The notes below the pieces were generated by a model. The model worked only from the letters and a program-made list of their open reading frames with translations. It was not told the origin of the DNA and made no database searches. Shown piece by piece: positions 1-64,000 of a stretch of 64,000 bases of DNA (the first letter of the stretch is position 1; each line of letters starts with the position of its first letter). The stretch is from Thermoplasmatota archaeon (GTDB lineage Archaea > Thermoplasmatota > Thermoplasmata > UBA10834), in NCBI GenBank assembly GCA_040751795.1, contig JBFMHR010000002.1:340091-404090 (forward strand). The letters run 5' to 3'. Position numbers and translations under genes: made by a program.

Positions 1-64
1 TGAACATGACGGTCAGCAAGAGCACGCACACGGAAACGGATGTTGCACGTCTGGTTGTGTCCAC
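1..64 (-). CDS. 5' end of a probable secreted/membrane protein (runs off the window start)
   Basis: GTG at 64 after a GGAGGGGG SD-like run; translates MDTTRRATSVSVCVLLLTVMF, a signal-peptide-like N-terminus. Confidence 0.55.
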   Translation of the reverse strand, partial: MDTTRRATSVSVCVLLLTVMF

Positions 65-329
65 AGCTCCCCCCTCCTATGCCCCTGCGTCGTCCGCAGG
101 GTCGCGCGGCAGGTTCTCACTGCCGCTAGCTCTCTCCTAAGCGCCATCTGAATCTATCACGGTGCTATAATTAGGTTAGTGCACATTTAGGGCCATGCCC
201 ACTGGGAAGCCGCCGTGGCGAGCCCTCCAGGCAGGGGCCCTCCCCCGCGGGTGCCGTCGGAAAAATGTGACCCAGAGAGGCCTCCCCGGCCTCTCCGGCT
301 AAGAGGTTTGTAGACCCATCCGAGCTCCT

Positions 330-1112
330 TCACTTCTTGTCGTCGTGCTTCTCGAGCCACCTGTCCAGGTTATCGAGCAGGTGGTCGAGCGAGTTCTGCA
401 GCTGGGGCTTCTCGTCTACCTTGTCCTCGTGGTTCTCGATCGCTCTCAGCAGGCCCGGCGGGCCCTTCCCCTTGTCGGGTGGCTCGGGCGGCGGCGTCCA
501 ATTGATCACGACCTCCAGCTCCACCGATGCGCCCCCGTCGGCGCCCTCGTCGTCCGTGACAGTCAGGGTGACTGTGTACGTGCCGTTCGCGGCGAACGTG
601 TGCGTCACCTCCATCCCGGCCGATTCGTGGCCGTCGGAGAAGCTCCAGGAGTAGGCCGCTATCTCGCCGCCGTCGGGGTCGTGCGACCCCGCCGCGCTCA
701 GAACGACGGTCCCGTTCTCGTTGTACACCACCTGTATGGATGCGGTCGGGTCGCTCTCGACCTCGACCACCATCGTCACGGACACCTCGGCGGAGGAGGA
801 GTTCCTCCCGTCCAGGTTGTCAGTCAGGTTCAGCTTCACGGTGTACGTCCCGTTCGCGTCGTACTCGTGCGCGGCGGTCACGCCGTATCCCGCCGTCCCA
901 TCCCCGAAGTCCCAGGAGTAGTTGGCGATAGAACCGTCAGGGTCCGAAGACCCCGAGGCGTCCACGGCGACTGTGAGGCTCTCTGTCTCGAACTCGAAGA
1001 CGGCGAACGGGAGTCTGTTCACGGACTCCTCCCTCGCCTTCGGCTCGAGGATCGCGAGCCCCACGGCTACTATCAATAGAGCAACGGCTGCCGTGGTTGC
1101 CACTAGGACCAT
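330..1112 (-). CDS. PKD-domain surface protein (two PKD repeats, N-terminal membrane anchor)
   Basis: Two copies of (D)ASGSxDPDGxIxxYSWxFxDG...HxY/F...GTYTVxLxxTD; hydrophobic N-terminus. Confidence 0.85.
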   Translation of the reverse strand: MVLVATTAAVALLIVAVGLAILEPKAREESVNRLPFAVFEFETESLTVAVDASGSSDPDGSIANYSWDFGDGTAGYGVTAAHEYDANGTYTVKLNLTDNLDGRNSSSAEVSVTMVVEVESDPTASIQVVYNENGTVVLSAAGSHDPDGGEIAAYSWSFSDGHESAGMEVTHTFAANGTYTVTLTVTDDEGADGGASVELEVVINWTPPPEPPDKGKGPPGLLRAIENHEDKVDEKPQLQNSLDHLLDNLDRWLEKHDDKK

Positions 1113-1258
1113 CCTTGTCCTTGGGCTGATCCTCCCACTCTCCGGAGACAGGGAACGCCGTTATCGTATATCAGTCCCACCACGGCCAGTAGGGAATGGT
1201 GCACCCTTCTGTGCGTCGCCCTCCAGTAGAAATGTAGCTATCTGGACGTCAGAGGGGG

Positions 1259-2641
1259 TCAGCCCTTGGCGCCCATCCGCTCGATGATGGCCGCGACGAG
1301 CGCCACGGACCCGAGCATGCTCTCCACCTTCATGTTCTCGTTCGGCGCGTGGGTGAAGGTCTCCTCGTTGTCGGCGTAGCAGTAGGCCATGCACAGGGGC
1401 GCGTGCTCGGCGAACATCGCCGCAGGCCCCGAGAACTGGGCCATCGGGACCACGCCCGTCCCGGCCGGGGCGCACACCTCCTTCATTATCGAGTGGACCA
1501 GCCTGATGTAGGGGTGGTTCACCGGAGTCTTGGCGGGCTCCAGGCCGGGCTTCTTGATGACGTCTATGTCAGTGAAGCCCCGCGCGTCCAGGTGCCTCCT
1601 CAGCAACGTGTGGACCTTGTCGACCGTGAGGTCGGGCACCATCCTCACGTCCAGCTTCGCGCTCGCCTTGGCCGGCACCACGGTCATGTCCTCGACCCCC
1701 TGGTAGCCCGTGGTCACGCCGCATATGGACATCTGCGGCCTCAGGAAGAGCTCCTTGAGCAGCTCCACGTCCCTCCTTCCCATGAGGGGCCTCTCCAGGC
1801 CGTACTCCTGCATGATCTGCGTGGTGAGGTCCCCCTGGTACTCCCTCAGCGCCTGGACGTCCTCATCCAGCGGCTCCTTCACCAGCTCGTCGAACCCGTC
1901 CACCGTGATGCTCTCGTCCGGGGCCTTCAGCGTGCTCAATGCCCAGACCAGCCGCCATGCGGCGTTCGGCACGGCCGCGGCCTCGCCCGAGTGCGCGTCG
2001 GTCCTGGCGAAGTGAGGGGCGCCCTTGGTGACGAGCTCGAAGTATGCGTCGCCCTTCAGCCCGCAGACGACCTCGCCCGGGCTCGCAGGCGTCGCGCTAA
2101 CGCCCTCCCACACGCTGCCGTCGGCAGTGATGAAGTCCTTGTGTTCTTTGGTGAAAGCGGGGAGCGACATGGAGCCCGCCTCTTCCTCCCCCTCGACCAC
2201 GAAGCGGACGTTGACCGGCAGCTCGCCCAGGATGTCCTCGATGAGGTCCACCCCGGCCATGCTGGCCGCGAGCGGACCCTTGTCGTCGCTGACCCCCCGT
2301 CCGTAGATCTTTCCCTCGCGCGTCGCGAGCTCCCATGGGGACGAGCGCCACAGGCCCAGGTCCCCCGCGGGCTGCACGTCGTAGTGGTGGTAGAAGAGCA
2401 GCGTCTTCTCCGCGCCCTTGTCCTTGGAAGCGTAGACGATCGGCGCGCCTCCCTTCACAAACAGCGCCGACCTGTAGCCCCTCCTTCTGAACTCCCTGTC
2501 GACGAGTCCAGCGCACTCCTTCAGGGGCTCCTCTTCCCTCGGAGCTATCGTCTTGAATTGTACCATTTCGGCGAGAAAGTCCATCGCGCCCTTCTCATGA
2601 TCCTTGGATCTGCCCTTCAGCGCCGCGAAAGTCTGCACCAT
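1259..2641 (-). CDS. M20/M25/M40 family metallopeptidase (ArgE/DapE/dipeptidase-like)
   Basis: HYDVQP, GRGVSDDKG, EGEEE and HAPNE motifs. Confidence 0.9.
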   Translation of the reverse strand: MVQTFAALKGRSKDHEKGAMDFLAEMVQFKTIAPREEEPLKECAGLVDREFRRRGYRSALFVKGGAPIVYASKDKGAEKTLLFYHHYDVQPAGDLGLWRSSPWELATREGKIYGRGVSDDKGPLAASMAGVDLIEDILGELPVNVRFVVEGEEEAGSMSLPAFTKEHKDFITADGSVWEGVSATPASPGEVVCGLKGDAYFELVTKGAPHFARTDAHSGEAAAVPNAAWRLVWALSTLKAPDESITVDGFDELVKEPLDEDVQALREYQGDLTTQIMQEYGLERPLMGRRDVELLKELFLRPQMSICGVTTGYQGVEDMTVVPAKASAKLDVRMVPDLTVDKVHTLLRRHLDARGFTDIDVIKKPGLEPAKTPVNHPYIRLVHSIMKEVCAPAGTGVVPMAQFSGPAAMFAEHAPLCMAYCYADNEETFTHAPNENMKVESMLGSVALVAAIIERMGAKG

Positions 2642-3688
2642 GCACGCACTCCCGTGGGATCTCCGATGCCCGGAATCCGGAATGTAGCAGCACTATTTAG
2701 ATGGGTCGAACCCGGAATCACTGCGGTTTCGTCCTCGAAAAGTCGTCCTGCACTCGCCTGCAATTCGCCACGCTGGCCAGGCATGGATGCACCACGTCGG
2801 ATGCATCGATTGCCGGGATTTCTTGAGCATGGCTTCCAATCCCGAACGCGGCCCCGATAGCTGCTGGACCTGGGGAAATACCGGTGAGTTATCTGCTCCG
2901 AATGTGAGCACGGATTACCATGCACCGTCCCCTAACGAGAACCATCTCATCGCACCCTTCAATTTGCACCTAAGCGGCCTCTCGGACCTGCGAATATATG
3001 TGATAGGTATACAGGATAAGATGTCAATGATACTATCTATTAGAAGAATAGCATAATGGTTAATCGTACTCTCCGCCCAAACCCACGGCGTGATGCCCAC
3101 CCATTGGCTCCAGCTCACTTGGATAGTATCTGCCTGGACTCATGGCTGGGTGATCTGGCTATCCGTTCCAGCGTCTCTGGATGGCTCGAGTTCAGGTTCA
3201 CTCCATGGCGCGGGGCTCCCAATGCAGGCCTCGAATCCGCCTCTCTCCCTCGACGCAAAACGTGAGGCGTGCTATCTCGGAGCACGCTGGTTATATCGTA
3301 CGTGCTATGCTAGCACATATCATGCTGTCCGCCGTCGTCGGACGGAAATATATGTGTGACCTATACAATGGCCGTTGATATAGATACATAGAGAAATAGT
3401 ATAATTGTATGGTCGAATCAACCCCTTCTATTGCCCCCGTAGGGGGCAAAGGGGGCGGAATGCCCCTCGGATCCCGATTTTTCGCTGCTTCCTAAGGGGG
3501 TTTTGACCGATTTATTCGTATCCTTGATACAGAGTAGCACGATTTGAGCACGAATCCACTGCTGGATGGAGGGTGTCCCGGACGCCCACCATCGGAAACG
3601 GCAACAAATAGGGGATAAGGCGACGTTTTGACTAGGGGTCCGGGAGGGGGGTGAGCGGTCCAGGGCGTTTTGGACCCAAAATGCGACA

Positions 3689-3698
3689 TTTTTATATA
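3689..3698 (+). promoter_or_regulatory. TATA box upstream of the tyrosine recombinase
   Basis: TTTTTATATA about 60 bp upstream of ATG 3758, followed by an imperfect inverted repeat TGTCGGAC-aatc-GTCCAACA. Confidence 0.55.
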
Positions 3699-3757
3699 GG
3701 CACAATTCGATGCTTTGTCGGACAATCGTCCAACAGGTAAGGGATGGGAAACCTACC

Positions 3758-4411
3758 ATGAGAAAGTATCTCAAGGAGGACGAGCTAAAGGCGTTGCTCG
3801 AGGCTCCTCGACGGATGCGCGACCGTCTGATCATCAAACTCATGTACGAAACGGGGATGCGGGTAGGCGAGCTAGCAGCCTTGACAATCGGTGACGTGGA
3901 CCTCGAGTCGGGCGAGATCACGATCCAGAGGGCGAAGAGGCACGAGGAGGGGCGCAAGGTCCCCATAGTCGACAGCTGGACCAAGACGATGCTCCACGAC
4001 TACATCGGCACCAGGAAGATACGGAAGGACCCGCTCTTCGTCTCCAACAAGCGCGGCCCGCTGTCCAGGCGGCAGGTTGAGCGCCTGGTCTCCAACTACG
4101 CGGAGAAGGCCGGGATCGAGCCAGACAAGCGCCATCCGCACGTCCTGAGGCACACTCACGCGGTCCACGCCCTGAAGTCTGGCATAGACCTGAGGACGCT
4201 CCAGCAGAACCTGGGCCACTCCAGCATCGAGGTCACGGCCATATACCTCACGATGGACATCGACGACAGGAAGGAGGCGTACTCGAAGCACCCGCTGCCT
4301 GGCATGTCCGAGCACGCGGAGCCAGATGACGCCGAGGAGGGCCACGCGGGCGAGGCGCTCACTGTGCACTCCAATCACTCGAGCTCGTTCGTGCTCTCAG
4401 GTGATGTTTAG
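3758..4411 (+). CDS. Tyrosine recombinase/integrase (XerA/XerC-like, catalytic domain only)
   Basis: Intact catalytic set: ETGMRVGEL (R), HPHVLRH (HxxR), LGHSS (H), TAIYL (Y); ATG 3758 preferred over the track start 3710. Confidence 0.9.
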   Translation: MRKYLKEDELKALLEAPRRMRDRLIIKLMYETGMRVGELAALTIGDVDLESGEITIQRAKRHEEGRKVPIVDSWTKTMLHDYIGTRKIRKDPLFVSNKRGPLSRRQVERLVSNYAEKAGIEPDKRHPHVLRHTHAVHALKSGIDLRTLQQNLGHSSIEVTAIYLTMDIDDRKEAYSKHPLPGMSEHAEPDDAEEGHAGEALTVHSNHSSSFVLSGDV

Positions 4412-4559
4412 TCAGCACCTAAACAAATCTATTGCAAACATCTTACACCTATCATATTCTCCTGTATGGCTAGAATGGGCGGAGACCGCCCCCTCCGAGC
4501 CGCATTTTCGGGCGCCCCGGGATTAGTTCATATCCCGCGATGCCCTATCGCGCGACGCG

Positions 4560-5942
4560 ATGCAGGAAGAGTGGACCGAGAAGTACAGGCCCAAGTCCCT
4601 CTCCCAGATCATGGGGAACAACTACGCGGTGCGCTCCATGCGGAACTGGGCGGAGTCGTGGTCTAAGGGGAAGCCGCGCTACAAGGCCATGGTGCTCAGG
4701 GGCGAGCCAGGCACCGGGAAGACCAGCTCGGCGCTCGCCCTCGCCAACGACTTCGGGTGGGACGTCGTCGAGATGAACGCCTCCGACCACAGGAACGCCG
4801 ATTCGATCAAGCGCGTCGCCGGGCTCGGGGCCATATCCCAGACGCTCACTCTGGACGGCGAGTTCCGCTCCACCGCGCAGGGGAAGAGGAAGCTCATAAT
4901 CCTCGACGAGGCCGACAACCTGTTCGGGAGGGAGGACTACGGCGGCGCGAAGGCGATCGTCGAGGTCATCAGGGAGTCGAGCCAGCCAGTCATACTGATA
5001 GTCAACGACTACTACGAGCTGACGAGGAAGGCGTCCGCGCTCAAGACCCTCTCGGACAAGGCGGTGTTCAGGAGGCTGGACGACCGGACGGTCGTCGCGG
5101 TGCTGGCGCGCATCGCCAAGGCGGAAGGCGTCACGCTGGGCCAGCCCTCGCTCGAGAAGATCGCGGAGAACGCTGGCGGCGACCTCAGGGCGGCCGTCAA
5201 CGACCTCCAGATGCTGGTGGAGGGCAGGACGGAGGTGCGGGCGGAGCACACGTCCGTGCTCTCGGAGAGGAACCAGGAGGCGCAGCTGGGCGACTCGCTC
5301 AGGGCCATGTTCGGCGCCAAGACGGCCAAGGAGGCCCAGGACGCCACGATGGACCTGGACAAGCTCCCGGAGGAGCTGGAGAAGTGGGTGGAGGAGAGCA
5401 TCCCGAGCGAGATGAAGGACCCGCGGGACCTCGCGGCCGCCTTCGAGGCCATATCCCGGGCGGACATCTACCTCAGGAGGAGCAGGAAGCTCCAGCACTA
5501 CGGCATGTGGGCCTACGCGCGCACGATGATGACGGGCGGCGTCGCCCTGTCCAGGAGGTACGGCGCGAGGCCGCACGTCGGCGAGTACGGGTTCCCCAGC
5601 CACTTCATGGTCATGTCCCGCGCCAAGGGCGCCAACGCGGCGAGGGAGTCGCTCAGGGCCAAGCTCAGCCCCCAGTTCCACACCTCGGGCAAGGAGTTCA
5701 GCGAGGCGGTCCTGCCGGCCCTCGTGACGCTGGCCAGGCGGGAGAGGGGGATACTCCTCAAGCTCGCGGTCGACGCGGAGCTGGACGACGGGGACGTCGC
5801 GTACCTCCTCGGCAGCGAGCCGGGCTCGGCCGAGGTCGAGGCGGTGATGGCGAAGGCCCGCGCCTCCAAGGGCGAGGATGACCCGGGCAGGGCCGCGAAG
5901 GCCAGGCCGCGCTCGAGGGGCAGGAGCCTCGGGGACTTCTGA
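4560..5942 (+). CDS. rfcL: Replication factor C large subunit
   Basis: WTEKYRPK, Walker A GEPGTGKT, EMNASD, LIILDEAD. Confidence 0.93.
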   Translation: MQEEWTEKYRPKSLSQIMGNNYAVRSMRNWAESWSKGKPRYKAMVLRGEPGTGKTSSALALANDFGWDVVEMNASDHRNADSIKRVAGLGAISQTLTLDGEFRSTAQGKRKLIILDEADNLFGREDYGGAKAIVEVIRESSQPVILIVNDYYELTRKASALKTLSDKAVFRRLDDRTVVAVLARIAKAEGVTLGQPSLEKIAENAGGDLRAAVNDLQMLVEGRTEVRAEHTSVLSERNQEAQLGDSLRAMFGAKTAKEAQDATMDLDKLPEELEKWVEESIPSEMKDPRDLAAAFEAISRADIYLRRSRKLQHYGMWAYARTMMTGGVALSRRYGARPHVGEYGFPSHFMVMSRAKGANAARESLRAKLSPQFHTSGKEFSEAVLPALVTLARRERGILLKLAVDAELDDGDVAYLLGSEPGSAEVEAVMAKARASKGEDDPGRAAKARPRSRGRSLGDF

Positions 5943-5951
5943 GGTGGCCCC

Positions 5952-6881
5952 ATGGACGCGCGCACGAGGGAGCACCTGGAGAAGCAGCAGTACAGGATCA
6001 TAGGCGACACGGGCGCCGTCAAGCTGTGCCACTGGATGCGCCAGAAGCTGATCCACGGGAGGCCGTGCTACAAGGAGGAGTTCTACGGGATCAGCTCCCA
6101 CAGGTGCCTCCAGATGACCCCCGCCGTCAACGTCTGCAACTTCAGGTGCCTCTTCTGCTGGCGCTTCCACGGAATGTCCAGCCTCGAGGGCACCGGCTAC
6201 CCGGGTCCGGAGGAGCTCCTCGAGGGGTGCCTGGAGGAGCAGCGGTCCTTGGTGTCGGGCTTCAAGGGGGACGAGAGGTGCGACCCGGCGCTCTGGGAGG
6301 AGTCCAGGAGCCCGGACCAGGTGGCCATCTCCCTGTCCGGGGAGCCGACCCTCTACCCCGAGCTGGGGGAGTTCATCGCGCTGTGCAAGAGGCGGGGCAT
6401 GACGACCTTCCTCGTCACCAACGGCTCCGTCCCGAAGGCGCTGGCCGATCTCTCCTGCATGCCGACCCAGCTCTACGTCACGGTCGCCGCGCCGAACAGG
6501 GAGGTCTTCAAGCGGCTCTGCGTCCCCCAGTTCGACCGCGCCTGGGACAACCTGATGGAGACCCTGGACCTGCTCGGCTCCCTCCCGACGAGGACGGTCG
6601 TGAGGCACACCCTGGTGAAGGGCTGGAACCTGGGGTGGGAGGACGACTACGCCAAGCTGGACGAGCGCGCGGACCCGACCTTCGTAGAGTCGAAGGGGTA
6701 CGTGTTCGTGGGCGACTCCCGCACCAGGATGACGGTCGACAACATGCCCCCGCACTCGTCGGTGAGGGAGTTCTCGTCCCGGCTCGCCCAGAGCCTGTCG
6801 CTGGACCAGCTGGCCGAGCGCGAGGACAGCAGGGTGGTGCTGCTTGGGGAGAAGGGCACCGCCCTGAGGGTCAGGGACTGA
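5952..6881 (+). CDS. taw1: 4-demethylwyosine synthase (radical SAM)
   Basis: VKLCHW, CYKEEFYGISSHRCLQMTP, CNFRCLFCWR, AISLSGEPTLYP. Confidence 0.92.
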   Translation: MDARTREHLEKQQYRIIGDTGAVKLCHWMRQKLIHGRPCYKEEFYGISSHRCLQMTPAVNVCNFRCLFCWRFHGMSSLEGTGYPGPEELLEGCLEEQRSLVSGFKGDERCDPALWEESRSPDQVAISLSGEPTLYPELGEFIALCKRRGMTTFLVTNGSVPKALADLSCMPTQLYVTVAAPNREVFKRLCVPQFDRAWDNLMETLDLLGSLPTRTVVRHTLVKGWNLGWEDDYAKLDERADPTFVESKGYVFVGDSRTRMTVDNMPPHSSVREFSSRLAQSLSLDQLAEREDSRVVLLGEKGTALRVRD

Positions 6882-6883
6882 GC

Positions 6884-8797
6884 TCACTTCAGCCTGATCG
6901 TCTCGAGGTTCAGGGGCGCCCTGGTCTCGATGCCGAACTTCTTGTACAGCGTGCTGGCCAGCTCGCCGCACTTGTACTCCTCCCCGTGGCAGATGATGAT
7001 CCTCTCCGGCCTCGGCTCCAGGGTGCTGACGTAGTTCACCAGCTGGCGCCTGTCGGAGTGCCCGGAGAAGCCGTCCACGGTCTCGATGTCCATCTTCATG
7101 TGGAGGGTGATCGGCTTGCCCCTGTCGTTGATCGTGATGTCGGTCCAGCCCTTCTGGATCTTCCGGCCCATGGTCCCGTCCGCCTGGTACCCCACGAAGA
7201 CGAGGGTGTTCAGGGGGTTGTCGCACCAGGCCTTGAAGTACTCCATGACCGGCCCGCCGTTCATCATGCCGCTCGTCGCCAGCACTATGCACGACTCGGG
7301 GTCGTGGCATATGCGCTCCCTCATGTCGGGGCTGTCGACGCGCTTGAAGACGTCGGACAGGAACGGGTTCTCGCCCATCTGGAAGATCTGCGTCCTGAGC
7401 TGGCTGTTGAGGTACTCGGGATAGGCCGTGTGTATGGCCGTCGCCTCGAATATCATGCCGTCCAGGTAGATCGGGACCTTGGGGATCTGGTGGTTCCTCA
7501 TGAGCTCCTCGAGGACCAGCATGACCTCCTGCGACCTGCCGACCGCGAACACGGGCAGCAGGATCTTGCCCCCCCTCTGCAGGGTCGCGCGCGCGATCTC
7601 CCTGATCTGGTTGCCGGCGTCCTGCCTGCTGGGCTGCATGTCGTGGTAGCCGCCGTAGGTCGACTCTATGACGAGCGTCTCGAGCCTCGGGAACTTGTTC
7701 ACCGAGGCGTTGAAGAGCCAGGACTTCTCGAACTTCATGTCGCCGCTGAAGGCGATGTTATAAAGCCCGTCGCCGACGTGGAAGTGGGCTATGGACGAGC
7801 CGAGGATGTGCCCGGCGTTCTGGAGCGTGAGCCTCACGTCGGGGGATATGTCCGTGGTCTCGCCGTACTTCAGGGGTATGCAGTGCATGACCACGTCCCT
7901 GATGTGCGACGACTCGTACGGCGCCTTCTTCCCCTCGCCAACGGCGACCTTGATAAAGTCCAGCTGGAGCAGCGACATCAGGTCCCTCGTGGGCGGGGTG
8001 CAGTACACGGGCCCCTCGTAGCCGTACTTGTACAGCACGGGCAGCAGGCCGCAGTGGTCCAGGTGCGCGTGCGTGATGACGATGGCGTCGAGCGACTCCA
8101 GGGGCATCAGCTCGGGGGCGCTGAGGTAGGGCGTCGAGCCGTTGTCGTCGGCCGAGACGGCCACGCCGCAGTCGATGAGGACCTTGCTCTCCCTGGTCGT
8201 GAGGAGCGACGCGCTCCTCCCGACCTCGCGGTACCCGCCGAGGGCTGTGACCCTGAGCCATGTCTCCTCGTTCAGGCGCTGGCGCATGAGCCTCCTGCCG
8301 ACCTTCCGCAGGAACTCCTTCCTGTCCTCCTGGACCTTCCTGAGGTAGTTCCTGATCTCGCTCACGGTCTTGGAGGGTATCGGGGGAGCGCGCACGACCT
8401 TGGCCGCCCAGCCGATCTCCTTCTTGATCTCGTTCAGGATGGCGCCGTGCTTGCCTATCACGAGGCCGGGGGATATCGCTTCTATGGTGACCTCCCCCGT
8501 GTCGTCCTCGAAGTAGATGTTGGTGATCTTGGCCTCCTCGGGGATGATCTTCCTGATCTTCTCCTCGGCGCTCTCCGGGCTGGCCAGGGTGCTGGGGTCG
8601 GGCCTTATGGCGACCCTCCTCCTCAGCGTCTGGGCCAGCTGCCTCACGAGGTCGTTGTTGGTGGAGAACTCCTCGAGGTTCTTGGTGTAGATGACTATCA
8701 CTGGACCCTCGAAGTCGATGTCCGTGACCTCGATGTGGGTGGGCAGGGTCTTCTTGACCGCCTCCCTCGCGTCTTCTAGAACCTTCTCTATGCCCAT
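6884..8797 (-). CDS. fttA: KH-domain beta-CASP ribonuclease aCPSF1 (FttA)
   Basis: N-terminal KH region (GLVIGKHG), GGYREVGRS, HAHLDH, GHILGS, GFSGHSD; adjacent to psmB as is typical in archaea. Confidence 0.95.
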   Translation of the reverse strand: MGIEKVLEDAREAVKKTLPTHIEVTDIDFEGPVIVIYTKNLEEFSTNNDLVRQLAQTLRRRVAIRPDPSTLASPESAEEKIRKIIPEEAKITNIYFEDDTGEVTIEAISPGLVIGKHGAILNEIKKEIGWAAKVVRAPPIPSKTVSEIRNYLRKVQEDRKEFLRKVGRRLMRQRLNEETWLRVTALGGYREVGRSASLLTTRESKVLIDCGVAVSADDNGSTPYLSAPELMPLESLDAIVITHAHLDHCGLLPVLYKYGYEGPVYCTPPTRDLMSLLQLDFIKVAVGEGKKAPYESSHIRDVVMHCIPLKYGETTDISPDVRLTLQNAGHILGSSIAHFHVGDGLYNIAFSGDMKFEKSWLFNASVNKFPRLETLVIESTYGGYHDMQPSRQDAGNQIREIARATLQRGGKILLPVFAVGRSQEVMLVLEELMRNHQIPKVPIYLDGMIFEATAIHTAYPEYLNSQLRTQIFQMGENPFLSDVFKRVDSPDMRERICHDPESCIVLATSGMMNGGPVMEYFKAWCDNPLNTLVFVGYQADGTMGRKIQKGWTDITINDRGKPITLHMKMDIETVDGFSGHSDRRQLVNYVSTLEPRPERIIICHGEEYKCGELASTLYKKFGIETRAPLNLETIRLK

Positions 8798-8854
8798 CTG
8801 TTCTCACTCAGCTTGAACGTGAACGATCCCCGTACGGTGTGGCCCGGGGTGCCC

Positions 8855-9493
8855 TCAGTTGAGTTTCATCTTAGCCAGGCGCTTCTGGACTTCCTTGTCG
8901 TCCAGGGGCGTGAAGCCCTCCGGCGTGATGGTGGCGACGGTGTAGCCGTCGCCGGAGGCCGAGTCGCGCCTCATGGCGGCGTGCAGCGACCTGATGGCCA
9001 GGTCGACGCCGTCGTTGACAGTGAGGTCCTTCTGGTAGTGGTCCTCGAGGACGCCGTACACGTACGGCGAGCCGGAGCCGGTGGTGACGTAGTCGTCGGG
9101 GATGGCCCCTCCGACCATGTCCAGGGCGTAGACGTGGCCGCCGTCCTTGTCCACGCCGCCGAGTATGAGGCCCACCCAGTACGGGTAGAACCTGCTGCCC
9201 GCGAGTATGTTGGAGGTCAGGGTCGCGCCGGACTTGACCGTCATCGGCTGGCCCCTCTTGAGCTTGTAGAGCTCCACCTCCGCGGTGATGTACCGCGCGA
9301 GGGTCTGGGCGTCGCCGACTACCCCCGCGACCGCGAGCCCCATGTTGTCGTCGATCTTGAAAAGCTTCTGCGTGGTCTTGTGGGCTATGAGCGTGCCCAT
9401 CGTGGCCCTCTTCTCAGTGGCCATGACCACTCCGTCCTTGCAGACGAGGCCTATTGTGGTCGTGCCCTTCTTGACATCTTCAGTGCTTGTCAT
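8855..9493 (-). CDS. psmB: Proteasome beta subunit
   Basis: Propeptide then KKG|TTTIG catalytic Thr; GSGS and RDSASG motifs. Confidence 0.95.
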   Translation of the reverse strand: MTSTEDVKKGTTTIGLVCKDGVVMATEKRATMGTLIAHKTTQKLFKIDDNMGLAVAGVVGDAQTLARYITAEVELYKLKRGQPMTVKSGATLTSNILAGSRFYPYWVGLILGGVDKDGGHVYALDMVGGAIPDDYVTTGSGSPYVYGVLEDHYQKDLTVNDGVDLAIRSLHAAMRRDSASGDGYTVATITPEGFTPLDDKEVQKRLAKMKLN

Positions 9494-9652
9494 GGATTAA
9501 CACCACTGCGAAAATCGGTGTGTTAAAAGCCGTTTTAGAACGCATGACGGTGGCAGTATATAATTGTTTTTCAGGATTGCGAGCTGGCGCCCCTGCCAGG
9601 CTCCCATCAGCCAGGGGCAACGTTTAAGGCCGATGGGGGAGAATAGTATCCC

Positions 9653-9770
9653 TGAGATGGGTAGCCTGTAAGTCCCTTCCTTGGTTGCACGCGACCCTTG
9701 TGGACACCGTGCTCCTAGAACTGGATTCGGAAGGGCCTGGCGTCAGGAAACCGATTGCCTGCCCATCTCA
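9653..9770 (+). ncRNA. Candidate structured non-coding RNA (~120 nt)
   Basis: 12-bp closing stem TGAGATGGGTAG/CTGCCCATCTCA with nested CCCTTCC/GGAAGGG and GCACG/CGTGC stems; TTTAAG box at 9623. Confidence 0.5.
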
Positions 9771-9830
9771 CCCTTCTTCGTCGCTAGACTTAATACCTGA
9801 ACGGTCGATAGGCACAGCAGAGGCCCCCCG

Positions 9831-10187
9831 ATGAGGATACTGGTGGTGGACGACTCCGAGGCCTTCAGGAGGGTCATGACGGAGCTGCTCATGAAGGCGG
9901 GCTACGGCGACGTCAGGGGCGCCGGAGGGTACGAGGAGGCCCTGGCCGCATACGCGGAGGCCCGCCCGGACATCGTCTTCGTCGACATGGTCCTGCCCGG
10001 CCGCTCCGGCGTGGACCTCACGAAGGCGATACTGGGAGCCGACCCGAAGGCCAGGATCATCGCCATGAGCTCGATAGTGAACAAGTCGATGATCAAGGAG
10101 AGCCTCGAGGCGGGCGCCAAGGACTTCATCCTGAAGCCGACGAACGCCATGGCCCTCGGCTCGATCCTGTCCATGTGGGGTGGTTAG
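9831..10187 (+). CDS. Stand-alone response regulator receiver (CheY-like)
   Basis: ILVVDDS, PDIVFVDMVLP (phospho-Asp), AMSS, FILKP. Confidence 0.92.
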   Translation: MRILVVDDSEAFRRVMTELLMKAGYGDVRGAGGYEEALAAYAEARPDIVFVDMVLPGRSGVDLTKAILGADPKARIIAMSSIVNKSMIKESLEAGAKDFILKPTNAMALGSILSMWGG

Positions 10188-10745
10188 ACGAGCCTGTTCC
10201 ACTTCAAGAAGGGCAAGGACGCCAGGGCCGTCAAGGTGGCGGGCCCGGACGCCGCCCGCAGGTACGACCTCCGTCCGGGCAGGTGCTACGTGGTCGAGGA
10301 GGCGCCCCCGTCGGTGAGCTTCGACGCCTTCGCCAGCCTCGTGTCGGCCCCCGGCGGCGGGGCCGCGGGGATGGCCGTCACCAGGCAGCACCCCGACCTC
10401 GTCAGGCAGAGGTACGGCCTGGAGAGGACCCCGGTCTACTGGCTCGCCACGCGCGCGGGCGAGGGCGTCATATCCCCCACCAACCTCGGCATATTGACCC
10501 AGACGCTGGTGAAGTTCATCGGGGATAACGACGACGGCGTCATACTCCTGGACGGGCTCGAGTACCTCGTCTCCAACAACGACTTCGGGAAGGTCCTCAA
10601 GGTCGTGGACCAGGTCCACGACCACATATCTCAGAGCGGCTCGAGGCTCATCCTCCCAGTCGACCCGAGGGCCTTCGAGCCCAGGGAGCTCGCCCTCCTC
10701 GAGAGGAACATGGACAGGATAGCCGGGGCGACGGACGAGGGCTGA
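10188..10745 (+). CDS. DUF835 domain protein (start uncertain: ACG 10188 or GTG 10236)
   Basis: VTRQHP...PVYWL...ISPTNL...VILLDGLEYLVSNNDF pattern, shared with the two other DUF835 copies in this window. Confidence 0.8.
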   Translation, partial: TSLFHFKKGKDARAVKVAGPDAARRYDLRPGRCYVVEEAPPSVSFDAFASLVSAPGGGAAGMAVTRQHPDLVRQRYGLERTPVYWLATRAGEGVISPTNLGILTQTLVKFIGDNDDGVILLDGLEYLVSNNDFGKVLKVVDQVHDHISQSGSRLILPVDPRAFEPRELALLERNMDRIAGATDEG

Positions 10746-10750
10746 GGCCC

Positions 10751-12487
10751 TCAGGCGGCGAACAGCGCCGTGGACACGAACACGCCCTGCGACACCATCA
10801 CGCATGCGCCGGTGGACCTCTCCAGGTCGCGCCGGTCCCCGCCACCCTCTATGCCCCACACGAAGTAGCACACGGCCGCGTTCATCTCCGCCAGGAAGAG
10901 CCCCAGGGTCAGGAGCATCGCCCCCGCGGCCGCCGAGCCGTCCCCGCCCGCCACCGAGGCCAGCGACACGAACACGCCGAACGTGACCCCGAGCACCAGC
11001 GGGCCGAGGAAGTGCGCCGTCATCCTCATCATGGATATCGTCGGCCTGAGCCTCATCTTCAGCGCGGCCTCGATCTCCGACAGCTCCCTGAGGTACGAGG
11101 CGATGTCCATCGCGAGCATCCCCGCCCCGGCCTCGTCCTTCGCGGACGCCCTGGCCACCACCTTCAGCGCCTCCGAGGGGTTGGAGCGCGCCCCCCGCGC
11201 CTCCGAGTCGACGGCCCTGTCGAGCCCCTGGCCCATGACGAAGGCCCTCAGGCACAGCCTCCTCCCCAGGGGGCGCCCCGCGGCGCCCTCCGAGGCCTCG
11301 TCGAGGGCGGACTCGAAGTTGTCCCCTTCCAGCATCCGCGCCCCGGCCCTGAAGAGGAGGTCCTGGACCTCATCGTCCACGGAGGCGGCCCGTGCCCCGC
11401 GCCGTCTGCCCGAGGCGACGAGGACGGCGGACGCCGGCAGGGTCCCGGCGAGCAGCACCAGCGGCGCGTGGTCCCCCGGCCCGAGGAGCCAGTAGGCGGA
11501 GGCCGAGCAGGCGGCGCCCAAGGCGATGGCGGCGGCCCAGCCGCCCACGCCCCGCCCGCTGGCGTCCCGCGGCCCGTCGACGGGCCTCCGCGACACCGCG
11601 TCCATCGCGACCAGCAGCGCCACGGCCGGGAACATCAGGTCCATCACGACGGCGGTCTCGAACGCCATGCCTCCGCCGGCCGTGGGGCCCCGGTCGGGCG
11701 CGGCCCCGGACCAGATGTCCCACGAGAGCATGGGCATGAACGAGCCCACCATGATGGGGAGGAGGATGCCCAGGGCGAACAGGAGCATGCTGGGCGTGGA
11801 GAGGGAGAGGGCGTACTCCTCCACCCTCCTCTTGGCCCCGGCGACCATGGCCCTGTTGGCCCTCTCAAGCGCCCTCCGCTTCCCCTCGTCGGTCGCCTCC
11901 TTGGAGGCGACCACTATCGCGTTCAGGGAGGTCTTGAGCTCGGAGCTGAACCTCTCCCAGCGGCCCCCGAGGGCGTGGAGCGCCTCCTCGAAGCCCGTGT
12001 GGGTGCCGGTGACGACCTCCCACATGCACCTCCTCAGCTCCGCGGCGAAGGCCGAGCCCCCTCCGCTCGCGAACATGATGCTCCTGGGCAGCGAGGCGTC
12101 CTGCCTGACGCCCATGACCATGAGGTTGACCGCGTCCGCGGCCCCCCTCATGACCTCGGACGCCCGGCGCCTGGCCGCGGAGGACGGGTACGACACGAAG
12201 TAGAGGTAGCAGAGCGCTGGGAGAGCGGCGCAGAGGAGGAGGGCGGAGAGCTGCGAGGGCCGGTCAAGGAAGACGAGGGACACGGCCAGCGCGGCCGAGG
12301 ACGCCGCGGCGCCCATGGCCGCGGCCCCCTTCGCGCCTGCCACGACCGCCTCCGGGCTGCACGGGACGCCCCCCGCGTCGAGGTCGGCCGAGATCGCGTC
12401 CAAGCGGGCACGGGCGTCCGGGCCGCGCCTCGCCCTGGCCGCCTCCTTCGCCGCGCTCACGCCGAAGGGCCCCCCGGCCCTCGCCAT
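10751..12487 (-). CDS. Type II secretion F / TadC-like membrane platform protein
   Basis: Multi-TM protein with two cytoplasmic repeats, directly downstream of a secretion ATPase. Confidence 0.7.
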   Translation of the reverse strand: MARAGGPFGVSAAKEAARARRGPDARARLDAISADLDAGGVPCSPEAVVAGAKGAAAMGAAASSAALAVSLVFLDRPSQLSALLLCAALPALCYLYFVSYPSSAARRRASEVMRGAADAVNLMVMGVRQDASLPRSIMFASGGGSAFAAELRRCMWEVVTGTHTGFEEALHALGGRWERFSSELKTSLNAIVVASKEATDEGKRRALERANRAMVAGAKRRVEEYALSLSTPSMLLFALGILLPIMVGSFMPMLSWDIWSGAAPDRGPTAGGGMAFETAVVMDLMFPAVALLVAMDAVSRRPVDGPRDASGRGVGGWAAAIALGAACSASAYWLLGPGDHAPLVLLAGTLPASAVLVASGRRRGARAASVDDEVQDLLFRAGARMLEGDNFESALDEASEGAAGRPLGRRLCLRAFVMGQGLDRAVDSEARGARSNPSEALKVVARASAKDEAGAGMLAMDIASYLRELSEIEAALKMRLRPTISMMRMTAHFLGPLVLGVTFGVFVSLASVAGGDGSAAAGAMLLTLGLFLAEMNAAVCYFVWGIEGGGDRRDLERSTGACVMVSQGVFVSTALFAA

Positions 12488-12524
12488 CGCCGCGCAGGCC
12501 CTCGCGTACCCCCTGTGGCGCGCC

Positions 12525-14267
12525 TCAGGTCCCCTTCGTCCTCCCGTCGTACCACGCCTCCCACGCCTTCAGCGCCTCGTCCGGCCCGTCCGGGGAGAAG
12601 AGGCACTTGACGAGCATCTCGTTCGAGGCCACGCGCAGCGCGTCGCCCGCGCCCGGAGCGCGCGCGTCCGCGCCCGCGTCGGCGGCCATCCTCTGGTCGC
12701 TGTGCGCCCTCCTCCTGACGATATCGAGCACGTGCTCGGGCGAGGTGCCCAGCGCCCCGGCGATCCCCTGGACCGTCTTGGACCCCGTGGAGAATGCCTC
12801 GGTGGGCTTGGCGCACCCGCACCCGGGCTGCATCGAGAAGAGGGGCACCAGGCGGGTCCCTCCCCCCTCGTGCCTGACCTCCGCGACCTCCACGACCTTC
12901 CTGTGGAACGCGGAGCCGTCGGGGGTCCTGATCAGGCCTATGACCACCACGATGTCGGTCGACGAGAACGCCCTCTCCGACACCCCGAGGTCCTCGACCG
13001 CCCTGTCGAGGACGCCCCTCGCGGAGTTGCCGTGGATGGTCCCGAGCACGGACGAGCCGGCGCTGCCGGCCCTCATGCTCTCGTAGAGGACCCTCGCCTC
13101 CGAGCCCCTCACCTCGCCTATCACGATGGCGCTCTCGCCCATCCGGAGGGACACGCGCAGCGTGTCCTCCGCGGAGACCTCGTTGGGCCCCTCGCCCCCG
13201 CCGAACCGCAGCGTCTGCACGTCGTACCCGAGCTGGCGCATCCTCCTCACGGGTATCTCGGGGGTGTCCTCAATGAGGAGGACCCTCTGCGTGAGGGGGA
13301 ACTCGAGCATCATGGCTCCCAGGAGCGTCGTCTTGCCCGCCCCCCTGGAGCCCGCTATGAGGACCGCCCTCCTCCCAAGCACGCACGCCCACAGGAAGCT
13401 CGCGAGCAGGGGGGACACCGAGTCCTTGGCTATCAGCGCGGGGAGGGTGAGCACGCTGGTGGAGTGCTTCCTGATCGCGAGGGAGACGCCCCTCTCGCTT
13501 ATCGGGGGCCCGACCAGGGTCACCCTGCACCCGAGCCTCGGGATGTCGGCCTCGAGCACGGGGCGGGCCTCCGAGAAGGGCATGCCCGTCTCGAGCTTGA
13601 TGCGCGACACGAGCCCCTGGAGGTCGTCCATCCCCACGAAGACGTTCGTCCGACACTTCTGTCCGACGCCCCTCAGAGCATCCGACCTGAGGACCACGAA
13701 GGCGGGCGTCTGGCTGGAGGGGGCGTTGACGTAGATGTCCTGCACCGCGCGGTCCTCGAACAGGGTCTCGAGGACCCCGTAGCCTGCGGTGTACTTCGAG
13801 GCGAGCTCGGCGAGCCTGTCGACCTCGGCGGCGAGGGCGCGGCCCTTCCGGCCCTCGCCCATCCTCGCGAGCCTCTCGTGGACCATGTCCTTCGCCCGGG
13901 CCTTGATGAACGGCCTGAGCGCGGCCATCGAGGAGAGGTCCAGGTCAGGGGGCGGGGAGGCGGTGATCTCGTCTATCACCTCGGCGACGACCTTGACGAG
14001 GGCGGGGCTCAGCTCGTACTCCGGCGGCCGGACCTCGTAGACGGCGCTGGTCTCCCCGGCCACGGACGATATCACCACCGGCACCCCGTTGACCGAGTAG
14101 GATGCCAGGTCGGCCCCGCGCGCCGCGCCCCGCTCCAGCCAGGTGGAAGTGAAGCAGGGCCTCCTGTCGTCCCCGCCGGCCGTCGCCGGCGCCCCCAGCT
14201 CCAGGAGCACGGGCTGGGCCGGGCCGTCGGATGACACTATCCTCGGAGGCCTGCCGGCGGGGGGCAC
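12525..14267 (-). CDS. Type II/IV secretion ATPase (VirB11/TadA-like)
   Basis: Walker A GSRGAGKTT, Asp box IEDTPE, Walker B IVIGEVRG, His box GTIHG. Confidence 0.92.
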   Translation of the reverse strand: MPPAGRPPRIVSSDGPAQPVLLELGAPATAGGDDRRPCFTSTWLERGAARGADLASYSVNGVPVVISSVAGETSAVYEVRPPEYELSPALVKVVAEVIDEITASPPPDLDLSSMAALRPFIKARAKDMVHERLARMGEGRKGRALAAEVDRLAELASKYTAGYGVLETLFEDRAVQDIYVNAPSSQTPAFVVLRSDALRGVGQKCRTNVFVGMDDLQGLVSRIKLETGMPFSEARPVLEADIPRLGCRVTLVGPPISERGVSLAIRKHSTSVLTLPALIAKDSVSPLLASFLWACVLGRRAVLIAGSRGAGKTTLLGAMMLEFPLTQRVLLIEDTPEIPVRRMRQLGYDVQTLRFGGGEGPNEVSAEDTLRVSLRMGESAIVIGEVRGSEARVLYESMRAGSAGSSVLGTIHGNSARGVLDRAVEDLGVSERAFSSTDIVVVIGLIRTPDGSAFHRKVVEVAEVRHEGGGTRLVPLFSMQPGCGCAKPTEAFSTGSKTVQGIAGALGTSPEHVLDIVRRRAHSDQRMAADAGADARAPGAGDALRVASNEMLVKCLFSPDGPDEALKAWEAWYDGRTKGT

Positions 14268-14804
14268 TCAGCCGCCCCCTTGGTCGGGCCGTCCCGCCAG
14301 CGCGACCGCCGACACGCAGCCCCGGAGGCGCGGGCACGCCACGGACGATAGCTCCCTCGCGAGCACATCGGACAGGGAGGCCCTCGACTCGGAGAAGGAC
14401 ACCGGGTCCGCCCTGACCCTGCGGACCAGCTCGGAGGCCAGCCTCACCCTGCTGGCGGGGCATGTCCGACACCTCTTGTCGGACGGTTCGCCCGGCCGCT
14501 CCCCGAGCCTCCTCAGCGCAGCGAGCGAGGCCGCCGCGGAGCGCAGCCCCCAGATCCTCTCGGACCTGTACCTCACGTCGATGTATCTGCGGAGCACGAC
14601 CGCCTCCGGGACCACCCCGGAGGCGAGGACGTTCACAATCCCCGCGGCGCACCTGGCGTTGTCTATGCTCTGGGCGCCGCTGCAGTCCCTGCAGTCGACC
14701 TCGAGGGTCATCCCCTCGTCCTCGACGAACCTGTGGTCGCAAGTCCTGTCCGCGTCCAGGCACGGGACCAGCTTCTTCGAAGGCCTTCCCCTGGTCGGTG
14801 TCAT
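14268..14804 (-). CDS. Cys-rich hypothetical protein, in frame with the downstream ATPase
   Basis: ATG 14804; CRDC, CRTC and further Cys; its TGA is followed at once by the in-frame GTG of the ATPase. Confidence 0.7.
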   Translation of the reverse strand: MTPTRGRPSKKLVPCLDADRTCDHRFVEDEGMTLEVDCRDCSGAQSIDNARCAAGIVNVLASGVVPEAVVLRRYIDVRYRSERIWGLRSAAASLAALRRLGERPGEPSDKRCRTCPASRVRLASELVRRVRADPVSFSESRASLSDVLARELSSVACPRLRGCVSAVALAGRPDQGGG

Positions 14805-14903
14805 CGTGTCATGGACCGGGGGCTCGGTTCTTCTACAGTGCGCGCGTCCGTAGGCTACATGTAGCCGGGGCGGAGAAGCCCGCCCCCTCTCCTCCTCGGC
14901 CCC

Positions 14904-15353
14904 ATGAAGCGGGACACGGAAGGCGTCGGCGGGTTCTTCGAGGACCTCCCGGTCCTCGCCTTCGTCCTGGCGGGCGTGCTCTCGGTCGCGGGGACCGCCG
15001 CCTGGACCGGTGAGGCGCTGTCCGATGGGGAAGGGCGGGAGACGCTCGAGTCGGCCGCCCGCCTCCTCGCGGCGTCGGTCGCGACCGAGCTCACCCGCGC
15101 GGGGGCGCTGCCGTCGGCGGACTCGGTCCGCGGGGCGAACCTCTCGGGCCCGGTCGGCGGGCTTGCGGAGGGAATGTGCGCCATCGTCTCCGTCTGGTGT
15201 CTCCACCCGGCGTCAGAGCTCCTGATCATTGTGGTCACCGCCGAGGGCGAACCGTCCGAGGCCTTCTCGGCGCGCGAGCTCCTGAACGTCCTGTGCGCGG
15301 GCGGCGTGGTCGGGATAGCGGAGGTGAGGGTCCTTGTGTGGGAGGCGCAGTAG
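14904..15353 (+). CDS. Putative pilin-like protein (class III signal peptide)
   Basis: Short charged leader MKRDTEG followed by a hydrophobic helix; divergent from the ATPase/TadC genes. Confidence 0.55.
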   Translation: MKRDTEGVGGFFEDLPVLAFVLAGVLSVAGTAAWTGEALSDGEGRETLESAARLLAASVATELTRAGALPSADSVRGANLSGPVGGLAEGMCAIVSVWCLHPASELLIIVVTAEGEPSEAFSARELLNVLCAGGVVGIAEVRVLVWEAQ

Positions 15354-15882
15354 GGACGACGGCGCCCAGCTGGCCCTGCTGGACGCGATGGTCTTCTTCG
15401 CCGTCTCCACGGTCATCTGCGGCGTCATGACCTCGTACGCGGGGTCGCACGCTGACGGGCAGGGCGACGCCCTCCTGTCCTCGGCGGACCCCGACAGCCT
15501 GCTCTCCGTCTACCTGGAGGCGTCCCTCGGGGGAGCCTTCGTGGTCGACGCCCTCGGCCTCGAGCTGACGGGCCAGGAGAGGTTCGGGGAACTGCTGCTC
15601 CTCCTCGCGGGGATGGCGCTGGACGGCCGCCCCATGGAGCCGTACGGGCCGCTCCTCGCCCGGTGCGGCGAGGTGCTGGCGTCCACCTGCCTGCCTTGGT
15701 CGTCGTGCATCTCCGTGTGCTGCGACGACGGCGCGCAGTGGGTCACGCTGATGGTCATGGGGCAGGAGCCGGACGGCCGGGCGGACGTCGCCTCGGCCTC
15801 CCAGAGCCTGGGCGTGCACGGGCAGGCCGCGCTCCGCGCGACGCTGGTCCTATCTCCACCCCTTCTTCCTCATCTGGGGTAG
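15334..15882 (+). CDS. Putative pilin-like protein
   Basis: RRSRDDGA|QLALLDAMVFF class III-like leader plus TM helix; overlaps the preceding gene as in an operon. Confidence 0.55.
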   Translation: MCGRRSRDDGAQLALLDAMVFFAVSTVICGVMTSYAGSHADGQGDALLSSADPDSLLSVYLEASLGGAFVVDALGLELTGQERFGELLLLLAGMALDGRPMEPYGPLLARCGEVLASTCLPWSSCISVCCDDGAQWVTLMVMGQEPDGRADVASASQSLGVHGQAALRATLVLSPPLLPHLG

Positions 15883-16191
15883 GTCCGACCTGGTGACCTT
15901 GATCTTCGCCCTGGCGTACCTCTCGCCCCTCATGAGCTCCTTGAACTGGACGACGCCCATGGAGACGGTGAAGACGAGCGCGGCGTAGATGTAGAGGTCT
16001 TCGTCCATCCTCGTGTAGAGGTACGCGAGCACGACCGCCACCGAGGCGAGCACATAGACGACGTATGTGAGCGGGCCCCGGGGGATGTCTATGACCTTCA
16101 CGTCCCCGAGGCACCGGGAGCACCTGTCCCTCATGCTGTACCACGGCTTGACCCTGAGCTCCTTGCACTTCGGGCAGTAGAGGTACTTCAC
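15850..16191 (-). CDS. Zinc-ribbon membrane protein
   Basis: GTG 16191; YCPKC...CSRC followed by two TM helices. Confidence 0.7.
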   Translation of the reverse strand: MKYLYCPKCKELRVKPWYSMRDRCSRCLGDVKVIDIPRGPLTYVVYVLASVAVVLAYLYTRMDEDLYIYAALVFTVSMGVVQFKELMRGERYARAKIKVTRSDLPQMRKKGWR

Positions 16192-16264
16192 GGCAGGGGA
16201 GAGAGCGGGGGAGGTATTTATTATGGTCTGGCAACGATGGAGGCAATGGGTCGGGATGTCCCGC

Positions 16265-16492
16265 ATGGCGCAGACAAAAGGGTCAGGGCGGAAGGGCGAG
16301 GAGAGCTACACCAAGGACGAGCAGCGCTTCCTGGCCGGCCTGAGGCGGTCCGGCGGCCGGACGTGCCGGCGGTGCAAGTGGCTCTCGGTGCGCGGCCAGC
16401 AGAGGGGCTGCTTCCCCGAGGGCAATTATCGCAAGTTCCTGTCGGCCGACGAGTACGAGTCGGGGTGCGAGCTCTTCTCCCCGAGGACGTGA
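16265..16492 (+). CDS. Small Cys-rich hypothetical protein
   Basis: ATG 16265; CRRC...C...C; host-like codon usage. Confidence 0.6.
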   Translation: MAQTKGSGRKGEESYTKDEQRFLAGLRRSGGRTCRRCKWLSVRGQQRGCFPEGNYRKFLSADEYESGCELFSPRT

Positions 16493-16570
16493 TCGCGTGG
16501 GCGGGCAGGCGCAGGCATGCCTGGCCAACCTTTATGCCGCCATGGTCGAATCGCGCATCGGTGATGCGCC

Positions 16571-16834
16571 TTGGTCGGCGGGTTCGGTCCATCGTCGGGC
16601 ATGTCTGCGGCACTGTGCGAGTCCAATGAGAGCCGGCTCGCCAACGCGCCGCGGGCGGGAGGTCCAGCGCTCTTCGCGCTCGGGTTCTCAATCGTCTTCT
16701 TCGGGGTGCTGTCGGGCATGTGCATGCTGCACTTCGAGGAGGAGCTGCTCGGCACGGCGATACTCGCGGGCACCGCGGCGTCGGTCGCCCTCATGGTCGC
16801 CTACGGTCTGAGGATGAACAGGGCGGGCTCCTGA
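16571..16834 (+). CDS. Small two-TM membrane protein (start may be ATG 16601)
   Basis: Two hydrophobic helices; GC-rich third positions. Confidence 0.55.
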   Translation: MVGGFGPSSGMSAALCESNESRLANAPRAGGPALFALGFSIVFFGVLSGMCMLHFEEELLGTAILAGTAASVALMVAYGLRMNRAGS

Positions 16835-16861
16835 CGGAATACCCTGCCGGCTGAAGGAACG

Positions 16862-16889
16862 GGTGCAGGGACACAGGCCCGGACCGCGG
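16862..16889 (-). repeat. Degenerate direct repeat of the tRNA-Leu 3' end (eroded att site)
   Basis: 21/28 ungapped identity to 17338-17365; all 7 differences are transitions. Confidence 0.55.
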
Positions 16890-17118
16890 TGCATGGCAGC
16901 GAGGGTTTTAATGAAGCGAAGGCGATACTGCACCCAGTGAGAGTCTGAATTCGGGAGTACCAAGCGGCCTTCCATCTACGGATGCGTGGCTATCTCGGTC
17001 CGCTGACCCCGACAGGTCATGGATTCGCGGTCCGGCAGAAGAATCGGAGAACGGAGACCAGACCTCGGACTCTGTCACGGCCATCGTTTCGATTGCATGG
17101 AACATCCGCAGAATCTTC

Positions 17119-17292
17119 GTGGTCCTTCTGACATTCCTGGTGATCTTGATGATCTTCCTGATGGCGTCGCTCTACTTGGCGTTGGCCGACGCACCTTCTG
17201 AAGCCGGTGTCACGGTTGCTATCATCGTCTCAGCGCTTGTTGGGGTGGCGGGCGCGTGGTACGCCATCGACTCGAAACGTTTGAGCAGATGA
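17119..17292 (+). CDS. Small two-TM protein or gene remnant (not in ORF track)
   Basis: VVLLTFLVILMIFLMASLYLALADAPSEAGVTVAIIVSALVGVAGAWYAIDSKRLSR; frame stays open upstream to about 16915 with no ATG. Confidence 0.45.
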   Translation: MVLLTFLVILMIFLMASLYLALADAPSEAGVTVAIIVSALVGVAGAWYAIDSKRLSR

Positions 17293-17339
17293 CGCCTATG
17301 TTGCCAGTCTGCTTCCGCAATCTCACCTGAGCCATAAGG

Positions 17340-17424
17340 TGCAGGGGCGCGGATTCGAACCGCGGAACCACTTCTGGACAAGGTCCTAAGCCTTGCGCCG
17401 TTGGCCTGTCTTGGCTACCCCTGC
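17340..17424 (-). tRNA. tRNA-Leu(UAG)
   Basis: GCAGGGG/CCCCTGC acceptor stem, CAAGG-CT-TAG-GA-CCTTG anticodon arm, long variable arm, GTTCGAATC T loop. Confidence 0.95.
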
Positions 17425-17482
17425 ACGGCGTGCGTGACGCATCATTGGCTCCGTATAAGAAGGAATCGCAGACCCTGAGCCC

Positions 17483-17932
17483 TCAGGCCCTGGCCCCCCG
17501 GGACGACGCGACGTCCTCGATCACGGCCCTGAGTATCGCGATGGCCGCCTCCCGCTTCGCGGGGAAGGCGCGGACCTTGATGCGCACGGCGACGACGTCC
17601 TCCCCCCCGCCGAGTACCAGCTCCCCGGCGAAGGCGCGCTGCTTGTCGAACCTAAGGAAGAGCTGGCACGACTCATCGACCCTCCTCTCAAGGGTCGAGG
17701 CGACTTCCTGCAGGTCGCCGGGCGACATCCTGCCGAGCATATCCAGTATGGCGGCCTCGTCCTCCACGGACGACTCGAGGACCTCTATCGCGTTCCCGAA
17801 GTGCCCCTCGGTCATGGTCCTGGCCACCGGCGCTTCCCCGACGACCGTCCTCAGGGCCGCCTCGACCCTGGAGCAGTCCTCGGTCGCATGGCATATGGTC
17901 CTGGCATGGAGCGAAGAGAGCCTGCGCGTCAC
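17483..17932 (-). CDS. Archaeal RNA-binding protein (DUF54/COG1325-like)
   Basis: HATED, EGHFGNAI, LRFDKQ motifs. Confidence 0.85.
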   Translation of the reverse strand: MTRRLSSLHARTICHATEDCSRVEAALRTVVGEAPVARTMTEGHFGNAIEVLESSVEDEAAILDMLGRMSPGDLQEVASTLERRVDESCQLFLRFDKQRAFAGELVLGGGEDVVAVRIKVRAFPAKREAAIAILRAVIEDVASSRGARA

Positions 17933-18079
17933 TCACACTCAATCGCCCAACGGATATGTAAAACCGCGCGGCCCCGCCGAGGGGCCATGCCAGGTCATGT
18001 CAATGCAGGCGCCGAACCTGTAGGTGGGAGAATACTTAATACGTATAACACGCTAACAACGAAAACGGTGTCCCCGGTG

Positions 18080-18631
18080 ATGGAGATCAGGTTTCACGGG
18101 CGAGGTGGCCAGGGAGTGGTCATCGCGTCCGAGGTCCTGGCGAAGGCCGCGTTCCGGATGGGCTTCGAGGTCTCCTCTTTTCCGTTCTTCGGAGTCGAGC
18201 GCAGGGGCGCTCCCGTGACCGCCTTCGCCCGCATCGACAGGAAGCCGATCAGGAACAAGTCCAGCATCTACGAGCCGGACTACGTCGTGGTCCTGGACAG
18301 CTCGCTCCTCAGGGGCGTGGACGTCCTCGAGGGGCTCAAGGCCGGCGGCAAGGTCCTGATCAACTACCCGGACGGAAGCCCGCTGCCAGCGCTGCCACCG
18401 GCCTACAAGTACTACGTCCTCGACGCCAACGCCATAGCCGCCGCCCACGGCATAGGCTCGAAGGTCACCCCGATCGTGAACACGGCCATCATGGGCGGGT
18501 TCGCCAGGATGTGCGACTGGGTTTCCATGGACGCGATGGTCGAGACCATCAGGGCCGTCGCCCCCGTGAAGAAGGAGGAGAACGTCGCCGCAGCGCGCGA
18601 GGCCTACGAGAGGACCAGGGAGGCCGCCTGA
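18080..18631 (+). CDS. porG: Pyruvate/2-oxoacid:ferredoxin oxidoreductase gamma subunit
   Basis: MEIRFHGRGGQG, FGVERRGAPV; substrate specificity cannot be determined. Confidence 0.9.
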   Translation: MEIRFHGRGGQGVVIASEVLAKAAFRMGFEVSSFPFFGVERRGAPVTAFARIDRKPIRNKSSIYEPDYVVVLDSSLLRGVDVLEGLKAGGKVLINYPDGSPLPALPPAYKYYVLDANAIAAAHGIGSKVTPIVNTAIMGGFARMCDWVSMDAMVETIRAVAPVKKEENVAAAREAYERTREAA

Positions 18632-18903
18632 TGACCAAGAGCTACGAGGAGATCCCCCTCACGCCCATCTCAGACTCGCCGAGCACCATCAACATGACGG
18701 GCCTCTGGAGGGCCTTCCGGCCCATGGTGGACATCTCCAGGTGCAAGAGGTGCACCCTCTGCTGGAAGTTCTGCCCCGACGCGGCCATCACACTGGTCGA
18801 CGGCGTCCCTGTCATCGACCTCAAGTACTGCAAGGGGTGCGGGATCTGCGCCTACGAGTGCCCCGCGGAGTGCATCGAGATGGTGAAGGAGGGGAGCGCA
18901 TGA
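18631..18903 (+). CDS. porD: 2-oxoacid:ferredoxin oxidoreductase delta subunit (2x[4Fe-4S])
   Basis: TGLWR, CKRCTLCWKFCP, CKGCGICAYECP. Confidence 0.92.
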   Translation: MTKSYEEIPLTPISDSPSTINMTGLWRAFRPMVDISRCKRCTLCWKFCPDAAITLVDGVPVIDLKYCKGCGICAYECPAECIEMVKEGSA

Positions 18904-20087
18904 GGATGGTAATGACCGGCAACTACGCCTCCGCCTACGGCGCGAAGGTGTCCAAGGCGCAGGTCATCGCGGCCTACCCCATAACCCCCCAGACGTCCAT
19001 CGTGGAGAAGCTCGCGGACTTCGTGTCCTCGGGCGAGATGAAGGCCAAGTTCATCCCGGTCGAGAGCGAGCACAGCGCCATGGCCGCGTGCGTCGCCGCG
19101 TCGACCGCGGGGGCCAGGACGTACACCGCGACCAGCTCGCACGGCCTCACCCTCATGCACGAGGTGCTGATGTGGGCCTCGGCCGCGCGCCTGCCCGTCG
19201 TCATGACGAACGTGAGCAGGGCGATGGCGCCCCCGTGGAGCGTCTGGGCGGACCACATGGACTCCGTCGCGCAGCGCGACACGGGATGGCTCCAGTTCTT
19301 CTGCGAGGGCAACCAGGAGGTCCTCGACACGATCATCATGGCGTACAAGGTCTGCGAGAGCAGGGGGGTGATGCTCCCCGCGATGATCATCGAGGACGCG
19401 TTCATACTCTCGCACACGTCGGAGCCGGTCGACGTCCCCGAGCAGGAGCTCGTCGACTCGTTCCTGCCGCCCTACGACCCCGAGCTCAGGATCGAGCCCG
19501 GCAAGGCGCGGGGCTTCGGCTCCCTGGTCCGGCCGGACCAGTACATGGAGTTCAGGTACAAGGCCATGCTCGCCATGAGGGACGCGCACGACAGGTTCCT
19601 CAGGGTCGAGAAGGAGTTCAAGCAGGTCTTCGGGCGCGAGTACGGCGGCCTCCTCGACGCCTACAGGTGCGACGACGCCGAGGTCGTGCTCGTCGCGGCC
19701 GGATCGGTCGCGGCCACGGCAAAGGACGTCGTCGACGCGCTGAGGGAGAAGGGCCAGCCGGTCGGGCTGGCCCGGCTGAGGGGGTTCAGGCCGTTCCCCC
19801 ACGAGGAGTTCAGGGCCCTGGCCCCCAAGGTCGCGGGCATAGGCGTGCTCGACAGGTCGTACACCTTCGGCCCCGCGGGGGCGTTCTACACCGAGGTCAA
19901 GGCCTCGCTCTACAGCTGCCAGAAGCGCCCGGTGATGAAGAACTACATCGCGGGCCTGGGCGGCAGGGACATCACCCCCAGGATCATCGAGAGGATCTTC
20001 GAGGACATCCAGCTCACGACCAAGAGGGGCGGGGGCGACGAGGTCGAGTGGGTCGACGTCGCGGGCCTTCCGAGGAGGTGGCGCTGA
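18900..20087 (+). CDS. porA: 2-oxoacid:ferredoxin oxidoreductase alpha subunit
   Basis: AYPITPQT, VESEHSA, TATSSHGL, GLGGRD. Confidence 0.92.
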   Translation: MRMVMTGNYASAYGAKVSKAQVIAAYPITPQTSIVEKLADFVSSGEMKAKFIPVESEHSAMAACVAASTAGARTYTATSSHGLTLMHEVLMWASAARLPVVMTNVSRAMAPPWSVWADHMDSVAQRDTGWLQFFCEGNQEVLDTIIMAYKVCESRGVMLPAMIIEDAFILSHTSEPVDVPEQELVDSFLPPYDPELRIEPGKARGFGSLVRPDQYMEFRYKAMLAMRDAHDRFLRVEKEFKQVFGREYGGLLDAYRCDDAEVVLVAAGSVAATAKDVVDALREKGQPVGLARLRGFRPFPHEEFRALAPKVAGIGVLDRSYTFGPAGAFYTEVKASLYSCQKRPVMKNYIAGLGGRDITPRIIERIFEDIQLTTKRGGGDEVEWVDVAGLPRRWR

Positions 20088-20977
20088 TGGGCAAGACGAC
20101 GATACCCGAGGAGGAGTTCGCCTACCCGGGCAGCACCGGCTGCCCCGGGTGCGGCGCGAACCTCGTGATGAGGTACCTCCTGAAGGGCCTCGGCGAGAGG
20201 ACCGTCCTGTCCATACCCGCCTGCTGCTGGGCGGTCATGCCCGGCTACTGGCCGAGCAACTGCCTGAAGGTCCCCATACTGTACACGGCCTTCGAGGCCA
20301 CGGGCGCCGGCATATCCGGGCTGAGGGCCGCGTTCGACATCAAGGGCATGGAGGACGTCACGGTCGTGGGCTTCGCCGGGGATGGCGGGACCGTGGACAT
20401 AGGGCTGCAGGCGCTGTCCGGCGCGGCGGAGAGGCAGACCGACGCCATATACGTCATGTACGACAACGAGGCGTACATGAACACCGGGATACAGAGGAGC
20501 GGCTCGACCCCCTGGGGCGCCTGGACGACCACGACCCCCGTGGGGAGCAACCACGAGTACAAGCACGAGCCGAAGAAGGACATCATGGCGATCATGGAGG
20601 CCCACGGGATCCCGTACGCAGCCACCCTGTCGGTGGCGCACCCGGAGGACTTCGTCAAGAAGGCGCAGAAGGCCAAGTCGGTCAAGGGACTGAGGTTCAT
20701 GCACGCCCTCTCGCCCTGCCCGCCAGGGTGGCGCCTCAACCCCCAGCTCACGGTGGAGATAGCCCGCCTGGCCGTCGACACACACCTCTTCCCGCTCTAC
20801 GAGATAGAGGGCGGGAGGCTCAGGATCACCAGGAAGGGGAAGGGCACCCCGGTCAGGGAGTACCTCAAGCTGCAGGGCAGGTTCTCGCACCTGACGGACG
20901 AGGAGGCCGACGCCATACAGAGGGCGGTCGACGCCCGGTGGGCCGCGCTCCTCGAGAGGGAGGAGAAGGACGCCTGA
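20087..20977 (+). CDS. porB: 2-oxoacid:ferredoxin oxidoreductase beta subunit (TPP-binding)
   Basis: CPGCG, AGDGGTVDIG, YDNEAYMNTGIQRS, SPCPPGW. Confidence 0.92.
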   Translation: MGKTTIPEEEFAYPGSTGCPGCGANLVMRYLLKGLGERTVLSIPACCWAVMPGYWPSNCLKVPILYTAFEATGAGISGLRAAFDIKGMEDVTVVGFAGDGGTVDIGLQALSGAAERQTDAIYVMYDNEAYMNTGIQRSGSTPWGAWTTTTPVGSNHEYKHEPKKDIMAIMEAHGIPYAATLSVAHPEDFVKKAQKAKSVKGLRFMHALSPCPPGWRLNPQLTVEIARLAVDTHLFPLYEIEGGRLRITRKGKGTPVREYLKLQGRFSHLTDEEADAIQRAVDARWAALLEREEKDA

Positions 20978-20982
20978 CGGCG

Positions 20983-22086
20983 TCACGCGACCTTGAGCAG
21001 CCTCTTCCTCCTGTACCCGGTCACGACCTTCACGGTGCCCCTCAGCTCCGCGTCCAGGGCGGGGTCGCCGGTGTCCACCCTGAGGAGGGGGGTGCCGCGC
21101 AGCTTCGAAGGGCTCGCCACGACGACTATGTTCGCCCTCCCGACCTTCCGCACGACCCTGGGGGATATCTGCTGGTTCCCCCTCCCGAGGAAGAACCCCT
21201 GGGCGCCGATGGGCGACACCACTATCCTCGCGTCCGCGTGCTCCTCGAGCTCCCTGAGCAGGTCGGCCTCGGTCGCGTCCGCGCGCACGCGCCCGCGGTC
21301 CCTGTAGACGTCGACCCCGAGGAGGGACTTCAGCTGCCCCATCGACCTCGCGATCCGGGCGGTGGTGCCCCCGGGCCCGACGATGTAGGTGACGCCGGGC
21401 TCCATGCAGTCGGCGATGTACTGGCCGATCTCGTCGGCCTCGTCGTCGGCGGTCCCGGAGGAGTACGACTCCTTCCCGGACTGCACGTGCTCGGCGACGT
21501 CCGGGGTGAGGGCGACGCCGAAGAGCCTCGCCTTGACCTCGCCCATCCTGAACGACTCCTCGTCGACGTCCATGACCTCCGCCTCCCTCACCGCCTTCGA
21601 GCGCGAGAAGGCCGCGAGGAGGTCGCCCAGCTCCGAGGGAGTGTTGAGGAAGACGGCGGAGTGCATCTTGACGCCAGAGGGCACGCCCAGGACCGGCATG
21701 TCCGAGCCCGCCTCCGCGAGGACGTCCCTCGCCGTCCCGTCGCCGCCGACGAAGACGACCAGGTCCGCGCCATTGGACACGAAGGCCTTCACGGCCTCGC
21801 GCGTGTCGCGCGCGGATGTGACCTCGGCGTGCCCGCACACGACTTCGTGCCCGACCCCGGCGGCCTTGAACACCTCCTCTCCCATCTCGCCCCCGCAGGT
21901 CAGGAAACGGACTTCGCCGACCTTGCCGGGGACGGACCGGAGCGCCTCGGCCGCCCTGTCGGCCGACGTCCTGCGGGCGCCGCGTCTCAGCGCCTCGTCC
22001 AGGACGCCCTCCCCGTCGGTGCCCTTGAGGCCCACCGGTCCCCCCATCCCCGCGACCGGGTTGACCACGAAGCCCACAGTCAGCAT
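20983..22086 (-). CDS. ATP-NAD kinase family protein
   Basis: NPVAGMGG, LKGTDG, GGDGTARD, GVKMHS, GRGNQQ. Confidence 0.88.
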   Translation of the reverse strand: MLTVGFVVNPVAGMGGPVGLKGTDGEGVLDEALRRGARRTSADRAAEALRSVPGKVGEVRFLTCGGEMGEEVFKAAGVGHEVVCGHAEVTSARDTREAVKAFVSNGADLVVFVGGDGTARDVLAEAGSDMPVLGVPSGVKMHSAVFLNTPSELGDLLAAFSRSKAVREAEVMDVDEESFRMGEVKARLFGVALTPDVAEHVQSGKESYSSGTADDEADEIGQYIADCMEPGVTYIVGPGGTTARIARSMGQLKSLLGVDVYRDRGRVRADATEADLLRELEEHADARIVVSPIGAQGFFLGRGNQQISPRVVRKVGRANIVVVASPSKLRGTPLLRVDTGDPALDAELRGTVKVVTGYRRKRLLKVA

Positions 22087-22205
22087 CGGGGATGTCAGGA
22101 GGTTATGGGTAGAAACGCTTTGTGCAGAGCGACGGTGCCGCTGCTGGTCAGGTCAGAAATCGCTAGAAGGAGGCCCTGCGGGCCTCCGTTTCGGGGTTTG
22201 CAGGC

Positions 22206-22607
22206 TCAAGATGCGGGCTCTTCCGACGGCGGCTCGGCGAAGTCCGCGACGTCCGACATGGACTCGAATGTCCAGGCGCACAGGGGCTCCCAGGCCTCCG
22301 TCCCGTCCGATGGTCCGGCGGCGACCATCAGGTGGACCTTGACCTGCTCCCCGTCCTCGTACCTGTCCTTCGAGATGAAGACCTTCCCTGGAAGCTGGCT
22401 GAGCCTCCTCAGCGCGCCCGAGCGCACGGGGACGGAGATCTCCCCGACCTCGGAGCTGTCCGAGAGGGTCTGGATGTCCTCGGCGCACTGCCCGAAAAGG
22501 TGGCGCAGCTGCCCCTCGAGCCGCACCATCCTCATGGTGTCCCACTCCTCGTCGTCCATGGTCGAGTAGGCCAGCCACTCCCTCATGCCCTTCACCAGGT
22601 CGGCCAA
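22206..22607 (-). CDS. Hypothetical protein (third gene of the RHH-ftsZ operon)
   Basis: TTG after a GAGGTGA SD; acidic 133 aa; host-like codon usage. Confidence 0.7.
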   Translation of the reverse strand: MADLVKGMREWLAYSTMDDEEWDTMRMVRLEGQLRHLFGQCAEDIQTLSDSSEVGEISVPVRSGALRRLSQLPGKVFISKDRYEDGEQVKVHLMVAAGPSDGTEAWEPLCAWTFESMSDVADFAEPPSEEPAS

Positions 22608-22644
22608 AGCAGTTCACCTCCTCGGGACCCGCTCTCCTGCCACC

Positions 22645-23421
22645 TCAGAAGGACCCGGGGCCGAAGTTGCCCAGCATCGGGTTGAGGTCGGCGTGTATGA
22701 ACTGCTCGTGCTCCTGCGGCGGCCTGACGGGCATCGGCTCCTCGAAGGCGTCCCCGTACCCGACGACGTCCTCCATGAGGGTCGACACGTACGAGCTGGT
22801 CTGGTCGCTGACGCTCTCGACGATCTTCATGACGCTCCTGTCTATGACCTTCAGCGCCTCGGACATTGGGATGTCGTCGGCGAGGCCCACGAGCTTGTTG
22901 TTGTCCAGGACGATCGTGAAGCTGGCGCTCTCCTTGAGCTTGGCCAGCCCGTCGGCGGCGGCCTCGGACCTGCCCTCGTGCTCGAAGGGCATGATCGGCA
23001 GCGCGAACGAGACGGCGTTCGTCTCCCTGGCGACGCTCGCGACCACCGGCGCCACGCCGGTCCCGGTCCCGCCGCCCATCCCTGCCACCACGAATATGAT
23101 GTCGTAGCCCCTGATCGCCTCGCGGATGACCTCGCGCGCCTTCTCGGCACAGTGCTCCCCGACCTCGGGGTACCCTCCGGCGTCCTTGCCGAAGGCCACG
23201 TTCTTGCCTATCAGCACCTTCCTGTGGGCGTCGACCTTCTTCAGGTGCTCCTCGTCGGTGTTGATCGCGACGGTCTCCACCCTGTTGTGCTTCCAGTACA
23301 TCCCGTGCACTATGTTCGAGCCAGCTCCGCCGCATCCCACGACCGCGATGGTCGGCTCTCCCAAGCTCACTCCAAGCGAGTTTAGTATCTCCTCGGTCCT
23401 GCTCCCTTCTTCCGCCGTCAT
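22645..23421 (-). CDS. ftsZ: Truncated FtsZ/tubulin-family protein (N-terminal GTP-binding domain only)
   Basis: VVGCGGAGSN, AINTD, GMGGGTGTG, PFEHEG, LDNNKL; no NxDxxD T7 loop, only 258 aa. Confidence 0.85.
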   Translation of the reverse strand: MTAEEGSRTEEILNSLGVSLGEPTIAVVGCGGAGSNIVHGMYWKHNRVETVAINTDEEHLKKVDAHRKVLIGKNVAFGKDAGGYPEVGEHCAEKAREVIREAIRGYDIIFVVAGMGGGTGTGVAPVVASVARETNAVSFALPIMPFEHEGRSEAAADGLAKLKESASFTIVLDNNKLVGLADDIPMSEALKVIDRSVMKIVESVSDQTSSYVSTLMEDVVGYGDAFEEPMPVRPPQEHEQFIHADLNPMLGNFGPGSF

Positions 23422-23511
23422 CCTTCCTGGCCTCCGTGCGCCGCCGCGATGGAGGGGAGACCCTCGTCGAGAGTCTCCCCCACCAGTGCGTTCTCCGTCC
23501 TCTACGGGTGC

Positions 23512-23889
23512 CTATGTCTTCGGGACCACCTTGACCGCGCTCCGCTGCTGGTTCGCGTCCATCTTCAGCGTCTCCACATGCTCCGTGCGGAGGAACTGGT
23601 GGCGCGCGCAGTCGGCCAGTGCCTCGGACGTCGAGTTGTAGACGCCCTCGGCCACCAGGTGCGCGATCGTGTCCAGAACGAGCGGTGGCAGTTCCACGAC
23701 GACCTCGTTCAGCTTCTTGGTCCCCTCGGCACACCCGATCTTCGCCTCAACGTACGCGCGTATCGCGGCGCGCGCAAGTTGGGACCTGTTGGAGAACTCG
23801 TTGCTAGCCGAGATGAACTCGTCTATCAGACGCAGGTCGTCCGCGTCCAACCGAAGAGTTATCCGCTCGTTCTCCAAGGGGTCGTTCAA
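23512..23889 (-). CDS. Ribbon-helix-helix (CopG/Arc-MetJ, CdrS-like) regulator with two RHH units
   Basis: ERITLRL...FSNRSQLARAAIR and VVVELP...GVYNSTSEAL; lies upstream of ftsZ. Confidence 0.85.
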   Translation of the reverse strand: MNDPLENERITLRLDADDLRLIDEFISASNEFSNRSQLARAAIRAYVEAKIGCAEGTKKLNEVVVELPPLVLDTIAHLVAEGVYNSTSEALADCARHQFLRTEHVETLKMDANQQRSAVKVVPKT

Positions 23890-23924
23890 GTGTGCATCCC
23901 ATCCCGATTTTCAGACGCAGAAGG

Positions 23925-23989
23925 GACATATGTCATACGACCGTATATATAGGTATCCGAAATGTCACATTTCGTCTGATTATGTCATA
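23925..23989. promoter_or_regulatory. Promoter/operator of the RHH-ftsZ operon
   Basis: TATATATA 23944-23951 flanked by ATGTCA(T/C)A at 23930, 23962 and 23982; palindromes GACATATGTC and CGAAATGT-C-ACATTTCG. Confidence 0.6.
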
Positions 23990-24138
23990 TCGGCCTACTG
24001 GCGGCCGTCCAACGGGGGGCGTCGGGGCGCGTCCCGGTATGACGTCCCGGCCCTGATTGACGCTGGGCGGTCATACGCAGAGAAGGTTTATCATCCTGTT
24101 GCGGGATGCGTCGGCACCGCAGTTGGGGGGCCAACAGA

Positions 24139-24432
24139 TTGGAGACCGAGGGTTCTAGCGACGGAGCATGCCATTGCAGGGACAGGCGCCTGCTGCTGGT
24201 CGTGGGCCTCGGGATGGCGCTGTTCATCGCGGGCTTCCTCATCTCCGTCGCCTCGCTGTCCGGGCCGGGGACGGTCCCCGCGGAGGAGACGAGCTACCTC
24301 GCCAGCGAGTCCGCGTCGGACGGCCAGCCGCTGTCCCTCTTCATGGGCCTGCTCCTGAGCCTCGCGGGCGTCGTGCTGGCCACGGCGGCCCCGGCGGTGT
24401 TCTTCATACACGCGCGCAACGGCTCCGCGTGA
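24139..24432 (+). CDS. Small two-TM membrane protein
   Basis: TTG 24139 after a G-run; two hydrophobic helices. Confidence 0.65.
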   Translation: METEGSSDGACHCRDRRLLLVVGLGMALFIAGFLISVASLSGPGTVPAEETSYLASESASDGQPLSLFMGLLLSLAGVVLATAAPAVFFIHARNGSA

Positions 24433-24497
24433 CCGCCCGCGCCCTCGAATAACCTTTTATCGCCCTCGGCCATTCCGTCCTGGGCTGGCTGAAGACG

Positions 24498-27380
24498 ATG
24501 ACCCTGGACTTCTCCGCGATAGAGGCCAAGTGGCGGGACGCCTGGTACGAGGCGAGGATAAACGAGTCCGAGCCCGAGCCCGGCAAGAAGAAGTTCTTCA
24601 TGATCTTCGCCTACCCCGGGGTCACGGGCTACCTACACGTCGGCCACATGCGGGGGTACAGCGTGACGGACGCCATCGTCCGCTACAAGCTCATGACGGG
24701 CCACAGGGTGCTCTTCCCGGTGGGCACCCACGCGACGGGGAACGGCGCCATAAGCCTGGCCCGCAGGATCCAGAGGCGGGACCCCGCGATAATAGACCTC
24801 CTCACCGCGAACGGATGCACCCAGGAGCAGCTCTCGAAGATGTCCGACCCGATGGAGGTCGTGAGGTTCTTCAACTCCGTGTACGTGAACGACTACTGGA
24901 AGCGCTTCGGGTTCATGTCCGACTGGCGCAGGTTCACGTCGACCATCAACCCCGACTACTCGAAGTTCATAGAGTGGCAGATGAGGAAGCTGATGTCCCG
25001 CGGGCTACTCGTCCAGAGGCCGTACTACGCCCCGGCGTGCCTCGAGCACGGCCCCGTCGCCGTCGACGCGTCGGAGACGGACATAATGAGGGGCGGGAAC
25101 GCTGAGGTCCTGGAGTACACGCTGCTCAAGTTCGACCTCGAGGACGGGAGGAAGCTCGTGGCGGCCACGCTCAGGCCAGAGACCGTCTTCGGCTTGACCA
25201 ACTTCTGGGTCAACCCCGACGTCGAGTACGTCGACGTGGGAATCAGGGGCGAGACGTGGGTGGTGAGCCGGCCTGCCGCGGAGAAGCTGGCGCTGCAGAT
25301 GGACGACGTGAAGGTCGCCGGCGCCGCGGACGGCAGGTCTCTCATGGGGAAGAGGTGCAGGGCGCCCTACACTGGCAAGTCGATACCCATCTTCCCGTCG
25401 AAGCTGTGCGACCCGAACGTGGGGACGGGCCTCGTCATGAGCGTCCCCTCCGACGCCCCGGTCGACTGGATAGGCCTCGTCGAGCTCGGGAGGGACGAGG
25501 CCTCGATGAGGACGTACGGCATCACCAGGGAGATGGTCGAGTCGGCGGCGCCCGTCGCCATCATAGACACCCCCGGATGGGGCCCGATGCCCGCCGTCGA
25601 GATAACCCGGAGGATGGGCATCGAATCGCTGGAGGACCCGAAGCTCGAGGAGGCCACCAAGGAGGTCTACAAGAGCGGCTTCCACAAGGGCGTCATGAAC
25701 TCGGCGTGCGGCGCGTTCGCCGGGCAGCCGGTCGAGCGCGCCAAGGACGCGATCCGCGAGGAGCTCATGGCGAACGGCCAGGCCGCGGCCATGCACGACC
25801 TCTCGGAGGAGGTGCTGTGCAGGTGCGGGGGGAAGGTGTACGTCAAGAAGATCCCCGACCAGTGGTTCATAGACTACGCGAACCCGGGGCTGAAGGAGCG
25901 CTCCAAGGAGCACGCGACCACGATGAACATCCTCCCCAAGGAGTACTTCGACAACATCCAGTCCGTCCTGGACTGGTACAGGGAGCGCGCCTCCGTGAGG
26001 CTGGGGAACTGGCTCGGGACCAGGTTCCCGTACGACCCCAAGTGGATCATCGAGGCGATAGCGGACTCCACCCTCTACCCCGTATACTACATAATCTCCA
26101 TGTACGCCAACCAGGGCCTCGTCAGGCCGGAGGCGATGACCGAGGAGTTCTTCGACCACGTGCTCCTCGGGGAGGGCACGCCGGAGGAGGTCCAGAGGGC
26201 GACTGGGGTCCCTGCCGAGACGCTCCGGAGGATCAGGGGCGAGTTCGAGTACTGGTACCCCCTGGACGTCAACCTCGGCGGCAAGGAGCACATGACCGTC
26301 CACTTCCCGGTCTTCCTGATGAACCACGTGGCGGTCCTCAGGCCGCAGCACTGGCCCAGGGGCATACTCGTCAACTGGTACATCACGTCGAGCGGGGGGA
26401 AGATCTCCAAGTCGAAGGGCGGGGCCCAGCCCATACCCGACGCGGCGGAGCGGTTCGGCGTCGACGCCCTCAGGCTGTTCTACGCGCACGTCGCCTCGCT
26501 GTACGTCGACGTGGTCTGGGAGGACGAGAAGGTCGAGCACTACAGGGACAGGCTCGCCCGGACGTGGGCGCAGGTCCACGAGGCCCTCGCGGCGGAGGAC
26601 GGCGGCCCTGGCCCGATGGACGCGTGGCTGGACGCCAGGGTGCAGTCGAGGCTCGCCAGGCTCAGGGGGTACATGGACGTCTACGACGTGAGGTCGTACT
26701 CGAACGAGGTCTACTTCGAGATGCCGCAGGACCTCAGGTGGTACTCCAAGCGCGGCGGGAGGAGCAGGGAGGCCGTCATGAGGGCCCTCGAGTCATGGGT
26801 CACCCTCATGGCCCCGATCACCCCGCACATCGCCGAGGAGCTCTGGGAGGCGATGGGCAGGGAGAGGTTCGTCTCCGTGAGGCAGATCCCCGAGGCGCGG
26901 GTGACGGAAGCCGTCCTCAGGGAGGAGGCCAAGGAGCGCCTCGTCGAGGCCCTGGCCAACGACGTGGCGGAGATAGTCAAGGTCACGGGGGTGAAGCCGT
27001 CCAGGATGGTCGTGATGGCCGCCCCGCAGTGGAAGCACGAGATGCTCGCGGAGGCGCTGTCCCAGCCGAAGGGGAAGCTGGACATGTCCTCGCTGATCAA
27101 GTCCGCGATGGCGAGGGCGGAGGGCTCGGGGGCCAAGAAGGAGGTCCCCGCCTACGCGAAGGAGCTGGCATCGGAGCTGGGAAGGTCCTCCGAGGAGGCG
27201 AGGAAGACCATGTCCCTCGCCGTCGACGAGGCTGAGGTGCTCCGCGGGGCGTCGGCGTTCCTTGGGGAGCAGTTCGGGTGCGAGGTCAGCGTCTTCTCCG
27301 CGGACGACCCGGCGAAGGTGGACCCCAAGGGGAAGGCCAAGTTCGCGAGGCCAGGCCGCCCGGCGGTCTACATCGAGTGA
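24498..27380 (+). CDS. leuS: Leucine--tRNA ligase (archaeal type)
   Basis: HVGH, ATLRPET, GTGLVMSVP, KISKSKG, C-terminal ARPGRPAVYIE. Confidence 0.95.
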   Translation: MTLDFSAIEAKWRDAWYEARINESEPEPGKKKFFMIFAYPGVTGYLHVGHMRGYSVTDAIVRYKLMTGHRVLFPVGTHATGNGAISLARRIQRRDPAIIDLLTANGCTQEQLSKMSDPMEVVRFFNSVYVNDYWKRFGFMSDWRRFTSTINPDYSKFIEWQMRKLMSRGLLVQRPYYAPACLEHGPVAVDASETDIMRGGNAEVLEYTLLKFDLEDGRKLVAATLRPETVFGLTNFWVNPDVEYVDVGIRGETWVVSRPAAEKLALQMDDVKVAGAADGRSLMGKRCRAPYTGKSIPIFPSKLCDPNVGTGLVMSVPSDAPVDWIGLVELGRDEASMRTYGITREMVESAAPVAIIDTPGWGPMPAVEITRRMGIESLEDPKLEEATKEVYKSGFHKGVMNSACGAFAGQPVERAKDAIREELMANGQAAAMHDLSEEVLCRCGGKVYVKKIPDQWFIDYANPGLKERSKEHATTMNILPKEYFDNIQSVLDWYRERASVRLGNWLGTRFPYDPKWIIEAIADSTLYPVYYIISMYANQGLVRPEAMTEEFFDHVLLGEGTPEEVQRATGVPAETLRRIRGEFEYWYPLDVNLGGKEHMTVHFPVFLMNHVAVLRPQHWPRGILVNWYITSSGGKISKSKGGAQPIPDAAERFGVDALRLFYAHVASLYVDVVWEDEKVEHYRDRLARTWAQVHEALAAEDGGPGPMDAWLDARVQSRLARLRGYMDVYDVRSYSNEVYFEMPQDLRWYSKRGGRSREAVMRALESWVTLMAPITPHIAEELWEAMGRERFVSVRQIPEARVTEAVLREEAKERLVEALANDVAEIVKVTGVKPSRMVVMAAPQWKHEMLAEALSQPKGKLDMSSLIKSAMARAEGSGAKKEVPAYAKELASELGRSSEEARKTMSLAVDEAEVLRGASAFLGEQFGCEVSVFSADDPAKVDPKGKAKFARPGRPAVYIE

Positions 27381-27474
27381 CGGGCGCGCCCGCGCACGCT
27401 GGTATTCCCTCTGATAACGAGGTGCGAAAGGATTAAGACGCGTCTGACCAGTTATCGCCATACTGGTCGTTATC

Positions 27475-29304
27475 ATGCGTGGATGGATGGTCGCGCTCGT
27501 GCTGGTGTTCTGCACGGCGCTCGTTCTAGCCCAGCCGTCGGCCGTCAGGGCTCAGGATGGAGACGCGATCGCGATAAGCACGGAGATGACGCTGACCGCC
27601 GTCGACTCGCTCGAGGGCAGCGGGGACGTGCGCTACGAGTTCACTGGGACGCAGGCCACCGCCCTCCGGTTGGCGGTCTTCTCGACATTCGATTTCAACG
27701 GGGACAAGTACGTCGACGCCTCCGAGGCCCTGAGGTTCCTGGCCGCCCTCGGCGGGGAGCTCGAGGGGAAGCAGCTGTGGGGCGTCACCATCGAGGACGC
27801 CACCAACTACTCCGCGATGACCGAGTCGCAGGTCACCAACAGGACCACGGGCCTGGTCGGCAGCGTCCCGTCGTCCGAGGGCCCCGTCTCGTTCAGCTTC
27901 GACTTCGGGGCCAGCGGGGAGAGCGTCAGGAAGCTCATCAGGCTCTCCGAGCTCAGCATCCAGACGCTCCTGGGCTCCGTGGAGGAGGTCACCGGCACCG
28001 CGTTCGTCGGGACCCTCGAGATCAGCGACAGGGTGGTCCTCTTCGGGGTGGCCAACCTCGCCTCTCCGGACCTGGTCGACGGGGACCTGGCCGAGTTCAG
28101 GACCCCGATGGGCAGCATAATGTGGTACTCCCTTACGACCGAGGTCGGGGGCGCCAACCCCCCTCCCAGCGAGACCGTGACCTACGAGTCGTTCAACGTG
28201 CTCGAGAACCAGCAGGTCATCTTCGTCGCGCTCCTCGTCGGCTGCATACTGGTCCTCAGGGTCCCGGCCAAGAGGTTCGAGAAGTACAGGCTGGAGCACC
28301 CCAAGAAGTTCAGGAAGTCCGCGAAGCCCCTGCCGACCGTGAGGGCGTTCTCCTGGGCCATGATAGCGCTGCTCTGCGTCTTGTACCTCTTCCCGTTCCT
28401 GTTCTCGTTCGCGGACAGGAACCTCCTCCTCGCCGCGTCGTACCAGCTCTTCCTGATCCCTGCGGCGATCGCGGGCACCTACGTGTTCACGAGGGCGATG
28501 TACAGCGTCGCCTCGCTCAAGATCCCCGAGGACGTGGTCGTCGAGGTCAAGCAGGCCGTCGTCAGCCAGGGGGGCGAGGCGGTGGAGCTCAGGTGCCAGG
28601 TGTGCATGATGCCCCTGGACGCGGAGCTGGACCTCCACCAGTGCGCTTCGTGCGGGAGCGCCCTGCACGTGGCGTGCGCCCACCGCGCCCAGACCTGCCC
28701 GCAGTGCGGCGAGGTCCTGTTCCCCGAACAGACCCGCTCGGTCGAGTGCAAGGCGTGCGGGGAGACCTTCCTCACATCCCTCGAGGAGGACCCGTTCGCC
28801 CTGCAGTGCACCCGGTGCGGCGCCTTCCAGGAGGAGATCAAGGCCGGCCAGAACTACCTGGTGGTCGACGTGGACGGCAAGAGGGCCTACAACATGCTGC
28901 GCTCGATGGGCCTGACCGGCAGGCCCTCGATGGTCCTGACCTCGGAGTTCCCGGGCAAGGTCAGGGAGGAGAACGGCCTCGGGGACGACTTCGAGGTCAA
29001 GTGGCTCACGGGGACCACGGGCGACATCGACAGCGTGGGCATCAAGGACCTCGAGGGCGACGCCATGGAGACGGTGTCCACCTTCCTCATGACCACCAAG
29101 CGCTCGGGGCTGCTCCTGGACGGCATCGAGGCCATCATCTCGGAGAACGGGTTCGACGCGGCGCTCGCGTTCATCAGGCGGCTGAACGACCTCGCTGCGA
29201 TACACGGCGCGTCGATCATAATGTGGTACGACAGGGGCAGGCTTCCCGAGGCCCAGGACAAGGCCCTCAGCGACGAGTTCGACGAGGTGCACGACTACCT
29301 CTGA
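27475..29304 (+). CDS. Membrane protein: signal peptide, extracellular domain, ~3 TM, multi-Zn-finger, C-terminal DUF835
   Basis: DFNGDKYVDASE loop; CQVC, CASC, HVAC, CPQC, CKAC, CTRC; LLLDGIEAIISENGF. Confidence 0.8.
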   Translation: MRGWMVALVLVFCTALVLAQPSAVRAQDGDAIAISTEMTLTAVDSLEGSGDVRYEFTGTQATALRLAVFSTFDFNGDKYVDASEALRFLAALGGELEGKQLWGVTIEDATNYSAMTESQVTNRTTGLVGSVPSSEGPVSFSFDFGASGESVRKLIRLSELSIQTLLGSVEEVTGTAFVGTLEISDRVVLFGVANLASPDLVDGDLAEFRTPMGSIMWYSLTTEVGGANPPPSETVTYESFNVLENQQVIFVALLVGCILVLRVPAKRFEKYRLEHPKKFRKSAKPLPTVRAFSWAMIALLCVLYLFPFLFSFADRNLLLAASYQLFLIPAAIAGTYVFTRAMYSVASLKIPEDVVVEVKQAVVSQGGEAVELRCQVCMMPLDAELDLHQCASCGSALHVACAHRAQTCPQCGEVLFPEQTRSVECKACGETFLTSLEEDPFALQCTRCGAFQEEIKAGQNYLVVDVDGKRAYNMLRSMGLTGRPSMVLTSEFPGKVREENGLGDDFEVKWLTGTTGDIDSVGIKDLEGDAMETVSTFLMTTKRSGLLLDGIEAIISENGFDAALAFIRRLNDLAAIHGASIIMWYDRGRLPEAQDKALSDEFDEVHDYL

Positions 29305-29854
29305 CGCCCCCGCCCTTCCAGCGCCTGTACAGGCCGTTGTCGACGCCCAGCACGTCCAGGACCCTCCCCACGACGAAGTCGACCATGTCCTCGACCGTCT
29401 CAGGCCTCGGGTAGAACGCGGGGCACGCCGGCAGGACGACCGCGCCGGCCGACGAGAGCCTCTCCATGTTCCCCAGGTGGATCGCCGACAGGGGCGTCTC
29501 GCGGACCACGAGGACCAGCCTCCGCCTCTCCTTCAGGGCGACGGACGCCGCCCTCGTTATGAGGTTGTCGGCTATGCCGCAGGCGATCTTGGACATCGTC
29601 GAGGCGCTGCAAGGCGCTATGACCATCGCGTCGAAGCGCACCGAGCCGGACGACACGGGGGCGGCGAGGTCCGAGTTGGCGAAGTGCTCGTCCCCCAGGG
29701 CCTCTATCTCGGCCTTCCCCATGCCCGTCTCCTGCTCCGCTATCGCTGCCGCGTCGTCGGAGACTATGACGACCTTCCCGCCTGGGAGCGCCCTGAGGAG
29801 CCTTATCCCGTAGACGCTGCCCGATGCGCCCGTAAGGGCCACGATCGTCCTCAC
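29267..29854 (-). CDS. ubiX: Flavin prenyltransferase
   Basis: VALTGASG, SSGS, IAPCS, LKERRRL, RETPL, PAFY; GTG 29854 preferred over the track start. Confidence 0.92.
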   Translation of the reverse strand: MRTIVALTGASGSVYGIRLLRALPGGKVVIVSDDAAAIAEQETGMGKAEIEALGDEHFANSDLAAPVSSGSVRFDAMVIAPCSASTMSKIACGIADNLITRAASVALKERRRLVLVVRETPLSAIHLGNMERLSSAGAVVLPACPAFYPRPETVEDMVDFVVGRVLDVLGVDNGLYRRWKGGGVRGSRAPRRTRR

Positions 29855-30045
29855 GGGCCCGGCTAGCACCTCCCCATGACTAAAGCCTTTTGTCCCCGGG
29901 GCGCATGCCAGGCCGCCGGGGCCCGGGCCGCCTGGCGGCCGCGATAGACGGGAAGGGTTTAAATATGGGCACCCTCTTATCCGCGATTTGCCACCCATGT
30001 GGCACATGGACCCAGTGGTCCCTGCATCTCGCTTGAGGTAATCCG

Positions 30046-30501
30046 ATGGCCACAGCGTTTGACGTACCCGCGAACAAGCTCATACCCAAGATAGCGGAGG
30101 AGCTCAGGAAGCTCGAGACCGTGAAACCCCCGGAGTGGGCCCCCTATGTGAAGACGGGCAGGCACACGGAGAAGAGCCCCATGGAGGAGGGCTGGTGGTT
30201 CACCAGGTCCGCCGCTATGCTGAGGAAGATCTACATAGAGGGCCCGATAGGGACGACCAGGCTCGCGGCCATGTACGGCGGCACCGCCGACAGGGGCTCG
30301 AAGCCGGACAAGGCCGTCAGGGGCTCCAGGTCCATCTCCAGGCTCACTGTGCAGCAGCTCGAGAAGAGCCAGCTGATACAGAAGGAGAAGGACGGCGGAA
30401 GGGCCGTGACCGCCAAGGGGCGCAAGATGGTCGACTCGCTCGCCACCGCGGTCCTCAAGGAGATGGCGGCCCAGAACCCGGAGCTCACGAAGTACCTGTG
30501 A
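30046..30501 (+). CDS. rps19e: 30S ribosomal protein S19e
   Basis: PPEWAPYVKTG...WWFTRSAAMLRKIY...QQLE. Confidence 0.96.
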   Translation: MATAFDVPANKLIPKIAEELRKLETVKPPEWAPYVKTGRHTEKSPMEEGWWFTRSAAMLRKIYIEGPIGTTRLAAMYGGTADRGSKPDKAVRGSRSISRLTVQQLEKSQLIQKEKDGGRAVTAKGRKMVDSLATAVLKEMAAQNPELTKYL

Positions 30502-30511
30502 GTGAGCCAGT

Positions 30512-30844
30512 ATGGCGGACGACACAGAGCTCGAGGCACTGAGGCAACGGAAGCTCCAGGAGCTTCAGGTCAGGGCGCAGCAGGAGGCCGTGGCGCAGGA
30601 GCAGGCGAAGCAGCTCGACGCGCAGAGGGCCATGCTGATGCGCCAGATACTCACCCCGGAGGCGAGGGAGCGTCTGGCGAACCTGCGCATGACGCGGCCC
30701 GACCTGGTGGAGCACGTCGAGAACCAGCTCGTGATGCTGGTGCAGTCCGGGAGGGTCACGGACAAGATAGACGACTACACCCTCAGGCAGCTCCTGAGGC
30801 GGATAATGCCCGCGAAGCGGGAGATCAAGATCGAGAGGAGATGA
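30512..30844 (+). CDS. PDCD5-like DNA-binding protein
   Basis: [27 protein letters not shown]; conserved position after rps19e. Confidence 0.92.
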
Positions 30845-30846
30845 GT

Positions 30847-31002
30847 ATGGCCAGGAACAAGCCACACGCGAGGAAGCTCAGGCTGATGAGGGCGACCAAG
30901 AGCAACAGGAGGGTCCCCGCCTGGGTCATGATGAGGACGAACAGGACCTTTCTCAGGCACCCCAAGAGGCGGATGTGGAGAAGGACAAAGTTGAAGGTGT
31001 GA
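30847..31002 (+). CDS. rpl39e: 50S ribosomal protein L39e
   Basis: MARNK...NRRVPAWV...[14 protein letters not shown]. Confidence 0.95.
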
Positions 31003-31012
31003 GGTGCCCGGC

Positions 31013-31303
31013 ATGGCTGAAGAGGTCGAGATGATCTACACGGTCCCGCTGAAGATGACCCGGCAGGTCCCGAAGACCAAGCGCGCCCCCAGGGCCATCA
31101 AGGAGATCAAGGACTACGTGAGGCAGCACCTCGCTGACAAGTCCGCGTCCAAGGAGGACGTCCCCGAGAAGGACGTCTGGATAGACTACAGGCTGAACGA
31201 GCACCTCTGGTCGAGGGGCATAGAGAACCCCCCGAGCAAGGTGCGAGTCAAGGCCATACGGTTCGAGGACGGCCTCATCGAGGTCTCCCTGCCGGAGGAG
31301 TAG
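31013..31303 (+). CDS. rpl31e: 50S ribosomal protein L31e
   Basis: IYTVPL, KRAPRAIKEI, LNEHLWSRG, PPSKVRV. Confidence 0.95.
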   Translation: MAEEVEMIYTVPLKMTRQVPKTKRAPRAIKEIKDYVRQHLADKSASKEDVPEKDVWIDYRLNEHLWSRGIENPPSKVRVKAIRFEDGLIEVSLPEE

Positions 31304-31323
31304 CCCTCCTGGAGTAGGGCCCG

Positions 31324-31983
31324 ATGCTCAGGCTCGGAGACGTCTTCGGCAGCCCGTACCTGGGCGTGTATTGCTCGGCGAACGAGCGCTACGCCATCGT
31401 GCCGGAGGGGGCGGAGCCATCGTTCATCAGGGATGTCTCGGAGGCCCTGCAGGTCGAGGTCGTCCGGACCTACATCGCCGGTTCGACGCTCCTCGGCTCG
31501 CTCGTGGCCATGAACTCCAACGGCATCGTCGTCACCAACTTCGCAGAGAAGCAGGAGCTCGCGAGGCTGCCCAAGGAGCTGAGGGTCGGCGTGATGGAGG
31601 AGAAGCTCAACGCCGCCGGCAACAACATCGTGGCCAACGACAGGGCCGCGTGCATCCACCCCGCGGCGTCGAGGCGCTCGGTCCAGATGGTCGAGGAAGT
31701 CCTCGGCGTGGAGGTGCGCAGGTGCGCCATAGCGGGCATCGAGACGGTCGGCTCCGTGTGCCTGGCCACCTCGAAGGGCGTCGTTTGCCACCCGAGGACC
31801 CCGGACGAGGAGCTCAAGGAGCTGTCGTCGCTCTTCAGGGTGCCGGCGTCCGTCGCGACACTGAACTACGGCACGCCGTACGTCGGGGCGTGCGCCCTGG
31901 CGAACAGCAAGGGCGCGATGGTCGGGTCCCGCTCGACGCCGATAGAGCTGGGCCGCATAGAGGACGGCCTCGGGTTGTTCTAG
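31324..31983 (+). CDS. eif6: Translation initiation factor 6
   Basis: GSPYLGVY, GNNIVAND, ANSKG, ELGRIE; conserved position after rpl31e. Confidence 0.95.
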   Translation: MLRLGDVFGSPYLGVYCSANERYAIVPEGAEPSFIRDVSEALQVEVVRTYIAGSTLLGSLVAMNSNGIVVTNFAEKQELARLPKELRVGVMEEKLNAAGNNIVANDRAACIHPAASRRSVQMVEEVLGVEVRRCAIAGIETVGSVCLATSKGVVCHPRTPDEELKELSSLFRVPASVATLNYGTPYVGACALANSKGAMVGSRSTPIELGRIEDGLGLF

Positions 31984-31989
31984 GGCCTC

Positions 31990-32631
31990 TCACGGCGAGA
32001 AGAGCCAGATCTCCGTGCCCGAGGCGGGCAGGTCCTCGGGCGCGAAGTCCACCTCGTTGCCGACCCTGACGACGCTGTCCTGGTCGAACTGGTCCAGGAA
32101 GTCCTGGACGGACCTGATCGAGAGCGAGAGCCCGTGGGTCCTGTAGTGCATCGGGACGGCGACCTTCGGGGCGACCTTCTCGATGATGCCCTTGGCGACC
32201 GCCGGCCCTATCGTGAACACGTCCCCCACCGGGACGAAGAGGAAGTCGACCGGCGAGAGCTTCTCCACCGTCGCGTCGTCCAGGTCGTGCCCCAGGTCCC
32301 CCAGGTGGCAGAACGACGTGCCGTCCACCTCGAACCTGAAGATCACGACCTTGCCGCGCTTCGCCCCTCCGGCGTCGTCGTGGCTCGCCTCGACGCCGAC
32401 GACCCTCACGCCCTGCTCGACCGTCATCACGGGCGTGGATATGACCGAGCCGTCCTGCTTCCTGACGAGCCTCGAGCAGTTGTGGTCGAAGTGGTCGTGC
32501 GACACGAGGACCAGGTCGGCCTTCGCCTTCGGAGGCGCGATGCCTATCGACTTGCCGTCGTGCGGGTCGGTGACCACCTGGACGCTTCCGTCGACCTCAA
32601 AACACGCATGTCCGTGCCAGCGAATGCGCAA
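31990..32631 (-). CDS. MBL-fold metallo-hydrolase
   Basis: WHGHACF, SHDHFDH, HLGDLG, VPMHY; TTG 32631 is the likely start. Confidence 0.88.
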   Translation of the reverse strand: MRIRWHGHACFEVDGSVQVVTDPHDGKSIGIAPPKAKADLVLVSHDHFDHNCSRLVRKQDGSVISTPVMTVEQGVRVVGVEASHDDAGGAKRGKVVIFRFEVDGTSFCHLGDLGHDLDDATVEKLSPVDFLFVPVGDVFTIGPAVAKGIIEKVAPKVAVPMHYRTHGLSLSIRSVQDFLDQFDQDSVVRVGNEVDFAPEDLPASGTEIWLFSP

Positions 32632-32697
32632 GAGAGCCCGCCCCCCGCGGGGTGAAGTAATCATGGACTCCGTACTTAACACAGACGGTGCGGGGCT

Positions 32698-33459
32698 TCA
32701 GCCCTTGACCTTCCTTACCGTCCTGACCTTCCTCTCGGGCAGCTCCTGCGCTGCGGGCTTCGCGGCCTCGGGCTCCGGGATCCTCACCTTGCGCTCCTGC
32801 AGGACGGGCGCCTGGGGCTGCGGCCTCTGCGGGGCGACCTGCGGCGCCGCCGCGGGCTGCGGGGCCGGAGCCGGGGAGGGCTGTCCGGCTGGCGGGCGGA
32901 CGCTCCTTACCTTCCTTATCTTCGTGGTGTCGGGCGGGGCCTGCTGCTGCGGAGCGGCCCTGACCGGAGCGGGCTCCGGTTCCGGCTGCCTCTGGACCGG
33001 GGCTGGCGCGGGTGCGGGCGCCCGTGCGGGCGCAGGCGCCTGGACCGGCGCGGGCGCGGCCCTCTCGACGACCGGCTGCGGGCGTGGCTGGACGGGCTCC
33101 GGCTGCCTCTGTGCGGGCAGGGCCTCCCTCACGATCAGGTCCTCGGCGGTGCGGGCCGTCCTCTGCCCTGCGGCGGCCTCCGGCTGGGCCTTCGCAGCCT
33201 CCCTCTCCGCCTCCGCCATCTCCATCGCCGGGGTCCTGAGGGTCGACTCTATCTTCTCGCCGACGCTCCCTGGCTCGAACTTCTGCTTCTCGAGGAGGAG
33301 CTCGCGTTCGAGCTTCTCGATCTGGAGGATCCACTCGTCCTCCTCCTCGAAGTCCCACCCGCAGAACTCGCAGATGTTCGCCTCGAGGGAGACGCCTAGA
33401 CCGCAGCTAGGGCACTCCTTCTTGGGCTCGCCGCGGTCCATTTTTTTGGGCATCGTCAA
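32698..33459 (-). CDS. Zinc-ribbon protein with Pro/Ala/Gln-rich disordered region
   Basis: CPSC...CEFC, short coiled coil, PAPA low-complexity linker, repeated RKVR. Confidence 0.75.
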   Translation of the reverse strand: MTMPKKMDRGEPKKECPSCGLGVSLEANICEFCGWDFEEEDEWILQIEKLERELLLEKQKFEPGSVGEKIESTLRTPAMEMAEAEREAAKAQPEAAAGQRTARTAEDLIVREALPAQRQPEPVQPRPQPVVERAAPAPVQAPAPARAPAPAPAPVQRQPEPEPAPVRAAPQQQAPPDTTKIRKVRSVRPPAGQPSPAPAPQPAAAPQVAPQRPQPQAPVLQERKVRIPEPEAAKPAAQELPERKVRTVRKVKG

Positions 33460-33567
33460 GATAATTCTCAGGAGGTTATATAAGCACTTCGACCGAACAC
33501 CACGGGTGGGGGCCAGCGCCCGCCGGTAGGCACAGTAAAATACCTTGTCTGGTGATTACACAGAGGA

Positions 33568-34716
33568 ATGAAGACACTGGTGCTCTGCGTCGACAGGGAC
33601 GACGACCTCGGCGTGAAGGCAGGGGTGAACGGCCCCGTCATAGGCAGGAAGGAGAACCTCGATGCAGCACTGGCGCTCGGGATAGCCGACCCGGAGGACG
33701 TCGACACCAACACCATCCTGTCGGGCCTGCAGCTGTACGACGACCTGACGAAGAGGGGCATCGACGCCGAGATAGCGACCATCGCGGGTGACTCCCACGT
33801 CGGTTTCCAGTCCGACCTCATACTCACCACCCAGCTGGAGAACGTCCTGGAGGTGGTCAGGCCGGACCGCGCCATCCTCGTCAGCGACGGGGCGGAGGAC
33901 GAGTCGATCTACCCGGTCATCTCGTCCAGGGTCAAGATCGACTCGGTGAGGAAGGTCTACGTCAAGCAGAGCAAGAGCATCGAGGGCACGTACTACATGA
34001 TAGTCAAGACCCTCCAGGACGAGAAGATGAGGCGGCGGTGGATCGTCCCGCTGTCGCTCATACTGATCATCTGGGGGCTCCTCTCCCTGGCCACGAAGGT
34101 CATCCAGTTCCAGGAGGGGGGGTTCGAGGACATAGGGCTCGTCTCCGAGATGGCTTTCGGGGTGATAGGCGTGGTCATAGGCCTGTACCTGATAGGGTGG
34201 GCGTACAGGTGGGCCGAGCGGCTGAGCGAGTGGACCGTCCACACGAGGCGGTCCCTCAGGCAGGGCAGCCTCGCCATCCCATTCGCAATCATAGGGCTCG
34301 TCCTCGCGGTCGTGGGCCTGCTGGTGGGCTACGACCTGGCCCTCGCGTACAGGTCCTCCCTCCTCGAGAACGAGAGGAGCCTGGCCATATCCATCCTGAT
34401 ATTCGTCTCCGGCTCGGTGTGGTTCGTCGTCTTCGGCGTGTTCATCCTGGAGACGGGGAACTCGGTCACGGCGTTCCTCCAGACGGGGAAGGTCCGCTGG
34501 TCGTTCATAGTCATGATGGTCTCCGTCCTGGCGACCGGTTTCATAGTCCAGGGGTCCGCCGACGCCCTCCTGTACTTCATAGGGCACGGCGACTACGACC
34601 TGTTCATCATCGTGGGGGAGATGGTGACGGGCATCCTGATCGCGGTGTTCAGCTCGGTGCTGAACGCCTCGCTGAGGGCCGAGTCCCGCAGGAAGCGCGC
34701 GTCGGCAGGGGCGTGA
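33568..34716 (+). CDS. DUF373 family membrane protein
   Basis: LVLCVDRDDDLG, DPEDVD.N, VSDGAEDE, VKQS. Confidence 0.9.
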   Translation: MKTLVLCVDRDDDLGVKAGVNGPVIGRKENLDAALALGIADPEDVDTNTILSGLQLYDDLTKRGIDAEIATIAGDSHVGFQSDLILTTQLENVLEVVRPDRAILVSDGAEDESIYPVISSRVKIDSVRKVYVKQSKSIEGTYYMIVKTLQDEKMRRRWIVPLSLILIIWGLLSLATKVIQFQEGGFEDIGLVSEMAFGVIGVVIGLYLIGWAYRWAERLSEWTVHTRRSLRQGSLAIPFAIIGLVLAVVGLLVGYDLALAYRSSLLENERSLAISILIFVSGSVWFVVFGVFILETGNSVTAFLQTGKVRWSFIVMMVSVLATGFIVQGSADALLYFIGHGDYDLFIIVGEMVTGILIAVFSSVLNASLRAESRRKRASAGA

Positions 34717-34720
34717 GGCC

Positions 34721-35386
34721 GTGAGGCTGGAGGCCTGGCTCCCCGTGTACAGGGAGATCTGCAGGGAGTTCGGGTACGACGAGGAGGACGACTCGCGCAG
34801 CGCCGGGGCGCTCGCGGCCCTGCTCTCCTCCCGGCCCGTCCCGAAGCTGGAGGAGCTCGCCGCCGCCTGTCCTGCGACCGTCACAGTCTGCGGCGACGGC
34901 CCCCTGCTCGCGGAGGAGATCTCCGCCGCGCCCCCGTCGGGGTACGTGGTCGCCGCGGACGGCGCCACCGAGGCGCTGATGGAGGCGGGGCTGAGGCCGG
35001 ACGCGGTCGTGACGGACCTGGACGGGGACATCCAGGCGCAGGTCAAGGCCAGCGCGAAGGGCTCGCTGACGTTCGTCCACGCCCACGGCGACAACGAGGA
35101 CGTCGTGAAGGCGGTCGTGCCGCGCCTGAAGGGCCCCGTTGTCGGGACCTGCCAGGGGCCTCCGTCCGGGGGCCTCCTGAACCTGGGAGGCTTCACGGAC
35201 GGCGACAGGGCGGCGTGCATATTCTCCGGGCTGGGCGCGAGGACCGTGGTGCTCGTCGGCTTCGACTTCGAGAGGCCCTCGGAGAAGGCGTCGAGGGCCC
35301 CGGAGGTCAAGAGGAGGAAGCTCGCCTGGGCGAGACGCATACTCGAGTCGCTTGAGGCCGACGGGGTGCGCATCGAGGGGCTGTGA
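34721..35386 (+). CDS. mptE: 6-hydroxymethyl-7,8-dihydropterin pyrophosphokinase (DUF115)
   Basis: AADGA, VTDLDG, VHAHGDN, GGFTDGDRA, KRRKL. Confidence 0.88.
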   Translation: MRLEAWLPVYREICREFGYDEEDDSRSAGALAALLSSRPVPKLEELAAACPATVTVCGDGPLLAEEISAAPPSGYVVAADGATEALMEAGLRPDAVVTDLDGDIQAQVKASAKGSLTFVHAHGDNEDVVKAVVPRLKGPVVGTCQGPPSGGLLNLGGFTDGDRAACIFSGLGARTVVLVGFDFERPSEKASRAPEVKRRKLAWARRILESLEADGVRIEGL

Positions 35387-35453
35387 GCGCCAGGTCGCTG
35401 GCGGGTTCGACACCTTTTTAGCACCGTACTGAGTTGACGTCGCAGGGACTGGG

Positions 35454-35885
35454 ATGACTGTTGTCACCATGCAACAGGTAGAACTGGCGCTCAAGAGGAC
35501 CCTCGGCAAGAAGGGCATGTCCGACGAGGAGGTCAAGCGCATGGCCGAGTATCTCATGAGCTTCTTCGGCTACACGGACGAGGTCATAGACAACAGGCTC
35601 ACCCCGGAGGACAGGGACGTATTCTACATGCTGGAGGAGGAGGGACTCCTCACCACGACCCAGGAGGAGGTCCTCCTGAAGAAGGGGAAGCTCTGGAGGA
35701 TACACTACTGGATCCTGAAGAAGGACCAGATCATACGCCTCGCCTCCTCCGACGAGGGGGGCAAGGACAAGGAGGCGGCGACCGAGGACGTCTACGACCA
35801 GCTGTCGGACGAGGAGTGGGCCCGGCACAGGCCACCCGTGTCCGGCGCGCCCGAGGACCGGCCGCCCAAGGATGAAACGACTTAA
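35454..35885 (+). CDS. DUF6015-like protein
   Basis: FFGY...IDNRL..EDRDVFYMLEEEGLL...GKLWRIHYW; family recognised from memory. Confidence 0.75.
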   Translation: MTVVTMQQVELALKRTLGKKGMSDEEVKRMAEYLMSFFGYTDEVIDNRLTPEDRDVFYMLEEEGLLTTTQEEVLLKKGKLWRIHYWILKKDQIIRLASSDEGGKDKEAATEDVYDQLSDEEWARHRPPVSGAPEDRPPKDETT

Positions 35886-35923
35886 TACCGGTAGCCGCAT
35901 GGCCTCAGGGCTGGTCTGCTCAG

Positions 35924-37531
35924 ATGAACGGGTACCTCATCGCGCTCATCGTACTCTCCGCCTGGATCGCCGCGGTGTACTACCTCAACCGGTCCAAGTG
36001 GTTCGAGAGGCGCGGCATGAGCCTCATGGGCCCGATGGTGATGTGGAAGACCAGGAAGGGCCGGGACTTCATAGACAGGGTCGCCACCAAGAAGCGGCTC
36101 TGGGCGTTCTACGGGCGCCTCTCGCTCTGGGTGTGCGCGGGCGCCATGGTCACGATCATGGTCCTGTTGCTCTGGGAGGCCACCATAGTCTCTCAGGTCG
36201 AGGAGGCCCCGTCGCCGGAGCTGATCCTGGGGATACCGGGCATCAACCCCGTCATACCCCTGTGGTACGGCATACTCGGCCTCGTGGTGGCGATAGTCGT
36301 GCACGAGATGTCGCACGGCATACTCACCCGGCTGGGGGAGATGAAGATCGTGTCCCTCGGCGTGCTCTTCTTCGTGTTCCCCGTCGGGGCGTTCGTCGAG
36401 CCAGACGAGGGGCAGCTCCAGGCGGCCCCGAGGGGCAAGAGGGCGAAGGTCTTCGCCGCGGGCCCCGCCAGCAACCTCATACTCGCCGTCGTGGTGCTCG
36501 GGCTCTTCTCGGGCGTCATGATGGCGTCCGTCCAGCCGGCCCACGAGGGCGCCCTGGCCACCGGGGTGGTCGAGGGGTCGCCGGCCTACTACGCCGACAT
36601 CCCCCAGACGAGCGTGCTCGTCTCCGTGGGCGGCTTCAGCGTCGCGTCGCCCGACGACGTCGATGCATTGTCGGGTATAGACCCCGGGACCGACGTCACG
36701 GTCGAGTACTACTTCGCGGGGGAGCTGGAGTCGGCGGACGACGTGGCCTACGGGATGGTCGTCTCCTACGCGGTCGAGGGCTACTCGGCCCACGACGGCG
36801 GCCTCTTGGCAGGCATGGTCCTCGCGAGCCTCAACGGGACATCCGTGCGGAACATGGACGACCTGCGCGACGCGATGGAGCTGACCAGCGCGGGGCAGGC
36901 CGTCGACGTCTCGGTGCTCTCGTACAACTCCACATCGGGCGCCTTCGAGCCGGACCCCGACATCCTCTCGCTCACCCTCTCCGACAAGCACGACTTCTAC
37001 GCCGAGTACTATCCAGACGAGAACGAGGACGCCTTCATCGGAGACGGCTACCTGGGGGCGGGCTTCCTCCCGCTGGGCCTGAACCTGCGGGACGCCGACC
37101 ACTACTCGTCGCTCCTCGCGCACCCGTTCGAGGGCGACAACGACATAGGCGACTTCTCGACCTCATGGCTGAGGCTCATCGCCCTCCCGTTCCTGGACCT
37201 GGCGCCCCTGAGGTCCCCGGTCACGGACCTCTACGAGCCCTCGGGGAGCATGGCCTGGATGCCGGACAGCGCGTTCTGGATACTCACCAACTCCCTCTAC
37301 TGGATCTTCTGGCTCAACCTGATGATCGGCCTGACCAACGTCCTGCCCGCGGTGCCCCTGGACGGCGGGTACCTCTTCAGGGACGCGTTCGACTACCTCG
37401 TGAGCAGGGTCCGCCCCGGCCACACCAAGGAGCAGCGCGAGAAGGTCGTGGGATCGATAACCCTGGCGTTCGCCCTGATGGTCCTGTTCCTGATAGTCTG
37501 GCAGCTCGTCGGGCCCGCCATCCTGAACTAG
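35924..37531 (+). CDS. Site-2 protease (M50) with PDZ-like inserts
   Basis: HEMSH, GAFVEP, AGPASN, NVLPAVPLDGG. Confidence 0.93.
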   Translation: MNGYLIALIVLSAWIAAVYYLNRSKWFERRGMSLMGPMVMWKTRKGRDFIDRVATKKRLWAFYGRLSLWVCAGAMVTIMVLLLWEATIVSQVEEAPSPELILGIPGINPVIPLWYGILGLVVAIVVHEMSHGILTRLGEMKIVSLGVLFFVFPVGAFVEPDEGQLQAAPRGKRAKVFAAGPASNLILAVVVLGLFSGVMMASVQPAHEGALATGVVEGSPAYYADIPQTSVLVSVGGFSVASPDDVDALSGIDPGTDVTVEYYFAGELESADDVAYGMVVSYAVEGYSAHDGGLLAGMVLASLNGTSVRNMDDLRDAMELTSAGQAVDVSVLSYNSTSGAFEPDPDILSLTLSDKHDFYAEYYPDENEDAFIGDGYLGAGFLPLGLNLRDADHYSSLLAHPFEGDNDIGDFSTSWLRLIALPFLDLAPLRSPVTDLYEPSGSMAWMPDSAFWILTNSLYWIFWLNLMIGLTNVLPAVPLDGGYLFRDAFDYLVSRVRPGHTKEQREKVVGSITLAFALMVLFLIVWQLVGPAILN

Positions 37532-37573
37532 GCAAAGGGTTTTATTACCCAATCTGTTACCAACTCCGGTAGC

Positions 37574-38149
37574 ATGTTCTCGCCGGAGAAGGACCTCAGG
37601 GACCTCGTCATCGAGGTCCTCAAGAAGGACCCAGCATCCATAAGCGGCATAGGCAGGGAGCTGGCCTCGAAAGGGGTCAAGATGCACCGGCTCGAGCTCA
37701 CGGGGTACCTCAAGGCCCTCGCGGACATGGACATCCTCAAGGAGAAGGACATCAAGCCGGCGAAGGTGTTCTCCATCTCGGGCGGCAGGGACAGGGGCCT
37801 GCACGAGATGGTCGGGGACTGCGTCAACGCCATGCCCGGCACCTCCACCGAGCGCGCCACAATCGCGGCCTACTGCCTGCAGCGGCTCTTCAAGCGGGCC
37901 GTGTTCGACATGGAGGTCAGGCGGTGCGGAGTCGACGGCATCGTGGACGGCAGGAGGGCGACGCCCGAGGAGAGGGCGGAGGCCAAGACCACTCTCACCA
38001 GGATGGGCTACAAGGTGCCGAACAGCGACGTCCCGACCGTCGTCGAGGCGGACCTGGAGCCACTTTTCGTCCGGGTCCTCGCCGACATTGTCATAGAGCG
38101 CTTCGGGATGCGCTCCCACTCCAAGGAGACCGTCCAGACCCGGCTCTGA
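37574..38149 (+). CDS. Hypothetical winged-helix protein
   Basis: SISGIGREL...HRLELTGYLKAL wHTH-like N-terminus. Confidence 0.7.
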   Translation: MFSPEKDLRDLVIEVLKKDPASISGIGRELASKGVKMHRLELTGYLKALADMDILKEKDIKPAKVFSISGGRDRGLHEMVGDCVNAMPGTSTERATIAAYCLQRLFKRAVFDMEVRRCGVDGIVDGRRATPEERAEAKTTLTRMGYKVPNSDVPTVVEADLEPLFVRVLADIVIERFGMRSHSKETVQTRL

Positions 38150-38189
38150 GACACTCAGTTTATCTACACGCGGCGGCGTTAGCCCCATC

Positions 38190-39161
38190 GTGGAACTGGC
38201 AGGGATCATAGAGAGGGTCCGCACGTACCGCGGGGTCGCCAGGAAGGCCCCCATCGAGTCCGTCGCGCGGAGCCTGCTGCCGTCCGCCTCGAAGGGCATC
38301 ATCGCGGCACACGGGGAGGACGCGGCGGCCATCAGGAGCGGGAAGGATGTCCTCCTCCTGGCAGCGGACGGCATCATCCAGGACCTCGTCGACCGGGACC
38401 CGGAGTGGGCCGGCTACTGCTCCATGCTCGTCAACGCCAACGACATCGCGGCCATGGGCGGCGTCCCGGTCGCGGCGGTCGACATCCTGTCGTGCGGGGA
38501 CCCGCGGATCCGCTCGCTCATAGTCAAGGGCATGAAGGCTGCGTCCGTCAAGTTCGGGGTCCCCATCGTCGGCGGGCACCTCCACCCGGACACCTCGTAC
38601 GCCGCTGTGGACGTGGCCATCCTCGGCAGGACGACGCCGTCGAGGCTCGTGCTGAGCAGCGGCGCGCGGGCGGGGGACGCCGTCGTCTTCGCGATGGACC
38701 TGGACGGACGGTTCACGCCAGGGGTATCATACTCCTGGGACACGACGAGCCGGAAGGGCCCGGGCGAGGTCCAGCACCGGCTGAGGTCCATGAACAGGGT
38801 CGCGCCCATGCTCACGGCGGGCAAGGACATCAGCAACCCGGGGAGCCTCGGGACCCTCGGGATGCTCCTCGAGGCCAGCGGGAGGGGGGCGACCGTGGAC
38901 GTGGGGCTCATCCCCAGGCCGCGGGGGCAGGACATGATCCAGTGGCTCCTCGCCTACCAGGGGTGCGGGTTCGTGGTGACCTGCCCGCCCGGGCGGTCTG
39001 GCGACGTGTGCAGGTCGTTCAAGTCCTCGGGCCTCACGGCGGCCGAGTGCGGCAGGGTGGCGAAGGGCCACCGCCTCGGGCTGAGGATGGGCGGAGACTC
39101 CGGGACGCTCTTCGACTTCAGGCATGACTCGCTCGGGTGCCGCCCCCCAAAAAGGATATGA
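38190..39161 (+). CDS. AIR synthase-related (PurM/ThiL-like; methanogenesis marker 2-like) protein
   Basis: GEDAAA, NANDIAAMGG, VGGH, KDISNPG. Confidence 0.85.
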   Translation: MELAGIIERVRTYRGVARKAPIESVARSLLPSASKGIIAAHGEDAAAIRSGKDVLLLAADGIIQDLVDRDPEWAGYCSMLVNANDIAAMGGVPVAAVDILSCGDPRIRSLIVKGMKAASVKFGVPIVGGHLHPDTSYAAVDVAILGRTTPSRLVLSSGARAGDAVVFAMDLDGRFTPGVSYSWDTTSRKGPGEVQHRLRSMNRVAPMLTAGKDISNPGSLGTLGMLLEASGRGATVDVGLIPRPRGQDMIQWLLAYQGCGFVVTCPPGRSGDVCRSFKSSGLTAAECGRVAKGHRLGLRMGGDSGTLFDFRHDSLGCRPPKRI

Positions 39162-39185
39162 ACTGGCACAGCCTCATGATTGGTA

Positions 39186-39315
39186 CAAGAGAGCGAGAAA
39201 CACGGCAAAACAGCGGTTAGCAACCAATCCGAGAGGGCGCCTAACAGCTCGGGTAGGTTGAGCTAGTAAAAGGGTGCTGTCACGCTGCGGCGCCCACCGT
39301 GCTCGACTCTCTCGT
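39186..39315. ncRNA. Candidate structured RNA next to SRP RNA (strand unresolved)
   Basis: Nested stems GAGAG/CTCTC, CGAG/CTCG, CACGG/CCGTG, CAGCG/CGCTG, AGCTC/GAGCT. Confidence 0.45.
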
Positions 39316-39350
39316 TTTTCCCCATCCATGCGATGTGATGGAGATGGAGT

Positions 39351-39659
39351 GCTAGGCCACTGGGGTTGCCGGCCTCCCCTGTGCCAGCTGCCCATCGACC
39401 TCCTCGACCCCGCTTCCCGGTGAGCGGTGATAGTCCGCGGTGAGGCTGCTCCCGTCAGGGCCTGACCCGATCCCCGCGACAAGGGCCGCCGCCCCCGCCC
39501 TCCGGCGTGGGCGGACGGCCGCCCTCAACCCCATCGGACAGGGTCTCACTGTCGGTCGTTGGACTGGCACCGGTTCGGTTGCGACGTCCCCAGCTGTCAC
39601 CCCCACTGTCGACGATTTTGGTGTACAAGGACACGCCGAACGTCCCGGTCAAGCCTAGC
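39351..39659 (-). ncRNA. ffs: Archaeal SRP (7S) RNA
   Basis: GCUAGGC/GCCUAGC closing helix, Alu-domain UGUA, helix 6 GGAG loop, helix 8 CAGGCCC-UGAC-GGGAGCA; TTTAATA box at about 39684-39690. Confidence 0.92.
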
Positions 39660-39899
39660 GAGGCTCGAATACATGCTGCCTCTATTAAATAGGTTCGTGC
39701 TGGTTCCTCTCGTTCAGCGCTCGTTCGCAGCCCGCGTCTCTCAATCGATTATCGACAGGGCCTTACGATTATCACTCCTGGCAGAATCCCTCCTTCAGCA
39801 TCGTTTTTATAGCATGATGCACAATTCCCGGCGGACGCGCGTCCAGGCGGGGATTGCCTGGGTGCGCCTTGCAGCCGGGGGATAGAGGAGATTGACCTG

Positions 39900-42551
39900 A
39901 TGAGGAATCAGACGAGTTCTCGAGTAGCTACAGCAATGTGTGCACTGGCCGTCCTGGCGATGGTTCTTGCGGTCCCAGGCGTTACGAACGAATCAGAGGC
40001 AGCCGCCGAGTACTACATAATGAACGTGGGGGTCACCCAGACGCCCGACACGCTCAACGTGTACAAGATGACTCTGGCCATAGGATGGACGATTAACTTC
40101 CTCCTGTACGACACCCTGAACTCGATCGACGAGCAGCTGGCCCCTGGCCCGCAGCTTGCCGATTCCTGGGAGACCGACGAGAGCGGCCTGGTGTGGACGT
40201 TCCACATCAACCAGAACGCCTACTGGCACGACGGCGAGCAGGTCACCGCCGAGGACGTCGCGTTCTCCTACAACCTCATACTCGAGAACCCCACCGCGTG
40301 CGCGCTGTGGATAGACTACCTCACAGGCGTCGTGTACCCCGTGGAGGTCGTGGACACCTACACCGTCAATATCACGACCACGGCCCCCAAGGCCACGATG
40401 CTGTCGGCCCTGATACCCATCGTCCCGGAGCACCTATGGAGCGAAGTGGACACGAACATGATCAACAAGGTGGATCCCTGGGACACGACTTACTTCCCGG
40501 ACGGCCCCGTCGGCTCGGGGCCGCTGATCCTGGACGAGTACGACGCTACGCTCGGATGGATCAGGATGCTGAAGAACCCTGACTACTACATCGACACCGT
40601 CAAGGTCGACGAGGTCCTGTTCATCATATACGACACCCCCGAGGCGATGACCACCGCCCTCCAGTCCGGCGCGATCGACGTGGCGATGGACGTCCCCGCC
40701 AAGGTCTGGGACGAGGTCCTGGCTTACGACGGCATCGACGGACAGGCCGGCAAGGCCCTCTCGATATTCGAGCTGGGGATCAACTGCGCCTCGGAGGAGC
40801 TGCGCGAGTCCTTCCCGAAGGCGAGCGAGAACCTCGAGACCACCAACCTCTCGGTCCGGAGGGCGATCGCCATGGCGACGGAGAAGGACTACATCGTCGA
40901 CGACGTGATGGAGGGGCTCGCCGACGTGGGCACGTCCATCATCCCGAGCGCGACCGCATACTGGCACTGGAACGTCTCCGAGGAACAGAGATGGGACTAC
41001 GACCTCCAGGCCGCCAACGACACCCTCGACGCGGCCGGATACCTGGACTCGGACGGGGACGGCATCAGGGAGAACGGGACGTCCGGTGTGGAGCTGATAT
41101 TCTCGTTCTACTACAGGACCACCAGCCCTGACGACCGTGAGGCCGCGATGAGGATCAGCGCCGCGCTCAACCAGGTCGGGATATACACCGAACCTGACGG
41201 CGTCTCCGAGGGCGTGATGTACAACCTATGGCTCGGCTGCGAGATGGACCTCTTCATATGGGCGTGGGACACGGACGTGGACCCCAACTTCATGCTGTCC
41301 ACGCAGACCACCGGCCAGATTCCGCTGGACCCGCAGGACTGGACCAAGTGGTCCGATTCGTTCTGGTCCAACGAGACGTACGACGCGATGTACCTGGAGC
41401 AGCAGTTCACCGTGGACCTCGAGGAGCGCCAGGCGATAGTCCACGCCATGCAGGAGCTGCTGTACGACCAGTGCCCGTACGTGGTGCTCTACTACCCGTA
41501 CGGCCTGTACGCCTACACGACGGAGAAGTTCACCAACTACCCTGACTGGGTAGAGAACCCCGGCATGACTCCGGGGACGATGTGGTTCTTCTTCGAGGTC
41601 ACCCCGGCGGCTGAGTGGGTCGACCCGATGCCGCCCGAGGACGTCTACGCCGGCCTGGACCAGTCATGCATCGTCGGCGAGACCCTGTGGTTCACTGGCA
41701 GCGCGACGGACCCGAACGACCCTGTGGAGACCCTGAACTGGACGTGGACATTCATGGAGCCTGACACCACCGAGAACACCCGATGGGGCCAGTCGGTCAG
41801 CTACCAGTTCGACCAGGTCGGGGATGTCGGAGTGATGCTCGTAGTGACGGACCCGGGAGGCGAGATGGGGGTTGACGACCTCGTCGTCAGCGTCTCCGAG
41901 CTAAGCGAGGACATGGGCGTCCTCACCGGGCGCGTCGTGGACCAGGACTCCGAGCCGATACTCGGTGCGACCGTAACGGCCGGCAACGCCACCAGGTCCA
42001 CGGACTCCGACGGGGCGTACTCGATGGCCGTCATCGCTGGCTCGTACACCGTCAATGCGACCAGGACCGGCTACCAGATGGACTCGGTCGAGGCCACCGT
42101 CGTCGCCGGGGAGACCACATGGGCCAACCTCACCCTGACGCTGACGTCCGGGACCCTTATCGTGAGTGTGCTGGACTCCGAGACTGGGGATCCAATCGCC
42201 TCGGCAGTGGTGAACGTGACCTACGGCTCTGCCTCCAAGGAGTTCCTGACGCAGACCACGGGGAACGCGACCTTCTACAGCGTCGACGCGGGGACCGTCG
42301 AGGTGAATGTGTCCAAGACGGGCTATGATGACAACTCCACAGAAGTCACCGTAGTGGCCGGCGAGACCACCGTCGTGGTCGTGGAGCTGACGCCCGAGCC
42401 TGAGGAGGATGACTCGAACACCCTCCTGATCGCGGCGGCCGCCATAGGCATACTCGCCGTCATCGCGATGGCCGCGCTCCTGCTCATGAGGAAGCGCAAG
42501 GCCGGGTCGGGCGGCGAGGAGCCCCCGTCCCCGGACGCGCCGGCTCCGTAG
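39900..42551 (+). CDS. Peptide ABC transporter substrate-binding protein (family 5) with PKD/Ig-like extensions and C-terminal TM anchor
   Basis: LYDTL, WHDGEQVTAEDVAFS, PVGSGP, VRRAIAMA; C-terminal beta-sandwich repeats, TM helix and RKRK. Confidence 0.9.
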   Translation: MRNQTSSRVATAMCALAVLAMVLAVPGVTNESEAAAEYYIMNVGVTQTPDTLNVYKMTLAIGWTINFLLYDTLNSIDEQLAPGPQLADSWETDESGLVWTFHINQNAYWHDGEQVTAEDVAFSYNLILENPTACALWIDYLTGVVYPVEVVDTYTVNITTTAPKATMLSALIPIVPEHLWSEVDTNMINKVDPWDTTYFPDGPVGSGPLILDEYDATLGWIRMLKNPDYYIDTVKVDEVLFIIYDTPEAMTTALQSGAIDVAMDVPAKVWDEVLAYDGIDGQAGKALSIFELGINCASEELRESFPKASENLETTNLSVRRAIAMATEKDYIVDDVMEGLADVGTSIIPSATAYWHWNVSEEQRWDYDLQAANDTLDAAGYLDSDGDGIRENGTSGVELIFSFYYRTTSPDDREAAMRISAALNQVGIYTEPDGVSEGVMYNLWLGCEMDLFIWAWDTDVDPNFMLSTQTTGQIPLDPQDWTKWSDSFWSNETYDAMYLEQQFTVDLEERQAIVHAMQELLYDQCPYVVLYYPYGLYAYTTEKFTNYPDWVENPGMTPGTMWFFFEVTPAAEWVDPMPPEDVYAGLDQSCIVGETLWFTGSATDPNDPVETLNWTWTFMEPDTTENTRWGQSVSYQFDQVGDVGVMLVVTDPGGEMGVDDLVVSVSELSEDMGVLTGRVVDQDSEPILGATVTAGNATRSTDSDGAYSMAVIAGSYTVNATRTGYQMDSVEATVVAGETTWANLTLTLTSGTLIVSVLDSETGDPIASAVVNVTYGSASKEFLTQTTGNATFYSVDAGTVEVNVSKTGYDDNSTEVTVVAGETTVVVVELTPEPEEDDSNTLLIAAAAIGILAVIAMAALLLMRKRKAGSGGEEPPSPDAPAP

Positions 42552-42699
42552 GGTGCACTCGGCACTGAAACCCCTTCACCCTAAACCTCTTCCACAGCCG
42601 ATTTCGTCCGGAGGGGACACCGCTGGCCGAGGGCTGGCCGCGGGAGGAGCGCGCCGACCGCGCGCTCCGGAACGCGAGGGACTGTCAAAGGTGCGAACG

Positions 42700-43680
42700 A
42701 TGCGGAACATGCGATGGCTGATCATCAGGAAGGCGGTCAATTCGTTCATCACCATCCTCCTGGTCGTCGTCATGAACTTCTTCCTGTTCAGGGTCATACC
42801 CGGGGACCCCCTCATGATCCTGAGGGGGAATACGAGGGTCTCCGATGAGTACAAGGAGGAGTTCATAAGGGAGTTCGGGCTCGACCAGCCGGTCTACGTC
42901 CAGTTCGTCAAGTACATCGAGAACGTCTTCACGCTCGACTTCGGGAATGCGATAACCCAGCCCCTCACCCCGGCGATGGATATCATCCTGGGCAACCTCC
43001 AGTGGACCCTGATCCTCGTCGGCACCTCCTCGGTATTCATGATCGCGATCGGGATGTACCTCGGGGTCATCTCGGCGTGGAAGAGGGGGAGCCTCTTCGA
43101 CACCGGGACCATGGCGTTCTCCCTGTTCTTCTACGCCATGCCGACCTTCTGGTTCGCCATGATGCTCATAATCATATTCTCCACGGGGCTCGGCTGGTTC
43201 CCCCCGGGCAAGGCGCTGGAGCCTGGCACCACGCTCGAGTGGACGGTTGAGTCCATCAAGGACATGCTCTGGCGCCTCGTGCTGCCAGCGATCAGCCTCA
43301 CCATTGGCAGCATCGCCGCGTTCTCCGTCATAATGAGGGGGGCCCTGATGGACGTCATGACCGAGGAGTACATCACCACCGCGCGGGCGAAGGGCCTCAA
43401 GGAGGGCCAGGTGCTCAAAGGGCACGCCGTGCCGAACGCGATGCTCCCGATGGTCGCCCTGATAGCAATAGACCTCGCCTTCGTCGTCGGCGGGGCGTTC
43501 CAGACGGAGGTCGTGTTCGATTATCCAGGCATCGGGTGGCTCACGGTCATGGCGACCGAGCAGAAGGACTACCCGCTTCTGGAGGGCTGCTTCTTCCTCA
43601 TAGCCCTGGTCGTGGTCATAGCGAACTTCTTCGCGGACATCCTCCTGATATACATGGACCCTCGGGTCAAGATGGGGTGA
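42700..43680 (+). CDS. dppB: Peptide ABC transporter permease (DppB/OppB)
   Basis: PGDP, GLDQP, MPTFW, YITTARAKGL, DYP, DPRV. Confidence 0.92.
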   Translation: MRNMRWLIIRKAVNSFITILLVVVMNFFLFRVIPGDPLMILRGNTRVSDEYKEEFIREFGLDQPVYVQFVKYIENVFTLDFGNAITQPLTPAMDIILGNLQWTLILVGTSSVFMIAIGMYLGVISAWKRGSLFDTGTMAFSLFFYAMPTFWFAMMLIIIFSTGLGWFPPGKALEPGTTLEWTVESIKDMLWRLVLPAISLTIGSIAAFSVIMRGALMDVMTEEYITTARAKGLKEGQVLKGHAVPNAMLPMVALIAIDLAFVVGGAFQTEVVFDYPGIGWLTVMATEQKDYPLLEGCFFLIALVVVIANFFADILLIYMDPRVKMG

Positions 43681-43684
43681 CGAG

Positions 43685-44707
43685 ATGGCGAGGGTCGACG
43701 GCAAGGGGATGTCAGGGGCGGCGGATGCGGCGAGGCAGTCTTCGAAGCTCGGCCGGATCGGGGAGTCCGTCGGCATGTCAGAGCCCACGCTGGAGAAGCT
43801 CCACCTGATGAAGAAGAAGTCCATCACGACATGGCGGATCTTCAGGAAGAACAGGCTCGGCATGGCGGGGCTCATCATACTCCTCGCCTTCGCGGTGATG
43901 GCCGTCTTCTCCGGTCCTGTCATGAGCGTCCTGGCGGCGATCGGCGGCTGGGACCAGGCCTGGGGGCCGTTCGACGCGGACGAATCGGCGGACAAGGAGG
44001 ATGGTCCTACATCCGAGCACTGGCTCGGGACGGACACGTATAGGCAGGACATCCTGGCGAGGGTCATCTACGGGTCGAGGGTCTCCCTGCTGGTGGGCCT
44101 CGTCGCCACGGTCGTCTCCATGGGCCTGGGCGCCCTTGTGGGCCTCCTCAGCGGTTATTGGGGCGGGTGGAGGGACGAGGTCCTTATGAGGGTCACGGAC
44201 GTGTTCCTCGTCATACCGTGGCTCGCGTTGATGATCGTCTTCGCGTCGGTCATACCGGGGGGCGCCAGCGTGGCCAAGGTGGTCCTCGTGATAGGCATAA
44301 CCGGGTGGTCGAGCACTGCGAGGATAGTCCGCGCCCAGGTGTTCTCCCTCAAGGAGCGCTCTTTCGTGGAGCGCGCGCGCGCGATAGGCGCCGACGACAT
44401 GTACATCGTCCGGAGGCACATCTTCCCCAACGTGTTCCCACTCATGTTCGCGAACGCCATCCTCACGGTCGCGCTGTCGATCCTGTCCGAGAGCACGCTG
44501 AGCTTCATCGGCCTCGGCCCGGACCCCAGCCAGGTGGTCACATGGGGCAACATGCTGGAGGAGGCACAGCTGGCCTCGGCGATCCAGCAGGGGCTCTATG
44601 TCTGGGTGGTCGTCCCCGGGCTGATGATTGTCTTCGTGGTGCTGGGCTTCACCTTCATGGGCTACGCCCTCGACGAGATATTCAACCCGAAGCTGAGGAA
44701 GCGCTAG
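43685..44707 (+). CDS. dppC: Peptide ABC transporter permease (DppC/OppC)
   Basis: HWLGTD, GSRVSL, FVERARAIGA, LSFIGLG, TWG, NPKLR. Confidence 0.92.
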   Translation: MARVDGKGMSGAADAARQSSKLGRIGESVGMSEPTLEKLHLMKKKSITTWRIFRKNRLGMAGLIILLAFAVMAVFSGPVMSVLAAIGGWDQAWGPFDADESADKEDGPTSEHWLGTDTYRQDILARVIYGSRVSLLVGLVATVVSMGLGALVGLLSGYWGGWRDEVLMRVTDVFLVIPWLALMIVFASVIPGGASVAKVVLVIGITGWSSTARIVRAQVFSLKERSFVERARAIGADDMYIVRRHIFPNVFPLMFANAILTVALSILSESTLSFIGLGPDPSQVVTWGNMLEEAQLASAIQQGLYVWVVVPGLMIVFVVLGFTFMGYALDEIFNPKLRKR

Positions 44708-44725
44708 CGCGCCACGGGTGGGCGC

Positions 44726-45454
44726 TCACTGCGGCGCTGCGGCCCTGAACCCCTTCGATTCCGAGAGCATCAGCGCTGTCCCCATGACCGTCGAGATGAC
44801 CTCCACCCACTTGATGGTCATCGTGTCGGGGAACTTCCCGGCCGTGGTGCCGTTGAACTCGACCCACCCCAGGACCTCCCTGTCCCTCCCCATGATCCAG
44901 ACGTCGAAGTAGTCCCCCTCGATGCTGTCCTCCAATGCGACTCTCTTTGATTCCAGCATGGCTGGCCTACTGAACGTGCCGTCCTCGTTCTTCCCGTAGG
45001 GGTTGTCCTCCGCCAGGAACAGCGTCGTGAGCTTGCTGATCTCCCTCGCCTTGTACACGGTGGGGTCGAGGTAGTCTTCGGCGCCGTACTCGAGCAGGAG
45101 GTGGGCGTCCCAGGCCTCCCTCCTCAGCCCCGCCTGGTACCTGTACCTGAACTTGCCGTCGCGCCTATCCTTCAGCGCGACGGTCACCTCCCTGATCCAG
45201 AGCCTCCTCCGGATGAGGTTCAGGGCCTCGTTCATGAACTCGTCCAGGCTGAAGTCGCTCCTCTGGAGGTGCGCGAACAGGGTCATCACACCGTCGAGGG
45301 CCTTCTGGTTGAGGTCCTTCTGGGAGTACAGATAGTCGAGCCTCATCTTCCTGACAATCTCGTCGGGGCCGACGCGCGACGACTGCTCGGTCCTCCCCGG
45401 AATCGTCCCGGCGAGCAGGGGGAAGAGCTGCGTCAGACCATTGAACCTCGACAT
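44726..45454 (-). CDS. Hypothetical protein (possibly GAF-like)
   Basis: ATG 45454; host-like codon usage; the fold is only a guess. Confidence 0.65.
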   Translation of the reverse strand: MSRFNGLTQLFPLLAGTIPGRTEQSSRVGPDEIVRKMRLDYLYSQKDLNQKALDGVMTLFAHLQRSDFSLDEFMNEALNLIRRRLWIREVTVALKDRRDGKFRYRYQAGLRREAWDAHLLLEYGAEDYLDPTVYKAREISKLTTLFLAEDNPYGKNEDGTFSRPAMLESKRVALEDSIEGDYFDVWIMGRDREVLGWVEFNGTTAGKFPDTMTIKWVEVISTVMGTALMLSESKGFRAAAPQ

Positions 45455-45585
45455 GGGTCCATCCCTTCTCGTGCGCTCCACCTCAATCGCATCAGGGGGT
45501 ACATGCGTGTTGCGGCGCCCCCGGCCGGGGCCCGTTGTCCCGTCCCGCGAGCCCATGCGAAAGGGTTATCCGCCTCCGGCGGATA

Positions 45586-45879
45586 TTGAGCCCTGGTGGG
45601 ACGCCGGCTGAGAAGACGGAATGCGCCAATCTGCCGCAGTGCACGTTCTTCAGGACATATGGATGCGACCAGCGCTATGACCGGGTGCTCTCCGGCTTCA
45701 TCCTGATGTACTGCCGCGGCGCGAGGCAGGGCAGGTGCCTGAGGAAGCACGTGGGGAAGGAGCTCGGCTCCTCGGAGATGGTGCCTGCGAACATGCTCCC
45801 GAACGGGCTCCCAGTGACTGGTACGGACGACCGGCTCTGGCCGGCCGAGGTCAAGAGGGCGGTCGGCCGCAGGAAGTAG
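45586..45879 (+). CDS. Small Cys-rich hypothetical protein
   Basis: CANLPQCTFF...YCRG...CLR...PANMLPNG; start uncertain. Confidence 0.6.
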   Translation: MSPGGTPAEKTECANLPQCTFFRTYGCDQRYDRVLSGFILMYCRGARQGRCLRKHVGKELGSSEMVPANMLPNGLPVTGTDDRLWPAEVKRAVGRRK

Positions 45880-45998
45880 GCGCCATGGGAGGCATGACGC
45901 AAGCTGATTGAAGGAATGAAGAAAAAACGAATAGGCTGTAATTACATACTAGGTTTCGTCTTTGAGCACTTCTCAAAAGCCTTGAACCGCTCGAGGGC

Positions 45999-46172
45999 TT
46001 AGTACCTTCTTGGCGGCCTGTGCTTCTGGTAACACTCTTTGCAGTACACTGGCCGGCCCTCTGTGGGCTTGAACGGCACCTGGGTGTCTGCACCGCAGTC
46101 AGAGCACTTGGCGGGGTGCATCTCTCTCGGCCCGCCGAATCCGCGGTCTGACCTGCGTGGTCGGTTGTCCAC
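45999..46172 (-). CDS. CxxC-x17-CxxC zinc-finger protein (57 aa, not in ORF track)
   Basis: GTG after AGGAGGT; REMHPAKCSDCGADTQVPFKPTEGRPVYCKECY. Confidence 0.88.
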   Translation of the reverse strand: MDNRPRRSDRGFGGPREMHPAKCSDCGADTQVPFKPTEGRPVYCKECYQKHRPPRRY

Positions 46173-46476
46173 TTACGCATACCTCCTGTTGAACTCCTTG
46201 GCTGCGTTCTCGCGGCTCAAGGCAATACCGGTCAGGGCGTCCTAGTATATCATATCGACGCATCAAACAGGTCTTGGCTGCCTCCGGGAGAGGGGAACGC
46301 GCTGACCCCTGCCTGGAGGCTGCATTTCGAGGGCAACCGCCCGGGAACCCCGCTCCTGCGCGCCTTCCGTGCCCTTAAGGGCAGAGAGCGTGGCAGTGCG
46401 CGGTTGAGCCGCGGGGCCAGGGTCGAAGAGGTCTAGGATGCATATATATATGCGATTCAAGTGCCATTGAATCGGG

Positions 46477-47637
46477 ATGAACAGGGGAATGTTCGTGGTT
46501 CGAGGTGCCCTGAGCATCAGGCTAATCGCATCCTGCTGTGCGGTGGTTGCAGCGTTGGTCGTGTTCTCGCTGCTGTCTTCAGGTGTGATGAGCGAGAGGT
46601 CCCCGACGGCCTACCTCCTCTTCGCCTACTTCATCATCGCCTTGAAGGTGCCGGTCAACCTCGCGGTTTTCTGCGCCACGCTCCTTGTGGTCTCAACTGT
46701 GCGGGGGACCAAGGTCGGAGCGCTTCAAGAGAGCAAGGCATCGTATGTCTGGTCTGTGGTCCTCACCGTGCTTGTGGCGAGCACGGTCGGTGCTTTTGCC
46801 GACCTTCTGTTCTCCTACTCCGCATACAATGTGGTTATCTTGCCAGGTGTCGACTCAGAATCTGACAGACTGGCGGTAGCCACCGCCCTAATCCTCCTGT
46901 CCGCGTTGGCGTCGTCCCACTTCCTGGTTGGCCTGAGGCTGGAGTCGAACGTATGCACGTCCGCAGCGCTGGCCATCGCGACTCCCGCCATGTGGCAATT
47001 TGGATACCCGTTTGATGTTGGTGTGGACGGGGCCGCAGGTGTGATCATGCTTGGGTCCGTCCTCAGCATTTCGACCCTGGGGTTCCTCGCTGCGTGGTAT
47101 GAGACGGAGTACGCCAAGGGCCCCGCGGCCCGGCCTCGCTTCCCCCAGAGAGCCGTGTTCCGTGCATCCCTCGGGTACTTCTGTGCCATTGCGATTGCAT
47201 TCGCTCTCTCGACTGCCGTGTGGGGGATCCGCTCGGAGTCCCACAGCGTCCCATACACCACCCTGACGAAGTACTACGATACCTGGACGGATTCATGGGA
47301 GTTCACCGCGGGGGCCGTGGACCCGGAAGAGGTGCAGTGGAACGACGTCGCCGTCGTTCTCACCTTGACGGACAGTGGTTCAAGCGTCCACTGGGCGAAC
47401 CTGTCCACCTCGGACTTGACCAGCACGGCCTCTGTCGTGCAGGACCTCGGCACACTGAACCTCGGCGGGCTGGATGTGAGTCTGACTGTACTGGATCTCG
47501 CCGGCAACGGCCTCATCAGCCAAGGCGACCGGCTGATCATCGACTCGGAAGGCTTCCCCGAAGATGTCAGGTTCACGATCAAGCTCATCTACGAGCCGAC
47601 TGACCTCCCAATAGCTCAAATCGACTTCGAACGGTAG
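46477..47637 (+). CDS. Multi-TM membrane protein with C-terminal extracellular beta domain
   Basis: About 7 hydrophobic helices, then DLAGNGLISQGD...IYEPT; more A/T at third positions than neighbours. Confidence 0.7.
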   Translation: MNRGMFVVRGALSIRLIASCCAVVAALVVFSLLSSGVMSERSPTAYLLFAYFIIALKVPVNLAVFCATLLVVSTVRGTKVGALQESKASYVWSVVLTVLVASTVGAFADLLFSYSAYNVVILPGVDSESDRLAVATALILLSALASSHFLVGLRLESNVCTSAALAIATPAMWQFGYPFDVGVDGAAGVIMLGSVLSISTLGFLAAWYETEYAKGPAARPRFPQRAVFRASLGYFCAIAIAFALSTAVWGIRSESHSVPYTTLTKYYDTWTDSWEFTAGAVDPEEVQWNDVAVVLTLTDSGSSVHWANLSTSDLTSTASVVQDLGTLNLGGLDVSLTVLDLAGNGLISQGDRLIIDSEGFPEDVRFTIKLIYEPTDLPIAQIDFER

Positions 47638-47662
47638 GTGCCCGCTTGTGGAAGTCTGGGAG

Positions 47663-47734
47663 TGGACCGTGTGGGATTTGAACCCACGGCCTCTTGCTTG
47701 CGAAGCAAGCGATCTTCCGCTGATCTAACGGCCC
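47663..47734 (-). tRNA. tRNA-Ala(CGC)
   Basis: GGGCCGT/ACGGTCC with G3.U70, CTTGC-TT-CGC-AA-GCAAG anticodon arm, GTTCAAATC T loop. Confidence 0.95.
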
Positions 47735-47777
47735 GTGTGGTGGTTGGGGAGAAAAGCCGGCCTATTTCTACCTTTGC

Positions 47778-49115
47778 TCACGATACTATTCTGAGGATGT
47801 TGTCCACGGTCTGACCCGTGGTGCCCAGGTACGCCCTGGGGTCCAGGGCGGCGTCTATCTCCTTCTCCGAGAGGAGCGACGTGACGCTCTTGCTGGCCAT
47901 CAGGTAGGACTTGAAGTCCTCGCAGGCCCGCTGGGACTCCATGCTGCACTTCCTGATGAGCTCATGGGCGTCCTGCCTCCCCATGCCCTTGCCCACGAGG
48001 GCGAGTATGACCGACTCCGCCATGATGACGCTCCCGGCCCTGGCCAGGTTGCGCTCCATCTGCTCCCTGTTGACGACCAGGCCGGCGAAGAGCTTGGTCA
48101 TCTTGGCCAGCATGTCGTCCAGGAGTATGAACGAGTGGGGGACGAAGAACCTCTCCGCCGACGAGTTGGTGAGGTCCCTCTCGTGCCACAGGACGGCGCT
48201 CTCGAAGGAGGGGGTCATGAAGCCCCTGACTATCCGGGCGAGGCCGCAGACGTTCTCGGCCGTCACGGGGTTCTTCTTGTGGGCCATGGTCGAGCTGCCC
48301 ACCTGGTTGTTCTCGTCGAAGGGCTCGGAGACCTCGGCTATCTCCCCCCTCTGGAGGTTCCTGACCTCCGTCGCGAACTTCTCGACCGAGCAGGCGATGT
48401 TGCAGAGGAGGCCCATGAGCTCCACGTACCTGTCCCTGGCGACTATCTGGGTGGGGCCCTCCTCGACCCCGAGGCCGAGCTCCTCCATGACCGCGCTCTG
48501 GATCTCCGGGGCCTTGGGGCCGAAGCCCGCGCCCGTGCCCACGGCGCCGCTCATCTTGCCGACCAGTATCCTCGCGGAGCACTCCCTGAGCCTCTGCTCG
48601 TGCCTGTGGACCTCGAGGGCGTAGTTCCCGACCTTGAGGCCGAAGGTTATCGGCAGGGCGTACTGCCCGTGGGTCCTGCCGACCATGATCGTGTCCCTGT
48701 TCTCCCTCGCCCTCTGGGCGAGGGCCCTCCTGAACTCGGCGAGGTCCTTCTCGAGGACCGCGATGGCGTCCTTGATCTGAAGGGCGGCGGCGGTGTCGAG
48801 TATGTCGTTGGAGGTCGCCCCCACGTGGACGTACTTGCCGCTCTCGCCGCACTGCTCGCTCAGGGCCCTTATCAGGGCGGTTATCTCGTGGTTGATCTTG
48901 GCGTCGATCTCCTGGACCCGGGCGAGCTTGACGTACCGGGTCGAGGCGGTCTTCTTGATGATGTCGGCGTGGTCGCGCTTGACGTTCCCCACCTTGGCGT
49001 GCGCCAGGGCGAGGGCGGCCTCGACGTCCAGGAGGCGCTGGAGCCTGTTCTCCTCGTCGAATATGGCCTTCATCGCGGGCCTGCCGTACCTGAAATCCAA
49101 TGGACAGACTGGCAT
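47778..49115 (-). CDS. purB: Adenylosuccinate lyase
   Basis: HVGATSND, GRTHGQ, GSSTMAHKKNP, HERDLTNSS; ATG 49115. Confidence 0.95.
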   Translation of the reverse strand: MPVCPLDFRYGRPAMKAIFDEENRLQRLLDVEAALALAHAKVGNVKRDHADIIKKTASTRYVKLARVQEIDAKINHEITALIRALSEQCGESGKYVHVGATSNDILDTAAALQIKDAIAVLEKDLAEFRRALAQRARENRDTIMVGRTHGQYALPITFGLKVGNYALEVHRHEQRLRECSARILVGKMSGAVGTGAGFGPKAPEIQSAVMEELGLGVEEGPTQIVARDRYVELMGLLCNIACSVEKFATEVRNLQRGEIAEVSEPFDENNQVGSSTMAHKKNPVTAENVCGLARIVRGFMTPSFESAVLWHERDLTNSSAERFFVPHSFILLDDMLAKMTKLFAGLVVNREQMERNLARAGSVIMAESVILALVGKGMGRQDAHELIRKCSMESQRACEDFKSYLMASKSVTSLLSEKEIDAALDPRAYLGTTGQTVDNILRIVS

Positions 49116-49266
49116 GGGGTATCTTCCCCTCGGCAGTAGATAATCCCGGGGGAGATAATGGTTTCGCGCCGAGGGGCGCCGGCCGCTGGCGGGACTACTT
49201 ATCAGCACTGATAACCTGAAGAAAACCTGCTTAAATGGCGCCGTGGCTCTCAATACCAGAGCCCAC

Positions 49267-49641
49267 ATGACGCCCGAAGAGAGATCGAAGGAAGTGTCCA
49301 AGCTCCTTGCGGACGACTACTCCCAGAAGATACTCGCGTTCACATACACCTCCCCGATGTCGGCCCAGAGGCTGAGCAAGGTCTGCAGGATCCCCATCGC
49401 CGCATGCTACAGGAGGATCCACGAGCTCGAGGACGCCGGGCTCATAACCGTGGACCGCGAGAAGGAGGTCTACAAGGGGCGGAAGGTGCGGCTGTACAGG
49501 TGCAGGCTCAAGTCCGCCTCGATCAAGTTCCACAACGGCAGGTTCGTCACGAGGTACGACACCTGGCCGGACAACGGCGCGCCGGAGCAGGTCCTCGGCC
49601 CGGAGGCCCCCTTCCCCGTCCCCGGCCCGTCCTCAGCCTGA
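49267..49641 (+). CDS. Winged-helix (ArsR-like) transcriptional regulator
   Basis: LADDYSQKIL...MSAQRLS...IPIAACYRRIHELEDAGL. Confidence 0.85.
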   Translation: MTPEERSKEVSKLLADDYSQKILAFTYTSPMSAQRLSKVCRIPIAACYRRIHELEDAGLITVDREKEVYKGRKVRLYRCRLKSASIKFHNGRFVTRYDTWPDNGAPEQVLGPEAPFPVPGPSSA

Positions 49642-50229
49642 CCTCGGGGCCCTTCTGTCGAGCTCGTTGTTCACGAGCGTTATGCAGTGGTCCGCGTGGT
49701 AGCTTATGGGCCCCAGGGAGACCTTCGTGGGCTCGTAGTCCATGAGGATCTCCTCCTCCTCGGGGGTGAGGTCCTGGTCGTCGCCGAGGACGAAGGTGCA
49801 GTCCTGGCCCAGTTCGATCTGCCTTATGTCCTGCCCGTCCTCCTTGAGGTAGAATATCCTCGACTCCTTCGATATGTTGGACAGGACCTCCCTGTAGTCC
49901 CTTTCCGAGACGTAGATGCCCGGCGAGCACCTCCTCTCGCCCTCCCCCCTCTGGAGGAGGGCGTTCCTTATCAGGGCGGCCGTGCTGCGCTCGTCCGGGT
50001 TGAGGTACTTGACCTCCGAGCCGTCGATCCTCACCGTCTTGGGCGGGTTGGGCTCGCCCAGGAGCATCAGGGCTATCTCGACGTCCTTCCTTATCGCGTG
50101 GGAGAGGAAGAACGCGGAGTTGACGCACCTGAGGAGTATGTCGAGCCTGCCGGTCGAGCCGCACAGGTCGTCGAGCTTGAAGTCCGCGGACGTGATGGCC
50201 CTGTGGCCCAGGACGACGAACCTCCTCAT
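49633..50229 (-). CDS. trmY: tRNA (pseudouridine54-N1)-methyltransferase
   Basis: MRRFVV, GRLDILLRC, FLSHAIR, NPDERS, SLGP...HADHCI...ELD. Confidence 0.92.
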   Translation of the reverse strand: MRRFVVLGHRAITSADFKLDDLCGSTGRLDILLRCVNSAFFLSHAIRKDVEIALMLLGEPNPPKTVRIDGSEVKYLNPDERSTAALIRNALLQRGEGERRCSPGIYVSERDYREVLSNISKESRIFYLKEDGQDIRQIELGQDCTFVLGDDQDLTPEEEEILMDYEPTKVSLGPISYHADHCITLVNNELDRRAPRSG

Positions 50230-50231
50230 CC

Positions 50232-51575
50232 TCAGGCCCCCTTCGCGGATATGTCCGCGTCCTTGAACTGTTTCATGAGCTGGCGCCGGACCTTCCTGTT
50301 GCCCATGAAGCCCTTCATGGCCTTCTTGGACATGTTGTACTGCTTCAGGAGCTCCTTGACGTCCTTGGGGGTGGTCCCGCTCCCCCTCGCTATCCGGATG
50401 ACCCTCGAGGACTTGATGACCTTCGGGTCCTCGAGCTCCTCGTCCGTCATGGAGTCCATTATGACCCTGAACCTCTGGAGGCGCTCCTGCGTGGCCTCCA
50501 TGTCCTGCTCCTTGATCTTGTCGGCGAAGCCAGGCAGCATCGAGGTGATCTTCTTGAGGGGGCCCATGCCCTGGAGCATCTCCATCTGGTCGTACATGTC
50601 CTTGAGGGAGAACTTGCCGGAGAGCATCTTCCGGGCGGCCTCCTCGGCCTTCTCCTCGTCGACCACCTGGCTCGCGCTCTCGATGAGGGACTTCAGGTCC
50701 CCCATCCCCAGCATCCTGCTTATGAACCTGTCCGGGTCGAAGCGCTCGAGGTCCTCCAGGTGCTCTCCGACGCCGATGTAGCATATGGGCGCGCCGGTCT
50801 CGGCGACCGCGCTGAGGGCGCCGCCGCCCTTGGCGGTGCCGTCGAGCTTGGTTATGATGACCCCGGTGAGGCCCACCGCGTCGTGGAACGCCTTGGCCTG
50901 GGGCCCGGCCTGCTGGCCCGTCTGGGCGTCGAGGACGAGGATCTTCTGCTCCGCGTCGACCGTCTTGGCGACGTCCTCGATCTCCCTGATGAGCCCGTCC
51001 TCGAGGGAGTGCCTCCCCGAGGTGTCGAATATGATGACGTCGTAGCCGTCGAACTCCTTCAGCGCCCTCTTGGCGATCTTCGTGGCGCTCTTCTCCCTGG
51101 GGTCGCCGAACACGGGGACGTTGAGCTTGGCGCCCAGCTGGACGAGCTGGTCGTAGGCGGCGGGCCTGTGGACGTCCGCCGCCACTAGCCCCACCTTCAT
51201 CCCCCTCTTGTGGAGGTCCTTGGCCAGCTTCCCGGAGGTGGTGGTCTTCCCCTGCCCGTACAGGCCGACCATGAGTATCCTTTGGGGCTTGGCGGGGATC
51301 TCCTTCCCCTTGCCGAGGATCCTGACCAGCTCCTCGTAGACGATCCTGATGACGTGCTCCCTCGGGCTCATCCCCGCCGGGGGCTTCTCGGTGAGCGCCC
51401 GGTCCTCCAACTCCTTGGTCATCCGGAGGACCAGCTTCACGTTGACATCGGCCTGGAGGAGCGCGCGCTGGACGTCCTTGACGACCTCCTTCACCAGCTT
51501 CTGGTCGACGTGCGAGGCGTTCGCTATCTTCTTGATCGCGTCCCTGAGCGCCCCGCCGAGCCCTTCCAGCACCAT
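50232..51575 (-). CDS. srp54: Signal recognition particle protein SRP54
   Basis: [34 protein letters not shown]-domain [11 protein letters not shown]. Confidence 0.96.
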
Positions 51576-51643
51576 TCAGACCGACCTCCGCGCTAACGCT
51601 CCACTGCGGATAAATATGTTGTGCAGAGAGCGCCTGGACGAAC

Positions 51644-51718
51644 AAAAAAAGGGAAGGGAAGGGCTAGCCTTGTCAGAAGGGATGGGATGCACTCTAACAA
51701 CTAGCCCAAAATTTCCCT
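51644..51718 (-). ncRNA. Candidate ~75-nt hairpin sRNA with a C-rich antisense loop
   Basis: TTTAAATA box 51747-51740; stems AGGGAA/UUCCCU, GGGCUAG/CUAGCCC, UUGUUAGA/UCUGACAA; loop GUGCAUCCCAUCCCU; U7 tail. Confidence 0.7.
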
Positions 51719-51878
51719 GATGATATATTATCCGTGTGCTATTTAAACTTATCGAGCCGCGGCTTAAATACCTTGCGCGGCCCCCGCCCCCTCCCCGGGG
51801 ACCTAGCCAGCATGTCCTGCGGGGAACGTCGCTTTTCATACTGGCGCATACCCCCTGTTCCGGTGCTGCATGTGCAGG

Positions 51879-52754
51879 TCACATGTACCCGGACTTCTGG
51901 AGGACCATTATGTCCTCCGTGCTGAGCTTCTCGCCGCTCTTGAACTTGTCGAAGATCTCCTCGGCCTCCCGCTTCGCGGTGTCGTCGTCCTTCTCCTTCC
52001 GCGCCTTGCGGGTCTTGTCCCTGATGCCGGAGATGAGCTTGTCGAAGTCGTGGACCTGCCTTATGTGGTCAATGTGCTGCCTGTGCTCCTCGTCCGCGGT
52101 CAGCTTCGCCTCTATGAACTTCTCCTGGGCGTCGTCGGCCTCCTTCCTGAGCCTGTCCGCCTCCTCGTAGAGCTTGAGCATGGCGTCGTGCTCGGCCTGG
52201 GCCTTCTCGGCGAACTCGGAGACCTGCCTGTGGAACCCCTCGGCGAGCTCCTTCGCGTCGTGGGCCTCCTGCTCGGCGACCTTGACCTCCGTGAACTGCT
52301 CCATCTCCTTCTCCATGGCCTTGATCCTCTTGGAGAGCTCGCCCATCTCCTCGACCAGGGCCCTCTCCTTCTCCACGGACAGGACGGACGTCATGTGCCT
52401 CTTCTCGAGGGCCCTGAGCTCGGCCTTGAACTTCCGTATGGACTGGCCGCTCCTGGGCATCTTCTCGCGCTTGAGGTCGATGACCTTGTCGCTGAGCTCG
52501 TTGAACTTCCTGTTGTACTCGTCCCGCTTGGCCTTGACCTCCCTGACCTCGGCGTTGAGCTTGTCCCTCATCTCGCGCTTGGCGTTCGCCTCCTCGATGA
52601 GCCTCCTGACCTGGGCGTTGAGTTGGTCCCTGCGGTCCGCCCACTCGCGGGTCTTCTCGTTGAGCTCGTCCCGCTGCCTCTTGTGGCGCTCGGCGTCCGA
52701 GTTGTGGCGGGCCCTCTTCTCTTCGAGTTCAGGAATCAGCTCGGTCTCAGTCAT
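51879..52754 (-). CDS. Archaeal coiled-coil protein (COG1340-like)
   Basis: Repeated RDELN/RDQLN/RDKLN heptads; C-terminal FKSGEKLSTEDI. Confidence 0.85.
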   Translation of the reverse strand: MTETELIPELEEKRARHNSDAERHKRQRDELNEKTREWADRRDQLNAQVRRLIEEANAKREMRDKLNAEVREVKAKRDEYNRKFNELSDKVIDLKREKMPRSGQSIRKFKAELRALEKRHMTSVLSVEKERALVEEMGELSKRIKAMEKEMEQFTEVKVAEQEAHDAKELAEGFHRQVSEFAEKAQAEHDAMLKLYEEADRLRKEADDAQEKFIEAKLTADEEHRQHIDHIRQVHDFDKLISGIRDKTRKARKEKDDDTAKREAEEIFDKFKSGEKLSTEDIMVLQKSGYM

Positions 52755-53047
52755 GCGAACTACCAACGCCGTCAGAACATGCTGTCAGTCTGGACGCAGT
52801 CAGGACAATACTAGGTCCCGTTTATATCTTTTTCTATCGATGGCTCTCGGTTGTGGGAGGGCCGGGACGGGGGCCAGTCCGCCATGGGCGGCGGCGCGGA
52901 CGCGGTCGGGGGGCCTTCGGCGAGTGCGAGCCAGCATGTCGCGGTGTTATCATGGCTGATTACCGGGACGACACCCGTATAAGTCCCCCGGGCGTTAGTT
53001 CCAACAACGAGCTAGCACTGGGCTCGGAGGGTTCGCAGGAGGACGGT

Positions 53048-53785
53048 ATGTCAGTTCCCGAAGCCGCTCCGGAGAGATACGCGACGAGGCGCCTGAAGAG
53101 GCCAGCCCCGGCCTCGTTCACGTGCTTCCAGTGCGGCGCCCAGGTGTCATACGACTCCGACAGGTGCCCCGACTGCAAGGCGTTCTACATCAAGGACGTG
53201 AGGCCGGAGGACGTCGACGAGCTCCTGCGCGCGGAGCAGGCTCGCGACCCCAACATGGACGAGATCATGAAGGCCCACCCCTCCCCGCTCGTGCACTTCG
53301 ACGGCGAGCTGAGCCTCATGAGGCTCCTGGAGGACGAGAAGACCGACCCTGGTTTCGTCTCCGAGTGCTCGCACTGCGGGACGGTGGTCGAGGTCGACAC
53401 GGACAGGTGCCCGATGTGCGGCACGCCGCTGGACGGGGACGACGAGGGCCTCGTCGGGGTGTTCAAGGACATGGAGTTCGACCCGGCCCCCTTCGAGGAT
53501 GCCGACTGCCCGTTCTGCGGGGAGCACGTCGTGCTCGAATCGGGCTCGTGCCCCGAGTGCGGGAGGGCCCTCGACACGCACGACGAGGGGGACCCGACCC
53601 TGAAGGTCCTGCCGGTCCTCAGTGCCGACAACGTGGTCTTCCTTCACCTGGACATAGAGACTGGCGAGATCGACATACTGCAGCGGAACGCGGCGAGGCG
53701 CCGCTACGACCAGGCATCGGTTTTCCTGGACCTGGCGGACGGCGGCGGGCACGGACGGGGCAGGCCGGGCCTCTCGAGGAGCTGA
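53048..53785 (+). CDS. Multi zinc-ribbon protein
   Basis: Three CxxC...CPxC pairs (CFQC/CPDC, CSHC/CPMC, CPFC/CPEC). Confidence 0.8.
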   Translation: MSVPEAAPERYATRRLKRPAPASFTCFQCGAQVSYDSDRCPDCKAFYIKDVRPEDVDELLRAEQARDPNMDEIMKAHPSPLVHFDGELSLMRLLEDEKTDPGFVSECSHCGTVVEVDTDRCPMCGTPLDGDDEGLVGVFKDMEFDPAPFEDADCPFCGEHVVLESGSCPECGRALDTHDEGDPTLKVLPVLSADNVVFLHLDIETGEIDILQRNAARRRYDQASVFLDLADGGGHGRGRPGLSRS

Positions 53786-53799
53786 GGAGGGGCCATCAC

Positions 53800-54168
53800 A
53801 TGGATGCATTCGACAACTTCAGGCTGATGCTGGACGAGTACGCGTCGCAGATCCTGGCGCTCACAGCGGAGCGGGCCATGAACGCCACGGAGCTGAGCGA
53901 CGCGCTGGGCATTCCGATGGCCGCGTGCTACCGCAGGATCAGGATGCTCAAGGGCGCGGGCATGCTCCGGGAGCAGGAGAAGGCCGTCTCCGCGGGGGGC
54001 AAGTCCGTGTCGCTCTACAGGTCGACGGTGGAGTCGGCCGAGGTGGTCCTGACCGACGGCAGGCTGCAGGTCAAGATAAGGGCGAACGGGCAGGACTCAT
54101 CCGGCTCGGTGAGCCTGACGGACGAGGCGACCATGCTGCACTGGATGCCCCGGAAGGAAGGCGCCTGA
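53800..54168 (+). CDS. Winged-helix (ArsR-like) regulator, paralog of 49267-49641
   Basis: DEYASQIL...MNATELS...IPMAACYRRIRMLKGAG. Confidence 0.85.
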   Translation: MDAFDNFRLMLDEYASQILALTAERAMNATELSDALGIPMAACYRRIRMLKGAGMLREQEKAVSAGGKSVSLYRSTVESAEVVLTDGRLQVKIRANGQDSSGSVSLTDEATMLHWMPRKEGA

Positions 54169-54171
54169 GGC

Positions 54172-54864
54172 CTAGCCGGCCCTCTCCAGGTTGTCGGCCC
54201 TCTTCGTGTACATCCTGGCGTCGCTCTCGTGGAGCTTGCTCTTCTCCAGGAACTTGGCGGCCCTGGTCCGGTACTTCGCAGCCTTCTCCGTCTGGACCGC
54301 CGCCTTCGCCTCGAACTTCTTGGCGACGGCGTCGGCCTTCGCCGCCTTCTTCTCCAGGGAGGCCATCTTGTTCCTGAGCGCCTCCGGGCTGAGGTCGCTC
54401 TTCCCCTGGGCGGCCCCCCTGAGCTCCATGTCGTACTCCTTGACCTGGGTCCTGGCCTCCTTGGCCTTCTCGCGCCTGGCGTCGGCCTTCTCCCTGTACG
54501 CGACGGCCCTCGAGGAGCACTTCTGGCGCTTCGCCTCGTTGGTCTTGTACTTGTGGAAGAGCTTCGCCGCCGCGTGGCTGTGCTCGTGCGCCCTCTTCCT
54601 CAGGACGGTGACGTCGTGGTAGGCCTCGGCCTGCGCCCGGTCGGCCCTGGCGGTCTTGATCTGCTCCTCGTGCTCCTCGTCGGAGACCTCCTTGGGGGCC
54701 TCCTCCTCCGGCGCCTTCTCCTCGGCGGGCCTGGCCGGAACGGGCGTTGCCGCAGGCGTGACCTGCCTTGGCTTGTCCTTCTTCGTGAGGAAGAGATCGA
54801 GGTCGTCGTCCTTCGTCCTCTGGAAGTCCTTCTTCTTGTTGGCGCTTTCCTCCACGGGGCTCAT
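54172..54864 (-). CDS. Lys/Ala-rich coiled-coil hypothetical protein
   Basis: ATG 54864 after GGTGA; long helical K/A/E-rich region. Confidence 0.75.
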   Translation of the reverse strand: MSPVEESANKKKDFQRTKDDDLDLFLTKKDKPRQVTPAATPVPARPAEEKAPEEEAPKEVSDEEHEEQIKTARADRAQAEAYHDVTVLRKRAHEHSHAAAKLFHKYKTNEAKRQKCSSRAVAYREKADARREKAKEARTQVKEYDMELRGAAQGKSDLSPEALRNKMASLEKKAAKADAVAKKFEAKAAVQTEKAAKYRTRAAKFLEKSKLHESDARMYTKRADNLERAG

Positions 54865-55024
54865 CGAGTTCACCTTAAGCGAGAGACGGCTTCGCACGCG
54901 TCAAATCTCCCTTGTGAATGATAATCCTTTGGTCTTGGCCGCCGCGCGCTCGACGATAGAAGCCCATAAGGAACAACTTATATATCGGCGATGTTCTTGA
55001 GCAGAACCAGCGGAAGGGATTCGC

Positions 55025-55258
55025 ATGGTAAGGGCGTGCATATTGGTCTGCTGCAAGTTGCTGAAGACGAAGAAGGTGGTCGAGATCGCCAAGAAACAGC
55101 CAGGCGTCATCGACGCGTTCCCCGTCCACGGACGGTGGGACGTCGCGGTCGAGACGGAGGACCTGGACCTGGCGAAGATCGCCAAGGTGGGGATGACCAT
55201 CTACAGCGCCGAGGGCGTGGAGATCGTCGAGACCCTGATAGGGTTCCCCGAGGTGTGA
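55025..55258 (+). CDS. Stand-alone Lrp/AsnC ligand-binding (RAM) domain protein
   Basis: VRACILV...PGV...VHGRWDV...GV..VETLI. Confidence 0.8.
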   Translation: MVRACILVCCKLLKTKKVVEIAKKQPGVIDAFPVHGRWDVAVETEDLDLAKIAKVGMTIYSAEGVEIVETLIGFPEV

Positions 55259-55268
55259 GGTGGTACAC

Positions 55269-55490
55269 ATGGTAAAGGCAGTCGTCCTCGTCATGCTGGA
55301 GCCCAAGACGTACGTAGACGCGAACAAGATCACCAAGATACCCGGCGTCAGGTCCGGGTACCCGGTCTTCGGCCACTACGACTACGTGGCCTTCCTGGAC
55401 GTCCCCGGGCTGGAGAAGGTCGGCCAGATCGCCGACAAGATCCAGAAGCTCGGCTTCGTCAGGTACGTCGAGACGCTCATCGAGAGGTAG
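55269..55490 (+). CDS. Stand-alone Lrp/AsnC ligand-binding (RAM) domain protein
   Basis: VKAVVLV...IPGV...VFGHYDY...VETLI; tandem paralog of the previous gene. Confidence 0.8.
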   Translation: MVKAVVLVMLEPKTYVDANKITKIPGVRSGYPVFGHYDYVAFLDVPGLEKVGQIADKIQKLGFVRYVETLIER

Positions 55491-55707
55491 GCCGGCCGGC
55501 CTGCCCCCCGCGACCCAAACCATTTCGCACTCCTTATCCCCGTTCTCTCCCGGCACCTTCATCCGCTTATCGTACGCCGCTGTCGTTCCCGGCGGCGCTG
55601 GCGCAGGGCTGGCCGATGCACTTCCGAGGACACAATCGGCCCACTTAGTCGGTTAATCATTTATACGGGTAGCCTGATTCTGCGCCAGCCTAACGGGAGA
55701 GAGTAGG

Positions 55708-57891
55708 ATGGTAGACGTCACGCTTGTCATCCCCATAGCGGGGCTGGTCGGCCTGGCCTTCGCGGCCTATCTGACCTGGTACGTTTTCAGGAAGGACCTC
55801 GGGACCCCCGAGATGCAGGAGATCGGAGAGGCCATCAGGCAGGGCGCCATGGCCTACATGAAGAGGCAGTACAGCACGATCATACTGATAAGCGTCATAC
55901 TCAGCGTGCTGATCGGGGCGCTGATCGAGCCCAAGATATACGTGGGCCTTTCGTTCCTGGTAGGCGCGTTCGCGTCCGCGGTGTCGGGGTACATCGGGAT
56001 GTACGTCAGCGTCAGGTCGAACATCAGGACCGCGGCGGCTGCCCGCCGGAGCCTCAACGAGGCGCTGATCACGAGCTTCAGGGGCGGCGCGGTCTCGGGC
56101 ATGGGCGTGGTCTCGCTCAGCCTGCTCGGCGTCGCTGGCGTCTTCTACGTGTTCAACAGCGGCATGGACTTCGCCATATCGGAGTCGCTCGATGCGGCCA
56201 TCGGATTCGCCTTCGGCGCGAGCTTCGCCGCGCTGTTCGCGCAGCTGGGCGGCGGGATATACACCAAGGCGGCGGACGTCGGCGCGGACCTCGTCGGGAA
56301 GGTCGAGGCCGGCATCCCCGAGGACGACCCGAGGAACCCCGCGGTCATCGCGGACCTCGTCGGCGACAACGTCGGCGACTGCGCTGGCAGGGGGGCGGAC
56401 CTCTTCGAGTCGACGGCCGCCGAGAACATCGGGGCGATGGTCCTCGGCCTGAGCCTGTACACCTTCTGGACCGAGATCGTGCCCGCGGGCATGAGGTGGG
56501 AGGAGGGGGAGGCGCTGGCCTGGATATTCTTCCCCCTCGTCGCGAGGTCCTTCGGGATATTCGCGTCGCTCGTCGGGGTGATGGTCGTCAGGCTGAGGAA
56601 CGAGACCAAGGACCCGATGTCCGGCATCAACATGGGCTACTACGCCACATGCGCCCTGGCAGCGGTGTTCTTCTTCTTCGCGACGAAGATCATGTTCGAG
56701 GGCGAGCTGGGCGACGGCTACCTGTACTTCTTCGGTGCAGGCCTCATCGGGATAGTGCTCAGCATCGTCATCGTCTACATAACGCAGTACTACACATCCG
56801 GCTCGTGGAGGCCCGTCAAGGAGATTGCCGAGGCGTCCACGACGGGACCGGCGACGAACATCATCACCGGCCTGTCGATCGCGATGGAGACGACCGCCAT
56901 GCCGGTCGTGGCGATCATAGTGGCCCTGCTGGGCTCGTTCGCCCTCGGCCAGATGGCGGCTCCCGACGACCCGTCGGTGACAAGCGTGGCCGGGTTCGAC
57001 ACCTATGAGCTGATATACGGGTTCTACGGGACGGCGGTCGCGACGATGGGCATGCTGGCGACCTGCGCGTTCATACTCGCGACGGACACCTTCGGCCCCA
57101 TAACCGACAACGCGGGCGGCATAATCGAGATGTCGAAGCAGCCCGAGGACATCCGGCGCAGGACGGACAAGCTGGACGCGTGCGGCAACACCACGAAGGC
57201 GCTGACGAAGGGCTACGCGATGGGCAGCGCCGCGCTCGCCGCGTTCCTGCTGTTCGGGGCGTACTTCGAGCGCGTCGCCATGAAGAGCGGCAGCGAGCTC
57301 TCGGAGGCGTTCCATGTCGACCTGGCCCAGCCAGACGTGTTCGTGGGCGGTCTCCTGGGCGCGATGCTCGTGTTCCTCTTCGCCTCGCTCGCCATAAGGG
57401 CGGTCGGCAAGACTGCCCACCAGATGATCAACGAGGTCAGGCGCCAGTTCAAGGCCGACCCGGGCATAATGACCAAGGAGTCGAAGCCCGACTACGCGAA
57501 GTGCGTGGACATAGCGACCAAGGGCGCCCTGAAGGCGATGGTCCTCCCGGCGCTCCTGCCGGTGCTCGTCCCCGTGCTCTTCGGGATATCCATGGCGTAC
57601 ATGGGCTACGACGCCCCGCAGGCCGTGGGCGCGCTCCTGATGGTCGGCACGATCGCCGGCATAATGGTCGCGAACATGTTCAACAACGGCGGCGGCGCCT
57701 GGGACAACGGCAAGAAGTACATCGAGGAGGGCCACCACGGCGGGAAGAGGACCCCGGCGCACGCGGCCGCGGTCGTGGGCGACACGGTCGGGGACCCCCT
57801 GAAGGACACGGCTGGCCCGTCGATACACGTGCTCGTGAAGCTGCTGTCTACCGTCACGCTGGTCTTCGTCGGCCTCTTCATAATCTCTTAA
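55708..57891 (+). CDS. hppA: Membrane-bound pyrophosphatase, predicted K+-independent H+-pumping type
   Basis: GGIYTKAADVGADLVGKVE, DNVGD, GNTTKA (Lys signature), GDTVGDPLKD. Confidence 0.95.
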   Translation: MVDVTLVIPIAGLVGLAFAAYLTWYVFRKDLGTPEMQEIGEAIRQGAMAYMKRQYSTIILISVILSVLIGALIEPKIYVGLSFLVGAFASAVSGYIGMYVSVRSNIRTAAAARRSLNEALITSFRGGAVSGMGVVSLSLLGVAGVFYVFNSGMDFAISESLDAAIGFAFGASFAALFAQLGGGIYTKAADVGADLVGKVEAGIPEDDPRNPAVIADLVGDNVGDCAGRGADLFESTAAENIGAMVLGLSLYTFWTEIVPAGMRWEEGEALAWIFFPLVARSFGIFASLVGVMVVRLRNETKDPMSGINMGYYATCALAAVFFFFATKIMFEGELGDGYLYFFGAGLIGIVLSIVIVYITQYYTSGSWRPVKEIAEASTTGPATNIITGLSIAMETTAMPVVAIIVALLGSFALGQMAAPDDPSVTSVAGFDTYELIYGFYGTAVATMGMLATCAFILATDTFGPITDNAGGIIEMSKQPEDIRRRTDKLDACGNTTKALTKGYAMGSAALAAFLLFGAYFERVAMKSGSELSEAFHVDLAQPDVFVGGLLGAMLVFLFASLAIRAVGKTAHQMINEVRRQFKADPGIMTKESKPDYAKCVDIATKGALKAMVLPALLPVLVPVLFGISMAYMGYDAPQAVGALLMVGTIAGIMVANMFNNGGGAWDNGKKYIEEGHHGGKRTPAHAAAVVGDTVGDPLKDTAGPSIHVLVKLLSTVTLVFVGLFIIS

Positions 57892-57894
57892 CTG

Positions 57895-57916
57895 GCCGAG
57901 GGGAGGCCCCCTCGGC
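57895..57916. terminator. GC-rich hairpin after hppA
   Basis: GCCGAGGGG-aggc-CCCCTCGGC just downstream of the stop; function assumed. Confidence 0.35.
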
Positions 57917-57980
57917 AAACCATATATACACCAAGCGTAATCGAGAGAGCCGCGAGCCATACCACCAGAGGACTGTATAG

Positions 57981-58544
57981 ATGTACGTTATTGCCTCGAA
58001 GGAAGACGTCGTCAGGATACCCCCGAACCTCCTCGGGGAGGACTTCCAGGCCCTCGCCGCAAGGCTGACCCAGGAGTCGTTCCAGAACAAGGTCGAGGGG
58101 GACGGCAGCTACACCGTCCTCGTCAGGAACATAGAGCCCATGGGCGAGGGGAGGATCATCCACGGCGACGGGGCCGTCTACCAGAAGGTCAAGTTCGAGA
58201 CGGTCATGTTCAGGCCCACTCTCCACGAGATAGTCGAGGGGACGGTGTGCGAGGTGCTGAAGTTCGGCGCCTTCGTGCGCTTCGGCCCGCTCGACGGCCT
58301 CCTCCACATAAGCCAGATAATGGACGACAGGATAGACGTGGACGTCGACGGGCGGAGGCTCGTCGGCAAGGACACGAAGCGCGAGCTCCGCCTTGGGGAC
58401 AGCATCAGGGCCAGGATAGTCTCGCTGAGCATCAACGAGAGGAGCCCGAGGGAGAGCAAGATCGGGCTCACGATGCGCCAGCCGGCCCTGGGCAAGCTCG
58501 AGTGGCTCCAGGAGGAGCGCAAGAAGAAGGAGGAGAAGAAATGA
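57981..58544 (+). CDS. rpoE1: DNA-directed RNA polymerase subunit E' (Rpo7)
   Basis: VRIPP, GDG, FGAFV.FGPLDGLLHISQI, KIGLTMRQP. Confidence 0.96.
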   Translation: MYVIASKEDVVRIPPNLLGEDFQALAARLTQESFQNKVEGDGSYTVLVRNIEPMGEGRIIHGDGAVYQKVKFETVMFRPTLHEIVEGTVCEVLKFGAFVRFGPLDGLLHISQIMDDRIDVDVDGRRLVGKDTKRELRLGDSIRARIVSLSINERSPRESKIGLTMRQPALGKLEWLQEERKKKEEKK

Positions 58545-58726
58545 AGGTCGAGAGGGCGTGCAAGCGCTGCAGCGCGATGACCGAGGAGGAGAAGTGCCCT
58601 CTCTGCGGGTCGGAGACCTCCAAGGAGTGGCAGGGCTACGTCATCATCCTGGACCACACCAAGTCCGAGATCGCCAGGAGGATGGGCATCAGTGTCAACG
58701 GCAAGTTCGCCCTCCGGGTTCGATGA
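58541..58726 (+). CDS. spt4: Transcription elongation factor Spt4 (RpoE'')
   Basis: ACKRC...CPLCG...WQGYVII...SEIA...GKFALRVR. Confidence 0.95.
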   Translation: MKVERACKRCSAMTEEEKCPLCGSETSKEWQGYVIILDHTKSEIARRMGISVNGKFALRVR

Positions 58727-59240
58727 TTCGTTCCCCGAGAGAGACCTGGTGCTCCCCGACGACCTGAGGGACGAGCTGGCCAAGCCCATTGGCAGGTTCG
58801 TGTCCGCGTGGGCCCTGAGGAGGCACCTCGAGGGGGCCCCGAGGGTCATCACCGTCGGGGACGTGGTCACCATAACCCTCCTCCAGATGGGCATGGTGCC
58901 GGACGTGGCGGTCTTCGACTACAAGACCCAGCGCTCCGAGGAGTACGCCTCCAAGGACAGGATCCAGAGGATGGAGGGAAGGCTCGTCAAGGTCGAGAAC
59001 CCCCCCGCCAGGATAACCAGGGCGATGTGGGGGGCGGTCAAGGAGGCCGTGAGGGCCAGGGACACGGTCAAGGTCGAGGTGTCGGGCGAGGAGGACCTCG
59101 CGGCCCTCGTGGCGATAATCAACGCCCCCGAAGGGGCGCAAGTCATATATGGCATCCCCAATAAGGGGTTGATGGTAGTCAAGGTCGACAGGGACACGCG
59201 GGCGCTGGCGTCCGCGGCGGTCAGGCGAATGATACGGTGA
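58692..59240 (+). CDS. GTP-dependent dephospho-CoA kinase (DUF359); start uncertain
   Basis: TVGDVVT, DYKTQR, NPP, GEEDLA, YGIP; conserved position after spt4. Confidence 0.88.
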   Translation: MSTASSPSGFDDSFPERDLVLPDDLRDELAKPIGRFVSAWALRRHLEGAPRVITVGDVVTITLLQMGMVPDVAVFDYKTQRSEEYASKDRIQRMEGRLVKVENPPARITRAMWGAVKEAVRARDTVKVEVSGEEDLAALVAIINAPEGAQVIYGIPNKGLMVVKVDRDTRALASAAVRRMIR

Positions 59241-59244
59241 GAGC

Positions 59245-59586
59245 ATGGAGATCGAGATAGTCGAGAAGAAGGAGAACGAGCTGCTGAAGAGGGTAGAGGT
59301 CACTTTCAAGGCGTCACACGTCGACGAGGGCACCCCCCAGAGGGAGGCCGTCAGGGAGAAGCTGTCCGCCCTCATGAAGGCCCCGAAGGAGAGGGTCATA
59401 GTCGACGCGATGACCTCCGAGTTCGGCAGGATGCAGACCGTGGGCTACGCCAAGGTCTACGAGACCAAGGAGGCTGCCATGAAGTACGAGAGGGAGCACA
59501 TCCTGGTCAGGAACAAGCTGAAGGAGAAGAAGGTCGTGGCCAAGAAGGCCCCGGCGGCCGCCCCGGCCGCCAAGCCGAAGGCGTGA
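59245..59586 (+). CDS. rps24e: 30S ribosomal protein S24e
   Basis: NELLKR, TP.R, FG...GYAKVY. Confidence 0.95.
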   Translation: MEIEIVEKKENELLKRVEVTFKASHVDEGTPQREAVREKLSALMKAPKERVIVDAMTSEFGRMQTVGYAKVYETKEAAMKYEREHILVRNKLKEKKVVAKKAPAAAPAAKPKA

Positions 59587-59596
59587 GGTGCTTCCC

Positions 59597-59788
59597 ATGG
59601 CTGACAAGGAGAAGAAGAAGGAGAAGAAGGTCAGGGTCGCGAAGAAGGACTTCTACAAGCTCGAGGGGGACAAGCTCCAGAGGACCAAGCCCCACTGCCC
59701 CAAGTGCGGCCCGGGCGTGTTCATGGCCGAGCACCCGAACAGGGTCTCATGCGGCAAGTGCGGCTACACCGAGTTCAAGAAGAAGTGA
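59597..59788 (+). CDS. rps27ae: 30S ribosomal protein S27ae
   Basis: CPKCGPGVFMAEH..R..CGKCGYTEF. Confidence 0.95.
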   Translation: MADKEKKKEKKVRVAKKDFYKLEGDKLQRTKPHCPKCGPGVFMAEHPNRVSCGKCGYTEFKKK

Positions 59789-59824
59789 GCCGGGCGCGCG
59801 TCCAGCCACAAACCTCTGAAACCC

Positions 59825-60298
59825 CTACCTCCCGCTTCTGAAGTACCTCTTGACCTTCTCCCCGTTCAGGTAGAGGTAGATGACGAGGTTGAAGATGATG
59901 GTCCACACCGGCGCCCCTGGGTCCGCCCTGTTGGGCACCAGGACCATCCCCACCACGGCGAAGAGGATCGCGTAGAGGGCGACCTTCCTCCCGCGAACCC
60001 TCGCAGCCTCGCGCCCCTTGACGTAGCCCCTCGCCAGCAGCAGCGAGAACGCCGCCAGGACGAGGAGGGCGACGCCCAGCAGGGCGAATATCCAGCCGGC
60101 GTTGTCGGCGACCCACGGGGATATGGCGGCCTCGAGGGCGTCCTGCCCCTCGGGCGTGCTGGCATAGGCGGCGACGGCGAGCGCCCAGAGGGCGCTCCCC
60201 AGCAGCTGGATCCCGGACAGGACCTGCAGGAGGGCGAGCAGAAGCACGCCCAATGGCCTCTTGACCCGTTGCGCCGCGACCATCGGATGCCCCGCCAT
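59825..60298 (-). CDS. Four-TM membrane protein
   Basis: RPLGV...IYLYL...VKRYF pattern; ATG 60298. Confidence 0.75.
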   Translation of the reverse strand: MAGHPMVAAQRVKRPLGVLLLALLQVLSGIQLLGSALWALAVAAYASTPEGQDALEAAISPWVADNAGWIFALLGVALLVLAAFSLLLARGYVKGREAARVRGRKVALYAILFAVVGMVLVPNRADPGAPVWTIIFNLVIYLYLNGEKVKRYFRSGR

Positions 60299-60406
60299 CG
60301 TGAGGCGTTCCTCCATATTTCGAGGTTTGGGCCGGCGGGCCAAAACCTTCAATACGTGCACGCGTTCACGTGGCCGGGCTGACCCTGCCCGCGGAGCGCG
60401 TCCACC

Positions 60407-61282
60407 ATGGAGGCGTGGTTCTACCTCTCGATATCCGTCGCCCTGTTCTGGGGCCTCAGCGGCATATTCGCGAAGTACAGCACCGCGAAGCTGGGGGTCG
60501 CCCGCGTGGCGCTCGTGATCGCCGGGGTCGAGGGCGTGATGTACTCCATCGCGTACCTGCTCTGGAGGGACACCTCGGTCGACATAAGCCTCTGGGAGGG
60601 CGTCCTCGCCGCCTCCTCGTGCATCATAGGCATAACCGGGTACCTGTGCTACTTCGAGTCGATACTGGAGGGGCAGGTGGCCATAGTCGGGACGATATCG
60701 GCGGCCTACCCCGCCCTGGTGGTCGTCGGCGCGATGCTCATGCTCTCGGAGGGGCTCTCCGCGGCCCAGGCCATCGGGGTCGTGGCGATCATAGGGGGCG
60801 TGATGGCCCTCTCCTACGAGCCGGACCCGGGGGCGGCCCACTCCCTCAGCAGGCGCTCCCTGACGTTCGCCTTCCTGGCATTCTTCGCATGGGGCGCGTG
60901 GAGCCTGACGTCCAAGGTCGCGGTGGACGCGGTCACGGCGGGGAACCTGTTCGGCTTCTACGTGATATCGTCGCTGACCGCCCCCGTCCTCTACGCCTGG
61001 GCGAGGAGGGTCAGGCCGGCCCACTTCAAGGGGGAGGACCCGACGAAGACCGCGTGGCTCATGGGAGGCGTCGCGCTGTTCCTGAACGTCGTCGGCGCCT
61101 TCTCCTACACGTACGCGCTCGAGGGGGGAAACGCCTCCCTGGTCGTGCCCGTGACGAGCGCATACCCGATAGTGACGGCCCTCCTCGCGGTCGCGGTCCT
61201 GAAGGAGCGCGTGAGGTGGCCCCAGGCGGTCGCCCTGGTGGTGGTCGTCGCCGGGCTGGTCATGATCGGCATCACCCTCTGA
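60407..61282 (+). CDS. EamA/DMT family transporter
   Basis: Two 5-TM repeats; GNASLVVPVTSAYP...LKER. Confidence 0.9.
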   Translation: MEAWFYLSISVALFWGLSGIFAKYSTAKLGVARVALVIAGVEGVMYSIAYLLWRDTSVDISLWEGVLAASSCIIGITGYLCYFESILEGQVAIVGTISAAYPALVVVGAMLMLSEGLSAAQAIGVVAIIGGVMALSYEPDPGAAHSLSRRSLTFAFLAFFAWGAWSLTSKVAVDAVTAGNLFGFYVISSLTAPVLYAWARRVRPAHFKGEDPTKTAWLMGGVALFLNVVGAFSYTYALEGGNASLVVPVTSAYPIVTALLAVAVLKERVRWPQAVALVVVVAGLVMIGITL

Positions 61283-61326
61283 CGCGCGTGGCAACCTAGA
61301 TATACGGACGAGGCCTACAGCAGCAC

Positions 61327-61449
61327 GGGCCTGTAGTGTAGCTCGGACATCACTGGGGCCTCCGGAGCGCCCGTTGGCGCGGGGAGAGCCTCGAACTCGG
61401 GTTCGAAAGGCCGTCCAAGAGCGGCCCGAAACTCCCGACAGGCCCGCCA
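61327..61449 (+). tRNA. tRNA-Arg(CCG) with two introns (61366-61386 at 37/38; 61408-61432 at 59/60) and encoded CCA
   Basis: GGGCCTG/CAGGCCC-G-CCA; D-loop A20; removing both BHB-bounded inserts restores CT-CCG-GA and TTCGAAT loops. Confidence 0.9.
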
Positions 61450-61493
61450 CCTCCCCCATCACCCTATTATACCCGTCCCCCTTTTTCATGGCC

Positions 61494-62663
61494 ATGCATC
61501 TCACGCCTAGCGAGGAGCGCACCCTCGCCGGAGAGGAGGGCCCGGGCCGCCAGAAGGCCATGGAGCTCCTCGTCGCCATAGGCGACATCTACGGCGCGAA
61601 GAGGCTCATACCGGTCTCGTCGGCGCAGGTCTCGGGGGCCTCGTTCAAGACCATCGGCGACGCCGGGATCAAGTTCCTCGAGGACTTCTCCGAGCAGGCG
61701 CGTGCGACCGTGAGGGCGTCCGTCAACCCCCTCGGCCTCGACCTCAGGCGTTGGCGCGCGATGGGCGTCGCGCCAGGCTTCGCTGGGAAGCAGGCGCGGA
61801 TCGTCGCCGCCTATTCATCCATGGGGCTCGAGCCCCTCTACACCTGCACGCCCTACCTCGCGGGGAACAGGCCCCGGGCGGGGCAGCACGTGGCCTGGGC
61901 GGAGTCCTCGGCCACCGTGTTCGCCAACTCCGTCCTCGGCGCGCTCACCAACAGGGAGGGAGGGCCGTCGGCCCTCGCCTCCGCGGTCATAGGCAAGACG
62001 GCCGAGTACGGGCTGCACCTCAGGGAGAACAGGCTGCCGAGGGTGAGGGTCGAGCTGGAGGGCGTCCCTCCGGGGCTCGCGCCGCTGGCGGGCTACGTGG
62101 TCGGGAAGATCGCCGGGAACCGCATCCCCTACCTCCCCGGGCTCTCGCTCTCGCAGGACGGCCACAAGGCCTTCGGCGCCGCCCTGGCGGCCACGAGCGC
62201 CGTCTCGATGTACGTCTACAGCGAGCGCGGCGGGCGCGCGAAGGTGGACTCCTCGATGGTGGAGGAGCGCGTCTGCCTCCCCGAGTCGGAGCTCCTCGCG
62301 TGCAGGGACTCGCTCGCCGGCGGCGACTCGTGGGACCTCGTGGCCATCGGCTGCCCGCACTGCTCGCCCGCGGAGCTGAGGTCCATGGCCCGGCGCCTGA
62401 AGGACAGGAGGCCCGCGGGGGACCAGGACGTCTGGTTCTGCACCTCGAGGAAGGCGTTCGCCTCATGCCCCGACGCGGTCAGGGTGCTGAAGAGGTTCGG
62501 GAAGGTCCTCTGCGACACCTGCATGGTCGTGTCGCCGATCGAGACCATGTACAGGAGGACCGCGTCCGACTCCGGGAAGGCTATGGTGTACCTCCCGACC
62601 CTCGGGAAGCAGAGGGCCGCCTTCAGGACGACTGACCAGCTGCTGGAGGCGGTATCACGATAG
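61494..62663 (+). CDS. Aconitase X large subunit (phosphomevalonate dehydratase-like, DUF521)
   Basis: SGASFKTIG, TCTPY, AWAESSA, NREGG, IGCPH, DTCMVVSP, SGKA. Confidence 0.9.
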   Translation: MHLTPSEERTLAGEEGPGRQKAMELLVAIGDIYGAKRLIPVSSAQVSGASFKTIGDAGIKFLEDFSEQARATVRASVNPLGLDLRRWRAMGVAPGFAGKQARIVAAYSSMGLEPLYTCTPYLAGNRPRAGQHVAWAESSATVFANSVLGALTNREGGPSALASAVIGKTAEYGLHLRENRLPRVRVELEGVPPGLAPLAGYVVGKIAGNRIPYLPGLSLSQDGHKAFGAALAATSAVSMYVYSERGGRAKVDSSMVEERVCLPESELLACRDSLAGGDSWDLVAIGCPHCSPAELRSMARRLKDRRPAGDQDVWFCTSRKAFASCPDAVRVLKRFGKVLCDTCMVVSPIETMYRRTASDSGKAMVYLPTLGKQRAAFRTTDQLLEAVSR

Positions 62664-63439
62664 TCAGGGGCAGGAAGATCCGCGGCGGCTCGTGCGAGGG
62701 CAGGGCGCTGTCGTCGTCCGTCCCGCTGTCCTTCCTCGGCGGCGTCGACCCGAAGACCGGCACGATACTCGACCCTGAGTGCGAGTGCAGGGGCAGCTCC
62801 GTCGCGGGGGCGGTCCTGTGCTTCCCGTACGGGAAGGGTTCGACCGTCGGCTCCTACTCCATGTACCAGCTCAAGGTCAACGGGAAGGCCCCCTGCGCCA
62901 TCGTGAACGCGTCCGCCGAGCCGATCGTGGCCACGGGCGCGATCATGTCCGGGATACCGATGGTCGACGGCGTGGACGTCGCGCTCGTCAGGACGGGCGA
63001 CCACCTGAGGGTGGAGGCCGACAAGGGCGCCGTCGAGATCGCGGGCGTCGACGAGAGGCGCGTCGTCACGGGGATAGTGAGGCGCAGGGGCAGGATACTC
63101 CTGCTCCAGCGCAGCAACAGCGTCGGCTCCTACAGGGGCCAGTGGGCGGGTGTCTCGGGCTTCATAGAGGAGGGCGAGGCCCCCGAGAGGGCGGCGAGGA
63201 GGGAGCTCGAGGAGGAGCTCGGGATATCGAGGGCCAGGCTCGCGAGGGCCATCGACCCGCGGAGCTTCAGGGACGGGGACGTGGTGTGGACCGTGAACGC
63301 GTTCCTCTTCGACATAGGCGACGCGAAGGTCAGGACGGACTGGGAGCACCAGGCGCACGAGTGGGTCCGGCCCGAGGACGTCTCGCGGTTCCCGACGGTG
63401 CCGGGGCTGCAGGAGATAGTCTGCAGGCTGGTCGGCTGA
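62660..63439 (+). CDS. Aconitase X swivel subunit (DUF126) fused to a Nudix hydrolase; apparent ATA start
   Basis: GRKI..G..EG.AL....LSFLGGVDPKTG, GKGSTVGS; Nudix box GFIEEGEAPERAARRELEEELG. Confidence 0.85.
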   Translation: MVRGRKIRGGSCEGRALSSSVPLSFLGGVDPKTGTILDPECECRGSSVAGAVLCFPYGKGSTVGSYSMYQLKVNGKAPCAIVNASAEPIVATGAIMSGIPMVDGVDVALVRTGDHLRVEADKGAVEIAGVDERRVVTGIVRRRGRILLLQRSNSVGSYRGQWAGVSGFIEEGEAPERAARRELEEELGISRARLARAIDPRSFRDGDVVWTVNAFLFDIGDAKVRTDWEHQAHEWVRPEDVSRFPTVPGLQEIVCRLVG

Positions 63440-63442
63440 GGC

Positions 63443-64000
63443 TCATCCCTGTATCGTGTGGTCGACCTCCCTCTCCAGGAGGTTGAGCTGGTGGCTCTCC
63501 AGCGTTGACCTGTTCACCGCCATCAGCAGGATGGACTGGTTTATCGCGACCTGGTCCCTCAGGGACTGGATCAGCCTCAGCACGGTGATGAAGTTGTTGT
63601 TGGTTATGAGGTACTCCAGTCCGTCGAGCAGGACTATGCCCCCGTCGGGCTGCGACAGGAACTGCTCGAGCGAGAGGCTCAGCTTCTCGAGGTCCTTGGG
63701 CCTGATGGCGTTGTCCCTCCCGACGTTGGACAGCCATATCACGGGGGTCTCCTTCAGGTCGAACTTGGTCCTTATCTTGGCGGGGTAGTTGCGCGTCACG
63801 CAGTACCCCTTCATGCCCTTCTGCAGGGCGTTCATGAAGAGCCTGTAGGACGCCTCCGGCTTGTCCTCCTCCACCAGGTACGAGAACGACCTCTCCAGCT
63901 CCTCGACGGAGGCGGCCGCCGCCTTGGCGGCCGGCTCGGGCTCCGGGGCCGGGACGGGCTCGGCCTGCGCGGGTGCCGCCGCCTCTGGCCCGGGCGCGGC
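63443..64000 (-). CDS. 3' part of a DUF835 domain protein (starts beyond the window end)
   Basis: VTRNYP, PVIWLS, IRPKDL, VLLDGLEYLITNNNF; Pro/Ala-rich linker upstream in frame. Confidence 0.85.
   Translation of the reverse strand, partial: AAPGPEAAAPAQAEPVPAPEPEPAAKAAAASVEELERSFSYLVEEDKPEASYRLFMNALQKGMKGYCVTRNYPAKIRTKFDLKETPVIWLSNVGRDNAIRPKDLEKLSLSLEQFLSQPDGGIVLLDGLEYLITNNNFITVLRLIQSLRDQVAINQSILLMAVNRSTLESHQLNLLEREVDHTIQG

Follow-up and report, generated by a model that had tools for sequence, protein, structure and literature searches.

A candidate trans-acting small RNA of Thermoplasmatota with an invariant C-rich loop complementary to the starts of cell-division and other genes

To our knowledge, the known regulatory sRNAs of archaea are few and lineage-restricted, and most are without defined targets. 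The trans-acting sRNA41 of Methanosarcina mazei has been proposed to mask the ribosome-binding sites of several mRNAs; we know of such archaeal sRNAs only as restricted to a genus or family, whereas the family described here is present in many families of a phylum and differs from the sRNA41 type in sequence and in targets. In Firmicutes, sRNAs with UCCC loops (RNAIII hairpins, RsaE/RoxS) pair the exposed UCCC with GGGA-type ribosome-binding sites and block initiation. These bacterial RNAs have no homology to the archaeal sRNA, and in contrast to their targets the archaeal motif is a tandem GGGAU repeat of 10-13 nt that stands right at the 5′ terminus of very short leaders and in many cases takes in the start codon. 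DicF, which acts in trans, pairs with ftsZ mRNA at its ribosome-binding site and influences division, but it is prophage-encoded and narrowly distributed, whereas the archaeal sRNA is core and syntenic and its sequence is unrelated. Links to replication and division phenotypes have also been drawn for the 6C sRNA of Actinobacteria.

PMC5069750 presents DicF as an sRNA controlling metabolism and cell division in E. coli. According to PMC6486639, 6C is, like the present RNA, widely conserved and binds multiple mRNAs through C-rich loops. It is nonetheless bacterial and has another sequence and fold, the Rfam 6C model did not match at our locus, and unlike 6C the archaeal RNA has a single loop with tandem AUCCC units and a conservation that spans an archaeal phylum. 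For the division genes themselves, PMC7439475 reports that CdrS/CdrL of Halobacteria control ftsZ2, an RHH gene and an ftsZ paralogue being transcribed together, and describes this arrangement as a division control point conserved across Euryarchaeota. Control there is exerted by proteins at the level of transcription, whereas our proposal concerns an RNA layer; the likeness lies in the RHH–ftsZ gene arrangement, and the conserved targets of the sRNA candidate include ftsZ paralogues and an RHH–ftsZ operon of the kind that controls haloarchaeal division.

Anatomy, fold and spread of the RNA locus

In the window (the whole stretch of 64,000 nucleotides that was analysed), the initial annotation had placed an independent minus-strand unit of about 75 nt, with its own TATA box, a hairpin and a U7 end, upstream of srp54. 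Each of these elements was found at the positions given there, the hairpin unit measuring 74 nt, and the layout is shared by relatives (Table 1). The predicted transcript begins with GGGAAA at 51717 and folds into a three-tier hairpin, the basal stem P1 of which pairs 51717-51713 with 51660-51656. An AT-rich octamer occupies the TATA-box column in the alignment of relatives, and an AT-rich 8-mer was present at -50 to -10 in 95 of 98 family members; the AATATA between box and start has the position of an archaeal promoter-proximal element and may function as one. A run of at least five T closed the 3′ end in 68/98 members in the sense orientation versus 8/97 in the antisense orientation. With promoter, stems, loop and T run conserved, 51717-51644 (-) is predicted to be an independent minus-strand RNA gene. 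Also as annotated, srp54 has a TATA-like box of its own, located after the T7 run. Gene starts and transcription start sites were taken from the sequence throughout.

Table 1. Coordinates of the RNA gene, its neighbours and the loop-complementary sites in the window
Feature	Coordinates	Strand	Remarks
sRNA transcript, predicted, 74 nt	51644..51717	-	GGGAAAUUUU, P2-P3 hairpin, UUCCCUUCCC, U7
TATA box TTTAAATA	51740..51747	-	first T 30 nt upstream of predicted 5′ end
AATATA, conserved, between TATA box and start	51724..51729	-	within ..CAATATATCAC.. block of family relatives
Apical loop UGCAUCCCAUCCC, 13 nt, proposed seed	51679..51691	-	two tandem AUCCC units
5′ arms: P2 51707-51700, P3 51699-51692	51692..51707	-	all 8 P2 pairs change on both sides across the family
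3′ arms: P3 51678-51671, P2 51668-51661	51661..51678	-	2-nt AG bulge 51670-51669
T7 run, archaeal oligo-T terminator	51644..51650	-	
srp54, downstream neighbour	50232..51575	-	own TATA-like box ~51618-51611, GGAGGU Shine-Dalgarno
DUF7121 gene, upstream neighbour	51879..52766	-	stop codon 162 nt before sRNA 5′ end
Site 1 GGGAUGGGAUGCAC (GGGATGGGATGCAC)	23892..23905	-	14/14 to loop plus one stem base; ends 2 nt before TTG at 23889
RHH (CopG-type) gene, 125 aa, first in targeted operon	23512..23889	-	RHH_1 and RHH_8
FtsZ/tubulin-family gene, 258 aa, after RHH gene	22645..23421	-	GTPase domain only; PF00091, E = 9e-39
Site 2 AAGGGAUGGGA (AAGGGATGGGA)	3739..3749	+	8 nt before ATG 3758 of tyrosine recombinase
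Tyrosine recombinase (Phage_integrase family) CDS	3758-4411		
Site 3 AGAAGGGAUGG (AGAAGGGATGG)	45459..45469	-	before ATG 45454
Site 4 AGGGAcUGGGAUG (AGGGActGGGATG)	35444..35456	+	over DUF6015 start codon, ATG 35454
Site 5 GAAGGGAT			before 55025

The minus-strand fold had an energy of -28.9 kcal/mol (z = -2.46), which only 1 of 200 shuffles equalled, and the plus-strand fold was weaker (z = -1.66); the loop was unpaired in both the MFE and the centroid folds. Three U.G/G.U pairs would become A.C mismatches if the plus strand were the one transcribed, in agreement with the strand-diagnostic pairing annotated earlier. Compensatory changes on both sides were seen at 17 of the 21 stem pairs. In an alignment of 99 members that was fitted to the structure model, and hence favours pairing, 90.2% of cells were paired, compared with 39-56% when the partners were slid, and double-change cells numbered 194 as against 60.5 +/- 10.8 in shuffles, none of 500 shuffles reaching the observed value. 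RNAalifold run on a plain MAFFT alignment recovered only 5 pairs, with one subfamily misaligned, and the model-based alignment was used instead.

The loop was identical in 35/35 relatives and a 47-nt core of the sRNA in 27/35. Model R1, which recovered 99 members in 100 loci, matched 68 of the 151 phylum genomes sampled, and the 11-mer GCAUCCCAUCC of the loop was present in 98/98 of its matches. The exact 17-mer occurred in at least 120 contigs, as did the 13-nt loop, and nearly all of these had a Thermoplasmatota label; among the matches listed for the 17-mer, three carried bacterial labels and the rest labels beginning with Thermoplasmat, Methanomassiliicoccales or other archaeal labels. The family appears to extend across most of Thermoplasmatota, close to phylum-wide, a breadth that the initial annotation had underestimated, and its seed is invariant across many families of the phylum, including gut and environmental Methanomassiliicoccales. 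Inspected by eye, six of six genomes without an R1 match still carried divergent hairpins with the same loop.

At gathering thresholds, Rfam returned only SRP RNA and one tRNA for the window and did not match the sRNA locus; with E values up to 10, nothing in the region 51300-52100 overlapped 51644-51717. A literature search covering main-text passages found no description of the RNA. For the ncRNAs of Methanomassiliicoccales listed in Table S1 of PMC4153887, the methods of that paper name Rfam alone. With no Rfam family and no paper found, the sRNA family appears to be previously undescribed. Known classes of stable or guide RNA were rejected as well: the minus strand has no C box (RUGAUGA) and the locus no C/D model match; the 3′ flank, UUCCCUUCCCU7, contains no ACA box and no Rfam match pointed to an H/ACA guide; ARAGORN and Rfam called no tRNA or tRNA-like element; and no complement exceeding 7 nt was found in 16S, 23S or SRP RNA (the longest measured 7 nt for 16S and 6 nt for 23S).

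Loop-complementary sites at gene starts

Five translation starts in the window had been matched to the loop at the outset, and sites 1 to 4 fared differently when orthologous loci were compared. At site 1, in the RHH–ftsZ leader, the coordinates were right and the exact 13-mer was kept in 26/27 orthologous loci amid variable flanks. The duplex of this site with the loop has a calculated energy of -30.9 kcal/mol, and the 14-mer occurs only three times in the 2.05-Mb genome (in the sRNA, in the RHH–ftsZ leader and in a second hairpin that lies on a different contig). At site 2, AGGGATGGG was kept in all 14 family loci of the recombinase leader with varied flanks, and at the DUF6015 start (site 4) GGGA-YN-GGG/AUG was kept in 16/16, only the two middle bases varying. 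Site 3, in contrast, is present at its coordinates but was conserved in just 1 of 10 orthologous loci, that of the source genome itself, and is probably a chance or Shine-Dalgarno-like match. Several relatives have purine-rich stretches of the GGUGAGG or GGAG type in this leader instead.

Outside the window there are sites that surpass sites 2 to 5, among them those of a full-length FtsZ paralogue and a HerA-like ATPase. The motif core before the FtsZ paralogue was kept in 24/25 relatives, out to class level, and also in the genome G039. Sites are thus conserved in orthologous mRNAs for four leaders (RHH–ftsZ, FtsZ paralogue, recombinase and DUF6015), which have the motif GGGAUGGG in common. 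The loop being invariant, covariation between loop and target is not possible; differences between subfamilies in the loop flanks (UUCU vs CUCC) were not mirrored in the target flanks when compared by eye. The G039 loop has the sequence CGCAUCCC, and that genome also contains a GGGATGGGATGCG site, in a context too ambiguous to bear on covariation. SMC and Cdc6/Orc1 starts in distant lineages also bear the motif.

Genome-wide, the loop complement GGGAUGGGAUGCA was enriched, running in sense just downstream of promoters and at or on start codons: GGGATGGGATGCA with at most one mismatch was found 3-17 times per genome in 41/41 relatives, compared with 0-1 for the reversed control, and the motif was present in 149 of 151 phylum genomes. 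In the source genome, an AT-rich box lay between -70 and -15 at 16 of 22 core sites GATGGGATG, whereas control permutations gave a mean of 1.2 of 19.6 and a maximum of 5. When boxes up to 80 nt upstream were counted, they preceded 17/22 sites in sense and 5/22 in antisense. The motif begins about 22-35 nt downstream of the AT-rich boxes, near predicted transcription starts, and either overlaps the start codon or stands at a constant spacing from it. The family also points to a class of its own among leaders, G-rich and very short, in organisms whose promoter spacing suggests that leaders are mostly short or absent. Palindromes were also observed in several of the motif-bearing promoters.

A concern raised with the original matches was that the shorter ones might be Shine-Dalgarno variants. 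With GGAUCACCUCCU at its 3′ end, the 16S RNA has a canonical tail, so the motif differs from the ordinary Shine-Dalgarno sequence. As a whole explanation the latter was rejected, since GGAGGT is itself in use (with an enrichment of about 3-fold ahead of crudely called gene starts) and the perfect Shine-Dalgarno 9-mer was promoter-proximal at only 1 of 30 sites. Calculated pairing energies of the leaders are -22 to -31 kcal/mol for the loop (a perfect 13-bp loop–motif duplex giving -25.3 kcal/mol) and -7 to -12 kcal/mol for the 16S tail. The concern is therefore largely answered, although the motif may have a weak Shine-Dalgarno role: G-rich as it is, it retains moderate pairing with the anti-Shine-Dalgarno tail, and part of its conservation could reflect ribosome binding.

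Contig C34 carries the second hairpin, which is complementary to the sRNA over 31 nt and is located at the 3′ end of a further RHH gene. We considered it as a paralogous sRNA and rejected this assignment, as it follows the RHH stop codon and has a conserved T7 run on that strand only; it is more likely to be target-sense.

Proposed mode of action and alternative readings

We propose, with a probability of roughly 0.6, that the locus encodes a trans-acting sRNA whose C-rich loop pairs with the leader motif and masks start regions. A 74-nt structured RNA would be transcribed independently from the minus strand, and its long covarying stem would present the invariant loop for base-pairing in trans with GGGAUGGGAUG(CA), found at the 5′ end of short leaders, just before or on the start codon, in about 10-15 mRNAs per genome. 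The predicted targets here include the RHH–ftsZ-like operon, the full-length FtsZ paralogue, the HerA-like ATPase, the tyrosine recombinase, the DUF6015 protein and cation/proton exchangers. Pairing would cover weak Shine-Dalgarno-like G-tracts together with the start codon, so that 30S binding would most likely be blocked and translation repressed; mRNA stability might change as well. The RNA is probably an undescribed regulator of the translation of division and other genes. Of the regulon originally suggested, the RNA gene, the oriented motif enrichment and conserved sites 1, 2 and 4 stood, and site 3 fell away; action in trans is what we infer. Expression of the sRNA, its intracellular pairing with mRNAs and the sign of its effect are likewise predictions from sequence.

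Through such an sRNA, the control of cell division in archaea would gain a post-transcriptional layer; the RNA would also offer a ready-made seed/target pair for experiments and form an archaeal parallel to the bacterial sRNAs with C-rich loops. Its clear gene structure, strong stem covariation and invariant seed are unusual for an archaeal sRNA. A bolder version, which we hold only tentatively and consider rather doubtful, is an ancient phylum-wide riboregulator of archaeal cell-division and cell-cycle genes that pairs through its loop at extreme 5′ ends and is wired to the C34 hairpin as a kissing or sponge pair. Its candidate targets would be the FtsZ paralogue, the RHH–ftsZ-like operon, the tyrosine recombinase and the HerA-like ATPase here, and SMC and Cdc6/Orc1 in distant lineages. 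Should this version hold, Archaea would have their first regulatory circuit built on a trans-acting sRNA with deep conservation.

Among the alternatives, the one that survives best, though we regard it as unlikely, accepts the RNA as real and assigns its loop to a protein or to an anti-Shine-Dalgarno-like decoy role, the G-rich leader motif being an independent start signal for ribosomes or proteins. The complementarity would then arise because both resemble a Shine-Dalgarno/anti-Shine-Dalgarno pair. An invariant loop also fits a protein-contact site, CCUCC adjoins the loop in some subfamilies, C-rich 3′ tails are common, and the energy of motif–16S pairing given above suffices for a weak Shine-Dalgarno. 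However, loose likeness would not be expected to yield a perfect reverse complement of 13-14 nt, of which 2 Mb contain three copies; the 13 bases kept in the RHH–ftsZ leader include a GCA outside the 16S pairing; and the genome uses canonical GGAGGU elsewhere.

Less probable again, and by a clear step, is that a transcription factor binds GGGATGGGATGCA as its DNA operator where the genes of a regulon start, the copy in the RNA gene being another operator. Its distance from the AT-rich boxes is where archaeal repressors bind, and the palindromes in several of the motif promoters agree with this reading. Against it, the motif is itself not palindromic, is oriented in sense to the gene and is tied to the start codon as described, and in the RNA gene it is inverted at about +27 to +39, inside the loop of the covarying hairpin. 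Marginally weaker still, and in our view very improbable, is a cis element without a separate RNA (terminator or 3′ UTR of DUF7121, or leader or attenuator of srp54), for although the same-strand succession of DUF7121, hairpin and srp54 shows wide conservation and a hairpin with a T run resembles a terminator, there is a conserved TATA box 30 nt upstream with a conserved block up to the hairpin, srp54 is preceded, after the T7 run, by a TATA-like box and a Shine-Dalgarno sequence that belong to it, a terminator needs no invariant 13-nt loop, and srp54 was not found in 72/120 family loci in the stretch examined, up to 8 kb.

Across the family, a same-strand srp54 start lay within 200 nt downstream at 38/120 loci, and the DUF7121 gene was found at 50/120, within 300 nt in 47 of those. 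In assembled Logan contigs from four runs, RNA-library contigs covered the flanking srp54 and DUF7121 genes and left the hairpin uncovered, small RNAs usually being lost from such libraries; the RNA runs contained only 0.08-0.19 of the sampled words, and three additions from the same study next to none. The sole contig over the hairpin in these four runs (51656-51729) came from run X3 and is probably DNA. The srp54 RNA contig of run X5 ends at 51584, a weak hint against a cis element shared with srp54.

A probable sRNA gene between the DUF7121 gene and srp54

We examined the predicted 74-nt minus-strand hairpin RNA (window 51717-51644; hereafter the sRNA). The initial annotation had proposed an independent hairpin unit upstream of srp54, and its box, hairpin and T7 run were all recovered in place, as was the separate TATA-like box claimed for srp54. 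On the minus strand, ViennaRNA predicted a three-tier rod (-28.9 kcal/mol, z = -2.46), whereas the plus-strand fold was weaker (z = -1.66) because three G.U pairs turn into A.C mismatches. The upstream AT-rich octamer and the sense-strand T-run across the family of homologous hairpins support the proposed strand.

Features of the sRNA locus, the second hairpin and promoter palindromes (bare coordinates, window; C numbers, contigs of the window's own genome, G000)
Feature	Position	Strand	Basis or remark
TATA box TTTAAATA	51747-51740	-	sequence of the DUF7121-srp54 intergenic region
AT-rich block	between TTTAAATA box and GGGAAA	-	sequence
GGGAAA, predicted RNA start	from 51717	-	30 nt past first T of TATA box
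P1 stem	51717-51713 / 51660-51656	-	placement taken from relatives
P2 stem	51707-51700 / 51668-51661	-	ViennaRNA fold
P3 stem	51699-51692 / 51678-51671	-	ViennaRNA fold
13-nt loop UGCAUCCCAUCCC	51691-51679	-	ViennaRNA fold
UUCCCUUCCC, then T7 run	T7 at 51650-51644	-	3' of long hairpin
srp54 signals	TATA-like box ~51618-51611; GGAGGU Shine-Dalgarno; ATG 51575	-	3' of sRNA T7 run
Second hairpin (G000)	C34:240661-240692		within region C34:240640-240700 (L021:4640-4700), outside window
Palindrome GACATATGTC	~23925-23934	-	RHH-ftsZ promoter
GTCGGACAATCGTC or inverted repeat	3717-3730	+
GTCGGACAATCGTC or inverted repeat	C12:14335	-
GTCGGACAATCGTC or inverted repeat	C34:242771	+
GTCGGACAATCGTC or inverted repeat	~C1:242045

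Across 40 relatives searched at the DNA level, the 74-nt stretch retains 80-97% identity as far away as other families of the class, with diverging flanks. In an alignment of 35 loci, the 13-nt loop was identical throughout and the 47-nt P2-P3-loop core in 27 loci, with an A/T-rich octamer at a fixed upstream distance and a T-run downstream; the internal loops showed single-base indels, which excludes a coding frame. Subfamilies have differing stems around the same loop (GGGCUAG/CUAGCCC, GGCUGG/CCAGCC, GGUCAG/CUGGCC, GGCCAG/CUGGCC and GACCGG/CCGGUC), and the same rod fold was obtained for each. We specified the structure by hand, built a covariance model on 24 sequences and recovered 99 members in 100 loci with it. 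In the alignment, which had been fitted to this model, standard pairs occupied 90.2% of cells, compared with 39-56% when the partners were slid; 17 of 21 stem pairs had changed on both sides, with 194 double-change cells against 60.5 +/- 10.8 in shuffles (none of 500 as high). The loop conservation and stem covariation that the initial annotation had proposed to look for were thus both found. Covariation extends to every one of the 13 P1 and P2 pairs, and P3 and the loop are nearly invariant. An AT-rich octamer was present at -50 to -10 in 95 of 98 members, and a 3' run of at least five T in 68 of 98 on the sense strand versus 8 of 97 on the antisense strand. We consider it very probable that the locus is a genuine structured RNA gene.

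No known family matched the locus in Rfam 15, either at gathering thresholds or with E-values up to 10, and ARAGORN made no call there. The literature covered, including PMC4153887 and bioRxiv 10.1101/538918 but with supplementary tables outside this coverage, yielded no published description of the sRNA. Among regulators of a known kind it represents a new family; its conservation runs unusually deep for an sRNA and, judging from sequence, its putative cell-division targets are conserved.

At least 120 contigs from collections with one genome per species contain the exact 17-mer AGAGTGCATCCCATCCC; among the matches listed, three titles were bacterial and the remainder archaeal (Thermoplasmata, Thermoplasmatota, Methanomassiliicoccales and Methanomethylophilaceae, with broader titles such as Methanobacteriota, Euryarchaeota and Methanomicrobia). 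Bins labelled Lachnospiraceae, Bacteroidaceae and Bacteroides salyersiae (loci L053, L093 and L118) carry the archaeal DUF7121-sRNA-srp54 locus, and these contigs are therefore probably archaeal contamination. Under strict filters the covariance model matched 68 of 151 evenly sampled phylum genomes; all six inspected genomes without a match keep more divergent hairpins with the same loop, as judged by eye, suggesting that the family is close to phylum-wide in Thermoplasmatota. The same-strand order DUF7121, sRNA, srp54 is retained in many lineages; among 120 loci, srp54 starts less than 200 nt from the sRNA in 38 and was not found in 72 within the stretch examined per locus (up to 8 kb).

At 51825-52000, RNA-library contigs from three studies (sequencing runs X1, X5 and X12) and contigs of a probable DNA run (X3) match the DUF7121 3' end at 95-99% identity, and every one of them departs from the window at position 51825; close relatives are evidently widespread in soils and sediments. 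Elsewhere (17338-17424, minus strand), ARAGORN called an 87-nt tRNA-Leu that is absent from the Rfam tRNA matches at gathering score.

Loop-complementary motifs at translation starts

All five complementary sites named in the initial annotation are present in the window, and its gene labels hold (RHH plus FtsZ-like protein, Phage_integrase-family recombinase and DUF6015). With up to one mismatch, GGGATGGGATGCA occurs in 3-17 copies in each of 41 relatives, versus 0-1 for the reversed control, and was found in 149 of 151 phylum genomes. The ten matches in G000 comprise two hairpins and eight sites; six of the latter have a start codon inside the motif or at most 3 nt after it, and no clear start adjoins the motif at C1:242070 and C23:80419. 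The genes at these sites are the RHH-ftsZ-like operon, a full-length FtsZ paralogue (Tubulin and FtsZ_C domains), a HerA/DUF87 ATPase, a Na+/H+ exchanger and four small or unknown ORFs. Two-mismatch sites in the same promoter context precede genes for a histidine-kinase-type ATPase, a zinc-ribbon protein, a DUF835 protein, a second exchanger, a glycosyltransferase and CorA.

The core GATGGGATG (22 copies) has an AT-rich octamer at -70 to -15 in 16 copies, compared with a mean of 1.2 of 19.6 (maximum 5) for 29 permutations ending in ATG. An AT-rich box lies within 80 nt upstream in 17 of 22 copies in the sense orientation versus 5 of 22 in antisense, the nearest usually 24-37 nt away. With the 30-nt spacing in the sRNA's own promoter used as a ruler, the motif would sit at or just past the transcription start of very short leaders. 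The motif's second AUG is, in distant genomes, often the start codon of long ORFs, such as those for Cdc6/Orc1 and an SMC-type protein.

The leader of the RHH-ftsZ-like operon has the exact 13-mer in 26 of 27 loci (the family and one order-level relative), L252 having none. Of 25 readable FtsZ paralogue loci, 24 have GGAUGGGAU(G) upstream of the ATG at a distance of 0-6 nt, among them one order-level and four class-level loci from outside the family; L226 lacks it, and the count leaves out L198 (unreadable, contig end), L212 and L218 (5'-truncated) and L224 and L225 (paralogue-level). Another relative, G039, also shows this leader motif. The recombinase leader carries AGGGAUGGG in 14 of 14 family loci, GAAGGGAAAGGGAU in three order-level loci and, in two class-level loci, one canonical GGUGAUC and one AGAAGGGAU (L322); truncated L323 was left out. 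The DUF6015 leader reads GGGA-YN-GGG|AUG in 16 of 16 family loci and in none of three from other families, leaving out L356 and L366 (contig ends) and L373-L375 (paralogue-level); the two middle bases alone vary, which fits bulged pairing to the two UCCC units of the sRNA. The site proposed before the gene at 45454 fared differently, being confined to G000 (1 of 10 loci, weaker paralogue-level matches left out).

An FtsZ query (E <= 1e-40) gave 6-8 matches in 19 of 25 family genomes, including G000, representing several FtsZ/tubulin paralogues; the motif occurs only in one full-length copy and the short RHH-linked copy. A divergently transcribed neighbour at C51:15683 bears AUGGGGUGCACUC, a sequence able in principle to pair with the sRNA if one G.U pair is allowed.

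Predicted pairing and proposed mode of action

The initial annotation had cautioned that the motif may partly be a Shine-Dalgarno variant. The 16S rRNA 3' end is the canonical GGAUCACCUCCU, and GGAGGU is used by srp54 and other genes. The pairing energy of motif leaders with the 16S tail is -7 to -12 kcal/mol, compared with -16.6 for srp54 and -22 for a perfect Shine-Dalgarno sequence; with the sRNA apical region it is -22 to -31 kcal/mol. The motif is thus not an ordinary Shine-Dalgarno sequence; it may serve as a weak one, a function for which a masking RNA would compete. A guide role on 16S, 23S or SRP RNA is unlikely, since none contains an sRNA complement longer than 7 nt. The G000 23S match (C12:61671-65296) is 3626 nt long for a model of 2987 positions, pointing to an extra ~640 nt in the form of an insertion or intron; the 16S gene lies on a different contig (C51:40939-42406).

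We favour pairing with these leaders as the sRNA's mode of action (probability about 0.6). The rigid stem would hold out the 13-nt C-rich seed, which would pair in trans with G-rich motifs in 5' leaders or at start codons, occluding ribosome binding and repressing translation; mRNA stability might shift too. The gene's anatomy, structure and conservation are shown here, as are the enrichment, position and conservation of the sites; its expression, its pairing in vivo and this direction of effect are inferred. Such action would resemble that of the bacterial C-rich-loop sRNAs (6C, RsaE/RoxS and RNAIII hairpins) and of DicF on ftsZ, although by Rfam search the sRNA belongs to none of these families. 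In its arrangement, RHH-ftsZ resembles cdrS-ftsZ2 of haloarchaea (PMC7439475).

The targeted promoters bear differing palindromes, GACATATGTC at RHH-ftsZ and GTCGGACAATCGTC-type repeats at the recombinase and two others, a pattern consistent with distinct transcriptional controls being tied together by a single post-transcriptional regulator. In the RHH-ftsZ promoter, the TATATATA box and the target motif flank the perfect palindrome GACATATGTC, a candidate operator for autoregulation by the RHH protein. Almost every family relative keeps this palindrome or a nearly identical version (e.g. CACATATGT, TACATATGT or GACATATC), and order-level L253 has none. In several promoters, the stretch from the TATA box to the G-rich motif contains GTCGGACAATCGTC, whose exact 14-mer has only two copies in the genome, or the inverted repeat GTCCGAC..GTCGGAC; this element may be an operator for a repressor or form a hairpin at the mRNA 5' end.

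A second hairpin at an RHH gene

Every family genome has a further 31-nt stretch elsewhere that is 91-94% identical to the sRNA apical hairpin. In G000 its start falls inside the stop codon of an opposite-strand RHH gene (79 aa). On the RHH-gene strand, GGAUNACCUCCCCCC and a conserved run of T7-8 come next, and on the sRNA-sense strand a T-run is found in G000 only. Most likely, this hairpin is target-sense and lies in the 3' UTR of the RHH gene, its loop presenting GGGAUGGGAUGCA. It is complementary to the sRNA apical part over 31 nt, and the hairpin is conserved across the family, with a modified form at the order level; it and the sRNA could form a kissing complex or an extended duplex. GGAUGACCUCCCCCC, 3' of this hairpin, resembles the 16S 3' end. 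In G041, a multi-copy element (loci L254, L256, L258, L270 and L272, on at least three contigs) combines the loop 12-mer with its complement, spaced by ~40 nt on the same strand, into a long inverted repeat.
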